Shown piece by piece: positions 1 through 49,735 of a stretch of 49,735 nucleotides of DNA; the stretch's first letter is position 1; every line of letters begins with the position of its first letter. The position numbers were made by a program, and so were the translations under genes. The DNA is from Clostridiales bacterium (GTDB lineage: Bacteria; Bacillota; Clostridia; Oscillospirales; Oscillospiraceae), in contig VSNB01000001.1 in NCBI GenBank assembly GCA_009774055.1, forward strand, positions 1 through 49,735, written 5' to 3'. The notes under the pieces are model-generated. The model was not told where the DNA came from and did no database searches. It worked only from the letters and a program-made list of their open reading frames with translations.

Positions 1-100
1 GATAAGAAGGACAAGATTTTCCGGCTGACCTTCGCGGACTTCTACGGCATCAACGAGAAACGGCGAGTACGTCTATACGGTATAAGCCCCTCCTTTGAGA

Positions 101-130
101 GACGGACAGGAATATTCCTGTCCGTCTTTT
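101..130 (+). terminator. Rho-independent terminator of an upstream gene truncated by the window edge
   Basis: Perfect 10-bp stem GACGGACAGG / CCTGTCCGTC with an AATATT loop, followed by TTTT. Confidence 0.8.
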
Positions 131-361
131 GCATATGGGATCTTAGAAGAGGTTGGCGCTGCGCTGCCTATTCCGCCGGTTGTGAAATTCTCTAAAAACA
201 GCCGAACAAAATTGTAGAACCACACAAAAAGCACAGGATGGAAAAATCTCTGTTGACAAATCGATGAGTTTGATATATCTTTTGTATAGAGTCAAGCAAT
301 TCTGACCGGTTATTTGTAAAATCAATAAATAAAAAGCCAACAATTGAATACTTCGGATGAA

Positions 362-530
362 CGGCTTAGGAGAGTCCGCGAAAGCGGCGCCGAAGGAGCA
401 ACTGCCATTCTCTCTCAGGTAAAAGGGACTGAGCCGGGACGAAAATCTGGAAAGCGCTGCGGCGCACCGACGGGGCAACCGGCGGTGGGATAGCCTCCTA
501 CGGGAATCTCTCAGGTTTTGATGAACAGAG
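362..530 (+). promoter_or_regulatory. Tandem glycine riboswitch (two aptamers)
   Basis: Aptamer 1: GGAGAG...GCCGAAGGAGCAA...CTCTCAGGTAAAAGGGACTGAG. Aptamer 2: GGAAAG...CACCGACGGGGCAA...CTCTCAGGTTTTGATGAACAGAG. Both match the conserved glycine-aptamer cores. The element sits directly upstream of gcvT. Confidence 0.9.
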
Positions 531-560
531 GCGCGACACATTTGTCGCGCCCTGTTTTTT
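524..560 (+). terminator. Riboswitch expression-platform terminator (glycine ON-switch)
   Basis: ACAGAGGCGCGACA-CATT-TGTCGCGCCCTGT stem followed by TTTTTT. Its 5' arm overlaps the 3' strand of aptamer-2 P1, so ligand-stabilised P1 would exclude the terminator. Confidence 0.8.
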
Positions 561-661
561 GCGCCCCAGCGGTACCGTGAGGAAACAGGCCGTGGAAACA
601 CCGGTCTGTCTTTTTCTATTTCTCCGCGTCAGGATTTCATTTTTAAAGGAGGAACCTCAGC

Positions 662-3310
662 ATGAGCGATTTGAAGCGCACCCAACTTTACGATGTCCAC
701 ACAGCCGCCGGGGCGGCGATGGTGGATTTCGGCGGATGGGAGATGCCCATGGAGTACCCCGCCAAGATCGTTGCCGAGCATCTGTATACCCGCCACGCCT
801 GTAGCCTCTTCGATGTGTCCCACATGGGCCGCATTCTGGTGGAGGGCCCCCAGGCGGTCCCCTTCCTCCAGCATGTCCTCTCCAGCAATGTCATGGCCCT
901 GGACCTCAACCAGGCCCAGTACGCCATCATCCCCAACGAGCGCGGCGGCGCGGTGGACGACGCCTACCTCTACCGCTTCGAGGAGGACCGGTACCTGCTG
1001 GTGGTCAACGCCGCCAACACCGATAAGGACCTGGCCCACCTCAACGAGCAGATCAAGAAGTTCGACGCCAAGATGACCGTCATCACCGGCGACTGGGCCG
1101 CCATCGCCGTCCAGGGCCCCAAGGCCAAGGAAATCCTGCAGGTCCTCTCCGGCGGCCAGGCCCTCACCGAGCCGGTGAAGAACGCCTTGAACACCCTCCA
1201 GCTGGAGGGCCGCACCGTCCGCATCGCCAAGACCGGCTACACCGGCGAGCCCATCGGCTACGAGGTCTACATCGAATCCGCCGAGGCCCCCTGGCTTTGG
1301 AACCGGCTGGTGGAGCTGGGCGCGAAGCCTGCGGGCCTTGGGGCCCGGGACACCTGCCGCCTGGAGGCCTGCCTGCCCCTGTACGGCCACGAAATGGGAC
1401 TGGACCCCGAGGGGAAGGAAATTCCCGTCTTTGCCGTGCCCCTGGCCAAGTTCGCCGTCAGCTTCTCGGAGCAGAAGGGCGACTTCATTGGACGGGAAGC
1501 TCTGGAAAAGCAGTACGCGGCCTTCCAGCGCATCCAGAACCGGAACTTCTCCGACCTGACAGACCTGCCCCGGCGGATTCTGCCCATCACCCTGCTGGAC
1601 AAGGGCGTCATGCGGGCGGGGATGCCGATATACAAGGGCGACAAGCTCATCGGCTACACCACCAGCGGCACCATGGTCCCCTACTACCGCCACGAGGGCG
1701 AGGGACTCCAGACGGTTATTCTGGAGGAAACCGCCAAGCGGTCCATCGGCCTGGCTATCGTGGACAGCGACACCCTGGAGGATGACGAGGTCCAGGTGGA
1801 CGTCCGGGGCAGACGGCTGCAGGCGGTGATTCCTCCCTACCACATGCGTGTGGACGCGCCTCCCTTCGCCCGCCCCATTCTCTACCGTCCCGAGGAGGAT
1901 GCCGCCGCTCCCGCCTCCGGCGACCGGGCTCCCAAGGCCCTGGAGCTCATCGGCAAGGCCCTTCAGAACCATGTCTGGCGGCAGGAGAAGTGCGTGAACC
2001 TCATCCCCTCGGAAATGACGCCCTCCCGGGCGGTGCGCCTGCTGTGCGCCAGCGACCCCTCCTTCCGGTACGCTGAGCACAAGAAGGTGAAGAGCTTCTA
2101 CGACGCGGACGTGTTCTACTACCAGGGCACTGCGTTCATCGACGAGGTGGAGCAGCTGCTGGTAGAGGAAATGAAAGCCTTTATGGGCTGCGCCGAGGTG
2201 GAGACCCGGTGCGTCAGCGGCCAGATGTCCAACACCTGCGTATTCTCCGCCCTCATGGACTGGAAGAACCGCCTCAACCGCAAGCAGGACCCCCGGCGGC
2301 TGGGATACATCATGAACAATCACATCATCAAGGGGGGCCACCTCTCCGCCCAGCCCATGGGAGCCCTCCACGACTACATCGCCATCGACCCCGTCACCGA
2401 GCGGCACGCTCTGGTGAACTTCCCGGTTCTGAAAGACAACATCTACAAGATCGACGTGGAGGAGACGAAGAAGGCCATCGACCAGTACCGGCCGGAGTTC
2501 ATCATCTTCGGCAAGAGCATGGTCCTCCACAAGGAGCCCGTAGCCGCCATCCGGAAGTATGTGGACGACATGGGCCTGGAAACCACCATCATGTACGACA
2601 TGGCCCATGTTCTGGGCCTCATCGGCGACCACTTCCAGAAGCCCTTCCAGGAGGGCGCGGAGATCGTCACCGGCTCCACCCACAAGACCTTCTTCGGTCC
2701 CCAGCGGGGCATCGTGGGCGTGAACTACAAAAAGGGCGAGCTGAAGTACGGCCTCTGGGAGACGATTGAAAACCGCGCCTTCCCCGGCAGCGTCTCCAAT
2801 CACCACCTGGGCACCATGCTGGGCCTGCTGATGGCGGCTTATGAAATGAACCAGTTCAAGGACGAGTACCAGAAGGCCGTGGTCACCAACGCCAAGAGCT
2901 TCGCCAAGAGCCTGAAGGCCGCCGGCCTGGACGTGGCGGGCGACCCCGCCAACGACTACACCGAGACGCACCAGGTCATCGTCAACGTGGGCTACGGCGC
3001 CGGTCCCGACATCGCCATGCGTCTGGAGCGGAACCACATCATCTGCAACTACCAGGCCACCCCCGAGGAGGAGGGCTTCACCGCCTCCGGCGCGCTGCGC
3101 ATGGGCGTCAACGAAATGACCCGCTTCGGCTTCGGTCCCGCCGAGTTCGACAAGCTGGCCCAGATCATGGCCGACTGCATCCTCCGTGGCAAAGAGGTCA
3201 AAGAGGACATCGAAGCCCTCCGCGCCGGATACACCGAAATGAAGTACTGCTTCAGCGAGGGCCAGGCTGCGGATGCGCTGAATGAGCTGGCACGGAAGTC
3301 CGGAATCTGA
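662..3310 (+). CDS. gcvT: Fusion protein: N-terminal aminomethyltransferase (glycine cleavage T-protein) joined to a C-terminal serine hydroxymethyltransferase-like PLP domain (882 aa)
   Basis: RBS AAAGGAGG lies upstream of the ATG. The N-terminus (TQLYDVHTAAGAAMVDFGGWEMPMEY...) is typical GcvT. An acidic/Pro/Ala linker occupies about aa 405-425. The C-terminus has SHMT-like blocks (NLIPSEMTPS, KGGHLS, DMAHVLGL, GSTHKTFFGPQRG with the PLP lysine). Confidence 0.85.
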   Translation: MSDLKRTQLYDVHTAAGAAMVDFGGWEMPMEYPAKIVAEHLYTRHACSLFDVSHMGRILVEGPQAVPFLQHVLSSNVMALDLNQAQYAIIPNERGGAVDDAYLYRFEEDRYLLVVNAANTDKDLAHLNEQIKKFDAKMTVITGDWAAIAVQGPKAKEILQVLSGGQALTEPVKNALNTLQLEGRTVRIAKTGYTGEPIGYEVYIESAEAPWLWNRLVELGAKPAGLGARDTCRLEACLPLYGHEMGLDPEGKEIPVFAVPLAKFAVSFSEQKGDFIGREALEKQYAAFQRIQNRNFSDLTDLPRRILPITLLDKGVMRAGMPIYKGDKLIGYTTSGTMVPYYRHEGEGLQTVILEETAKRSIGLAIVDSDTLEDDEVQVDVRGRRLQAVIPPYHMRVDAPPFARPILYRPEEDAAAPASGDRAPKALELIGKALQNHVWRQEKCVNLIPSEMTPSRAVRLLCASDPSFRYAEHKKVKSFYDADVFYYQGTAFIDEVEQLLVEEMKAFMGCAEVETRCVSGQMSNTCVFSALMDWKNRLNRKQDPRRLGYIMNNHIIKGGHLSAQPMGALHDYIAIDPVTERHALVNFPVLKDNIYKIDVEETKKAIDQYRPEFIIFGKSMVLHKEPVAAIRKYVDDMGLETTIMYDMAHVLGLIGDHFQKPFQEGAEIVTGSTHKTFFGPQRGIVGVNYKKGELKYGLWETIENRAFPGSVSNHHLGTMLGLLMAAYEMNQFKDEYQKAVVTNAKSFAKSLKAAGLDVAGDPANDYTETHQVIVNVGYGAGPDIAMRLERNHIICNYQATPEEEGFTASGALRMGVNEMTRFGFGPAEFDKLAQIMADCILRGKEVKEDIEALRAGYTEMKYCFSEGQAADALNELARKSGI

Positions 3311-3527
3311 CGGAGGATTACGGCATACCAGTGTGTCAAAAAAGTGGTTGCAAAGCACTTTTTCGATGTTCACGCCGCCGAAAAAGTGATTAAAATTTAT
3401 TTTCGCCGAAGGCGAAAACTCCTGCGGAGGGCTTATTTGACAAGTCTGGTACTTCCTTTTTCTTGAAGGCTGAAGGCATCAGAGTCCCGCACGTCGTCTG
3501 CCGCACAAAAAGCGCACAGGTCTTCAA

Positions 3528-3556
3528 TTGACGCGGCTGGGCAGGGATGCTATACT
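3528..3556 (+). promoter_or_regulatory. Sigma-A-type promoter internal to the gcv operon, serving the hydrolase cassette
   Basis: TTGACG (3528-3533), 17-nt spacer, TGcTATACT extended -10 (TATACT at 3551-3556). Confidence 0.5.
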
Positions 3557-3592
3557 TTCCATGTAATTCAGCAAAAAAAGGAGGCCATTCGT

Positions 3593-4518
3593 ATGTTTAT
3601 TGCTATTTATGGCAAAAAAATCTGGTATGAAATTTATGGCGCAGAATATCACGATACCCTGCTGTATCTTCATGGAGGCCCGGGAGCAAGCTGTCTGGAT
3701 TTCGTAAATCAGGCAAAAGCGTTAAGCGAGAAAATGAGGGTCGTCATATTGGACCAGTTAGGCGTACTGCGCTCCGAAGCGATTGCCGAGAATGAAAGCT
3801 ACAGCATGGAATACCAGATCGAAATGCTTGAGGAAATGCGAAAATCTCTGGGAATAGAAAAATGGAGTATCCTTGGCCATTCGTATGGCGGTATGCTTGC
3901 CGTGTTATACGCACACGCCTATCCAAATTCCATTCAAAAGATCATCCTGGAGTGCCCTTCGCTGTGGTTTGAGGATTCCGCAAGGGCAACCGCTGAATAT
4001 CTGAGCGAGCATATTCATAGCCTGAACAACCCGCAGGCAGTCAAACTGTGTGAAAAAATCAAATCTGCAGACTATCAGGATAAGGCGGAAGCGGTATGGG
4101 ATCTGTCCGCCCTGCTTGGCTATGTCACTGACATGGAGCTGCGGTTTTATCTGCACAGCATCTCTTTGGAAGAATATGAACGGAATATGGACACCTCTGA
4201 CATTGCAGATGAAATGTGGTCAAAGGGAGAGCGGCATTGATGAAGCTGCTGGAAACACAGCCGGCGCCGGCTGACTCTTTGCAAAAAAGGGTGATGATGA
4301 CCGACAATCTCTTGCCGCTGATCCCAAAGCTTACCGCTCCGATGCTGTTGATAAACGGAAGGTATGACCCTGCATGTACGAAGAATCAAATCGAGTATAT
4401 CATGAACCATGCGCAAAATGTGACACAGGCAATTTTTGAAGACAGCGGTCACTTTCCACGAATTGAAGAGGCTAAAAAATATACAAGCGTCATTTTGCGT
4501 TTCCTCGATCATGCGTAA
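3593..4518 (+). pseudogene. Alpha/beta hydrolase (proline iminopeptidase-like), split by a frameshift near 4216-4240
   Basis: ORF 3593-4240 carries HGGPGAS and the GHSYGG nucleophile elbow. ORF 4216-4518, in another frame, carries the C-terminal APMLLINGRYD...DSGHFP catalytic-His region. GC is clearly lower (about 40-45% by eye) than the flanks. Confidence 0.7.
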
Positions 4519-4655
4519 GGATTTCAGCTTACTGCGCTGTATCCCGCAGGCACGGCGTATCCCGGCCCATCGGGCCAGTAAAAAGTTTTTCTTTTGATTC
4601 TTTTCTTGGTGAACAAAGAAAAGAATGTCTACCGAAAATAAAGGAGGAGCACACC

Positions 4656-5030
4656 ATGAATTTTCCTGCTGAACTGAAGTATACCAAGGACCACGAGTGG
4701 GTCAAGGACCTGGGCGATGGAGCCGCGCTGGTGGGCATCACCGATTTTGCCCAGAGCGAGCTGGGCGACCTGGTGTTCATCAACCTGCCCCAGGAGGGCG
4801 ACGAGGTCACCGCTGACGAGTCCTTCTGCGACGTGGAGTCCGTCAAGGCCGTCTCCGACGTCATGAGCCCCTGCACCGGCGTGGTGGAGGAGGTCCATAC
4901 CGAGCTGGAGGACGAGCCCCAGATGCTCAACGAGGACCCCTACGGCGCTTGGATCGCCAAAATCAAGGACATCTCCGCCTACGGCGAGCTGATGACCGCC
5001 GGCGAGTACGAGGCATTCGTCCAGAAGTAA
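4656..5030 (+). CDS. gcvH: Glycine cleavage system H protein
   Basis: 124 aa with the lipoyl-lysine motif ESVKAVSD and RBS AAAGGAGGAG. Confidence 0.95.
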
Positions 5031-5095
5031 CCGCCCCTCCGCCGGAGCGGGCCTTCCCCGCTCCGGTCATTTCTTTGGAAAGGAAACGTATCGTT

Positions 5096-6394
5096 ATGGG
5101 AAGCTATGTCCCGAATACGGAGACTCAGAGGCGGTCCATGCTCGCCGCCATCGGCGCGGGCGCAGTGGAGGAGCTCTTCTCCGCTGTGCCCCGGGAAATG
5201 CTGGTGGACCGGCTGGACCTGCCCGAGGGGCTCAGTGAGCTGGCCGTGCGGCAGAAGGTGTCCGCCATGGCCGCCAGGAACCGCGTATACCCCACCGTCC
5301 TCCGGGGCGCGGGGGCCTACCGGCACTTCATCCCCGCCGTGGTGAAGAGCGTCGCCAGCCGGGAGGAGCTGGTCACCGCCTATACCCCCTACCAGGCCGA
5401 GATCAGCCAGGGCATCCTCCAGTCCATCTTCGAATACCAGACCATGATCTGCGCCCTGACGGGCATGGAAGTCTCCAACGCCTCCGTCTATGACGGCTCC
5501 ACCGCCGCCGCCGAGGCCCTGGCCATGTGCCGGGACCGGAAGCGGAACCGCGCCTATATCTCCGCCTGCGCGGACCCCCAAACCATCGAAACCATGCGCA
5601 CCTACTGTTTCGGCTCCGGCATGGAGCTGACGCTCCTGCCTGAGAAGGATGGGCGCACGGACCTCGCCGCCGTCCCCCTGGGCGCGGACGCCGCCTGCGT
5701 CTACCTCCAGCAGCCCAACTACTACGGCTGCATCGAGGACGCCCGTGCCATCGGCGAGGCTGCCCATGCCGCCGGGGCCAAGTTCATTATGGGCTGCAAT
5801 CCCATCGCCCTGGCCATCATGGAGACGCCCGCCGCCTGCGGGGCGGACATCGCCGTGGGCGAGGCACAGCCCCTGGGCCTGGACCTGGCCTTCGGCGGGC
5901 CCTACCTGGGGTACATGGCCGCCAATAAGGCCATGTTCCGGAAGCTGCCGGGCCGCATCGTGGGCCAGACCCACGACGCGGCGGGGAACGAGGGATACGT
6001 GCTGACCCTCACCGCCCGGGAGCAGCACATCCGCCGGGAGAAGGCATCCTCCAACATCTGCTCCAACCAGGCCCTCTGCGCCTTCATCGCCGGAGTGTAC
6101 ATGACCGCTATGGGTGCGGATGGCATGAAACAGGCTGCAGCCCTCTGCCTGTCCAAGGCCCGCTATTTCGCCGCCGAGCTGGAAAAGATCGGACTGCCCC
6201 GGGCCCACGGCGGGGAGTTCTTCCACGAGTTCGTCACCAGATGCGAAAACCCGGAGAAGGTTCTCCGGGCGCTGGATGAAAACGGTATCCTGGGCGGTCT
6301 GCCTGTCCAGGACGGCATCCTCTGGTGCGTCACCGAAGTGGTGACCAAGGAGGAGCTGGACCGCGCGGTGAACGTCATCAAGGAGGTGCGCTGA
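5096..6394 (+). CDS. gcvPA: Glycine dehydrogenase (decarboxylating) subunit 1
   Basis: Start moved to the internal ATG (MGSYVPNTETQ...) behind GGAAAGGAAA. The upstream part of the tracked ORF overlaps gcvH. Sequence is typical P-protein alpha subunit. Confidence 0.9.
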   Translation: MGSYVPNTETQRRSMLAAIGAGAVEELFSAVPREMLVDRLDLPEGLSELAVRQKVSAMAARNRVYPTVLRGAGAYRHFIPAVVKSVASREELVTAYTPYQAEISQGILQSIFEYQTMICALTGMEVSNASVYDGSTAAAEALAMCRDRKRNRAYISACADPQTIETMRTYCFGSGMELTLLPEKDGRTDLAAVPLGADAACVYLQQPNYYGCIEDARAIGEAAHAAGAKFIMGCNPIALAIMETPAACGADIAVGEAQPLGLDLAFGGPYLGYMAANKAMFRKLPGRIVGQTHDAAGNEGYVLTLTAREQHIRREKASSNICSNQALCAFIAGVYMTAMGADGMKQAAALCLSKARYFAAELEKIGLPRAHGGEFFHEFVTRCENPEKVLRALDENGILGGLPVQDGILWCVTEVVTKEELDRAVNVIKEVR

Positions 6395-6395
6395 T

Positions 6396-7826
6396 ATGAA
6401 GCTGATTTTCGAGAAGGGCGCGCCCGGCCAGGGCCTGTCCCTTATGCCCCCCTGCGACGTGCCGGAGATCACGCTGTCCCGTCCCCGGACGGAGCCTCTG
6501 GACCTGCCCCACGTGTCCGAGACGGAGCTGACCCGGCACTACACGGCTCTCGCCAAACGGGTCCACGGGGTCAACGACGGGTTCTACCCCCTGGGGTCCT
6601 GCACCATGAAGTACAACCCCAAGATCAACGAGGACATGGCCTCCCTCCCCGGCTTTACCCAGATCCACCCCCTCCAGCCCCAGGAGACGGTCCAGGGGTG
6701 CCTGGAGGCCATCCACACCGCCGGGAAGCTGCTGGGGGAGATCACCGGCATGGACGCCATAACCTTCCAGCCCGCCGCCGGGGCCCACGGCGAGTTCACC
6801 GGCCTGCTGCTCATCAAGGCATACCACCGCAGCCGGAATGACGCCGCCCGGACCAAGATTATTGTCCCCGACTCCGCCCACGGCACCAACCCGGCCTCCG
6901 CCGTCATGGCGGGATTCACGGTGGTGAACATCCCCTCCGGCCCAGACGGCTGCGTGGATGTGGAAGCCCTGCGGCAGGCCGTCGGGCCCGACACCGCCGG
7001 CCTCATGCTCACAAACCCCAATACCGTGGGCATTTTTGACAAGAACATCCTGGAGATCACCAAGACCGTCCATGAGGCCGGGGGCCTCTGCTACTACGAC
7101 GGGGCCAATCTCAACGCCGTCATGGGCGTAGTCCGCCCCGGAGACATGGGCTTCGACGTGATCCACCTCAACCTCCACAAGACCTTCTCCACCCCCCACG
7201 GCGGCGGCGGCCCCGGCTCCGGCGCGGTGGGCTGCAAGAAGTTCCTGGCCCGCTTCCTGCCGGGCCCCGTAGCGGAGAAGGACGGGGACGGATACCGCCT
7301 GGTCCGGCCCGAGGACTCCATCGGACGGGTGAAAAACTTCTACGGCAACTTCGCCGTGGCGGTCCGGGCCCTGACCTACGTCCTGACCCTGGGCCGGGAG
7401 GGCATCCCCGAGGCGGCGAAGAACGCGGTGCTCAACGCCAATTACATGATGAAGCGCCTCTCCGAGAAATATGCCATGGCCTACGCCGGCCCCTGCATGC
7501 ACGAGTTCGTCATGACCCTCCAGGACCTGAAGGACGAAACCGGCTGCTCCGCTATGGACGTAGCCAAGGGTCTGCTGGACCACGGCATCCATCCGCCTAC
7601 GATGTACTTCCCCCTCATCGTCCACGAGGCGCTGATGGTGGAGCCCACGGAGACGGAGAGCCAGGAGACGATGGACGAGGTCTGCGGCGTGTTCCTCTCC
7701 CTGTGGGATCTGGCCCACGAAAATCCCCAGGCCCTCCACGATGCGCCTACTAGGACTCCGGTGGGCCGTCTGGACGAGGTGGGTGCGGCCCGGAACCCGG
7801 TTTTGCGCTATCTTCCCCATGATTAA
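6396..7826 (+). CDS. gcvPB: Glycine dehydrogenase (decarboxylating) subunit 2
   Basis: Starts 1 nt after the gcvPA stop. Has the PLP lysine motif NLHKTFSTPHGGGGPG. Confidence 0.95.
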   Translation: MKLIFEKGAPGQGLSLMPPCDVPEITLSRPRTEPLDLPHVSETELTRHYTALAKRVHGVNDGFYPLGSCTMKYNPKINEDMASLPGFTQIHPLQPQETVQGCLEAIHTAGKLLGEITGMDAITFQPAAGAHGEFTGLLLIKAYHRSRNDAARTKIIVPDSAHGTNPASAVMAGFTVVNIPSGPDGCVDVEALRQAVGPDTAGLMLTNPNTVGIFDKNILEITKTVHEAGGLCYYDGANLNAVMGVVRPGDMGFDVIHLNLHKTFSTPHGGGGPGSGAVGCKKFLARFLPGPVAEKDGDGYRLVRPEDSIGRVKNFYGNFAVAVRALTYVLTLGREGIPEAAKNAVLNANYMMKRLSEKYAMAYAGPCMHEFVMTLQDLKDETGCSAMDVAKGLLDHGIHPPTMYFPLIVHEALMVEPTETESQETMDEVCGVFLSLWDLAHENPQALHDAPTRTPVGRLDEVGAARNPVLRYLPHD

Positions 7827-8805
7827 GCGCATTCGCCTTTTCCGAACGGACTGCACCGACCCCTACCGCAACCTGGCGGCGGAGCAATGCCTCCTGGAGA
7901 CTGCACCGGAGGACAGCTGCACCCTCTATCTATGGCAGAACCGCCATACGGTGGTGATTGGCCGCAACCAGAACGCCTGGCGGGAGTGCCGCACCGCCAA
8001 GCTGGAGGCGGACGGCGGGTTTCTGGCCCGCCGTCTCTCCGGCGGAGGGGCGGTGTTCCACGATCTGGGGAATCTGAATTTCACCTTCCTGGTCCACAAA
8101 AAAGACTACGACCTGTCCCGCCAGCTGGGCGTGATCGCCAGGGCCTGCCGGGCCCTGGGTATCCCGGCGGAGCCCTCGGGCCGCAACGATCTGCTGGCGG
8201 ACGGACGGAAGTTCTCCGGCAACGCCTTCTATACCCACGGCGGGCGGAGCTATCACCACGGCACCCTGCTGGTGGACGCGGACCTGTCCCAAATGGGCCG
8301 GTACCTCAGCCCCTCCCGGGCCAAGCTGGAATCCAAGGGCGTGGCCTCGGTCCCCGCCCGGGTGGTGAACCTCCGGGAGCTCAGGCCGGAGCTCACCATC
8401 GCCGGGATGGAGGATGCGCTGGAGGCCGCCTTCCAGGAGGCATACGGCCTCCCGGCAGAACAGCTGGCGGCATCGGCGCTGGACGAAGAGCGCGTCGCCG
8501 CCCTGGCGGCGCGCAACGCCGGCTGGGACTGGCTCTATGGCCAGGAGACAGCCTGCACCCTCCAATGCGTGGACAGGTTCGCCTGGGGGGACATTGAGCT
8601 GCGCCTGACCGTGGAGGGCGGGACCGTAGTCCGGGCGTCGGTATACACCGACGCCATGGACTGGACCCTGGCCCCGGCGGTGGAGGAGGCCCTGACGGGC
8701 TGCCGCTTCCGTCTGGAGGACATGGCCCAGCGTCTTTGCGCCGCCGGCCTGGCGGAAGGGGCCGGGGAGGACCTGCGCTGCCTGCTGGCGCGTCAGAATC
8801 TTTAA
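7819..8805 (+). CDS. lplA: Lipoate-protein ligase A
   Basis: Start at ATG 7819 (MIKRIRLF...), overlapping the gcvPB stop (ATGATTAA). Has RRLSGGGAVFHDLGN and GRKFSGNA LplA-type motifs. Confidence 0.85.
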   Translation: MIKRIRLFRTDCTDPYRNLAAEQCLLETAPEDSCTLYLWQNRHTVVIGRNQNAWRECRTAKLEADGGFLARRLSGGGAVFHDLGNLNFTFLVHKKDYDLSRQLGVIARACRALGIPAEPSGRNDLLADGRKFSGNAFYTHGGRSYHHGTLLVDADLSQMGRYLSPSRAKLESKGVASVPARVVNLRELRPELTIAGMEDALEAAFQEAYGLPAEQLAASALDEERVAALAARNAGWDWLYGQETACTLQCVDRFAWGDIELRLTVEGGTVVRASVYTDAMDWTLAPAVEEALTGCRFRLEDMAQRLCAAGLAEGAGEDLRCLLARQNL

Positions 8806-8823
8806 GAATGGAGAAACAGCCCT

Positions 8824-10191
8824 ATGGAGCACTATGAATTACTTGTGATCGGCGGGGGCCCTGGAGGCTACGAGGCCGCCCTGCGCGCCGCCAGACTGGG
8901 GCTCAGAACCGCCCTGGCGGAGAACCGTGACTTGGGCGGCACCTGCCTCAACCGGGGCTGCATCCCCACCAAGAGTCTCCTTCACGCCGCGGAGCTTGCC
9001 GTGAGCCTGGAGAAGGGCGGAGAATGGGGCATCGCCGCTGAAAGCCTCTCCGTGGACTTCGCCGCCCTCCACCGGAAGAAATCGGAGGTGACGGAGAAGC
9101 TCCGCGCCGGCGTGGAGGGCCTTCTGAAGCAGAAGAAGGTTGACGTCCTCCGGGGCACGGGAACCATATTGGCCCCGGGCCGGGTGGCGGTGGACGGTGT
9201 GGAGTACGGCGCGGACCACATCCTTATCGCCACCGGCTCCGTCCCCGCACGTCCGCCCATCCCCGGCCTGGAGCGCGCCATCACCTCCGACGAGGCGCTC
9301 TCGGACCAGGCCCGGGCGTACCGCTCCCTGGTGATCATCGGCGGCGGGGTTATCGGCGTGGAGCTGGCCTGCGTCTACCAGGCCCTGGGCTGCCGGGTGA
9401 CCATCGTGGAGGCCATGGATCGCATCCTGCCCAACATGGACCGGGAAATCTGTCAGAATATGACCATGATTCTCAAGCGCCGGGGCGTGGCGGTGAACAC
9501 CGGCTGCATGGTCAGCGCGGTGGAGCAGGACGAAGACAGCCTGACGGTGCGCTACACCTGCAAGGACCAGCCCGGTGAGGCCCGGGGGGAGGCGGTGCTC
9601 TGCGCCATCGGCCGACGGCCCAATACGGTGGGACTCTTTGGCGAGGGCTTCTCCGTGGACATGGAGCGGGGCCGGATTCTGGTGGATGATGCGTTCCAGA
9701 CCAGCGCACCCGGCGTGTATGCAATTGGCGACGTGTCGGGGAAAATCCAGCTGGCCCATGCGGCTGCCGCCCAGGGCGTCGCCTGTGTGGAGCGTCTGGC
9801 GGGACGGGAGCCGCTGGTGGAGGTAAGCCTGGTCCCCAGCTGTATCTATGCCAGCCCGGAGATCGCCGCCATAGGCATTACCGCCGACGAGGCCAAGGCC
9901 GCAGGCCGGGCGGTGAAGGTGGGCAAAGCCCTCATGTCCGCCAACGGCAAGACGGTGATCGCCGCCGGAGAGCGGGGATTCATCAAGATTGTGGCTGACG
10001 CGTCCACGGGGGTGATCCTGGGGGCTCAGCTCATGTGCGAGCGGGCCTCGGACATGCTCTCGGAGCTGACGGAGGCGGTGGTCAACGGCCTGACCGCCCG
10101 CCAGCTGGCCCGGGTCATGCGGCCCCACCCCACCTTTGAGGAGGCGGTGTCCGCCGCCGTGGAGGACCTGCTGGAGAAGCTGGAGAAATAG
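8824..10191 (+). CDS. lpdA: Dihydrolipoyl dehydrogenase (L-protein / E3)
   Basis: GGGPGGY FAD motif, redox-active GGTCLNRGCIPTK disulfide, C-terminal dimerisation region HPTFEE. Confidence 0.9.
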   Translation: MEHYELLVIGGGPGGYEAALRAARLGLRTALAENRDLGGTCLNRGCIPTKSLLHAAELAVSLEKGGEWGIAAESLSVDFAALHRKKSEVTEKLRAGVEGLLKQKKVDVLRGTGTILAPGRVAVDGVEYGADHILIATGSVPARPPIPGLERAITSDEALSDQARAYRSLVIIGGGVIGVELACVYQALGCRVTIVEAMDRILPNMDREICQNMTMILKRRGVAVNTGCMVSAVEQDEDSLTVRYTCKDQPGEARGEAVLCAIGRRPNTVGLFGEGFSVDMERGRILVDDAFQTSAPGVYAIGDVSGKIQLAHAAAAQGVACVERLAGREPLVEVSLVPSCIYASPEIAAIGITADEAKAAGRAVKVGKALMSANGKTVIAAGERGFIKIVADASTGVILGAQLMCERASDMLSELTEAVVNGLTARQLARVMRPHPTFEEAVSAAVEDLLEKLEK

Positions 10192-10218
10192 CGCGGCCCG
10201 TCATATCCCTCTGTGTGA

Positions 10219-11094
10219 TTATGTGTGTTTAAAAGCCAGCCTGATTTCCAATATATCCCCCGTGATTTGGGCGGACACCCGCCCGCCCATCCGCGCCATC
10301 AGCTCCCGCACAATAGACAGGCCCAAACCGGCCCCGCCCTTTGCCTGGGCGGGGCTGCTTTGGTAGAAGCGGTCAAACAGGTGCTCCGGGTCCGGCCTGG
10401 GGCCGGGGCGCAGCTCGTTGGAAAAGCAAATCTCCCCCTCCCGGCCAGAAACCTCCAGTCCCCTGCCGCCGTGGCGCAGGGCGTTGGCAATCAGGTTCCG
10501 GTACACCCGGCCCAGGGCCTCGGGGCTAGCCCAAACCTTCAGATCCTCCCGGTCAAACCGCAGCGCCGGCTCCACCCCCGCCGCCTCCAGCTGCGGGTAA
10601 AACTCCGCCAGCGCATCCCACAGAGGCGGCAGGGCGGCCATTTCCCCGCATTCCAGAGGAAGGGCTCCGCCCTGCAGGCGGGTATACAGAAACAGCTCCT
10701 CCAAAAGCGGCTCCAGCTCCTCCAGGCGCTTCCGCACGATGCCCAGGTACTCCGTCTGCCGGTCCGGTTCCCCTTCCAGCAGCTGCAAATAGCCCATGGC
10801 CCCGGCCAGAGGGGTGCGGATGTCGTGGGAGATACAGACCATGGTGTATTTCAGCTCCCGCTCCCTTTCCTGGGTTTCCAAGCGAAGCTGCCGCCCCTCC
10901 TCCAGGCGCTTATTGACCGCCTGGCACAGCCGCCGGGGCGCCGTACCGGGCATCCGCACCGTCAGGCACAGATTGCTCTCCGGTGGGGTCTCCTCCAGTA
11001 CCCGAACCATCTCCAGCAGTTGGGCGCGGTAAGCCCACAGGCGCAGCAGAGCGATTCCCAGGGCGGCAAGGGTCAGGATCAGGGCAGGCAACAT
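10219..11094 (-). CDS. Small sensor histidine kinase with a single N-terminal TM (intramembrane-sensing type)
   Basis: H-box ISHDIRTPL, N-box RNLIANALRHG, G-box GAGLGLSIV. There is no sizeable extracellular domain. Confidence 0.85.
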   Translation of the reverse strand: MLPALILTLAALGIALLRLWAYRAQLLEMVRVLEETPPESNLCLTVRMPGTAPRRLCQAVNKRLEEGRQLRLETQERERELKYTMVCISHDIRTPLAGAMGYLQLLEGEPDRQTEYLGIVRKRLEELEPLLEELFLYTRLQGGALPLECGEMAALPPLWDALAEFYPQLEAAGVEPALRFDREDLKVWASPEALGRVYRNLIANALRHGGRGLEVSGREGEICFSNELRPGPRPDPEHLFDRFYQSSPAQAKGGAGLGLSIVRELMARMGGRVSAQITGDILEIRLAFKHT

Positions 11095-11106
11095 GGAAAT
11101 TCCTCC

Positions 11107-11913
11107 TTAAATATCCCGCTTCTCCATAGACAACAGGCTTCCGATTCCGTAAATGACCGCCCATGCAATGGTACAGACCAGAATCATCCAACCCTGAGTA
11201 ATGCCATTCTGAGGTACATAGACGCCCTTTACCACAGAGGAGAGGAAAAACTGCTCCAGGGGAGGCCAGCGCAGCAGCTTCCCCAGCGTACCGACCAGAA
11301 CAGCGGTCAGCCCTCCTCCGGCCACCAGCGACAGGATGATACCCAGAGTGGTGTTTCTGGTCAGCAGAACCAGCGCCAGAGCCATGAGAGCAAAGGCCCA
11401 GTGAGGCAGCCACATCCAGAACAGATACTGCAAAATATCGGGGATGGCGCTGGGAACAGGGTGCATCCCGTACAGATAGGGAGCCAGCAAAATCAGTATC
11501 ACGCCCAAAAGGGTGATGATTCCACTGTAAATTCCTGCGGCCAATGCTTTAGACAGGACATAGCCGGCCCGGCGGGGCTGGGCACAGCAGATATTTTTGA
11601 CAAACCCGCTGGAAAAGTCGCCGTTGACAAAGAGCGTGACCCCGATGCCAACGATAATCAACAGAAAGCCGCCTCCCAAAGTCTCATGGGCCAGATCAAG
11701 CTGGGTCATATTGCGGATTTCTTCCGACATCCTCCGGTCGATTTCATCAATTTCCGCACCGTGGGCGCCCATGTCATCCAGCACCTCTGGGTCGGAAACA
11801 ACGGCAGTCATCAGGGATACCATCAAAATCAGCGCCGCAGTCACCAGCAGGATAATCTTAAAACTACGGCTTTTGAACAGCCTCCGTAAGTCCATACGCA
11901 GCATATTAAACAT
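11107..11913 (-). CDS. ABC-2 type transporter permease
   Basis: Start placed at MFNMLRMDLRRLF, which overlaps the ATPase stop by 8 nt. Multi-TM hydrophobic protein. Confidence 0.75.
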   Translation of the reverse strand: MFNMLRMDLRRLFKSRSFKIILLVTAALILMVSLMTAVVSDPEVLDDMGAHGAEIDEIDRRMSEEIRNMTQLDLAHETLGGGFLLIIVGIGVTLFVNGDFSSGFVKNICCAQPRRAGYVLSKALAAGIYSGIITLLGVILILLAPYLYGMHPVPSAIPDILQYLFWMWLPHWAFALMALALVLLTRNTTLGIILSLVAGGGLTAVLVGTLGKLLRWPPLEQFFLSSVVKGVYVPQNGITQGWMILVCTIAWAVIYGIGSLLSMEKRDI

Positions 11914-12817
11914 GATCCGCACCTCCCATGCGCTCCAGGAAATAGCTCTCCAAATCCTGTCTATGCAGGCCCATCTCCTCCACCGCGATACCTGCCTGGG
12001 TGAGAATCTGCCCAACGGCCTTAGTGTCCACAGCCTCGTAAATTCGGATATCGCCCTCCGGCCGCATTTCCCAGCGGGTGAGATGGAACTCCCGCTCCAG
12101 CAGGGCCGCCGCCTTCTGGGGCTGGTCCGCTTTCAGGTGGAGATAGTCGGTGCACTTCTGCTCCAGCTCTCCGGCGGTGATTTGCTCCACCATCCGGCCC
12201 TCCTGGATGATGCCGTACCGGGTGGCGATCTTGCTCAGCTCACCCAGAATGTGGGAGCTGACCAGGATGGTCAGGCCCCGCTCCTGGTTCAGCAGCAGCA
12301 GAAGCTCCCGCATTTCCCGGATGCCCTCCGGGTCCAGGCCGTTGATGGGCTCGTCCAGCAGCAGCAGGTCCGGTCCGCCCAGCAGGGCCAGGGCCACGCC
12401 CAGCCGCTGCTTCATACCCATGGAGTAGTGGCGCACCGGCTTTTTCTCCCCGGGGGACAGACCCACGGTTTTCAAAATCTCCTCCACCTGCCGCGCCGGG
12501 CTGTCCAGCCCCAGCAGCGCGGCGTACAGCCGCAAGTTCTCCCGGCCGCTCAGGTCCGGGTAGAGCCCCGGCTGCTCAATGAGCGCGCCCACCCGGCGGC
12601 GGGCCACCGAGTCCCGGACCGGCTTGCCGAAAATCAGCGCTTCCCCCTGGGTGGGCCGTGCCAGCCCGCAGAGGAGTTTTAATGTAGTGGATTTGCCCGC
12701 GCCGTTCTGGCCGATGAAGCCGTAGATATCCCCCTGCTCCACCCGCAGGTCCAGGTGGTCCACGGCCCATCTGTCTTTGTAGCGTTTGGACAGCCCCATA
12801 GTCTGTATCACTGCCAT
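11906..12817 (-). CDS. ABC transporter ATP-binding protein
   Basis: Walker A GQNGAGKST, signature-like SMGMKQRL, Walker B LLLLDEP, RBS AAAAAGGAGG. Confidence 0.9.
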   Translation of the reverse strand: MAVIQTMGLSKRYKDRWAVDHLDLRVEQGDIYGFIGQNGAGKSTTLKLLCGLARPTQGEALIFGKPVRDSVARRRVGALIEQPGLYPDLSGRENLRLYAALLGLDSPARQVEEILKTVGLSPGEKKPVRHYSMGMKQRLGVALALLGGPDLLLLDEPINGLDPEGIREMRELLLLLNQERGLTILVSSHILGELSKIATRYGIIQEGRMVEQITAGELEQKCTDYLHLKADQPQKAAALLEREFHLTRWEMRPEGDIRIYEAVDTKAVGQILTQAGIAVEEMGLHRQDLESYFLERMGGADHV

Positions 12818-12903
12818 AGGAAAACCTCCTTTTTTGTTTACAGGCTCAGTCTAACGGACAAATGCCCAAACATCGCAAAGGAAAGGTAAAGAAAGTGCAA
12901 AGT

Positions 12904-13575
12904 TTACTCAGCCAATTTGAACCCGATGCCCCACACCGTCTGGATATAGCCGTCCGTGCCGCTGGGCCGCAGCTTGGCGCGGATATTGCTGATGTGGACG
13001 GTGATGGTCTTGTCCTCCACAGCGTATGCCTCCTGCCAGACCGCTTCGTAGATCTGCTGCTTGGTAAAGACCCGCTTGGGCCGGCCCGCCAGCAGTTCCA
13101 CGATCTTGAATTCGTGGGCGGTGAGGTTCACCGGCTGGCCGGCGGCGGTCAGCGTCATCTCCTCCAGGTTCAGCGCCCAGTCCCGGTAGCGCAGGGATGT
13201 TTCCTCGGGGACGGCGCTGACGTGGCGGAGCTGCACCAATATCCGGGCCCACAGCTCCTCCAGCTGATAGGGCTTGGTCAGGTAGTCGTCCGCTCCCAGG
13301 CCAAGCAGCTCCACCTTGTCGGAAAGCTCCGTCTTGGCAGACAGTACAATCACCGGCGTCCAGCTGGTCCGGCGTATCTCCGCAATCAGTTCGCCGCCGG
13401 ATAAGCCCGGGAGCATCAGGTCCACCAGCAGCAGGTCCATGCCGCCAGCCTGCCAAAGCAGCCGCCCTTCCGTACCGGAAAAAGCCTGGACGCACTCGCA
13501 GCCCTGCCGGCGCAGATATTGGGCGGTGGAATTGTTAATATCGGTGTCATCTTCAATCATCAGAATGCGGGGCAT
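12904..13575 (-). CDS. OmpR-family response regulator
   Basis: Start set at MPRILMIEDD because AAGGAGG lies 8 nt upstream, inside the longer tracked ORF. Has the receiver Asp in LLLVDLMLPG and a winged-helix C-terminus (YIQTVWGIGFKL). Confidence 0.9.
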   Translation of the reverse strand: MPRILMIEDDTDINNSTAQYLRRQGCECVQAFSGTEGRLLWQAGGMDLLLVDLMLPGLSGGELIAEIRRTSWTPVIVLSAKTELSDKVELLGLGADDYLTKPYQLEELWARILVQLRHVSAVPEETSLRYRDWALNLEEMTLTAAGQPVNLTAHEFKIVELLAGRPKRVFTKQQIYEAVWQEAYAVEDKTITVHISNIRAKLRPSGTDGYIQTVWGIGFKLAE

Positions 13576-13882
13576 CGGTACGGCCTCCTTGGTCATTTTT
13601 GCAAATTATACCGCATCCGAGGGCGGAAGGAAATACCTTTCCATGTAAGAAGCTGTACCAATAGGCGCCGGCACGTATCTTGACGGAAAAATTTTCGTCT
13701 GGCTGCGTCAGAAACTCTTGAAATCCGTCAGGATTCCTGCGCGTTTCTTCCTTGCCAGACAAAAATTTTTCTCGCCAATCTGCATACCGTCACCTATTGG
13801 TACAGCTTCTAAAATCATGGAGGAGGAAATCATCTGCGTACAGAGAAGCATTTTCCGGCGGTATATTGGGCTCCCTCCGCGC

Positions 13883-13921
13883 AAAAAATGTGGTATGCCG
13901 TAAAACGGCATACCACATTTT
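13883..13921 (-). terminator. Rho-independent terminator downstream of ribU (bidirectional hairpin)
   Basis: 16-bp perfect stem AAAATGTGGTATGCCG / CGGCATACCACATTTT with a U-tract on the minus-strand transcript. Confidence 0.8.
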
Positions 13922-13931
13922 GATGTACCTC

Positions 13932-14591
13932 TTATCTATGGAGCAGCGGGGACAGGGGCTTATAGATCAGGAAGCACAGCGCCGTATCCAGCAGGCCCTT
14001 CAGCAGGGTGAAGGGCGCGTTGAATGCGATCAGGCAGCCGAGCAGTCCGTTGACGGAAGGCAGGGAGAAAGGCGCGCCGGCGCGGCTCAGGAGACCGTTG
14101 AAGGACTGGATAATCTCCTGATACATGCTGATGATGACATCGATGGGCAGGAACTTGGTGTAGACCGGGTAAGAAACGAAATAGTTCAGCGGCACACTGC
14201 ACACCGCCATGATGACCGCCCCTGCCAGCGCGCCGAGGAGCGCGCCGGAACGGGTCTTTTTATAGCGGTAGATCAGCCCCGCCGGGATGACGAGGCAGAT
14301 GCCCAGCAGGAAGTTGCACATTTCCCCGACTCCGCCGGTGCCGGAGAAGAGCAGGCCCTTGATAACGTTCTTTACCAGGCACACCACCACGCCGCTGGCC
14401 GGCCCCAGGCTGAACGCCGCCAGCAGGGCGGGCAGCTCGGAGAAATCCAGCTCGACAAAGGACGGGATCAGGAACGGGATAGGGAACTCCAGGAACATGA
14501 GGACCGTGGCCGCCGCCGAAAGCATGGCGGTAACGGCAATCCGGTGGGTACGGGACCTCTGGGCGGCGGCAGTAGGATTTGCAGCAGACAT
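13932..14591 (-). CDS. ribU: Riboflavin ECF-transporter S component
   Basis: Start at MSAANPT behind AAGGAG. FLEFPIPF...ELDFSELPALLAAFSLGP resembles B. subtilis RibU/YpaA. Preceded by an FMN riboswitch. Confidence 0.8.
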   Translation of the reverse strand: MSAANPTAAAQRSRTHRIAVTAMLSAAATVLMFLEFPIPFLIPSFVELDFSELPALLAAFSLGPASGVVVCLVKNVIKGLLFSGTGGVGEMCNFLLGICLVIPAGLIYRYKKTRSGALLGALAGAVIMAVCSVPLNYFVSYPVYTKFLPIDVIISMYQEIIQSFNGLLSRAGAPFSLPSVNGLLGCLIAFNAPFTLLKGLLDTALCFLIYKPLSPLLHR

Positions 14592-14679
14592 AAAAATACG
14601 CTCCTTTACAGTAATACCCCCAAGACATTTCATCTTCGGAGTACCGCCGCAAAAGAGCGCAGAAAGGCGCGTCAAATAC

Positions 14680-14815
14680 GACCATCTTCTTCCATCCAGA
14701 CTGTCACTGTCGGTACCGGAATCGCACCGGTTCAACGCATACAACGCGCTCGCGGACTGAGGCCTGCGCCATCACCGCCGGTGGGGACTTGCACCCCGCC
14801 CTGAAGATGAATGTT
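14680..14815 (-). promoter_or_regulatory. FMN (RFN) riboswitch
   Basis: The minus strand reads TCTTCAGGGCGGGGTGCAAGTCCCCACCGGCGGT...AACCGGTGCGATTCCGGTACCGACAGTGACAGTCTGGATGGAAGAAGATGG, matching the conserved RFN cores. Confidence 0.9.
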
Positions 14816-14971
14816 CGGTTGTGGGTCGAAATAGGTCCCGGCGGGTCCTGCACGGACAGACGCCTGCGCCTCCAGGCCATCAGTCCGCACGGTCGGCCGC
14901 CCGGCGGAGAGGTTCGGAGGGGGACTGCATTTATTATACACACCGGCGGGAAAAATGCAAGTATAATTTTC

Positions 14972-15000
14972 TTTACAAATCAGAATTTTTGTTCTATAAT
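14972..15000 (+). promoter_or_regulatory. Sigma-A-type promoter for the SLOG-family gene
   Basis: TTTACA (14972-14977), 17 nt, TATAAT (14995-15000). Confidence 0.6.
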
Positions 15001-15032
15001 ATAAAGAAACGTCTGCAAGGGAGTGATGTGCA

Positions 15033-15548
15033 ATGAGAGGACGGCCCTGTACCTGCTGCTTTACCGGCCACCGGCCGGAGAAGCTGCCCTGGGGCGCCGA
15101 TGAGACGGACCCGCGGTGCGCGGCGTTAAAAAAGCGGCTGTACGATGCAGTGGAGGCCGCTTATGACGAGGGGATGCGGCACTTCATCTGCGGCATGGCC
15201 CGGGGGTGCGACTTCTACTTCGCCGAGGCGGTGCTGGAGCTGCGGCGGCGGAAGGGGGACGTAAGCCTGGAGGCCGCCGTCCCCTGCCCCAGTCAGGCCG
15301 ACAGCTGGCCGGAGGCGGACCGCAGCCGGTGGCGGGCCCTGCTTGCGCAGTGCGACATAGAAACCCTGGTCCAGAACCAATATACCAAGGGCTGCATGCT
15401 CCGGCGCAACCGCTATATGGTGGACCACAGCGCCCTGGTCATCGCCGTCTATGACGGCGCCGGCGGCGGCACCCAGCAGACCCTGGCCTACGCCCTGCGG
15501 CAGAAAATACCGTTCGTGGATATCCCGCCAACGGAGGAATACGTATGA
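15033..15548 (+). CDS. SLOG-superfamily protein, YpsA/DUF1273-like
   Basis: 171 aa. The CCFTGHRPEKL N-terminus and ...FICGMARGCDFYFAE...GGGTQQT pattern fit the DUF1273/YpsA family as I remember it. Confidence 0.65.
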   Translation: MRGRPCTCCFTGHRPEKLPWGADETDPRCAALKKRLYDAVEAAYDEGMRHFICGMARGCDFYFAEAVLELRRRKGDVSLEAAVPCPSQADSWPEADRSRWRALLAQCDIETLVQNQYTKGCMLRRNRYMVDHSALVIAVYDGAGGGTQQTLAYALRQKIPFVDIPPTEEYV

Positions 15549-15549
15549 G

Positions 15550-15585
15550 AACCGGGAGGCCCCCATTCGGAAGGGCCTCCCGGTT
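15550..15585. terminator. Bidirectional GC-rich hairpin between convergent genes
   Basis: 13-bp stem AACCGGGAGGCCC / GGGCCTCCCGGTT. The U-tracts are weak. Confidence 0.5.
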
Positions 15586-15670
15586 CCTATTGCCGTTTCT
15601 TAGAATCCGCATGCACAGGCGGCAAAAGCTTTTGTCTGACGGCGTTCAGCCCCCGTGATGCAGGTTCTTT

Positions 15671-15847
15671 TTACACCCGGGGCATCGGCGTATAGGTGTA
15701 GTACGCCTCCTCGGCGGAGCGGGTCTGCATGCTGCTCTCGAACGCAGTGCCCTCGCTGCGCTGATAGCGGCGGGTAGAGGGCTGGAACCAGCTCCGGACG
15801 CTCTGGAGCAGAGGTGCCTTGCGGGCAGTATTACGATGATTGTTCAT
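15671..15847 (-). CDS. Hypothetical small protein (58 aa, below the ORF-track cutoff)
   Basis: My own translation: MNNHRNTARKAPLLQSVRSWFQPSTRRYQRSEGTAFESSMQTRSAEEAYYTYTPMPRV. A strong RBS GAGGAGGA lies 7 nt upstream of the ATG. No family recognised. Confidence 0.35.
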   Translation of the reverse strand: MNNHRNTARKAPLLQSVRSWFQPSTRRYQRSEGTAFESSMQTRSAEEAYYTYTPMPRV

Positions 15848-15910
15848 GATGAGATCCTCCTCAAATAATGTTCTCCATAATGTTGGAATGTTAGCACGTG
15901 ATTGTCTTAT

Positions 15911-17275
15911 TCAGCGCACCGCCGCCGCCAGCTTCCGCCGTCCCTCCTGGGGATGGGTGAGCCTGCGGTAGCAGTAGAAATAAGCGGGTACCAGAAACAG
16001 ATCCGCCAGCAGCCAGGCCATGGGCGAAGAGAAGCACGCCGCCGTAAAGCCGAACACCGGCACCAGATAGGCCAGCCCCACCCGCGCCGCCATTTCCAGC
16101 ACGCCAGCCAGCGTGGCCAGCGGGGAGAAGCCCATGCCCTGGATCAGGAAGCGGAAAATGTTCACCAGCGCCAGCAGGAAGTAGAAGGCGGTCAGAACCA
16201 GCAGGTATTTCCGGGCCAGGGGCAGCAGCCCCGCGCTGCCCGCGTCCAGGAACAGCATGATCAGCGGGTCCGAGAAGAGCAGAATCAGGACCATGGAGAC
16301 AACGGAGTAGGCCGCTCCCAGCTTCACACAGGCCCGCACGCCCTGGTGCAGGCGGTCCCACTTGCCGGCCCCGGCGTTCTGCCCGCCATAGGTGGCCATA
16401 GTGCAGCCCATGGCGTCGAAGGGACAGCACAGGAACATGGAAACCTTACCGGCGGCGGTCACAGCGGTGACGTAGGCGGTGCCCAGGCCGTTGACGGCGG
16501 TCTGGATCATCACGCTGCCAATGGCGGTGATGGAGTACTGCAGGCCCATGGGCAGACCCATGAGGCACAGCTCCCCCATCCGTCCCCAGTCCCAGCGCCA
16601 ATCCTCCCGCTCCGTCTTGAGGATGGGATAGCCCCGCAGCAGCCGGATCAGGCATCCAACGCCCGCCAGGAGCTGGGACAGGACCGTGGCCAGGGCCGCG
16701 CCGAACACGTCCATCCCCAGGGAGAGGATAAAGGTTACGTCCAGGACCACGTTCACCACAGAGGCCACGATCAGCCAGATCACCGGCGTGCGGCTGTCCC
16801 CCAGGGAACGGAGGATTCCGGCGCAGAGGTTGTAGAGGAAATAGGCCGGCAGTCCGATAAAGATCGTCTGGATATAGACATGGGACCGCTGGTAAATATC
16901 CTCCGGCGTATCCATGGCCATAAGGATGCCGTCGCACAGCGCCGCCGTGGACAGGGTCAGCGCCAGACCGATGCATACGCTCAGCCACACGCTGCCGGTT
17001 ACGTACCGGCGCAGTTCCTGATGGTTGCCCGCGCCGAACTGCTGCGCCACCGGGATAGCGAAGCCGCCGCAGATGCCGCAGCAGAACCCCACCACCAGGA
17101 AGTTGATGGACCCGGTGGAGCCCACCGCCGCCAGGGCCGCGCCGCCCAGCGTCTTTCCAACAATGGCGCTGTCCACCACGTTGTACAGCTGCTGGAACAG
17201 GTACCCGAACAGGACCGGCAGCCCGAAGCTCAGAATCTGCGGCATAGGACGGCCCTTCGTCAGGTCTTTCGTCAT
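15911..17275 (-). CDS. MATE-family efflux transporter
   Basis: 12-TM MATE-like sequence (ILSFGLPVLFGYLFQQLYNVVDSAIVG). Start moved to ATG 17275 behind GAGGTG; the tracked ORF begins at a GTG 9 nt upstream. Confidence 0.9.
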   Translation of the reverse strand: MTKDLTKGRPMPQILSFGLPVLFGYLFQQLYNVVDSAIVGKTLGGAALAAVGSTGSINFLVVGFCCGICGGFAIPVAQQFGAGNHQELRRYVTGSVWLSVCIGLALTLSTAALCDGILMAMDTPEDIYQRSHVYIQTIFIGLPAYFLYNLCAGILRSLGDSRTPVIWLIVASVVNVVLDVTFILSLGMDVFGAALATVLSQLLAGVGCLIRLLRGYPILKTEREDWRWDWGRMGELCLMGLPMGLQYSITAIGSVMIQTAVNGLGTAYVTAVTAAGKVSMFLCCPFDAMGCTMATYGGQNAGAGKWDRLHQGVRACVKLGAAYSVVSMVLILLFSDPLIMLFLDAGSAGLLPLARKYLLVLTAFYFLLALVNIFRFLIQGMGFSPLATLAGVLEMAARVGLAYLVPVFGFTAACFSSPMAWLLADLFLVPAYFYCYRRLTHPQEGRRKLAAAVR

Positions 17276-17533
17276 AGTGATCACCTCACTAATACAGGAT
17301 GCTGTTCGTTTTTTCCTTTCTGCCCCCAGGGTAGTATGCCCTGGAAGTTATGCTGATTATAGACGATTCCACCAAAAAATCAAGCGTCAAATTGTGCAAT
17401 CCTCCAAGGCGGAATTGCCCCGTCCTTGTGCAATATGAATGGAACCTTCTGGAACCGCCCAAACGCAAAGCCTGGCGCAGCGAGAACGAAAAACGCCCCT
17501 CTGCGCCAGGATTCTGCAAAAAATCCGAACAAT

Positions 17534-17734
17534 TTACTCAAATACAAAAATTTCCTCAATCGGCGCGCCCACTGCCCGGGAGATATCCACCGCCAGCTTC
17601 AGCGACGGATTGTATTGGGCCTTTTCCAGCCGCATGACGGTTTCCCGCCGGACCCCCACAATGTCCGCCAGCTCCCCCTGGGTCAGCCCTTTGAGGGTGC
17701 GGTAGGTTTTCAGATTGCAGGTAAAGCCGTCCAT
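17534..17734 (-). CDS. XRE-family helix-turn-helix transcriptional regulator (66 aa)
   Basis: LKGLTQGELADIVGVRRETVMRLEKAQYNPSLKLA is a typical short HTH_XRE. Its start overlaps the upstream stop (TAATG). Confidence 0.85.
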   Translation of the reverse strand: MDGFTCNLKTYRTLKGLTQGELADIVGVRRETVMRLEKAQYNPSLKLAVDISRAVGAPIEEIFVFE

Positions 17735-18414
17735 TACCCGTCCTCCTCCATCGCCGCGGCATCGTCATAGTCGTAGCGGTAAAGCAGATACTCCGAGAGG
17801 AAGATCGTCAGCGCCACGGCCAGCGCGATACCGGCGATCAGAATGGGGGCGACCAGCTCCGCCGTAAGCCGTCCGGCCTGCCCCGCGAAAATCAGCAGAA
17901 AGAATATGATGCCGAAGCCGATCCGCAGGGCCTTCCGCTCCGCTCTGGCGGCGTTTTCCTTGTAACGCTCGTCCATGAGGGTGTTGGACATCTTCCCCTC
18001 GAAGAAAAATCCAAAGAAGCCGAAGAAGGCGAAAAATATAAAGCCCGACAGGTCCCCCAGCGCTCCATAGGTCCAGAACCCGGCAAATCCCAGAAACCCG
18101 CAGAATCCCAAAAAGCCGAGCTTCGGACTCAACCGCCGGGTGCGGCCCGTCTTCGCCGCACGCTCCTTTTGAACCCTGATCCCCCGGACCAGCAGGAACG
18201 CCAGATACAGGACATACAGTACGTCCAGTGCTATGGCCAGAAGCATAGGAATATCCGCCGGCGCAAAAGCATAGGAATGCATGGGGTAGACAAGCTTCCC
18301 GCCGTTGTACGTCAGGTCGTACCAGACCGCCGCCCCCGTCAGAGCCGCGCACAGCACGCCCCCCAGCGCCAGCAGCAGTCCCCTGGGATGGTTGGATGTC
18401 TGATTGTGTTTCAT
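17734..18414 (-). CDS. Multi-pass membrane protein co-transcribed with the XRE regulator
   Basis: 226 aa, several hydrophobic helices, F/G-rich stretches. No enzymatic motif recognised. Confidence 0.7.
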   Translation of the reverse strand: MKHNQTSNHPRGLLLALGGVLCAALTGAAVWYDLTYNGGKLVYPMHSYAFAPADIPMLLAIALDVLYVLYLAFLLVRGIRVQKERAAKTGRTRRLSPKLGFLGFCGFLGFAGFWTYGALGDLSGFIFFAFFGFFGFFFEGKMSNTLMDERYKENAARAERKALRIGFGIIFFLLIFAGQAGRLTAELVAPILIAGIALAVALTIFLSEYLLYRYDYDDAAAMEEDG

Positions 18415-18440
18415 AAGAAAACGCCTCCTGATTTATTGTA

Positions 18441-18477
18441 GTGATATATTTATCACTTGTTGAGATAAATATATCAC
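18441..18477. promoter_or_regulatory. Pair of AT-rich palindromic operator-like sites upstream of the membrane-protein/XRE operon
   Basis: GTGATATATTTATCAC (18441-18456) and GAGATAAATATATCAC (18462-18477). A third, weaker copy GACAAATATATCTC lies near 18505-18520. Confidence 0.5.
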
Positions 18478-18817
18478 CATTGCTCCAGCTTGTCAAGAGG
18501 GAATATGACAAATATATCTCTTTCTTCAGAATGCGGGATGCGGCAGCATGCTGCGACGCGGGAGTGGAGCGCATCCACCCGCTTTTATGGAACCGCCGGC
18601 AGGCGTCGTACAGGCATGCCTCATCCCCCCTGCGGCAATTCGACAATTCTCGACACGCGGGACGAATATTTCCTGTTGAACGCCCGCGCAATTTACGGAA
18701 AACCGGCGATTTCGCCCTTGACGGGAGGACGGACAGTGTGTATCATAGATAAATGTAGGATTTTGTCCTTTTGGGAAGGATATGATGTTCGGTCCCTTGG
18801 GCCGGGAAGGATACCGC

Positions 18818-19504
18818 ATGATACGACTGACAGATGTAGTGAAAGAATACCCCAACGGCACCCACGCCCTCAACGGCTTGTCCATGGAGATCCAGGACGG
18901 GGAGTTCGTTTTTATGGTGGGCCCCTCCGGCAGCGGCAAGTCCACGGTGATCAAGCTGCTCATCGGAGAGATCGTCCCCACGGAGGGCCGGGTGATGGTT
19001 AACGGCTTCTCCCTGACCAACATCAAGGAGTGGCAGGTCCCCCACCTGCGCCGGACGGTGGGCGTTATTTTTCAGGATTTCCGGCTGATTGAGCACAAAT
19101 CCGTCTATGATAATATGGTATTCGCCATGCGGGCGGTGGGCGCAGGCCCCAAAGAGGTCAAAAAGCGCATTCCCTACTGCCTGAACCTGGTGGGCCTGGA
19201 GAACAAGGGGCGGCGGCTGCCCTCGGAGCTCTCCGGCGGCGAGCAGCAGCGGGTGGCCATCGCCCGGGCCCTGCTGAACAACCCCAGCACCATCATCGCC
19301 GACGAGCCCACCGGCAACCTGGACCCCGCCCGCTCCCTGGAGATCATGCGCCTGCTGGAGCGGATCAACGCCCTGGGGACCACGGTGCTGGTGGTGACCC
19401 ACGAGAAGGACCTGGTCAACCGCTTTGACAAGCGGGTGGTCATGCTGGAGCGTGGACGGGTGGTCAGCGACGGCTTTGGGTACTACGGGAGGAAAGCGCT
19501 GTGA
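18818..19504 (+). CDS. ftsE: Cell-division ABC ATPase FtsE
   Basis: Start at MIRLTDVVKEY. Has GPSGSGKST, LSGGEQQRVAIARAL and IIADEPTGNLD. Confidence 0.9.
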   Translation: MIRLTDVVKEYPNGTHALNGLSMEIQDGEFVFMVGPSGSGKSTVIKLLIGEIVPTEGRVMVNGFSLTNIKEWQVPHLRRTVGVIFQDFRLIEHKSVYDNMVFAMRAVGAGPKEVKKRIPYCLNLVGLENKGRRLPSELSGGEQQRVAIARALLNNPSTIIADEPTGNLDPARSLEIMRLLERINALGTTVLVVTHEKDLVNRFDKRVVMLERGRVVSDGFGYYGRKAL

Positions 19505-20391
19505 ACAAGCATAACTTTTTTTATTTTATTAAAGAGGGCGCGGTGAACATGTTCAGCCACGGCTTCATGTCCTTCGCTTCCGTGGGCATCACGGTGGCCT
19601 GCCTGCTCATCATGGGCACCTTTACCCTGGTGGCAGTGAACGCCAACGCCATGCTGGCGGAGCTGGAGAGCCAGAACCAGGTGCTGGCCTTTGTGGAGAA
19701 GGGCATGAGCGAGGCCGAGGCCCGGGCCCTGGAAAAGGATATCCTGGCCGTGGACAACGTAGCCAGCGCCACCTTTATCTCCAACGAGGAGGCGGCGGAG
19801 GTATTCCGGGGCCGCTACGAGGACGACGAACTGTTCCAGCTGCCCGACGACAACTTCCGCCACCGCTATGCCATCGACCTGGTGGACATCGGCTACATGA
19901 GCCAGACCAAGGCGGCCCTGGAGGCCCTGCCCGGCATCGGCAGGGGCAACGTCAACGCTTATGAGGACGAGGCGGCGGGCTTCATCACCATCCGCAACGT
20001 GGCAGGAATCGTATGCGTGGTGCTCATCGCGGTGCTGTTTGTGGTGTCGGTGTTCATCATGGCAAACACCATCAAGCTGACCACCTTCGACCGCCGGGAC
20101 GAGATTGCCATCATGAAGATGGTGGGGGCCACCAACGGGTTTATCCGCTGGCCCTTCGTGTACGAGGGATTCCTGATGGGCGTGTTTTCGGCGGTGATCG
20201 GGTTCTTCCTCCAGTGGGGGCTCTACGAGGCGGTGTCCCGATCGGTCGCCAGCAACGACACCATCAACCTCATCACCGTGGTGCCCTTTGAGAGCATGTG
20301 GAACTATGTCGCGATCATCTTCGCCGCCGCCGGAATGCTCATCGGCGTGGGCGGCAGCCTCAGTGCGATCAGGAAGTTTTTACAGGTTTGA
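19501..20391 (+). CDS. ftsX: Cell-division permease-like protein FtsX
   Basis: GTG start overlaps the ftsE stop (GTGA). Has the FtsX fold pattern and the MKMVGATNGFIRWPF motif. Confidence 0.9.
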   Translation: MNKHNFFYFIKEGAVNMFSHGFMSFASVGITVACLLIMGTFTLVAVNANAMLAELESQNQVLAFVEKGMSEAEARALEKDILAVDNVASATFISNEEAAEVFRGRYEDDELFQLPDDNFRHRYAIDLVDIGYMSQTKAALEALPGIGRGNVNAYEDEAAGFITIRNVAGIVCVVLIAVLFVVSVFIMANTIKLTTFDRRDEIAIMKMVGATNGFIRWPFVYEGFLMGVFSAVIGFFLQWGLYEAVSRSVASNDTINLITVVPFESMWNYVAIIFAAAGMLIGVGGSLSAIRKFLQV

Positions 20392-20406
20392 TCTGCGCCG
20401 TATCAG

Positions 20407-20440
20407 AAAAAATCCGTGGGCGGACTGCCCACGGATTTTT
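20407..20440 (+). terminator. Rho-independent terminator after ftsX
   Basis: AAAAATCCGTGGGC / GCCCACGGATTTTT stem followed by T-rich sequence. Confidence 0.85.
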
Positions 20441-20568
20441 CTGTATGCCAAAAAAGACCCCCTGTATCTTTCGGGAAAGAGAAAGACCAGACCGGGCCCA
20501 GCCTCCTCCGCGCACGGCATTCCCGGTTTCCGCATACACTGGGATACCATACGCAAAGGAGGTTCGGT

Positions 20569-21207
20569 ATGGAGCAGCAATTTCCCTTTCAGGCGTCCCA
20601 GCTCCCGTACAGCCACGTGGCGCTGATGCCCTACTGCGACGCCGATACGCTGTATTACCACCACGACAAATATTACGCCGAGACTGTCTACGAGCTCAAC
20701 CGCCTGGCGGTGCAGCACCGGCTGACCGACCAGAGCCTGTCCCAGCTGGCCACGATGGACTACAACCTGCCCGCCGCCCAGCTCAACCGGCTGCGGAGCG
20801 CCGCCGGCTCGGTGTTCAACCACCAGCTCTATTTCGACGGCATCGGCTGCAAGGCCGGTCCGCCGCCCTTCAACCGCCTGACGGAGGCCATCACCGCCGC
20901 GTACGGCTCCATGGCCCGTTTCCAGCAGCTGCTGACCGAGGCGGCGGAGAGCATCATCGGTTCCGGCTGGGTGTGGCTGGTGGCGGAGGGAAACAAGGGG
21001 ATACATATCGCCACCACCGCCAACAACGAGGTGGTGCCTCTGGCATCGGTGACGCCGGTGCTGATCGCGGATTTGTGGGAGCACGCCTACCTTTCCATGG
21101 ACCATTTCAATAAGTCGACCTATATGGAGGACTGGTTCTCCCTCATTAACTGGGGCAGGGCGGAGGAACGCTACCTCTCCGCTCTGGGGACTGCGGCAGT
21201 GGGCTAG
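20569..21207 (+). CDS. Fe/Mn superoxide dismutase family protein (divergent)
   Basis: Start at MEQQFPF behind AAAGGAGG. Has the LYYHHDKYY, FNHQLYF and DLWEHAYL blocks of the Fe/Mn-SOD fold. Confidence 0.8.
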   Translation: MEQQFPFQASQLPYSHVALMPYCDADTLYYHHDKYYAETVYELNRLAVQHRLTDQSLSQLATMDYNLPAAQLNRLRSAAGSVFNHQLYFDGIGCKAGPPPFNRLTEAITAAYGSMARFQQLLTEAAESIIGSGWVWLVAEGNKGIHIATTANNEVVPLASVTPVLIADLWEHAYLSMDHFNKSTYMEDWFSLINWGRAEERYLSALGTAAVG

Positions 21208-21361
21208 GTGGCATTCCTTTTCTTTGTGAACGAGGAAAAAACAAATCGGAAACCGTTCTGCCCGCCCCGCACATTTCGAGGCGCAGGACGCAGCGGAAGC
21301 CGGCTCCCAGGAGACAGGGAGGCGGCTTCCGCCATTGTTTCATATCCACAGCCCGCAGGAA

Positions 21362-24300
21362 TTACTCCAGGATTTCGTCCAGAGTTTCCATGAGCTTTTC
21401 AATATCAATCGGCTTGGCGATGTGTCCGTTCATTCCGCAGCGCAGCGCTGCCTGCCTATCCTCCTCGAAGGCGTTGGCGGTCATGGCCAGGATGGGCACG
21501 GAGGCCAGCTTCTGATCCTCCAGACTGCGAATAGCTTTGGCCGCCTCGTAGCCGTCCATTACCGGCATCTGAATATCCATCAGTACCAGACGGTAATACC
21601 CGGGCTCCGAATGGGAGAGCATGTCTACGGCGATCTGCCCGTTTTCCGCCTCGTCCAGGGTGAAGCCGGCTTCACCCAGAATGGCCTCGGCGATCTCCCG
21701 GTTCAGCTCGTTGTCCTCCGCCAGCAGGATATGGCCGGTGTGCCGCCGCTCCGGGACGAGATCGGCTTTTACCGGCGTCTCCTCCTCTGCGGCCACCACA
21801 CTCCGCAGACAGCGGCGCAGCTCCGAGAGGAACAGCGGCTTGCTGCAGAAGGCGGTAACGCCGGCGGCCCGGGCCTCCTCCTCAATGTCGGACCAGTCGT
21901 AGGCGGTCAGGACGATGATGGGCACCTCCTCCCCCATCTCCTTGCGGATGCGGCGGGCCACCTCCACGCCGTTGAGGTCCGGCAGCAGCCAGTCCAGGAT
22001 GTACACGCTGTAGTTGTCATTGCGCATAGCCGCCTGGCGGGTGCGGAGCACCGCCTCCTTCCCCGACAGGGTCCACTCCGCCCGCAGGCCGATCTGCTGG
22101 AGCATGTAGGTCACGCTGTCGCAGGTGTTGAAGTCGTCGTCCACCACCAGGGCCCGGCAGCCGGCCAGCTCCGGGATGGTCTGGGGCTCCTTCTCCCCCT
22201 CGCCCAGACGGAAGGTCAGGGACACAATGAACTCCGTTCCCGTCCCCGGCTCGCTCTTGACGGAAATGGCGCCATTCATCATGTCCACGATATTCTTGGT
22301 GATGGCCATGCCCAGACCGGTGCCCTGGATGCCGCTGATGGTGGAATTCCGCTCCCGCTCGAAGGGCTCAAAGATGTGCTCCACGAACTCCTGGCTCATG
22401 CCGATGCCCGTGTCGCGGATATGGAACTCATAGTTGGCGAAGCCCGCCGGCGCGCCGGGCTTCTGGACAATGCGGATGCTGACGATGCCGCCAGCGGGGG
22501 TGTACTTTACCGCGTTGCTCAGCAGGTTCAGCAGCAGCTGGTTCAGCCGCAGGCGGTCGCAGCAGATCTCCTCGTCCAGCACGTCCACCGCGTCGATATA
22601 CAGCTCCAGCTGTTTGGCCCGGATGTCCGCCTGAATGATGCTGCGCAGGCCGTGGAGAATGTCCGGCAGACTGCACGGGGCCTCCTCCAGGTGCATCTTG
22701 CCGCTTTCAATGCGGCTCATGTCCAGAATGTCGTTGATGAGGCTGAGCAGGTGGTTACCGGAGGTCATGATTTTTTTGAGGTACTCCTGGACCTGCTCAG
22801 TCTGCTCAATGTGGGTGATGGCCAGAGCGGTGAAGCCCACGATGGCGTTCATGGGTGTACGGATGTCGTGGGACATGTTGGAGAGGAAGACGCTCTTGGC
22901 CTTGCTGGCCCGGTTGGCCTGGAGCAGGGCATCCTCCAGCAGGCTCTTCTTCTCCATTTCGCTGCGGGTTTCCTCGTCCACGCTGCGCAGTCCCAGCACA
23001 ACGCCCCGCTGCTCCTCCCAGGACCCGGCGGGCACAACCTTCATCTGGTAGTACTCCATTTTCCCGCCGAAGTCCGTGCGGTAATTGACGTAGCACAGGC
23101 CCTTCTCCTCCAGCTCCCGGGTGATCCACTCCCTGGAGGCGGCCTGCCGCAGGTCCTCCTGGTCCTCCGGACAGACATAGCCCTCTATGTACTGCTCCAT
23201 GCTGCCTTCCAGGGTGACGGGACCGCTGAAGATCTCGTCCAGCTTCCTCCGGCCGCCGTCCGCCACCCGGAGGGGGTAGCCTTCGCCTGTATCCAAATCG
23301 AAGAAGCAAACCAGGCTGTAGTCCAGGCTCAGCGCCTGGATCAGCGCCATCTGCCGGCGCTTCGCCTCCTCGTGCTCCACCTCCTCCCGCTGCTTCTGGG
23401 CGGTGCAGTCCAGAAGGAAGCGCTGGTAGAACAGCTCCCCGTTTTCCTCCACCACCTTGATGTTGCCCATCACATGGATGAGCCGTCCGTCCTTATGCTG
23501 GACCCGGTACTCCACGCCGGCGCTCTCGCCCGCCCGTTCCAGGCTGCAGATGCTGGCGCGCAGCTTGTCCTTGTCCTCGTCTACCACCGAGGCGGCTACC
23601 ATCTGGAAGCCCTCGGCGAACATTTCCTCCTGGGACGCATAGCCCAAAATCTCCAGGGCCGCCCGGTTGATGCTCAGGATGCGGGAGCCGTCCATGCTGT
23701 GGCACATGATGCCGCAGTCCATGGTGGTGAACAGGGCCTCCAGGGTACGGTTCTTCTGGACGATCTCCTGCTCGTAGGCCCGCTCCTGGGTGATGTCGAT
23801 GCCCACGCCGACGGTGCCCATGACGCTGCCATCCAGGTCGTAGAGCGGCGATTTGTAGGTAGTCAGCAGCCGCACACCCTCGCCGGTCTGTACCGTCTCC
23901 TCGGCCACACAGGTCCGTTTCTCGGTCATCACGACCCGCTCCGACTCGATGCAGGCGGGGTCGTCCTGCTCCACGTCCCAGATATAGGCGTGGCCCCGGC
24001 CCTGGACCTGCTCCTTGGTCTTGTTCACCGTCCGGCAGAAGCTGTCGTTGACTTTTTCGTGAATGCCGTCCTTGGTTTTATACCAAATGAGACTGGGAAT
24101 GCTGTTAATGGCGGCCTCCAGGTACTGGCTGGTCTGCCAGGCGTCCCTGCGCTCCTTGCAGAGCCGCTGCCGCCGGATGAAGCGGAAGCGGAATTCCTCT
24201 TCCGATACCGGCAGCGTCCAGACGTCGTCCACCTGGTCCAGTTCCGCCGCCAGCAGGGGGATCTGCTCCCGCTCCGCCAGCAGCACCAGCTCGCTCCCCG

Positions 24301-24514
24301 GCCTTCTGACCGCCGTCAGAACCCGCAGGGCCGCCGCGTCCAGCTCCCGCAGGTCCGCCAGGATCACGTCCGCCCGGGAGGCGAGCTCCGTCTGCGGTTC
24401 CCGGCTTTCCGTGAACGCATGTTGAAAACCATCCAAAGCCGGCATGCTCCTGGCAGTATCCCACAGGGCGCTGGAGGGGCCGGTCAAATAGAACTGAAGA
24501 AGACAATGGTACAT
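21362..24514 (-). CDS. Cytoplasmic hybrid sensor histidine kinase with PAS domains and two C-terminal receiver domains
   Basis: 1050 aa. H-box SNMSHDIRTPMNAIVGF, HATPase G-box GTGLGMAITKNIV, and two REC domains (VVDDDFN...ILDWLLPDLNG; ILLAEDNELN...VLMDIQMPVMDG). No TM segments seen. Confidence 0.9.
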   Translation of the reverse strand: MYHCLLQFYLTGPSSALWDTARSMPALDGFQHAFTESREPQTELASRADVILADLRELDAAALRVLTAVRRPGSELVLLAEREQIPLLAAELDQVDDVWTLPVSEEEFRFRFIRRQRLCKERRDAWQTSQYLEAAINSIPSLIWYKTKDGIHEKVNDSFCRTVNKTKEQVQGRGHAYIWDVEQDDPACIESERVVMTEKRTCVAEETVQTGEGVRLLTTYKSPLYDLDGSVMGTVGVGIDITQERAYEQEIVQKNRTLEALFTTMDCGIMCHSMDGSRILSINRAALEILGYASQEEMFAEGFQMVAASVVDEDKDKLRASICSLERAGESAGVEYRVQHKDGRLIHVMGNIKVVEENGELFYQRFLLDCTAQKQREEVEHEEAKRRQMALIQALSLDYSLVCFFDLDTGEGYPLRVADGGRRKLDEIFSGPVTLEGSMEQYIEGYVCPEDQEDLRQAASREWITRELEEKGLCYVNYRTDFGGKMEYYQMKVVPAGSWEEQRGVVLGLRSVDEETRSEMEKKSLLEDALLQANRASKAKSVFLSNMSHDIRTPMNAIVGFTALAITHIEQTEQVQEYLKKIMTSGNHLLSLINDILDMSRIESGKMHLEEAPCSLPDILHGLRSIIQADIRAKQLELYIDAVDVLDEEICCDRLRLNQLLLNLLSNAVKYTPAGGIVSIRIVQKPGAPAGFANYEFHIRDTGIGMSQEFVEHIFEPFERERNSTISGIQGTGLGMAITKNIVDMMNGAISVKSEPGTGTEFIVSLTFRLGEGEKEPQTIPELAGCRALVVDDDFNTCDSVTYMLQQIGLRAEWTLSGKEAVLRTRQAAMRNDNYSVYILDWLLPDLNGVEVARRIRKEMGEEVPIIVLTAYDWSDIEEEARAAGVTAFCSKPLFLSELRRCLRSVVAAEEETPVKADLVPERRHTGHILLAEDNELNREIAEAILGEAGFTLDEAENGQIAVDMLSHSEPGYYRLVLMDIQMPVMDGYEAAKAIRSLEDQKLASVPILAMTANAFEEDRQAALRCGMNGHIAKPIDIEKLMETLDEILE

Positions 24515-24713
24515 AAAGCTTTTCCTCCGTGCTCCGCACAGTCTTTCCTATATTTTATTCTAAAGGGCAAGAGCGGTAATGTCAATAACGGAAATGCGTT
24601 TTACCAGAAAATGTGCGGACGGCGGACGGAACAAAATATTCTTGACAAACGTCTAACCCGGCGTTACCATAGACGGCGTCTACCATACTACACATATTCG
24701 GAGGTTATACAAG

Positions 24714-25691
24714 ATGAAAAAAGGATTATCGCTGCTGCTGGCTCTGGTCATGCTCCTGAGCTTGGCGGCCTGCTCCCGGGATAAGCAGGGACCCGACGTG
24801 CCGGAGGACGGAACGGAGCCCCCCGCCGCCGTCCAGCCCCAGGAGCCTGACGAGCCGGAGGACTCCCTGGAGCCCGTGGAGCCGGTCATTCCCGACAGCC
24901 AGCCGGATGAGCCCCTGCCGGACCCGGAGGGGAACGACGGCATTGCCGACACAGGGGAGAACGGGGACGAGCCGGCGGATGAGGCCATTTCCGCCAGTCA
25001 TACGGACGTGACTTTGAAACAGAAGGGCGAAACCTTTACCCTGTCCGCCAAGGGCGTTCCGGGCGTTTACGCCAGCTCCTTCACCTCCGCCGACCCCTCC
25101 GTGGCGTCGGTGGACGAAACCACGGGCCTTGTAACCGCCGCAGCCCCCGGCTCCACCACGATCACCATGCACATCGAGTATGAGAAGGGGCAGCTCGATT
25201 TCGAGTGCATCGTCCGGTGCCGTTGGGAGGAGAAGACGGAGAATACGGAGGAACCCAGCCAGCCCGTCTCCGGCGGGGCGGAGCTGCCGTCCCTCCAGGA
25301 GTTCTTCACCACCCTCCAGGGCAAGTACGACTCCCTGGACGCCATGGCGGTGATCGAGGGGGATCTGCTGGAGAACTATTACCCCGGCCTCAGCAGCATT
25401 GCCGCCGTGGAGGAGATCTATATCCAGGAGACGATGATCACCATGGCCAACGTGGCCGTCGGTCTGGTGAAGCTGTCCGACAGCGCCACGGCGGAAGACA
25501 TCCTCGCCGTACAGGCAGTTTTCCAGAATCGGATCGACACCCAGGCCAACGGCGGCGCATGGTACCCCATGTCCTGCGAAACCTGGGAGCAGGCCGTCAC
25601 CACCTCCACCTCCAACGTGGTGGGCATGTTCGTCTATCCGGACGCGGCCCAGGCCATGGCGGACCTGTTTACGGAGTCCTTCAGCAACTGA
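24714..25691 (+). CDS. Lipoprotein with an acidic Pro/Glu-rich linker and an Ig-like (Big_2-type) domain
   Basis: Signal peptide with lipobox LSLAAC. VTLKQKGETFTLSAKG...SADPSVASVDETTGLVTAAAPGSTTITMHI resembles Big_2. Confidence 0.75.
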   Translation: MKKGLSLLLALVMLLSLAACSRDKQGPDVPEDGTEPPAAVQPQEPDEPEDSLEPVEPVIPDSQPDEPLPDPEGNDGIADTGENGDEPADEAISASHTDVTLKQKGETFTLSAKGVPGVYASSFTSADPSVASVDETTGLVTAAAPGSTTITMHIEYEKGQLDFECIVRCRWEEKTENTEEPSQPVSGGAELPSLQEFFTTLQGKYDSLDAMAVIEGDLLENYYPGLSSIAAVEEIYIQETMITMANVAVGLVKLSDSATAEDILAVQAVFQNRIDTQANGGAWYPMSCETWEQAVTTSTSNVVGMFVYPDAAQAMADLFTESFSN

Positions 25692-25705
25692 TACCGGCAT
25701 AATAA

Positions 25706-25736
25706 GAGGGACGGGCTTTATCGGAGCCCGTCCCTC
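25706..25736. terminator. Bidirectional terminator hairpin between convergent genes
   Basis: 12-bp stem GAGGGACGGGCT / AGCCCGTCCCTC. Confidence 0.6.
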
Positions 25737-25751
25737 CTGCTGTACATTCTG

Positions 25752-26375
25752 TTATAAAAGCTCTCCAAAATCCGCAATGTATCGGTCGCACAGCTCCCGC
25801 ATGTCCGCCTCGGCTCCGTGGAAGCAGCTGTCCCGGACGCCCACCACCGTCATGCCGGCGGCCTTGGCCCCCTTGCAGGCGGCGAGGGAGTCGTCAAAGA
25901 ACACGCACTCCCGGGGTTTCACGCCCAGGAGCTCCGCCGCCTGCCGGAAGACGGCCGGGGAACGCTTGTCCTCGCCCAGCTCCTGGGCGTAGATGATTTT
26001 TTCGAAATAGACATCCAGTCCGTGGTTCCGCACCGCCGTCTGGCAGTGCTCCGGCACGCAGGCGGTAAAGACCGCCATCCGGTGTCCCGCCGCCTTGCAG
26101 CGGTCCAGGTACGCCCGGACATGGGGCTTGAGGGGTACGGCGTCGTAAACGCCCTTCGCCAAGTCCATCCACTCCGCGATGATCTCCTCGCAGGATTCCT
26201 CCATCTGGAAGTGGTTCTTGGTGAAAATCGCGCAGTTCTGCAAGATGGAGTGGGCCACGCCGTCGTGGTACTCCTGACTGTAGGCGAAGCCGTGGCGGGC
26301 AAGGAAGGTCTTGTCCACCTCCAGCCACACGCCGTTGGAGTCAATGAGGGTGCCGTCCAGGTCAAAAAGCAGCAT
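25752..26375 (-). CDS. HAD-superfamily hydrolase
   Basis: Motif I LFDLDGTL, and motif IV-like VFFDDS near the C-terminus. Confidence 0.85.
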   Translation of the reverse strand: MLLFDLDGTLIDSNGVWLEVDKTFLARHGFAYSQEYHDGVAHSILQNCAIFTKNHFQMEESCEEIIAEWMDLAKGVYDAVPLKPHVRAYLDRCKAAGHRMAVFTACVPEHCQTAVRNHGLDVYFEKIIYAQELGEDKRSPAVFRQAAELLGVKPRECVFFDDSLAACKGAKAAGMTVVGVRDSCFHGAEADMRELCDRYIADFGELL

Positions 26376-26386
26376 AGGGGTCCTCC

Positions 26387-27001
26387 TTATTCATCCAGCC
26401 AGAACCGCCAGGGAAAATCCACCGCCTCCTGGGCGTAGTCAATGCCGATCCGCTTGCCGGTGTGGAAGGGGAGCTCCTCCGGCCGGCGCGCCAGGCCCAG
26501 CTCCGGCAGGTCGTGGGCCAGACAGAGGACCTGGTTTTCCAGGGGCAGGCCGTTGAGGCTCCGGTCGATGGACAGGCCCCGGCACAGCTTTCCGGGGCCG
26601 TTCATGAAATTTTTCCGCTGGCTGGCATTCATCTCCGCCGCCGCTATGCCAAACCGCCGCCGGGCGGCGGCGTCCGCGCCGTATACCGGCGCGCAGCCCC
26701 GGACCAGGATGGCGGAGGCCTCCCCCTCTGGTCCGGTGACGAAATTGAGGCAGCTGTACATGCCGTAGATCAGGTAGACATAGGCCGTGCCGGGAGTGGC
26801 ATAGAGGGTTTCGGTGCGCTTGGTGCGCCGGCCGCCGTATGCGTGGCATGCCTTGTCAACCGCGCCGACGTAAGCCTCCGTCTCCGTGATCCGGCATACG
26901 ATGGTTTCGCCGCCGTCCACCCGGACCAGATAGCAGCCCAGCAGCGCCTGGGCCGCCGCCACGGTGTCCTGGAGAAAAAATTCCCGGTTAAGTCTTGCCA
27001 T
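26387..27001 (-). CDS. mpg: DNA-3-methyladenine glycosylase (AAG/MPG family)
   Basis: FFLQDTVAAAQALLGCYLVR...ITETEAY...YLIYGMYSCLN is typical of the Mpg family. Confidence 0.85.
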   Translation of the reverse strand: MARLNREFFLQDTVAAAQALLGCYLVRVDGGETIVCRITETEAYVGAVDKACHAYGGRRTKRTETLYATPGTAYVYLIYGMYSCLNFVTGPEGEASAILVRGCAPVYGADAAARRRFGIAAAEMNASQRKNFMNGPGKLCRGLSIDRSLNGLPLENQVLCLAHDLPELGLARRPEELPFHTGKRIGIDYAQEAVDFPWRFWLDE

Positions 27002-27136
27002 TTGCCCACCTCTTTGGTACTATAGCGTCTTAGAGCCTGTTTCCTGTCTCCCCGCACACGTTGAGATATGAAACAGGCCCTTGGCGTCCATTGTACCATA
27101 CATCTGCACACGATTGCAAGAACGAGGTGAAACACC

Positions 27137-28021
27137 ATGGGTGAAAAGACGATGAGAAAATTAGCCAAGCCGATGCTGTTTCTGGCGGCGTTCATCTGGG
27201 GCAGCTCCTTCTTTATTATGAAGGACGCTCTGGACCAGCTGCCGGTACAGTACCTGCTGGCCATCCGGTTTACCGCCGGCGCGGCGCTGCTGGGGCTCCT
27301 CTGCTGGAAAAAATGGCGGACATTCACGCCGGACTACCTCTGGCGGGGAGCCGTCATCGGCGGGATGCTGTATACGGCCTACGCCATCCAGACCTACGGC
27401 CTGGCGCTGACCACGCCGTCCAAGAACGCCTTCCTGACGGCGGTATACTGCGTTTTGGTGCCGTTTCTGTACTGGGCCTTCGCCCGCGTCAGGCCGGACC
27501 GATACAACGTACTGGCGGCGCTGCTGTGCGTAACGGGAGTTGGCCTGGTCAGCCTCACCGGCGATCTGACGGTGAATCCCGGGGACGGCCTGACCCTGCT
27601 GTGCGCGATTTTTTATGCCATGCACATTGTATCGGTGGCCAAGGTGTCGCCGGGGAAGGACATCTACCTGCTGACGGTGTTCCAGTTTGCCTTCGCGGGG
27701 CTGTTTGCCTGGATCGGCGGGGCCCTGACGGAGGCTTTCCCCGCCCCGGCGCTGACGAAGCCGGAGGTCCTGCTGCCCCTGGCCTACCTGGCGGTGATGG
27801 CCACCACAGTGGCGCTGCTGTTCCAGAACGTGGGCCAGGTGTGGTCTGACCCGGCATCGGCATCGGTGATTCTGTCGCTGGAATCGGTATTCGGCGTACT
27901 GTGCTCGGTGCTGTTTGCCGGAGATCAGGTAAGCGGCCGGATGCTGGCGGGATTTGCGCTGATTTTCGTGGCGGTGGTCTGCAGCGAGACGAAGTTTTCC
28001 TTTTTGCGGAAAAATTCATGA
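27137..28021 (+). CDS. EamA/DMT-family transporter
   Basis: 10-TM profile with duplicated EamA-like halves (WGSSFFIMK...). Confidence 0.85.
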   Translation: MGEKTMRKLAKPMLFLAAFIWGSSFFIMKDALDQLPVQYLLAIRFTAGAALLGLLCWKKWRTFTPDYLWRGAVIGGMLYTAYAIQTYGLALTTPSKNAFLTAVYCVLVPFLYWAFARVRPDRYNVLAALLCVTGVGLVSLTGDLTVNPGDGLTLLCAIFYAMHIVSVAKVSPGKDIYLLTVFQFAFAGLFAWIGGALTEAFPAPALTKPEVLLPLAYLAVMATTVALLFQNVGQVWSDPASASVILSLESVFGVLCSVLFAGDQVSGRMLAGFALIFVAVVCSETKFSFLRKNS

Positions 28022-28085
28022 AATCTTGATGAATCCGCTCCGGTTTTCTGCTATAGTCCTGTAAAGCGGCAAGGACGCGGGCACG

Positions 28086-28122
28086 AAAAGGCGGCCGGCC
28101 GGTTTTCCGGTCAGCCGCCCTT
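28086..28122 (-). terminator. Terminator-like hairpin after the zinc-ribbon membrane protein gene
   Basis: AAGGGCGGC...GCCGCCTTT outer stem with an inner CCGG-AAAA-CCGG, followed by TTTTCG on the minus-strand transcript. Confidence 0.5.
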
Positions 28123-28134
28123 GAATACAGCTTC

Positions 28135-29349
28135 TTAGATGCCGTGCTGGTAGTTGTACGCGCCGCACAGGGAGTTGGTGTTCTTGATGATGATGTGCAT
28201 GGCCACAAAGGGTCCGATGCCGCACAGCAGCGCGCCAATGAACTGCCACAGCAGAACGGTGGTCCCGTTCTCCTGGAAGGCCAGGCCGTACCGGGGGGCG
28301 TTGGCCGCCAGCCGGTTGCCCAGGGCGTAGTACCAATAGAGGCTGTAGAAACCGCAGGTGATGAAGCTCAGCAGAATCAGCTTCAGGAGGCCCGCCGTGG
28401 ACCTGCCGTCCCCGGCGCAGGCCGCATTGACATCGCGGGCCAGGGCGTAGATGAAATACCAGCTGTAAATACCGCAGGTAAGGAAGTTCAGCAGGATGTA
28501 CGCGATGAGGCTGCGGTCTGCCTTCAGACGGAAGGGGGCGTAGCCCGGGGGAGGCGGAGGTGTCTGCTGATACTGGGGGCCGCCGGGGCCGGGCTGCTGA
28601 TATTGGTTATACTGGTTGTATTGAGCCTGCTGGGCGGCATACTGCGCCTGCTGCTGGGCGGCGCGGGCTTCCCGCTCGGCCTTGGCGTTCTGCGCGGCCT
28701 GGGATGCCTGGGCTCCCACCTCGCCGGCGGTTTCCCGGAAGGAGTTCATCGCCTCCCGGACATCCGCCTGCAGGTCCTCCATGCTCTTGCCAATGATGGG
28801 GAACTCGCCCAGCAGAAAACGCTCAATGGCGTAAATGCCGCCCAGAGCCGCGGCCACGCCCAGGATCGCCAGCACAAAGCCGCCAAAATAAGTGCCGATG
28901 CCGCCGGGGTAGATGACGATGCTCACGATCATGCTCAGCAGCTGGACCGCCAGATATCCCGCACTGGAAATTGCCAGACATACCAGCAGGCCGTCGGAGT
29001 TCCGGCTGGTCCGCTTAAAGGCGGTCAGCGCACAGACAATCGCCATCAGGACCAGCATAACGGCGGTCAGCCCGTTGAGTCCCACTATGCGGATAGTGCC
29101 GAATATGCCGGCCCAGCCGATATGGAAGAGCCCGCCCAGCGCGGCAAACAGCGAGCGAAGCGCCAATCCGCCGCACACGGCCATACAGATGGCGGCAAAG
29201 ATGGTCAGGACAATGCCGTTCCCGGCGTCGCCGCCGGCCGGCGGAGGCGTCACGGGTGAATTGGGCGCGTCCTGCTCCTGCCTTGCGCCGCAGGAGGCGC
29301 AGAAGACCGCTCCCGGCGCAACGTCCGCGCCGCATTTCCAACATTTCAT
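28135..29349 (-). CDS. Zinc-ribbon / multi-TM / Gln-rich / DUF4234-like membrane protein
   Basis: N-terminal CWKCG...CASCG zinc ribbon, TM block, a QQQAQYAAQQAQYNQYNQYQQ low-complexity region, and two C-terminal FLTCGIYSWY / FITCGFYSLYWYY repeats typical of DUF4234 (from memory). Confidence 0.7.
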   Translation of the reverse strand: MKCWKCGADVAPGAVFCASCGARQEQDAPNSPVTPPPAGGDAGNGIVLTIFAAICMAVCGGLALRSLFAALGGLFHIGWAGIFGTIRIVGLNGLTAVMLVLMAIVCALTAFKRTSRNSDGLLVCLAISSAGYLAVQLLSMIVSIVIYPGGIGTYFGGFVLAILGVAAALGGIYAIERFLLGEFPIIGKSMEDLQADVREAMNSFRETAGEVGAQASQAAQNAKAEREARAAQQQAQYAAQQAQYNQYNQYQQPGPGGPQYQQTPPPPPGYAPFRLKADRSLIAYILLNFLTCGIYSWYFIYALARDVNAACAGDGRSTAGLLKLILLSFITCGFYSLYWYYALGNRLAANAPRYGLAFQENGTTVLLWQFIGALLCGIGPFVAMHIIIKNTNSLCGAYNYQHGI

Positions 29350-29366
29350 ACTTTTTCTCCCTTCAT

Positions 29367-29768
29367 TTATGATCTGTCCGCCGCTAAGGCTCCGGAAACC
29401 AGTCGGCCGATCAGGCCCTCGGTAGGCTGAAAGACCACAATCTCATTCCCGGGCGAAAAAAGGCGGATCAGATATACACTGAAAAATAACACGCAAACAA
29501 GACTGATGCCCCAGCGGAAGAGCCGCTCCGGCAGTTTCCTCCGCAGGAGCAGCAGCGCCGCCGCCGGAACCGGCAGCCAGAACAGGGGGTGGAAGGCGAA
29601 CGCTCCCGCCAGGTCCAGCCGCAGCAGGGACAGCCAGGCCCGGCTCATGCCGCAGCCGGCGCAGGAAATCCCGGTGAGAAACAGGATGGGGCAGGTCACG
29701 CCCAAAGACTCAATAACGATGTAGAAAAGGGCCACCGCCGCCAATGCCTGGATATCTTTTGTATGCAT
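29367..29768 (-). CDS. DUF2752-like small membrane protein
   Basis: CPILFLTGISCAGCGMSRA motif followed by TM helices. Confidence 0.7.
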   Translation of the reverse strand: MHTKDIQALAAVALFYIVIESLGVTCPILFLTGISCAGCGMSRAWLSLLRLDLAGAFAFHPLFWLPVPAAALLLLRRKLPERLFRWGISLVCVLFFSVYLIRLFSPGNEIVVFQPTEGLIGRLVSGALAADRS

Positions 29769-29992
29769 CTGCGCGCTCCTCTCCCGCTCCTCGTCCTATC
29801 CGGCGGTTACCTTCCTATGCTACCATCTTCGCCCCTGGTTTGCAAGAGGAAATTTCCCCTTTTTTGACAGATTCAGCGGTCTGCCGCCGGATGCCTGCGG
29901 AGAAGCTCTGTTTGTTTTCATGGACAAGCCGGGAAATATATGCTATACTGTTCCACATCATAGAAATTGTGCGGATCAGAAAGGAGGCGCCT

Positions 29993-30715
29993 ATGCGGAT
30001 CAACGTGCTGGGCGTAGGCTTTGACAATATTACCATGGACCAGGCGGTGGCCGAGGGCATCCGCCTGATGTCCACCGAGGGGCCCCACTACGTGGCGACC
30101 CCCAACCCGGAGATTGTTGAGATCTGCCGGGAGGACCCCGAGGCCCGGGAGGCCGTCAACGGCGCGGACCTGGTGCTGGCCGACGGCATCGGGGTCATCT
30201 ACGGTGCGAAGATGCTGAAAACACCCTTGAAGGGCCGGGTTACCGGCATCGGCTTCGCCCAGGGGCTCATGGCCCGGATGGCGGAGAGCGGGAAATCCCT
30301 GTTCCTCCTGGGGGCCAGACCCGGCGTGGCGGAAAAGGCGGCGGAGAATCTCCAGCGCCAGTACCCCGGCCTGAAGATCGCCGGCGTCCATGACGGCTAT
30401 TTCCAGGAGGACGGCCCGGTAATCGAGGCCATCCGCTCCAGCGGAGCGGACGCCGCCTTTGTCTGCCTGGGGGCCCCCAAGCAGGAGAAGTGGATGCGGA
30501 AAAACGGCGCGGCGACCGGCGCGCGCCTCCTGGTGGGCCTGGGGGGATGCCTGGATGTGTTCTCCGGCGAGGTCCAGCGGGCCCCGGAGGCATTTCAGAG
30601 GCTGGGTCTGGAGTGGCTCCACCGGCTGGCGAAAAATCCCAGCCGTATCGGGCGGATGATGAAGCTGCCCCTCTTCCTGGTCCACGTGGCGGGGGAAAAG
30701 GGGAAGAAGCCATGA
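29993..30715 (+). CDS. WecG/TagA/CpsF-family glycosyltransferase
   Basis: Start at MRINVLGVGFDN behind AAAGGAGG. Family-typical TPNPEI, GADLVLADGIG and GAPKQEKW blocks. Confidence 0.85.
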   Translation: MRINVLGVGFDNITMDQAVAEGIRLMSTEGPHYVATPNPEIVEICREDPEAREAVNGADLVLADGIGVIYGAKMLKTPLKGRVTGIGFAQGLMARMAESGKSLFLLGARPGVAEKAAENLQRQYPGLKIAGVHDGYFQEDGPVIEAIRSSGADAAFVCLGAPKQEKWMRKNGAATGARLLVGLGGCLDVFSGEVQRAPEAFQRLGLEWLHRLAKNPSRIGRMMKLPLFLVHVAGEKGKKP

Positions 30716-31383
30716 GCGGAAAGCTGATCGTTCTGGAGGGCGGCGACGGCACAGGCAAGACCACCCAGGTCCGCCTTATGGCCCAGCGTCTGGAACGGGA
30801 GGGCGTCCCCTTCCGGCAGGTGAAGTTTCCCCGGTACGGCAGTCCCTTCGCCGCGCCGGTGGAGCGGTATCTGCAGGGGGATCTGGGGACAAGGCCCGGG
30901 GACGTGAGCGCCTATGCCGCCTCCACCCTGTACGCCGTGGACCGCTACGCCTCCTACCAGCAGGAGTGGCGGGAGGACTACGAGGGCGGGACACTGATCC
31001 TGGCCGACCGCTACACCACGTCCAACGCCGTTCATCAGGCCCCCAAGCTGCCTGAGGAGGAGCGGTGGGCCTATCTGAACTGGCTGTTCGATCTGGAATA
31101 CAACCGTCTGGCCCTGCCGGAGCCGGACCTGATGATCTATCTGGACCTGCCCGCAGAGCTCTCCGCCCAGATGCTCCGCCGCAGGCAGGAGGCCACCCAC
31201 ACCCAGGCGGACATCCACGAGCGAGACGAGGCCTACCTCCGCGCCTGCCGGGAGAGCGCCCGGGAGATCGCCCAGCGGCTGGGCTGGCGCCGGGTGGACT
31301 GCTCCCGGGACGGAGCCCTCCGTACTCCCGAGGATATTCACTGCCAGCTGTGGGAGCTGGTCCGCCCCCTGGCAGAGGGATAA
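30712..31383 (+). CDS. tmk: Thymidylate kinase
   Basis: Start overlaps the upstream stop (ATGA). P-loop LEGGDGTGKTT, and the DRY motif in LILADRYTTSN. Confidence 0.9.
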   Translation: MSGKLIVLEGGDGTGKTTQVRLMAQRLEREGVPFRQVKFPRYGSPFAAPVERYLQGDLGTRPGDVSAYAASTLYAVDRYASYQQEWREDYEGGTLILADRYTTSNAVHQAPKLPEEERWAYLNWLFDLEYNRLALPEPDLMIYLDLPAELSAQMLRRRQEATHTQADIHERDEAYLRACRESAREIAQRLGWRRVDCSRDGALRTPEDIHCQLWELVRPLAEG

Positions 31384-31411
31384 AAAAGAACAGGGGCGCT
31401 TTCGCGCCCCC
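31382..31411 (-). terminator. Terminator of the Cys-rich peptide gene (shared hairpin with tmk)
   Basis: GGGGCGC-GAAA-GCGCCCC on the minus strand, followed by TGTTCTTTTTT. Confidence 0.6.
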
Positions 31412-31433
31412 GTTCCCGCAGGTATGTACCTTC

Positions 31434-31640
31434 TCAGCAGCACCCGCAGCAGCAGTTATTGCAGCAGCACCCGCAGTTGTGATTGCAGCCGCATCCGCAA
31501 TTGTTGTTGTGATTGTTGTCACAGCAGCAACAGCAGCAGTTGCAGCAACCGTTGTTGTTTCCGCTGCCGCAGCAGCAGCACAGCAGGATGACGATCAGGA
31601 CGATCCACAGGCAGCCGCAGTCATTGCCATTGTTCCACAT
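31434..31640 (-). CDS. Cys/Asn/Gly-rich single-TM peptide (68 aa)
   Basis: MWNNGNDCGCLWIVLIVILLCCCCGSGNNNGCCNCCCCCCDNNHNNNCGCGCNHNCGCCCNNCCCGCC. GAGGTG lies 9 nt upstream of ATG 31640, and a terminator lies just downstream. Low-complexity repeat DNA makes the coding call less certain. Confidence 0.6.
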   Translation of the reverse strand: MWNNGNDCGCLWIVLIVILLCCCCGSGNNNGCCNCCCCCCDNNHNNNCGCGCNHNCGCCCNNCCCGCC

Positions 31641-31735
31641 GCTTTGTTTCACCTCACTTATCAAGCTGGAACATCCTATGCCGGAACCGGGGGAAAGGCA
31701 GCTTGACCGGGAAAAATTCGGAGAGAAAAAATAAA

Positions 31736-32797
31736 ATGTTTCATTCCATTACCCTGTGCCTGGATATGAAGGGCTGTCCCAACCGCTGCAGGCACTGCTG
31801 GATGGGCTGGGGCCCCAACAGGGACATGCCCGAGGAGGACCTTGCCGCCGCGGCGGCGGATTTTGCCCCCTTCGCCGAAAGCCTGGAGCTCCACGACTGG
31901 GACCGGGAGCCGGATTACTCGGACCGCTACCGGGAAAGATGGGAACTGTGCCGCCGTCTGTCCGGTCCAAGGCCCCACCCGCCCCACTTTGAGCTTGCCA
32001 GCGTCTGGCGGCTGGTCCGGGATGGGAGCTACGCCCCCTGGCTGGCCGGGCTGGGGGTGGAAGCGGTACAGCTGACCCTCTTCGGCGGCGAGGAAACTAC
32101 CGATTGGTACACCGGACGGAAGGGCGCGTACCGGGAGGTCCTGCGGGCCATTGAGATTCTGCTGCAGAATGGCATCGCGCCCCGCATCCAAGCGTTTGCC
32201 AGCAAGCGCAATCTGTCCGAGCTGTCCCAGGTGGAGGCGCTGATGGAGTCGCTGGACCTGGACCGCCGCTGCCGGGAGATCGGGCGGGAGTTCGCCTGCT
32301 TCGTCCACCAGGGCAGCTGCGACGGGAAAAACATGGCGTTCTACAACGAGTGGGTCACGCCGGAGGACTTGGAGCAGATTCCAGACCGCCTGGCGGCGGG
32401 GACACTAAAGCACTTCCAGGTGAAAACCCTCCTGGATGTATTCGGCCAGACGGAGGGAAATCTGTGCCGCCAGCTGCTGGCGGACGACTCCACAGCCAGC
32501 TATGTGTCCGATGACCCGGTCTTTTTCATTGACAGCGGCTATGACGTCTACCCCAACATCAGCACCCCCTCCTCCCTATGGCGGCTGGGGAACTGGAAAA
32601 GGGACGGGGCCAGGGCCGTGCTGGACGCCTATGCCGCCAGCCGCTCTCCTGCCCAGCATGCCCGTTTGACCGTGCCGCTAAGCCAGATGGCCCGGTCCTG
32701 CGGAGCCCTGGACAGCCGCAGGCTCTTCGGCCAGGAGGACTATATTACGCTTTTACTGTACCGGCATTGCGCCGCATCCGGCGCCTTAACCCATTGA
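31736..32797 (+). CDS. Radical SAM domain protein
   Basis: Start at MFHSITL. CxxxCxxC cluster CPNRCRHC at the N-terminus. No obvious SPASM-type C-terminal Cys cluster. Confidence 0.8.
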   Translation: MFHSITLCLDMKGCPNRCRHCWMGWGPNRDMPEEDLAAAAADFAPFAESLELHDWDREPDYSDRYRERWELCRRLSGPRPHPPHFELASVWRLVRDGSYAPWLAGLGVEAVQLTLFGGEETTDWYTGRKGAYREVLRAIEILLQNGIAPRIQAFASKRNLSELSQVEALMESLDLDRRCREIGREFACFVHQGSCDGKNMAFYNEWVTPEDLEQIPDRLAAGTLKHFQVKTLLDVFGQTEGNLCRQLLADDSTASYVSDDPVFFIDSGYDVYPNISTPSSLWRLGNWKRDGARAVLDAYAASRSPAQHARLTVPLSQMARSCGALDSRRLFGQEDYITLLLYRHCAASGALTH

Positions 32798-32816
32798 TAA
32801 GGAAGGATATAACTCC

Positions 32817-34088
32817 ATGAACCAGGACGACCGCTATAGAACCACCAGCTGGGACGGCGACGAGGTAGCCCGTCAGACCGGCGAGTCCGTCCGTTCCGCC
32901 GGAGAAGGCGGGGCGCATGCCGCGTCCCGTCCCGCCGGGAACGGAAAGAAACGGAAAAAACGGAAGAAAAAGCGCACCAACCCCCTGCTGGCCATTCTCC
33001 TGTGGCTGGCCATCGTAGGGACTTCCTCCGCCATCTTCGCGGCGGTAGGCTGGATGCTGGCGAACGACTTCGCGGCCTTGAACAAGCCCCTGAAGGAGGT
33101 CAGCTTCCAGGTTACCGAGGACTTTGTCGACCGCGTGGAGAAGGAGAAGCAGGAGGACGGCTCCACAAAGGAGGTCACCCACTACGACATGAAGAAAGTG
33201 TCCGCATCGCTGAAGGAGCAGGGACTCATCGAGTACGACTGGTTCTTCCGCCTGTTCGCCTGGTTCAGCCACGCGGATACCAAGCTGACGACTGGCACTT
33301 TCGTGCTCAGTACGGAGATGGACTATATGGCCCTGATCCGGAGCATGCGCACCAGCGGCGGCAAGACGGAGACGGTGACGGTCACCATTCCGGAGGGCTA
33401 TACGGTCCGGCAGATCATCGACCTGCTGGCGGAGAAGCAGGTCGGGTCTGTAGAGGACCTGACGGAAACCGCCGCCAACTACGTCTTTGAGGACTACGCC
33501 TTCCTGGACAACGAAAACCTGGGGGACCCCACCCGCCTGGAGGGCTATCTGTTCCCGGACACCTATGATTTCTACGTAGGGGCCCGGACGGAGCTGGCCT
33601 TCGCCTCCATGCTGAATAACTTCCAGAAGAAAGTCTACACCAACGAGGATCTGAGCGATCTGTTCGAGAACTCCGCCTACAGCGAGCGGGAGATTCTCAT
33701 CATGGCCTCCCTCATCGAGCGGGAAACCGACGGCACGGACCGCAGAAACATTTCCTCCGTCATCCACAACCGTCTGGAGAAGGGCGGGGAAACCGGCCGT
33801 CTGCTGCAGATCGACGCATCCCTGGTCTATGCCGCCGGTCGGGCCATCACCCAGGAGGATTACACGACCCTGGACAGCCCCTACAACCTCTACCTCCACG
33901 AGGGCCTGCCCCCCTCGCCCATCGCCAACCCAGGCCTGGCGGCCATCCAGGCGGCTCTGGAGCCGGCGGATACGAACTACTATTTCTACGTCCTCATGGG
34001 CGACAAACACGTATTCAGCGAAACGCTGGCCCAGCACAACCGGAACGTGGCCGCAGCGGCGGAGGCCGCCGCCCAGGCGGAAGAGTAA
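32817..34088 (+). CDS. mltG: Endolytic murein transglycosylase MltG (YceG-like)
   Basis: N-terminal basic region plus a TM, then VTIPEGYTVRQI and ASLIERE catalytic-Glu blocks. Confidence 0.9.
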   Translation: MNQDDRYRTTSWDGDEVARQTGESVRSAGEGGAHAASRPAGNGKKRKKRKKKRTNPLLAILLWLAIVGTSSAIFAAVGWMLANDFAALNKPLKEVSFQVTEDFVDRVEKEKQEDGSTKEVTHYDMKKVSASLKEQGLIEYDWFFRLFAWFSHADTKLTTGTFVLSTEMDYMALIRSMRTSGGKTETVTVTIPEGYTVRQIIDLLAEKQVGSVEDLTETAANYVFEDYAFLDNENLGDPTRLEGYLFPDTYDFYVGARTELAFASMLNNFQKKVYTNEDLSDLFENSAYSEREILIMASLIERETDGTDRRNISSVIHNRLEKGGETGRLLQIDASLVYAAGRAITQEDYTTLDSPYNLYLHEGLPPSPIANPGLAAIQAALEPADTNYYFYVLMGDKHVFSETLAQHNRNVAAAAEAAAQAEE

Positions 34089-34094
34089 GCGGCC

Positions 34095-35324
34095 ATGGGA
34101 GAGAGAATAAAGCCGGAGCTCCTCGCCCCCGCCGGGGACATGGAGCGGCTGCGGATGGCGGTTTTGTACGGCGCGGACGCGGTGTACCTGGCGGGCGAGA
34201 GCTTCGGGATGCGCTCCTTCGCGGGAAACTTTTCCCCCGAGGAGCTGCCCCGGGCGGTGGACTTTGCCCACGCCCATGGCGTGCGGGTCCATGTGACCGT
34301 CAACACCATGCCCCGCTGCGGGGAGATCGAGGCTCTGCCGGCCTGGCTGGAGCTGCTAAGCGACGCGGGCGTGGACGCGCTGATCACGGCGGACCTGGGG
34401 ACCTTCACCCTGACGGGGAAGTACGCCCCCCGGTGCGAGCGTCACGTCTCCACCCAGGTGAGCGTAGCCAATCACGTCTCCGCCCGGGCCTGGTACGAGC
34501 TGGGGGCTAAGCGGGTGATCCTGGCCCGGGAGGTAAGCCTGGAGGAGATCCGGGAGATCCGTGCCAGGACGCCGGCGGAGCTGGAGCTGGAGGCCTTTGT
34601 CCACGGGGCCATGTGCGTCAGCTACAGCGGGCGGTGCCTGCTCTCCAACTATATGACCGGCCGGGACAGCAACCGTGGGGCCTGCGCCCAGCCCTGCCGG
34701 TATCAGTACTACCTCATGGAGGAAAAGCGGCCCGGAGAATATTTCCCCGTCTTTGAGGACGGGAAGGGAACCTACATCATGAATTCCCGGGACATGTGCA
34801 TGATCGACCACGTGGACGACCTCATAGACGCGGGCCTCAGCAGTCTGAAGATTGAAGGCCGGGCGAAGAGCGCCTATTACGCCGCCATTGTTACAGGGGC
34901 TTACCGGCATGTAATCGACGACGTGTTTGCCGGCCGGCCTGTCGATCCCGTCTGGCGGGACGAGGTGGAGAAGGTCAGCCACCGGCACTACGCCACGGGG
35001 TTCTATTACGGCCCGCCGGGGCAGTATTATGAAAATGCCCGGTATGTCCGGGAGTGGCAGGTGGTGGCTCTGGTCACCGCCTGTGACCAGAGCGGGCACG
35101 CTGAGCTGACTCTGCGGAATAAGTTTTCCGAGGGGGATACGCTGGAGGCTGTGGGCCCCGACATGAAGCCGTTTTCCTTCGTGGTGGAGGGGATTGAAGA
35201 TGGGGACGGCGTCCCCGTGGCCGAGCCCAAGACACCGCAGATGGCCCTGCGGGTCAGGCTGCCCAGGCCGGTCCCAGAGTGGAGTATTCTTCGGATTGCT
35301 CGGGACTTGTCTGCAAAATCATAG
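34095..35324 (+). CDS. Peptidase U32 family protein
   Basis: PELLAPAGD...GADAVYLAGESFGMR and EAFVHGAMCVSYSGRCLLS blocks typical of U32. Confidence 0.9.
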   Translation: MGERIKPELLAPAGDMERLRMAVLYGADAVYLAGESFGMRSFAGNFSPEELPRAVDFAHAHGVRVHVTVNTMPRCGEIEALPAWLELLSDAGVDALITADLGTFTLTGKYAPRCERHVSTQVSVANHVSARAWYELGAKRVILAREVSLEEIREIRARTPAELELEAFVHGAMCVSYSGRCLLSNYMTGRDSNRGACAQPCRYQYYLMEEKRPGEYFPVFEDGKGTYIMNSRDMCMIDHVDDLIDAGLSSLKIEGRAKSAYYAAIVTGAYRHVIDDVFAGRPVDPVWRDEVEKVSHRHYATGFYYGPPGQYYENARYVREWQVVALVTACDQSGHAELTLRNKFSEGDTLEAVGPDMKPFSFVVEGIEDGDGVPVAEPKTPQMALRVRLPRPVPEWSILRIARDLSAKS

Positions 35325-35325
35325 G

Positions 35326-35466
35326 CAGTTCTCTTCGCCGCCTTCGGCGGCGAACGGGAGATTCTTCTCGAATTGGCCCGGGGGCTGCGCGCCCCCGGAC
35401 TCCGCGCCTACTTTTGCCCCGCGGCAAAAGTAGGCAAAAACGCGCTTAAACCTACGGTTTAAGAAT
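35326..35466. repeat. Left hairpin array of a composite palindromic element
   Basis: Perfect hairpins at 35335-35355, 35379-35399, 35408-35433 and 35445-35463. The modules are homologous, in inverted orientation, to those at 35764-35934. Confidence 0.75.
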
Positions 35467-35763
35467 CCCTCATTATTACGTGGGGTAATTTGTTTTTGCG
35501 CTTCCACTGCAGTCCGTCCGGTCTGAACCGGACCGGCCCCCATGGATCGGGCGAAGCGTCTACCCGACGATGTTGTCGGCAGACCCTACCGTCTCACACG
35601 GGGGAGCTTCCGAAAAGATCCCCGGGAGATTCAGCATGTATGACGGTAGGCGCCGAAGTGTGCTCGTGGGTAGACGTAGAAATCCGGCACACCAACGAAG
35701 GCATCAAAACAGAACCATCAGGGTACGTCGGAGCGTAAATAATAACCCCCGTAATGGAGGAGG
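35467..35763. other. Core of the composite element: candidate structured ncRNA or MITE-like core (strand unknown)
   Basis: A terminal helix pairs 35467-35485 with 35746-35763. Nested 9-bp helices pair 35557-35565 with 35668-35676 and 35585-35593 with 35642-35650. A local hairpin lies at 35516-35533. No convincing ORF or RBS. Confidence 0.4.
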
Positions 35764-35934
35764 ATCCTTAAGGAACGTAGTTCCTTAAGCGATCTTTTGC
35801 TTCTTTTCGCTCGCGCGAAAAGAAGGCCCCTGCCCCGGCAGGGGCAAAGGTAAAATAAGAAAAGAGCGGAAGCGGCCCGCAGGGCCGCAGATGAAAGCCC
35901 CGCCGCCCCGCAGGGGCGGCAGAAAGGAGCCGCC
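35764..35934. repeat. Right hairpin array of the composite palindromic element
   Basis: Hairpins at 35767-35789, 35800-35825, 35827-35844, 35872-35888 and 35903-35919. About 94% identical over 70 nt to the reverse complement of 49666-49735. Confidence 0.75.
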
Positions 35935-35937
35935 TTG

Positions 35938-37029
35938 ATGAAAAAGAAGATAAATCTGCCGGCGAAGATCCTATTGGGAGCCCTGCTGCTCCTGGCAGCT
36001 GTCTTGGTTGGATATATCGTCTACGTCTTTGCCGCCTATTACCGCGTGGAGGACAACCAGGTCCTGCCGGTGGAAACGGTGGAGGGCGGTCAGGCGGCGG
36101 ACCTGACGTCCGGGGAAACCTATCGGATCGCCTCCTATAACATCGGCTTCGGAGCCTACAGCAACGATTACAGCTTCTTCATGGACGGCGGTAAGGAGAG
36201 CCGCGCCCGGTCACCGGAGGCCGTCCACGAAAACATCACCGGCGCTATGGAGACGGTCAAGGCGATTGCCCCCCAGCTCCTCCTCCTCCAGGAGGTGGAC
36301 GTGGACGGTACCCGCAGCTACCACATCAACGAGCTGGGATTGACGGACGCCGCGCTGGCCGGACAGTTTATCAACCGGACCTTTGCCCAGAATTACGACA
36401 GCCCCTATCTCTTCTGGCCTTTGAACGAGCCCCACGGGGCCAACCGGGCGGGGCAGGCAACCTACTCCGCCTTCCCGATCGCCTCCGCCCTCCGCCGGCA
36501 GCTGCCCATTGAAGACGGCTTCATGAAGCTGGTGGACTGCGACCGCTGCTACTCCGTCCAGCGCATCCCCTTGCGGGAAGGGCAGGAACTGGTGCTGTAC
36601 AACCTCCATCTTTCCGCCTACACCTCCGATGGAGCCATTGCCGAGGAGCAGATGAAGATGCTGTTCGCCGACATGCTTTCGGAGTATGAGCTGGGCAACT
36701 ATGCCATCGCCGGCGGCGACTTCAACAAGGACCTGCTGGGCCGCTCCGACCAGATTTTCGGCGTCTCCGGTCCGGCGTATACCTGGGCCCAGCCCATTCC
36801 CGCCTCCCTGGTGCCGGAGGGCCTGTCCATTGTCGCGCCCTTTGACGAGGAGAAGCCCGTGGCCTCCTGCCGTAACGCGGACCGGGTTTACGGCCCCGAC
36901 AACTACCGGGTGACCGTGGACGGCTTTGTCGTCTCCGCCAACGTGGAGGTCCGCTCCGCCAAGGTCTGGGAAACCGGCTTCCGCTGGAGCGACCACAACC
37001 CGGTGTATATGGATTTTGTACTGCGCTGA
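35938..37029 (+). CDS. Endonuclease/exonuclease/phosphatase (EEP) family protein with an N-terminal TM anchor
   Basis: MKKKINLPAKILLGALLLLAAVLVGYIV anchor. LLLQEVD, NLHLSAY, GGDFN and SDHNPV are EEP catalytic blocks. The ATG at 35938 is preferred over the TTG at 35935. Confidence 0.8.
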   Translation: MKKKINLPAKILLGALLLLAAVLVGYIVYVFAAYYRVEDNQVLPVETVEGGQAADLTSGETYRIASYNIGFGAYSNDYSFFMDGGKESRARSPEAVHENITGAMETVKAIAPQLLLLQEVDVDGTRSYHINELGLTDAALAGQFINRTFAQNYDSPYLFWPLNEPHGANRAGQATYSAFPIASALRRQLPIEDGFMKLVDCDRCYSVQRIPLREGQELVLYNLHLSAYTSDGAIAEEQMKMLFADMLSEYELGNYAIAGGDFNKDLLGRSDQIFGVSGPAYTWAQPIPASLVPEGLSIVAPFDEEKPVASCRNADRVYGPDNYRVTVDGFVVSANVEVRSAKVWETGFRWSDHNPVYMDFVLR

Positions 37030-37058
37030 AAAAAGCCGCCCTCCGGGGCGGCTTTTTT
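37029..37058 (+). terminator. Rho-independent terminator after the EEP gene
   Basis: AAAAAAGCCGCCC-TCCG-GGGCGGCTTTTTT. Confidence 0.85.
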
Positions 37059-37224
37059 GCACGTACGGGCCGTTGCAAACAGCCATGGCCTGCGCCGTCC
37101 TTTGGACGGCAAGCGGCGTGCGGCTAACTCCTCCGGAGGGCTTTTTCCGGGCAGGGAGACGGGGAATGACAAAATCCTCCCGGGGACAGGGGTATACTGG
37201 TCCTGTCCAAAGGAGGAGAACAGT

Positions 37225-38091
37225 ATGACAGTCTATTTGGATATGATATTCTTACTCAACTGCCTCACCGATGCCGCCGCGCTGTATGTCACGGGCCGTC
37301 TGTCCGGACTGCCGCTGGAGCGGAAACGGGTGCTGGCCGCATCCCTGCTGGGCGGTACATATGGGGCGCTGTGCGCTCTGCCGGGGTGGGGCGCGGCGGC
37401 GTCCCTCCTGCCCCAGGCCGCCGCTGCGGCGGGGCTGGTGCGGCTGGCCTTCGGGCGGCGGGAGTTTTTCCTGCGGCGGCTGCTTCTGTTTTTTATCCTC
37501 TCCTGCGCCATGGCCGGGGCACTGGTGGCCGGCGGGCGGCTGCTGCGGGAGCAGGGCGGACTGGCGGCCCTGGCCTCCCTGGATTGGCGGGTATTTTTCC
37601 TGGCCGGCGGAGCCTGCTTCGTGATTCTGTCCGTCGTCTTTCGCGGCGGGGCCCGCCACGGCGCGGCGGGGCAGCTCTGCCGCTGCACCCTGACTCGCCA
37701 GGGCCGCGCCGCCTCGGTCACCGCCCTGTTGGACACCGGCAGCACCCTTACCGACGGCCTGTCCGGCGCGCCGGTCATCACCGTCCACTGGGCGGCCCTG
37801 GAGCCCCTCTGGACCCCGGAGGAGCAGGCTGTCCTCTCCCGGCTGGAGGCCGCCGGAGCCTCCCGCTGTCTGGAACGGCTGGGCCCCGGCTTCCGCCTTC
37901 TGCCCTATCAGGCGGTGGGGGTCCGCAGCGGCCTCCTGCTCTGCTTTCGGGCGGAGGAGGCGTCCATGGACGGACAACGGCTGGGCCCCGTGACTGTGGC
38001 CCTGTCGCCCACACCTGTCTCCGACGGCGGCGGCTACGCCGCCCTCTGGGGAGGCGAAACCGGAAAGGAGGTCCAGCACCATGCCGCATAA
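37225..38091 (+). CDS. spoIIGA: Sigma-E processing peptidase SpoIIGA
   Basis: Start at [16 protein letters not shown] behind AAAGGAGGAG. Has a TM-rich N-terminus and the aspartic protease motif LLDTGS. Immediately precedes sigE and overlaps it. Confidence 0.85.
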
Positions 38092-38794
38092 GCTCCTCGC
38101 CGCACTGCGCGGCCTGCTCATCCGCCTGGGCCTCCTCCGCCCGGGGAAGCTCCAGTACATCGGCGGCAGCGACACCCTCCCGCCGCCCCTGACCCGTGAG
38201 GAGGAGGGAGAGGTCCTGGTCCGGCTGGACGCCGGAGAGGAGGAGGCCCGCCAGATCCTCATTGAGCGGAACCTCCGGCTGGTGGTCTACATTGCCCGCC
38301 GTTTCGAGAACACAGGCATCAACATTGAGGACCTGATCTCCATCGGCACCATCGGCCTGATCAAATCGGTCAACACCTACCGCACGGACAAGAACATCAA
38401 ACTGGCCACCTACGCCAGCCGCTGCATTGAGAACGAAATCCTCATGTACCTCCGCAAGAACGCCTCCCAGCGGGGGGAAGTCAGCCTGGACGAACCCCTC
38501 AACACCGACTGGGACGGCAACGAGCTCCTGCTCAGCGACGTGCTGGGCACCGATGCCGACACCGTCATGCGCCCCATCGAGGACGACGTGGACCGCCAGC
38601 TCCTCTCCGCCGCCATTGCCAAGCTGGACAGCCGGGAGCAGGAGATCATCACCCTCCGCTTTGGTCTGAACGGAGGCCGGGAACAGACCCAGAAGGAGGT
38701 CGCCGACCGCCTGGGCATTTCCCAGTCCTATATCTCCCGTCTGGAAAAACGGATCATCAACCGCCTGAAGCGAGAAATCCTGAAAATGAGCTGA
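38081..38794 (+). CDS. sigE: Sporulation sigma factor SigE (pro-sigma-E)
   Basis: Pro-sequence followed by [13 protein letters not shown]. Region 2 is [33 protein letters not shown]. Region 4 is [19 protein letters not shown]. Confidence 0.9.
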
Positions 38795-38831
38795 GAAAAT
38801 CCGGCTCCCCTTTCTGGGGAACCGGATTTTC
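38795..38831. terminator. Bidirectional terminator between sigE and the convergent SLH gene
   Basis: GAAAATCCGGCTCCCC-TTTC-TGGGGAACCGGATTTTC. Confidence 0.8.
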
Positions 38832-38846
38832 TCTGCGTTTGTGCTT

Positions 38847-39983
38847 TTACCCCTGACTCGTATTCCGGATAAAGCGGGTGAGGATGACCGCAGCCTGCTC
38901 CCGGGTGGCGCTGCCGGTGGGGGAGATCATATCGGCGGTGGTGCCGGTGATCAGCCCCAGGGCGTTGGCCCAGCGGAGGGGTTCCACGGCGTAGGGAGAG
39001 ATCCGCCCCGCGTCGGTATAGCCGGACAGATTCGCCTGGGCGGAGACGTCCAGGCCCTTATATCGGGCGTAGCGGAAGAGGAAGGCCGCCATCTGCTCCC
39101 GGGTGATGGGGTCCTCCGGGCCGAAAGAGCCGTCCTCATAGCCGGTGACGATGCCATTGGCGGAAGCCCAGGCCACGGCGGAGGCGTAATAGGCGCCGGG
39201 GGCCACGTCGGCGAAGGCGGAGGAGCCCGCCGCCGGGGAACCGTCCATCCGGTAGAGGATGGTGACGATCATCCCCCGGGTGGTGGTGGCGGAGGGGCTG
39301 AAGGCAGTGGCGGAGGTGCCGTTCATCAGCCCCGCCTGGTAGATATAGCGCACCTCGTCATAGCACCAGTAGCCCGCCGGCACGTCCAGGAAGGGCAGCG
39401 GCAGATCCGGCTGATTCGGCAGCGCGGGGTCCGTTGGCAGGTCCGGCCCGGGTTCCGGCTCAGGCTTGGACCCGCCGGGCGTCTGCCCGGAGGAGCCGGA
39501 ACCGGAGGGCGGCAGCGGATTGACGGAGGGCGGCGTCCGCCGGCTCTCCAGAGAGACGCTGCCGCTGCCCCGGCAGGGCTGGAGGGAACGGTCCAGCAGG
39601 AGCAGGCTCCCCTGGGCCGGCAGGGCGTAGTCCCCGCCGGGCAGCAGCGTCCCCAGCTGGAGACTGCTGCCGCTGGTGAGCACGCCCTCCGGCGCGGTCA
39701 TGTACACCGTGACGACGGTGGAACCGTCTTCCCGTACCTCCACCCTGCACTCCGGGACGTAGGCGTTGGAAACAGCGGGGACAAACGAGGCGTTGGGGCA
39801 GGTTCCCTGGAGGGTCAGCTCCAGCTGGAGGGCGCAGATAGTTTCCTCCAGGCCCTCCAGGGTGAGGGACGTACCACCCGCCTCCTGTCCATAGATCAGG
39901 GCGGTGTTCCCCTGGGCCCGGGCCACCGGAGGCATGGCCCAGAAAAGGCACAGGGCGGTCAGAAAGGCAAGAATTCGTTTCAT
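38847..39983 (-). CDS. Cell-surface protein: signal peptide, about 125-aa beta-rich N-terminal domain, Pro/Ser linker, three SLH domains
   Basis: Start at MKRILAFLTALCLFWAMPPVARA, 4 nt after the upstream stop. Three SLH repeats (FLDVPAGYW..., FADVAPGAYY..., YTDAGRISPYA...). Confidence 0.85.
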   Translation of the reverse strand: MKRILAFLTALCLFWAMPPVARAQGNTALIYGQEAGGTSLTLEGLEETICALQLELTLQGTCPNASFVPAVSNAYVPECRVEVREDGSTVVTVYMTAPEGVLTSGSSLQLGTLLPGGDYALPAQGSLLLLDRSLQPCRGSGSVSLESRRTPPSVNPLPPSGSGSSGQTPGGSKPEPEPGPDLPTDPALPNQPDLPLPFLDVPAGYWCYDEVRYIYQAGLMNGTSATAFSPSATTTRGMIVTILYRMDGSPAAGSSAFADVAPGAYYASAVAWASANGIVTGYEDGSFGPEDPITREQMAAFLFRYARYKGLDVSAQANLSGYTDAGRISPYAVEPLRWANALGLITGTTADMISPTGSATREQAAVILTRFIRNTSQG

Positions 39984-39987
39984 GGGC

Positions 39988-42900
39988 TTACTCCTCCAGT
40001 ACCAGTACGGGCAGGTCGTCCAGGCTGTTTCCGCCGGGGCATTCCGTCCAGAGCGTTTCTGCTGTAAGACGTTTGCTGGAGGCGCTGTTGGGATCGTCGG
40101 TGCGGTAGCTCTGGATACGGATCTGGGCGGGCAGCAGGCTCTTGGGGGCGCAGTGGCTGGCATCGCCCTGGAGCTCCGCCTCCTTTTCCAGGTTGAGCAC
40201 GAAGAGGAAGATGCCGTCGCTGATGTCGCTGACCTCCCCGTCCTCCGGAATCTCGGCGAAAAGGTACAGCTTCCCGTCCAGATCCCGGACCGTCTCGGTC
40301 TGCTTCACGTTCTCCTCACCGCCGTCGGCGATGACCGTCTCCACAAAGCGGCCCTGGAGCTTGATGAGCTGGTACACCGGATCGCCCCGGTAGGAACCGG
40401 CGACGACCACCGAGCCCTTGGGAATCACCTTCCCTTCGCCCAGGTCGTAGTCCTCCGCCAGCCGGCCAGCGAAGCCGCCCTCGCCCTCCAAGAAGGCCAC
40501 GTCGTCCCCGGCGTAGCTGATGAGCTGGATATCGGCGTCTGCCATGGCTTCGGGAATGCCGGTGATGGTGACGGTTTTGGCGCTGTAGGTCCAGATGCGG
40601 GTGTCCCCGGCTCCCGCGCCGGGCTTCTGGAAGTAGGCCAGGTAGCTGTCCGCGTCGTCCGCCGCCTGGTTCCCGCTGTCGAAGCTGCCGGAACGGGCCG
40701 TCGTGGTTTTCCCGCCCTGATCGGTGATCGTGACCGTAAAGTCCCCGGAAACAGGCCGCTGACCGCCCGCCAGCTTGAAGCCGGAAACCCGGGTTTCCTC
40801 GGTCAGCTGGAAGGTGACGGCGCCGCCCTCCCGCGTCATGGTATAGGCGCTCTGGGGCACCGTGGCGTCGTAGGCGATCCGGACCTGGGGGGCCTCTCTC
40901 TCGGCGAAGCAGTTCCCCAGGGTGTCGTAGACGCGGACGCTGTAGGTATAGGTCCGGTGGTTGGCGGAGCCCACAATGTCAGTATAGGATGTCTCCGTGG
41001 TGAAGGCAATGGACTCGCCGTTGCGCAGGATCTCATAGCCCTGGATTTTTCCGGCGGTGGGCGCGCAGGAGAAGGTCAGGTCGAAGCCGTTATTGGGGTA
41101 TTCGCTGGATTTCGCCACCGACAGGGAGACAGTTCCCTGTCCCGTGGCCTGGCCTGCCAGCCGGTCCCGGCGGCTCTGGTCGTTCAGATACCAGACGGCC
41201 CGGGGTTCGGTGGGCTTCTGCGCCAGTATGGTCCGTGTCTCTTCGCTGAGCTCCATGCCCCAGCGGGTGAAAAATTCCGTCAGATCCTTGTCCGCGATGG
41301 CGGCGGCGGTGCGGGCAAACTTATCCTGATAGGAGGAGGCTCCGCCGAAATAGGTTCCGGCCTTCCAAGCCTTGTAGAACCGGTTGTAGAAGCCCATGGG
41401 ATCGCTTCCGTCGTCATAGGCCAGGTGCAGCTGCCAGTACATGCCCAGCTGGACGAACACGTCGCCGGAGTCGCCGGGGTGGCTCTGGGCGGTCTTGGTG
41501 AAGATAGCGGCGTACTTGCCGCTTTTCTCCAGCCGGGAATCCAGGGTGTTCTGCTTCCCGTCATAGGTCTGGGCCATCAGGGCGTAGATGTTGTTGGTAA
41601 TCTCCGCCTTACCCAGCTTGTCCATATTATGTCCGATCTCGTGAGCGATGCCCCAGCCGAAAAGGCTGTTGGCCGTAAAGCCCTCACCCAGGGCCTCGAT
41701 GGGCTTGCCGCAGACCATGCCGCTGCAGGAGCCGTAGCCGATGCCGATGTGACTTCCTGCGGCGTACATGAAGGCCCCGGCGAACATCTGCATACACCGG
41801 ATATTCTGGCGGGTCTGCATGTCATTTTGCCCGTAGGTATTGTCAATGCCCTGGGTGGTCTTGCAGATATGCATCAGGTCCTCCCAGGCCAGGATGGACT
41901 GATACAGCGTCTCCGACCGCGCCTCCGGACCGCCCACGGTTCCCAGGCCGGCGTTGACCGCGGCGGCGGGGAGGGACAGGAGCATGGTGGGGGTGGCGAT
42001 TTCCGTTACGTTGTGGATGTTGGTCGTCTTGTCTGCGTCGTTGATCCTCTGCACGGCGATGTAAGCGGCCAGCTCCGTAGTATAGGCGGTAATCCTCTCC
42101 CGCCGCACGGCGTCGTCAAGGCTGTACCAGTCGGACAGATTCAGCATGGGGATCTTCGCCGCCTTGCGGACGTGGAGGGAGATCCCCTCCGGGCTGGGGC
42201 CGCTGTAGATAAAGTACAGGCTGCCGCCCCTGGGGGTGTCCTGACTGCCGATCTTAGGGACGGTCAGCACGTTTCGTCCGTTCTGCAGCGTACCCATGGA
42301 TGCCAGCCAGCCGTTGGCCTCGGCGTTGAACTGGCTGGCGCAGAGCGTGAGGGACTCGCCCTGGGGGATGCCCTCAGCATAAACGACAATCCGGTCCCCA
42401 GCCTGCGCCGCGGCGCCCAGGGGCTGGAGGTCGCTGCCGCCCTGACCGTACTTCTTGCCGTCCGGCTCGCCGCTGCGGGACTCCACGCCCCGGAGCACCG
42501 AGCCGGAGCTTACCCCGGCGGTCAGCAGCTCCTCTGCCAGGGCCAGCTGGTCATCCAGTGTCTCCGGGTAGAGGTAGTACTTCCGCTCATTGCTGTTCAG
42601 ACGCTGCCGCAGTTCATCGATCTCCGCCTGGGTAACGCCGGTGCGCAGCTGTGTGCACAGGGGGGAGGTGAAGAGCGCGTCGATCTGGTCCGGCAGGCTC
42701 CGGCTCTCGTCATACTCCATGAACATCAGCTCGGAGCAGCTGACCACGTTGTAGCTCGCCTGCTCGGCGGCCACGCTGATCTTGACCACGTCCTTCAGCT
42801 GGCCCAGAGGCATGATGGCGAACCGATCCGTGGACACGGAGCTGGAATTGGACACATCGGGCCAGCTGTGGGCGGCTCCGGCGCTGTCGGAGACGCCGGT

Positions 42901-44901
42901 GGCCGGATCAGGGATGATCTGGACGCCCGCGCCGCTGGGATCATCCTTGAACCAAACCCGTACGCTGTAGGCCCGCAGCCAGGAGGGATAGCTCCCATCC
43001 ATGCGGGGCGCCCAGAGGGCGGCGGAGAGGTCCACCGGCTCGGTGAAGGTGACGATAACATGCTCGTCCCGGTTCCAGTTGTTGCTGGCGGTCCAGTGGG
43101 TCTGGAAGTCGCCGTCGATCATGTTCCGGGCGTTGAAGGGGGCGCTGGCGGAATATGCGCCGGCATTGAAGTTCCCCTGGTCGGCCAGGCGGATATCGGC
43201 AATCTTGCTGCTGTCCAGCAGCCCCTCAGCGGGAATGCCCGCCGGGCGGGAGTAATCGGTGGCCTTGGGCGTACCGATGGAGATACGGGAGGGCCCGCTG
43301 ACGCCAACGCTGTTGCCCGCCGTAATGTAGACGGAATAGGACACGCCGTTGGTCAGGCCGGTAATGGCGGTACTGGTGGAGGTAAGGGACTCGCCCCACC
43401 GGCGGAAGTCGGCCTCGCTCTCCGCCTTGTAGTAGACCTCGTAGAACGTGGCGGCCTTGCTGGCCTTCCAGGAGACGGCCAGACTGCTGTCCAGAGCGCT
43501 GACGCTGACCATGTCCGGCGCGTCGGGGGCCTTGGTGGGCAGGGGCTCCGCCGCCACGGGCCGGGACGGCTTGCCCTCCCAGCCCTTGTCAATGGGGGTG
43601 ACAGTGAAGAGGTAGGTTTTCAGGTTATCCAGTCCCGTGACCTGGGCCTGGGGCACATCCACCAGAAGGGAGCGCTTCTCCCCGCCGTCCCGGAGCCAGT
43701 AGTCCACCCGGTAGCCGCTCACGTTGGGCAGAGGGCCCCAGGTCAGGCTGACCTGGCTGTCCCCGGGAAGGGCCCGGAGGTTCGTGATCTCGCTGTTTGG
43801 CTGGACAGGGTTCTCCGGCACAATGTCCTTGAGGAACTGAATGGACTCCACGGAGGCATACTCTCCCCCGTCAGTCTTGGTGACGGAAATAGTGATCTCC
43901 TTCACCGCCACCCGCTTGCCAAGGGAGATCGTGATGACGCCGCTGCCGGGGACGGCGCTGACGGCGTGGACGCCGTCGGGCAGGGTGTTGTCAAAGCTGA
44001 TGTCATCGAAGGTGCCGTCGGACATCGCCACGTGGAACGTGCCAGCCAGCGCCTCGCCGGCGCCCTCGGGGGAGCGGAGCTGGATCTCCGTCATCTCCAC
44101 AGGCTCCTCCAGAATGATCTGAAGTTGCGGGGTTTCTCCCCGGAGCTTGATGGGCTCGCCGCCCTCCCGGAAGATGCCGAACATGTCTCCCTCCACGCTG
44201 GTTCCCTCAAGGGGGCGGACGATGCCCACCGGCGGGGCCAGCAGGGCGGTTTCCTGCAGCTCGGCTCCGCCCTTGGCCAGGACGCTACGGCTGACGCAGG
44301 CCAGGTCCCGGACGTCGATAACGCCGTCGCCGTTGAGGTCATACCGCTCCAGGTCCCCGGGCTCCTTGGAGCCCAATGCGCCGGCCACCAGGTCCCGGTC
44401 CGTCTCGTCCACCCGTCCGCTGCCGTCCACGTCGCCCAGGGAGAAGGTGGCGTCGCCGGTGCCCAGAATGATGTGCCGGTCATACTTGTCCAGCTCGATG
44501 CTCTGGCGGAAGGTGACATAGCCCCGGCCGGTGAAGACCAGCTCATAGCTGCCCTGGGGCAGACCGCCTACGGCCAGGTCCAGGTAGCCGGGCTCCTGTC
44601 CGCCGCCCAGCGCGCCGCCGTCGGTGTTCCGGAGGGATACCGCCGCCGTGCCGCCGCCCAGACTGACGCCGGAGGCTTCCCGCGTCAGAGACAGTTTGCC
44701 CAGGGAGCTGCCGTTCCGAAACAGCTCCACGGAGACGCCCCGCTCCTGCAGCTCGCCGAGCAGCTGGGGGTAGTCTATCCGCATGGTGGCGGAGATCGTA
44801 CCCCGGATGGAGGACGTGTCTGCCGCCCCTGCGGGGGGGAGGAAGGCCGTCAGCATGGCTGCGGCCAGAAGGAAAGATAGAATTCGTTTTCGTATGCGCA
44901 T
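39988..44901 (-). CDS. Secreted multidomain M60-like (enhancin-type) zinc metallopeptidase with dockerin, FN3 and discoidin-like modules (1637 aa)
   Basis: Start at MRIRKRILSFLLAAAMLTAFLPPAGA behind GAGGAG. Dockerin Ca-loops DVDGSGRVDETD and DLNGDGVIDVRD at 44281-44439. FN3-like repeats. The F5/8-type-C-like sequence MIDGDFQTHWTA. HEIGH zinc motif at 41629-41643 within FGWGIAHEIGHNMD. Confidence 0.85.
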   Translation of the reverse strand: MRIRKRILSFLLAAAMLTAFLPPAGAADTSSIRGTISATMRIDYPQLLGELQERGVSVELFRNGSSLGKLSLTREASGVSLGGGTAAVSLRNTDGGALGGGQEPGYLDLAVGGLPQGSYELVFTGRGYVTFRQSIELDKYDRHIILGTGDATFSLGDVDGSGRVDETDRDLVAGALGSKEPGDLERYDLNGDGVIDVRDLACVSRSVLAKGGAELQETALLAPPVGIVRPLEGTSVEGDMFGIFREGGEPIKLRGETPQLQIILEEPVEMTEIQLRSPEGAGEALAGTFHVAMSDGTFDDISFDNTLPDGVHAVSAVPGSGVITISLGKRVAVKEITISVTKTDGGEYASVESIQFLKDIVPENPVQPNSEITNLRALPGDSQVSLTWGPLPNVSGYRVDYWLRDGGEKRSLLVDVPQAQVTGLDNLKTYLFTVTPIDKGWEGKPSRPVAAEPLPTKAPDAPDMVSVSALDSSLAVSWKASKAATFYEVYYKAESEADFRRWGESLTSTSTAITGLTNGVSYSVYITAGNSVGVSGPSRISIGTPKATDYSRPAGIPAEGLLDSSKIADIRLADQGNFNAGAYSASAPFNARNMIDGDFQTHWTASNNWNRDEHVIVTFTEPVDLSAALWAPRMDGSYPSWLRAYSVRVWFKDDPSGAGVQIIPDPATGVSDSAGAAHSWPDVSNSSSVSTDRFAIMPLGQLKDVVKISVAAEQASYNVVSCSELMFMEYDESRSLPDQIDALFTSPLCTQLRTGVTQAEIDELRQRLNSNERKYYLYPETLDDQLALAEELLTAGVSSGSVLRGVESRSGEPDGKKYGQGGSDLQPLGAAAQAGDRIVVYAEGIPQGESLTLCASQFNAEANGWLASMGTLQNGRNVLTVPKIGSQDTPRGGSLYFIYSGPSPEGISLHVRKAAKIPMLNLSDWYSLDDAVRRERITAYTTELAAYIAVQRINDADKTTNIHNVTEIATPTMLLSLPAAAVNAGLGTVGGPEARSETLYQSILAWEDLMHICKTTQGIDNTYGQNDMQTRQNIRCMQMFAGAFMYAAGSHIGIGYGSCSGMVCGKPIEALGEGFTANSLFGWGIAHEIGHNMDKLGKAEITNNIYALMAQTYDGKQNTLDSRLEKSGKYAAIFTKTAQSHPGDSGDVFVQLGMYWQLHLAYDDGSDPMGFYNRFYKAWKAGTYFGGASSYQDKFARTAAAIADKDLTEFFTRWGMELSEETRTILAQKPTEPRAVWYLNDQSRRDRLAGQATGQGTVSLSVAKSSEYPNNGFDLTFSCAPTAGKIQGYEILRNGESIAFTTETSYTDIVGSANHRTYTYSVRVYDTLGNCFAEREAPQVRIAYDATVPQSAYTMTREGGAVTFQLTEETRVSGFKLAGGQRPVSGDFTVTITDQGGKTTTARSGSFDSGNQAADDADSYLAYFQKPGAGAGDTRIWTYSAKTVTITGIPEAMADADIQLISYAGDDVAFLEGEGGFAGRLAEDYDLGEGKVIPKGSVVVAGSYRGDPVYQLIKLQGRFVETVIADGGEENVKQTETVRDLDGKLYLFAEIPEDGEVSDISDGIFLFVLNLEKEAELQGDASHCAPKSLLPAQIRIQSYRTDDPNSASSKRLTAETLWTECPGGNSLDDLPVLVLEE

Positions 44902-44959
44902 ATAGCGTCTCCTCTCGTTACTCTCCGTCCGCCCAGAGGCGGGGATGATATGCAGGCTG

Positions 44960-44988
44960 ATTATACCAATTTTTCCATCGTTTGACAA
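44960..44988 (-). promoter_or_regulatory. Sigma-A-type promoter of the M60/SLH operon
   Basis: Minus strand reads TTGTCA, 17 nt, TGgTATAAT (extended -10). Confidence 0.6.
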
Positions 44989-45023
44989 GAGGGGCAAAGG
45001 GGACAAAAATACTGGCCGCACTC

Positions 45024-45052
45024 TTGACAGGCGGGGAGACTTATCATATAAT
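45024..45052 (+). promoter_or_regulatory. Sigma-A-type promoter of the cobalamin-riboswitch operon
   Basis: Consensus TTGACA (45024-45029), 17 nt, TATAAT (45047-45052). Confidence 0.7.
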
Positions 45053-45061
45053 GTGCGTGAG

Positions 45062-45250
45062 CTTTTCAAGGAAATAAGGAGTGGTATACAGGTGCGCCCC
45101 TTGGGGCGTGACAGGGAAACAGGTGAAAATCCTGTGCAATGCCGTTGCTGTGTAAGCGGAGCGGACTCCATTTTGTGTCACTGGGACATCGTCCCGGGAA
45201 GGCCGGAGGACGCGCTGGACGCTTGAGCCAGAATACCTGCCTGTATATGA
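45062..45250 (+). promoter_or_regulatory. Cobalamin (B12) riboswitch
   Basis: ACAGGGAAACAGGTGAAAATCCTGTGC core, B12-box-like GTCACTGGGACATCGTCCCGGGAAGGCC, and closing GAGCCAGAATACCTGCC. Confidence 0.9.
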
Positions 45251-45312
45251 CGCACAAAAGTCTCCCCGTGCATTGGGAGGGTGCATGGCCGGCGAGGAAT
45301 CGCCGCGGTTTG

Positions 45313-45344
45313 CCGTACCCTGGGGAGGGTGCGGCTTTTGTTTT
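45313..45344 (+). terminator. Expression-platform terminator of the B12 riboswitch
   Basis: CCGTACCCT-GGGG-AGGGTGCGG followed by CTTTTGTTTT. Confidence 0.7.
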
Positions 45345-45388
45345 GCCCGGAAGCTCAAAAAACGACAGATGCAAAGGAGCGCATACCC

Positions 45389-45784
45389 ATGAAGAAAAAC
45401 GGAAAACTGATTGCCGCCGCCATAGTGGTGGCGGCGCTGGCGATCCTGTTCGCCGGCGTCTGGCACTTTACCCGCCCCTCCGTCAGCCAGGGGTCCAAGA
45501 CCGTCACAGTGGAGGTGGTCCACAAGGACGAGAGCAAAAAGACCTTTACCTACCACACGGACGCGGAGTACCTGGGTGAGGTGATCCAGGCGGAGGGCCT
45601 GGTCAAGGGCGAAGAGGGCGACTATGGCCTGTATATCAAGGAAGTGGACGGCGAGACGGCGGACTACGACACGGACGGCGCCTACTGGGCCTTCTACCAG
45701 GGCGGGGAGTACGCCTCCCTGAGCGTGGACCAGACGCCCATCCAGGACGGCGACGCCTTCTCCCTGGTGTACACGGTTGGCTAA
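45389..45784 (+). CDS. DUF4430-like secreted/anchored protein (B12-associated family)
   Basis: Start at MKKNGKLIAAAIVVAALAILF behind AAAGGAG. GLYIKEVDG...GAYWAFYQGGEYASLSVDQ fits the DUF4430 pattern as I remember it. Under B12 riboswitch control. Confidence 0.7.
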   Translation: MKKNGKLIAAAIVVAALAILFAGVWHFTRPSVSQGSKTVTVEVVHKDESKKTFTYHTDAEYLGEVIQAEGLVKGEEGDYGLYIKEVDGETADYDTDGAYWAFYQGGEYASLSVDQTPIQDGDAFSLVYTVG

Positions 45785-46313
45785 GGGACGGCTGACTCTG
45801 GCGGAGACGGCGCTGTTCGGCCTGCTGGGGGGCATGACCTTCGCGGCCAAGCTGGCTATGGCGGCGCTGCCCAATATCGAGCCGGTTTCCCTCCTGGTGA
45901 TGCTCTTCGCGGTCACCTTCGGGCGGAAGGCGCTCTACCCCATTTACGCCTATGTCCTGCTGGAATTCGCAATGTACGGCGTCAACCTGTGGTCGGTCAA
46001 TTACCTCTATGTCTGGCTGATCCTGGCGGTGTGCGCCCACCTGCTGCGGGGCATGGAGAGCCCGCTGGGCTGGGCGCTGCTCTCCGGCGTGTTCGGCCTG
46101 CTCTTCGGCCTGCTCTGCGCACCGGTCTACGCGTTTACCGGAGGACCGGCCTTCGCGGTATCCTGGTGGATCAGCGGGATTCCCTATGACCTGCTCCACT
46201 GCGGCGGAAACTTTTTCATGGTCCTGGCGCTGTTCGTGCCCCTGCGGAAGCTGCTGGGCCGGCTGTACGGACGCATGACGGCCCAGGCAGGCGCGGAAGG
46301 GAAAACGGCCTAA
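45777..46313 (+). CDS. ECF S-component-like membrane protein (candidate cobalamin-specific, CbrT-like)
   Basis: About 6 hydrophobic helices, overlaps the upstream gene, and is co-regulated by the B12 riboswitch. The start is uncertain (TTG 45777 or a downstream ATG). Confidence 0.55.
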   Translation: MAKGRLTLAETALFGLLGGMTFAAKLAMAALPNIEPVSLLVMLFAVTFGRKALYPIYAYVLLEFAMYGVNLWSVNYLYVWLILAVCAHLLRGMESPLGWALLSGVFGLLFGLLCAPVYAFTGGPAFAVSWWISGIPYDLLHCGGNFFMVLALFVPLRKLLGRLYGRMTAQAGAEGKTA

Positions 46314-46323
46314 AATTGTGTGT

Positions 46324-46356
46324 AAAAAGCCCGGAGCATCCAGCTCCGGGCTTTTT
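46324..46356 (+). terminator. Rho-independent terminator after the B12 operon
   Basis: AAAAAGCCCGGAGC / GCTCCGGGCTTTTT. Confidence 0.85.
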
Positions 46357-46390
46357 GCGTCCGCCGCCGCCTTATTTTTTCAGTCACTTT

Positions 46391-46398
46391 GCCGATAA
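46391..46398 (+). promoter_or_regulatory. Sigma-28 (SigD/FliA)-type -10 box
   Basis: GCCGATAA lies 53 nt upstream of the flagellin-like start codon. The -35 TAAA is only partially matched (TTAT/CTTA). Confidence 0.45.
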
Positions 46399-46451
46399 TA
46401 CTACTAAACAGAACTGCACAGTTGGCAGTTTCGTGAAAGGGGGCGCTGGGG

Positions 46452-49400
46452 ATGGGCGAGCTGACCATTCGCAGGAACAGGGGGTTTGCCGTACCTCCAT
46501 ATCAGGGGACAGCCAAGACGGAGAAGAAAGCAGCCGCCGGGCAGGCTCAGAGCGTATCCCGGACAACGGGCTTCGCCGTTTCGGAGACGCTGCGGCAGCT
46601 GATGAGCCGGGTCAGCCAGGCGGAGAACCAGTCCCGGGAGAGCCGCCGGACCCTCCAGACCGGCGAGGCGGTTTTGGACGAGGTGCAGGACCGGCTGGGC
46701 CGGCTGGCGGAGCTGGCTGAAAAGGCCGCCGGCGGCGGCGCGTCCGACCGCGCCGCGCTCCAGGCGGAGCTGGAACAGCTTCGCGGGGAGATCGACCGCA
46801 TGACTGGCGCGGCCTTGGCCGGCGATACGCCGCTATTCCTGGACGGAGAGCTGGGCGTGGAGGACGGCGGGGCCGCGCTGCTGGACGCCATCATGGGTGA
46901 GACGTCCGCCGCGGAGGAGAATGTCCGCTCCCTCCCCGACTGGCTCCTGAAGGGGATCGCCCAGGGGGACATTACGCCGGAGCGGCTGCTGGCCGCCCTG
47001 GGGCTGGACCAGACTGCCGCCGGTCCGGAGATCCTGGCCGCCATCCTGGGCCGGCCTCTGGATGGCAATTACACCGCAGGATATCTGGCGGCCCTCTATT
47101 TGGGGGCGGTGATCGCCGGCGGCTCAACGGACTCCATCGACCCGGAGCAGGCCATGGAGGGCCTGCGGCAGCTGCTGGAGAAGGTGGCGGAGGGCCTTAC
47201 GCCCGATGAGGCCATCGAGCAGCTGACAAACGGGGAGTTTACCAGTTTCGAGGATTTCCAGAACCAGTTCATCAGCGGCACGGCTCCGGGGCTCCAGGAT
47301 TTTCTTGTGGAACTTTTGCTGGGCGAGGGAGGCTCCCAGCTGCTGACCGGCCCTGCGCTTCTGGCGTATCTGGCGGGTCTGGAGGGGATGAACCTGGATC
47401 TGCTGATGAGCCTGCTGACCAATCTCCAGAGCGGGGAAACGTCGCTGGAGGCGGACGCGGCGGGCCTGGCGGAGCAGTCCGGGCCGGACGCCGCAGCCGG
47501 ACGCGCCTCCGTGTTGCAGCTGGGGAGCATGCAGGTGATGGGGGCAGACCTCTCCGGCGTCTCCTTTGACGCCGCCTCCGGCCTTCTGACCATCGGCGGT
47601 ACGGCGGATGTGACCGTCCAAGGGACGGGACAGGGCGGGCAGGCGATTCTGCTTACCGGCTCCGGCTCCGTCACTCTGCAGCAGGCGGATGTCTCCACCT
47701 TGACCATCGCCTCCCCTGATGCCCGGATTTTCAGCGCGGGCAGGACCGCGCTGGGAGAGGTGCGCCTGCAGACGGGCGCGGCCCTCACCCTGGGCGGAGG
47801 CGGACTGCTGTCCGTGGGCGGCTTCCGGGGCGACGGGACCAATGTTCTGCGCCTGTCCGGCGGTGCGGTAGTCCTGACGGAGAAGAACAGCCAGACCCTG
47901 GCGGAGCTGGGCATCCCCGTGCTGGTGGAGGGGCCCGTGTCCCTGGCGGCGCGGGCGTCCCGGGTACGGGACCCCGGCGGGCGGGCTCTGACGCCTATGG
48001 ACGTGGTGTGGAAGACCCTCCTTCCCGGCTTCAGCGCCGTCACGTCCCTGACACTGGACGGCAAACAAACGCGGCTGGCCCTCTCGGCCAGGGAGCTTCC
48101 CGACCCCATCCGCCTGTGGCTGGCTAAGGGGGACTCCTCCCACGGCTCTCCTATCCACGCCCTGACGGTGCGGGGCCGGGACGAGTTCGGGCGGCCCCGT
48201 ACCCGATACGCTTACCTCCTCTGGAACCAGCGGGAGGGCTCCTTCCAGGAAACAGCCATGTACCCCAACCCCTTCACCGTCACCGGCGGCGAAGAGGGCA
48301 CGGACTGGGTGTATGAGGAGGAGTCTCACACCCTCCGCATCCTGTCCAATCAAGTGACCGCCATTGCCGGCGGCGCCGGCACAGACGCGAACCAGACTCC
48401 CTTCAGCGGCCGGATCGCCCTGGCGGACGGCATCGGCGATGTGACGCTGACCCTGGGGGGCGTAGCCTGCCGGGTGTCCAGCGGCAGAGCCTTCTGCCTG
48501 GGACGGGAGAACCATGTAAAGCTGCTGCTCCAGAGCGGAAGCAGCAACCATTTCGAAAGCGGCGAGGGCTTCGCCGGCATTTCCCTGGGGGACGGCGCGT
48601 CCCTGGAGATCGACTGCGCCAAAACCGGCAGCACCCGTGACCCCGCAGGCGTCCTCACCGCCGCCGGCGGCGAGGGCGGCGCGGGCATCGGACGGGACAG
48701 CGACGCGGGCCGTGACCGGACCAGCCGCATCCTCATCCGGGGCGGCGTCATCACCGCCGTCGGGGCCGGCGGCGGCGCGGGCATCGGCGCGGGGAAGCGG
48801 AGCCCCATGGGGCCGGTGACCATCACCGGCGGCGCCGTCACCGCCACCGGCGGCAAGGGCGGCGCAGGCATCGGCGCGGCCCTGGGAGCCCGGGCGGGGG
48901 ACATCAGCATCCGGGGCGGCACGATAGCGGCGGAGGCCGCCTGCCACGCCGCAGCCATCGGCGCCGGCGTCCAGGGGGAGAGCGGAAACATCCTCATCAC
49001 CGGCACGGCGCGGATCATCAAGGCCCTGGGCGGCGACCCCGGGGCGGACATCGGGGCCTGCCTCCTGGGGGGCTGCGGGAAGGTGGACATCACCGGCGGC
49101 GCGGACATTGGCGGCGCGAAGCTCCGCCCCCGGTCGGGGGTTACCCTGCGGATGGGGGAGGAAACCGTGACCCTTCCCCAGTTCCGTCTCTCCGCCCGGA
49201 CCCTGTGCCTGGATAAAATATCCGTGTCCACCCGGGAGTCCGCCCGGATTGCCGCCATGACCATTGAGGCGGACCGCCGCTGGGTGTCCCGGGTCCAGTC
49301 GGCTTACGGCGCGCTGTATGGCCGCCTGGAGCAAAACGGCCTGCGCAGCGTCTACCAGTATATCAGCATCACCCGCGTCCCTGTGCGGGACGCCGCCTCG

Positions 49401-49511
49401 GCCGGCGCGCTGCTGGCAGATATGCGGCAGGCTATTCCTCTCCCTGCCTCCCAGGCTATGCAGATCCACAGCGGGCGGGGCATGGAGGATGTTCGCCAGC
49501 TGCTGCGGTAA
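46452..49511 (+). CDS. Giant flagellin-family protein with a large beta-helix-like central insert (1019 aa)
   Basis: The N-terminal segment QTGEAVLDEVQDRLGRLAELAEKAA...SDRAALQAELEQLRGEIDRM...LFLDG parallels flagellin N-terminal D1. The C-terminal SAYGALYGRLEQ...VRDAASAGALLADMRQ...VRQLLR parallels the flagellin C-terminus. The centre has repeated GG.GGAGIG turns. Confidence 0.75.
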   Translation: MGELTIRRNRGFAVPPYQGTAKTEKKAAAGQAQSVSRTTGFAVSETLRQLMSRVSQAENQSRESRRTLQTGEAVLDEVQDRLGRLAELAEKAAGGGASDRAALQAELEQLRGEIDRMTGAALAGDTPLFLDGELGVEDGGAALLDAIMGETSAAEENVRSLPDWLLKGIAQGDITPERLLAALGLDQTAAGPEILAAILGRPLDGNYTAGYLAALYLGAVIAGGSTDSIDPEQAMEGLRQLLEKVAEGLTPDEAIEQLTNGEFTSFEDFQNQFISGTAPGLQDFLVELLLGEGGSQLLTGPALLAYLAGLEGMNLDLLMSLLTNLQSGETSLEADAAGLAEQSGPDAAAGRASVLQLGSMQVMGADLSGVSFDAASGLLTIGGTADVTVQGTGQGGQAILLTGSGSVTLQQADVSTLTIASPDARIFSAGRTALGEVRLQTGAALTLGGGGLLSVGGFRGDGTNVLRLSGGAVVLTEKNSQTLAELGIPVLVEGPVSLAARASRVRDPGGRALTPMDVVWKTLLPGFSAVTSLTLDGKQTRLALSARELPDPIRLWLAKGDSSHGSPIHALTVRGRDEFGRPRTRYAYLLWNQREGSFQETAMYPNPFTVTGGEEGTDWVYEEESHTLRILSNQVTAIAGGAGTDANQTPFSGRIALADGIGDVTLTLGGVACRVSSGRAFCLGRENHVKLLLQSGSSNHFESGEGFAGISLGDGASLEIDCAKTGSTRDPAGVLTAAGGEGGAGIGRDSDAGRDRTSRILIRGGVITAVGAGGGAGIGAGKRSPMGPVTITGGAVTATGGKGGAGIGAALGARAGDISIRGGTIAAEAACHAAAIGAGVQGESGNILITGTARIIKALGGDPGADIGACLLGGCGKVDITGGADIGGAKLRPRSGVTLRMGEETVTLPQFRLSARTLCLDKISVSTRESARIAAMTIEADRRWVSRVQSAYGALYGRLEQNGLRSVYQYISITRVPVRDAASAGALLADMRQAIPLPASQAMQIHSGRGMEDVRQLLR

Positions 49512-49535
49512 GCGGTTGAGTGAAGTGCAGGAATA

Positions 49536-49735
49536 AGGGTATACTAAACTGCGGCCCTGCGGGCCGCTCCGCTCTCTTCTTTCTTCGTCGAAGCGCGTTT
49601 CTTACCGCCCCTGCGGGGCGGCGGGGGCCCTCTTCTTATTTTACCTTTGCCGCCTCGACGGCGGCGGGGCCTTCTTTTCGCGCGAGCGAAAAGAAGCAAA
49701 AGGTCGCTCAAGGAACTACGTTCCTTGAGAATCCT
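49536..49735. repeat. Second hairpin array of the same mosaic family, cut by the window end
   Basis: Hairpins GCGGCCC-TGC-GGGCCGC, CCGCCCC-TGC-GGGGCGG, GCCGCC-TCGAC-GGCGGC, CTTCTTTTCG-CGCGAG-CGAAAAGAAG and CTCAAGGAAC-TAC-GTTCCTTGAG (49707-49729). The reverse complement aligns with 35761-35830. Confidence 0.75.

Follow-up and report, generated by a model that had tools for sequence, protein, structure and literature searches.

The window analysed here (the whole stretch of 49,735 nucleotides) contains, at positions 35326-35934, a 609-bp gap that separates a U32 peptidase gene (34095-35324, stop codon at 35322-35324) from a gene of the endonuclease/exonuclease/phosphatase (EEP) family. The EEP gene starts at TTG 35935 or ATG 35938, and a host ribosome-binding site (AAAGGAG) lies ahead of it at 35923-35929. 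As the initial annotation had stated, no convincing ORF was found in the gap; the short ORFs that it contains all overlap hairpins. The gap is occupied by two arms of hairpins that flank a core. All of the inverted repeats listed in the initial annotation are present, although several of its coordinates were off by 1 nt.

In the left arm, the outermost GC hairpin is hp1 (35334-35354, previously placed at 35335-35355; TTCGCCGCC ttc GGCGGCGAA), which lies 9 nt beyond the stop codon of the U32 peptidase gene and is preceded by a conserved TCT. A conserved spacer follows (35355-35377), reading CGGGAGATTCTTCTCGAATTGGC in this copy and GTTTCTnnTCGAnnG in the family consensus, as derived from an outer-flank alignment of 112 arms. 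Behind the spacer are hp2 (35378-35398, previously 35379-35399; CCGGGGGC tgcgc GCCCCCGG) and hp3 (35406-35435, GCCTACTTTTGCC ccgc GGCAAAAGTAGGC), a perfect 13-bp stem which, together with the GCAAAAACGCGCTT that follows it, forms the most conserved signature of the family. The arm is completed by hp4 (35445-35463, minus strand, CTTAAACC tac GGTTTAAG), an outward-facing, terminator-like hairpin that is followed by CGCGTTTTTG in the minus-strand reading.

Three modules make up the core. Module A, the left subterminal module (35464-35584), includes a local hairpin at about 35516-35533 and the sequence CGTCTACCC at 35557-35565, and displays blockwise conservation across species. Module B (35585-35650, CCTACCGTC ... 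GACGGTAGG) is a central quasi-palindromic hairpin at the junction of the two halves of the element. Module C (35651-35766) is a diverged reverse-complement counterpart of A, with GGGTAGACG at 35668-35676 and a block CCGGCACACCAACGAAGG; it is also present, as L-C', in locus L027. The right arm then carries hp4' on the plus strand (35767-35789, CTTAAGGAAC gta GTTCCTTAAG followed by CGATCTTTTG), which is again outward-facing and terminator-like, hp3' (35800-35825, CTTCTTTTCGC tcgc GCGAAAAGAAG), which corresponds to hp3 in inverted and diverged form, and hp2' (35826-35845, GCCCCTGCC cc GGCAGGGGC). An extra GC hairpin (35873-35887, CGGCCC gca GGGCCG), which takes a different position in the array of a second copy, precedes the outermost hairpin hp1' (35902-35920, GCCGCCCC gca GGGGCGGC), and the ribosome-binding site of the EEP gene comes immediately after hp1'.

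This degree of structure goes far beyond chance. Its minimum free energy on the plus strand is -298 kcal/mol, compared with -222 +/- 7 kcal/mol for dinucleotide shuffles (z -10.4), and on the minus strand it is -305 kcal/mol (z -13.7). The entire 49.7-kb window has 18 perfect GC-rich hairpins with a stem of 8 bp or more, 5 of which fall within the 609 nt, and a mononucleotide-shuffled window contains about 3 such hairpins in all. Elsewhere in the window, ordinary terminators are of the A-run/stem/T-run type, unlike the hairpins of the element.

When the left half was aligned globally with the reverse-complemented right half, identity was 75% over 263 nt and the score was 92, against 19.6 +/- 6.7 for shuffled sequence (z about 11). 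From end to end, the 609 bp form a single degenerate palindrome, in which the right arm carries the module types of the left arm in inverted orientation, as observed earlier. The core had been described as closed by a terminal helix and containing two nested 9-bp helices (35557-35565 with 35668-35676, and 35585-35593 with 35642-35650). The complementary stretches do exist, but the half-to-half alignment identifies them as remnants of one inverted repeat of about 300 nt, meaning that the apparent nesting is just that of two diverged inverted-repeat halves and not an RNA architecture.

Copy number and mosaic architecture of the family

The initial annotation had suggested looking for further copies, and blastn of the region against the window showed that the sequence is a dispersed repeat. 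The right arm of a second copy lies on the minus strand at 49549-49735, where the window ends and cuts it off; in reverse complement it is 90% identical to the right arm of the first copy. The complete second copy (L001:13061-13773) is located between a gene for a 1019-aa protein with a flagellin N domain and hisS. Arm against arm, the two copies can be aligned directly (83-87% identity). Their cores do not match in this way: module A of the second copy is inverted and stands beside the other arm, at the opposite end, and another part of its core is unrelated to the first, which argues against a single conserved RNA fold.

Additional copies were recovered by several routes. When a spurious 74-aa ORF from inside the element was used as a protein query, it retrieved 22 database 'proteins' that are in fact other copies of the element, located in unrelated intergenic sites (beside genes for an SDF transporter, an aminotransferase and 2-hydroxyacid dehydrogenase, and BlaI and CobS). 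A 25-mer of the left arm, GGCAAAAGTARGCAAAAACGCGCTT, had at least 100 matches on contigs representing one genome per species, a lower bound that derives, like all copy numbers given here, from fragmented metagenome-assembled genomes (MAGs). The matches listed all come from Oscillospiraceae, Oscillibacter or 'Clostridia' MAGs, with MAG S10_Bin2 accounting for more than 30 loci and MGBC162663 for more than 20. A 31-mer pattern from the core matched 28 metagenome contigs, while a genome-wide search with a two-anchor pattern of module A, which was probably over-strict, returned no match. The repeat is present in dozens of copies per Oscillospiraceae genome. Within one MAG, copies are 83-95% identical (median 89%), and we regard them as fairly old. 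At locus L018, a decayed IS630-like element sits in a TA of the copy and splits it.

Over 100 copies were read, and their architecture is regular. Each arm is about 140 nt long and presents the hairpins in the fixed order hp1, hp2, hp3, hp4, so that the sequence runs from TCT-hp1 through the spacer, hp2, hp3, GCAAAAACGCG, hp4 and AATCCC..ATTACGGGGG into a subterminal module, with small extra hairpin modules coming and going among the fixed hairpins. The subterminal modules measure 130-200 nt, are interchangeable, and belong to types A, C, X and Y. Within an element, each half is a diverged and inverted version of the other, and the right arm is the left arm inverted, near-exactly in S10_Bin2 and with more divergence in the species of the window. 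Core halves occur in several combinations (A+C, A+X, X+A, A+cargo+A) and in either orientation relative to the arms. Among 48 A-B ends, 18-20 run into mid-C-arm as in the window copy, 14 run into X'-arm (the type of the second copy in this genome, on its other side), 6-8 run into protein-coding DNA, and the remainder are truncated. At orthologous sites across species, the arms are held in common and the cores are not. The simplest explanation for this mixture is recombination between copies via their conserved arms, or reuse of the same sites.

Module A faces opposite ways, with respect to the arms, in the two copies found in this genome, which could also be read as the signature of a phase-variable switch, in which a recombinase flips the core between the inverted repeats. 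Breaks inside the element in many assemblies are compatible with such flipping too, but any repeat would be expected to end contigs in this way, as it does in several assemblies. For each locus, independent assemblies show one orientation (L007, L008 and L011 match the window, and L001, L002 and L003 match each other), and the joining of different half-types to near-equivalent arms explains the apparent inversion. Furthermore, no promoter was predicted in the core and no invertase was found nearby. We have therefore rejected the invertible-switch explanation, whose probability we consider negligible.

The initial annotation offered, as one of two interpretations, a discrete structured RNA of about 300 nt insulated by terminator-like arrays. 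A multi-copy gene for such an RNA, with nested helices in the core and terminators on its flanks, would fit the very low folding energy of both strands, the outward-facing hp4 and hp4', and the strongly conserved cross-species blocks in modules A and C. It would also fit a slight excess of G-U over A-C among the non-Watson-Crick cells of the arm stems (21 versus 7), a sample too small to decide. However, folding is equally strong on the two strands, as it should be for a DNA palindrome, and no promoter-like site was predicted in the element. The long-range helices are absent from most family members, since the core halves recombine freely, and in other copies the halves sit about 0.6 kb apart around coding cargo. 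RNAalifold on 11 diverse cores produced a weak consensus of -25 kcal/mol (380 columns), in which each of the 7 covarying pairs is local. A search of the region against Rfam 15 gave no match at the gathering threshold and chance-level hits of at most 17 bits at a relaxed E-value, and 10 further loci with other variants gave no match at the gathering threshold either. A known RNA family is thereby rejected, consistent with the earlier remark that the core matched no recognised RNA class. Taken together, these results speak against a discrete non-coding RNA, which we regard as very unlikely.

Conservation of the hairpin stems

The paired substitutions between homologous hairpins that were first noticed within the window copy are real, and they recur in more than 100 further copies. 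In the second copy, the stem CTTAAGG/CCTTAAG of one hairpin is changed on both sides to CTCAAGG/CCTTGAG, and hp4' of the copy at the end of the window is present as the compensated variant CTCAAGGAAC/GTTCCTTGAG. Other copies carry compensated variants of hp4 (CTTAGACC/GGTCTAAG, CTTGAACC/GGTTCAAG and CTTAGGAAAC/GTTTCCTAAG). Across 110 arms, A-U pairs of hp4 are replaced by G-C (10 cases) and C-G pairs by A-U (13 cases), with hardly any broken intermediates, and one pair of the hp2 stem is G-C in 52 arms and C-G in 48. The stems of hp1 comprise 47 different sequences: a perfect hairpin with a stem of 7 bp or more stands here in 126 of 183 arms, compared with 3 of 183 after shuffling, so that pairing is kept in a hypervariable sequence.

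This near-perfect maintenance of hairpins suggests either a function at the level of the host or templated correction, and not plain junk. The stem pairing may reflect selection on structure, be it DNA or RNA, or templated correction of quasipalindromes, a process in which template switching can keep stems perfect without selection.

Insertion sites, gene cargo and possible mobility

Comparison with related species indicates how the window acquired its copy. Orthologues of the EEP protein, 75-83% identical, were found in four other assemblies that keep the yceG-U32-EEP synteny. Their U32-EEP spacers measure 30, 83, 130 and 145 nt, and the element is absent from all four, which identifies the window copy as an insertion. 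The 30-nt empty spacer (tga ggccgcagacagaaaggagcggaacccctc atg) retains the ribosome-binding site that is found after the element in the window. A further pair of filled and empty sites was found among the fetched loci (L046:1131-1689, filled, and L098 and L126, empty); in such comparisons the flanking proteins are about 80% identical between species, and exact boundaries are therefore uncertain. Some orthologous sites are filled in several species, which could reflect vertical inheritance instead of repeated insertion. In many copies, the element spans the interval from stop codon to ribosome-binding site exactly.

No target-site duplication was detected at about 40 complete copies, nor in the two filled/empty comparisons; the 4 nt GCAG noted at the window copy are no more than chance would give, and boundaries are uncertain by a few nt. 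We also considered hp1 as a palindromic duplication of the host target. The similarity between GGGGCGGCAG and GGCCGCAG was suggestive in one filled/empty comparison, but the second comparison did not fit and the left and right hp1 of a given copy differ, ruling out a copy of the host target. In loci totalling about 1 Mb, no gene for a transposase or recombinase was found between the arms or next to them, and mobility is for this reason an inference. Searches of phage and plasmid collections matched neither the DNA of the element nor DUF6809, a protein family encoded by some of its copies, and pattern scans of viral contigs were equally negative. A phage or plasmid origin was rejected on these grounds.

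Based on these findings, we conclude that the 609 bp most probably represent an inserted member of an Oscillospiraceae family of roughly palindromic, non-coding DNA elements that occur interspersed in the genome. The initial annotation had named a BIME/MITE-like element as its other alternative, and this is supported by a dispersed repeat that is absent from orthologous sites and whose modules are shuffled. We propose that the element is, or formerly was, mobile and was moved in trans by an enzyme that it does not itself encode. In view of the missing target-site duplication and of a terminal hairpin that keeps its structure and not its sequence, folded hairpin ends of single-stranded DNA are probably what this enzyme recognises. 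The cores would be shuffled among copies by homologous recombination through the conserved arms.

Some members of the family are longer and carry genes. At least 12 such copies, which we take as the full-length form of the family, were found, with lengths of about 0.8-1.8 kb and mostly about 1.1-1.2 kb, and the cargo of most of them is a divergent XRE-HTH/DUF6809 pair. In 10 copies from genome loci, inverted arms lying 0.6-1.6 kb apart enclose small HTH genes, which are paired with a DUF6809 gene in 7 and stand without it in the other three (L053, L070 and L091). The HTH proteins are of the XRE type (73-99 aa, PF01381), and the divergently transcribed DUF6809 partner has 79-89 aa and matches PF20648 with 27.9-38.9 bits (cut-off 27). 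One cargo copy additionally has a methyltransferase. The genes lie exactly at the position of module B, and the window copy is a cargo-less version in which an A half is fused to a C half at this central hairpin. Cassettes of this kind, bounded by the inverted ends of the short form and lacking a transposase, were found at loci L031, L045, L046, L053, L062, L064, L070, L091, L105, L155 and L158.

A search with one DUF6809 protein retrieved 90 clusters with identities of 52-98%, apart from one outlier at 40%. Most of them lie on contigs of just 0.5-1 kb, as would be seen if assembly stopped at repeats on either side. Two homologues in a pyrimidine operon, 54-58% identical to the query, are flanked by the same arms (nhmmer E-values of 1e-30 and 1e-34), which shows that cassette and arms belong together even around diverged DUF6809 proteins. 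The short non-coding copies look like cargo-less derivatives of these cassettes. In tblastn with all cargo proteins as queries, neither the window copy nor the V1/V2 copies showed a cargo-protein remnant, and the possibility that the core is a decayed protein gene was rejected on this basis.

Each cassette has its own palindromic operator beside a TTGTCAAG promoter, an arrangement that, judged from sequence, would be typical of an autoregulated repressor. We considered hp3 as the operator of such an element-encoded XRE repressor and discarded the idea, as the operators differ between cassettes, none of them is similar to hp3, and hp3 is constant. The DUF6809 protein is predicted to form four helices (pLDDT 78). 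No relatives of it were found in NCBIfam, PADLOC, PHROGs, a PDB sequence search or Foldseek against the PDB, Pfam lists it as a DUF only, and a limited literature search found no paper that names it.

The association of cargo and ends raises the question of whether the XRE-HTH/DUF6809 cassette and its hairpin-mosaic ends of about 300 nt constitute a self-contained mobile element of a new kind, one that spreads without a recognisable transposase and of which the 609 bp in the window are a non-autonomous derivative. Under this scenario, a host enzyme might be recruited onto the folded single-stranded hairpin ends or, alternatively, DUF6809 might be part of a new DNA-mobilising activity. We put this scenario forward tentatively and consider it rather improbable.

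Another specific mechanism would be that of REP sequences, in which REP-like GC hairpins are moved as single-stranded DNA by a RAYT (an IS200/IS605-like HUH Y1 protein) encoded elsewhere, making the element a BIME-like mosaic or a giant REPIN. This is a particular mechanistic version of the inserted-element explanation and not its opposite. The extragenic location between stop codon and ribosome-binding site, the absence of target-site duplication, the constancy of hairpin structure with variable and compensated sequence, the mosaic combinations with hairpin modules that come and go, and the organisation as an inverted doublet are all features shared with REP/BIME/REPIN systems and their extragenic GC-rich hairpins. 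On the other hand, a regular-expression search for the HUH...Y motif, run on 4090 ORFs (about 1 Mb of loci rich in the element, from incomplete genomes), returned antisense artefacts only, and no RAYT was found in the sequence searched. Known REP units are 20-40 nt long, whereas the unit described here is more than 10 times longer, always has its hairpins in one order inside an arm of about 140 nt instead of using them as free units, and has gene-carrying variants; to our knowledge, there is no precedent for a REP unit of 550-1800 bp with gene cargo. Moreover, GC hairpins without T-runs are not scattered over the rest of the window, no conserved GTAG-like tetranucleotide was seen at the foot of the hairpins, and REP/RAYT systems are best known in Proteobacteria, while the element belongs to Firmicutes. 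A REP-type origin therefore appears doubtful to us.

The closest parallels to the family as a whole are found among bacterial MITEs, such as Correia/CREE of Neisseria, RUP of pneumococcus and ERIC/IRU of enterobacteria. These are likewise non-coding, shorter than 1 kb, bounded by terminal inverted repeats, dispersed in many intergenic copies, capable of folding into long hairpins, endowed with terminator-like signals that may influence genes next to them, and variably present at orthologous sites. However, their inverted repeats typically measure 15-40 bp, whereas those of the element extend over about 300 nt as a chain of perfect local hairpins. For the element, moreover, no target-site duplication was seen and no parent IS with a transposase was found in about 1 Mb of loci, its outermost hairpin varies in sequence, and its longer relatives hold a regulator cassette in place of a transposase. 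Mobile insertion cassettes (MICs) such as MIC231 of Bacillus cereus resemble the longer copies in that the inverted ends of short non-coding copies bracket passenger genes and no transposase, and this combination occurs in the long relatives and not in the window copy. The ends of MICs are recognisable IS231 ends with a known transposase and target duplications, but neither a parent IS nor a duplication was seen here, and the cargo of the element is nearly always the same small gene pair. Meanwhile, RIME- and BIME-like intergenic mosaic elements of rhizobia and enterobacteria share the large modular palindromes, varied combinations and intergenic location, but they have no sequence relation to the element and differ from it in size, gene cassette and host lineage. 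We thus describe the element as MITE/MIC-like and do not assign it to any named family, because no target duplication was seen and no parent transposase was identified. The family is seemingly undescribed; a limited literature search found nothing on MITE-like repeats of Oscillibacter or Oscillospiraceae.

Possible effect on neighbouring genes, and implications

The position of the element suggests how it might influence its neighbours. Prediction of intrinsic terminators scored hp4 and hp4', each with its T-run, as outward-facing terminators and returned 10 terminator-like sites in 1.2 kb against 1.4 expected. The remark in the initial annotation that the arrays are terminator-like is thereby supported in part. 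The U32 peptidase and EEP genes are presumably co-transcribed in the relatives in which they lie 30 nt apart. In the window, hp4' and its T-run would halt the yceG-U32 transcript ahead of the EEP gene, and hp1' is placed against the ribosome-binding site of that gene, so that the hairpin arrays may act on transcription here. The simplest expectation is that read-through into EEP is attenuated by the element.

Such an effect could mean that the arrays, whatever their origin, have been domesticated by the host as insulators, kept for terminating or stabilising the transcripts of neighbouring genes and for blocking read-through. The excess of terminator-like sites, the exact filling of the gap between stop codon and ribosome-binding site in many copies, and the perfection of the hairpins in copies that are 5-17% diverged are consistent with this role, as is the fact that both genes of a cassette would read outward into identical arm sequence. 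Several observations weigh against it. At the same junction in a related species 30 nt suffice, the ordinary terminators of the window look different, most hairpins of the arms have no T-run, and the genes flanking the element show no orientation bias (23 co-directional, 10 divergent and 6 convergent cases). In addition, correction of quasipalindromes could account for the perfect stems. Domestication as an insulator or terminator array is unlikely in our assessment.

These findings have implications for the study of Oscillospiraceae, which are abundant gut bacteria known mostly through fragmented MAGs. The repeat is a visible cause of this fragmentation, and its spurious ORFs are stored in databases as 'hypothetical proteins'. 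The family also provides a case of a bounded, repeated cassette without transposase or target duplication, and it places the uncharacterised DUF6809 in a concrete context. As for gene expression, stable hairpins and terminator-like signals inserted between a stop codon and a ribosome-binding site can split operons, in this genome setting yceG-U32 apart from EEP.

Sequence variation and additional segments in the copies

In left arms generally, hp2, the second hairpin counted from the outside, covaries in its loop and 3′ stem with the adjacent downstream spacer (for example, at 35386-35405 in the window). The pattern is that of a direct repeat, which reads CTCGCC...CTCGCC in some copies and CGCGCC...CGCGCC in others. 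This joint variation may reflect either subfamily linkage or alternative pairing.

A second family of hairpin modules, of about 45 nt and with a long stem (GGGACGTCATTTAGCCGCC nnn GGCGTCTAAACGACCGTCCC and variants), adjoins the arms or lies within them. Such modules were found in the left flanks of the copies at loci L022, L026, L050, L073 and L084, in the right arm of L014, and in L046 at about 1190-1230. They seem to have been inserted independently. A type-2 copy (second core type, with subterminal module X) is intact apart from a decayed IS630/Tc1-like element of about 1 kb within module X (L018:2840-3866). The inserted element encodes the motif PPYSPDLNPI, has the ends tatagcaa.../...ttgctata and the target TA, and is lacking in the neighbouring assemblies (L016 and L017).

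Genes enclosed by and adjoining the copies

Some of the cargo copies, the longer relatives that enclose XRE-HTH genes, displayed two or three of these genes in tandem rather than one (L155:1938-2415; L091:3620-4309), the latter with three paralogues of 73 aa and without DUF6809. Another cargo copy (L158/L160:1911-3030) lies within a pyrimidine-biosynthesis operon, flanked on one side by a PyrR/UPRTase-like gene and on the other by HAD-pyrF-pyrD genes, which are on the strand opposite to DUF6809.

The second copy in the window genome is located immediately 3′ of a gene (46452-49511, + strand) for a 1019-aa protein whose sole domain is an N-terminal flagellin domain (PF00669), the rest being long and rich in Gly/Ala/Thr. 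The outermost hairpin of this copy, together with a T-rich tract, may serve as a terminator for this gene. On contig L001, which carries this second copy in full, the element (13061-13773) abuts hisS (13774) on its upstream side, with the hisS ribosome-binding site about 10 nt from the outermost hairpin, hp1. The hisS promoter would have to lie inside the element or on its far side. No T-box leader was detected at the Rfam gathering score in this locus. Elsewhere in the window, Rfam matches at gathering score identified a tandem glycine riboswitch (357-529, + strand), an FMN riboswitch (14680-14812, - strand) and a cobalamin riboswitch (45073-45258, + strand).

Element-derived ORFs in protein databases

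Gene callers routinely predict ORFs within the element, such as MPRGKSRRGVRGR... from hp3/hp2, and public protein databases list them as hypothetical proteins. Examples include the 22 database entries matched by one such ORF (P0001-P0022), L008:4156-4323, and L012:3474-3758 and 4001-4336. These ORFs are artefacts, useful as a handle for locating copies of the element.
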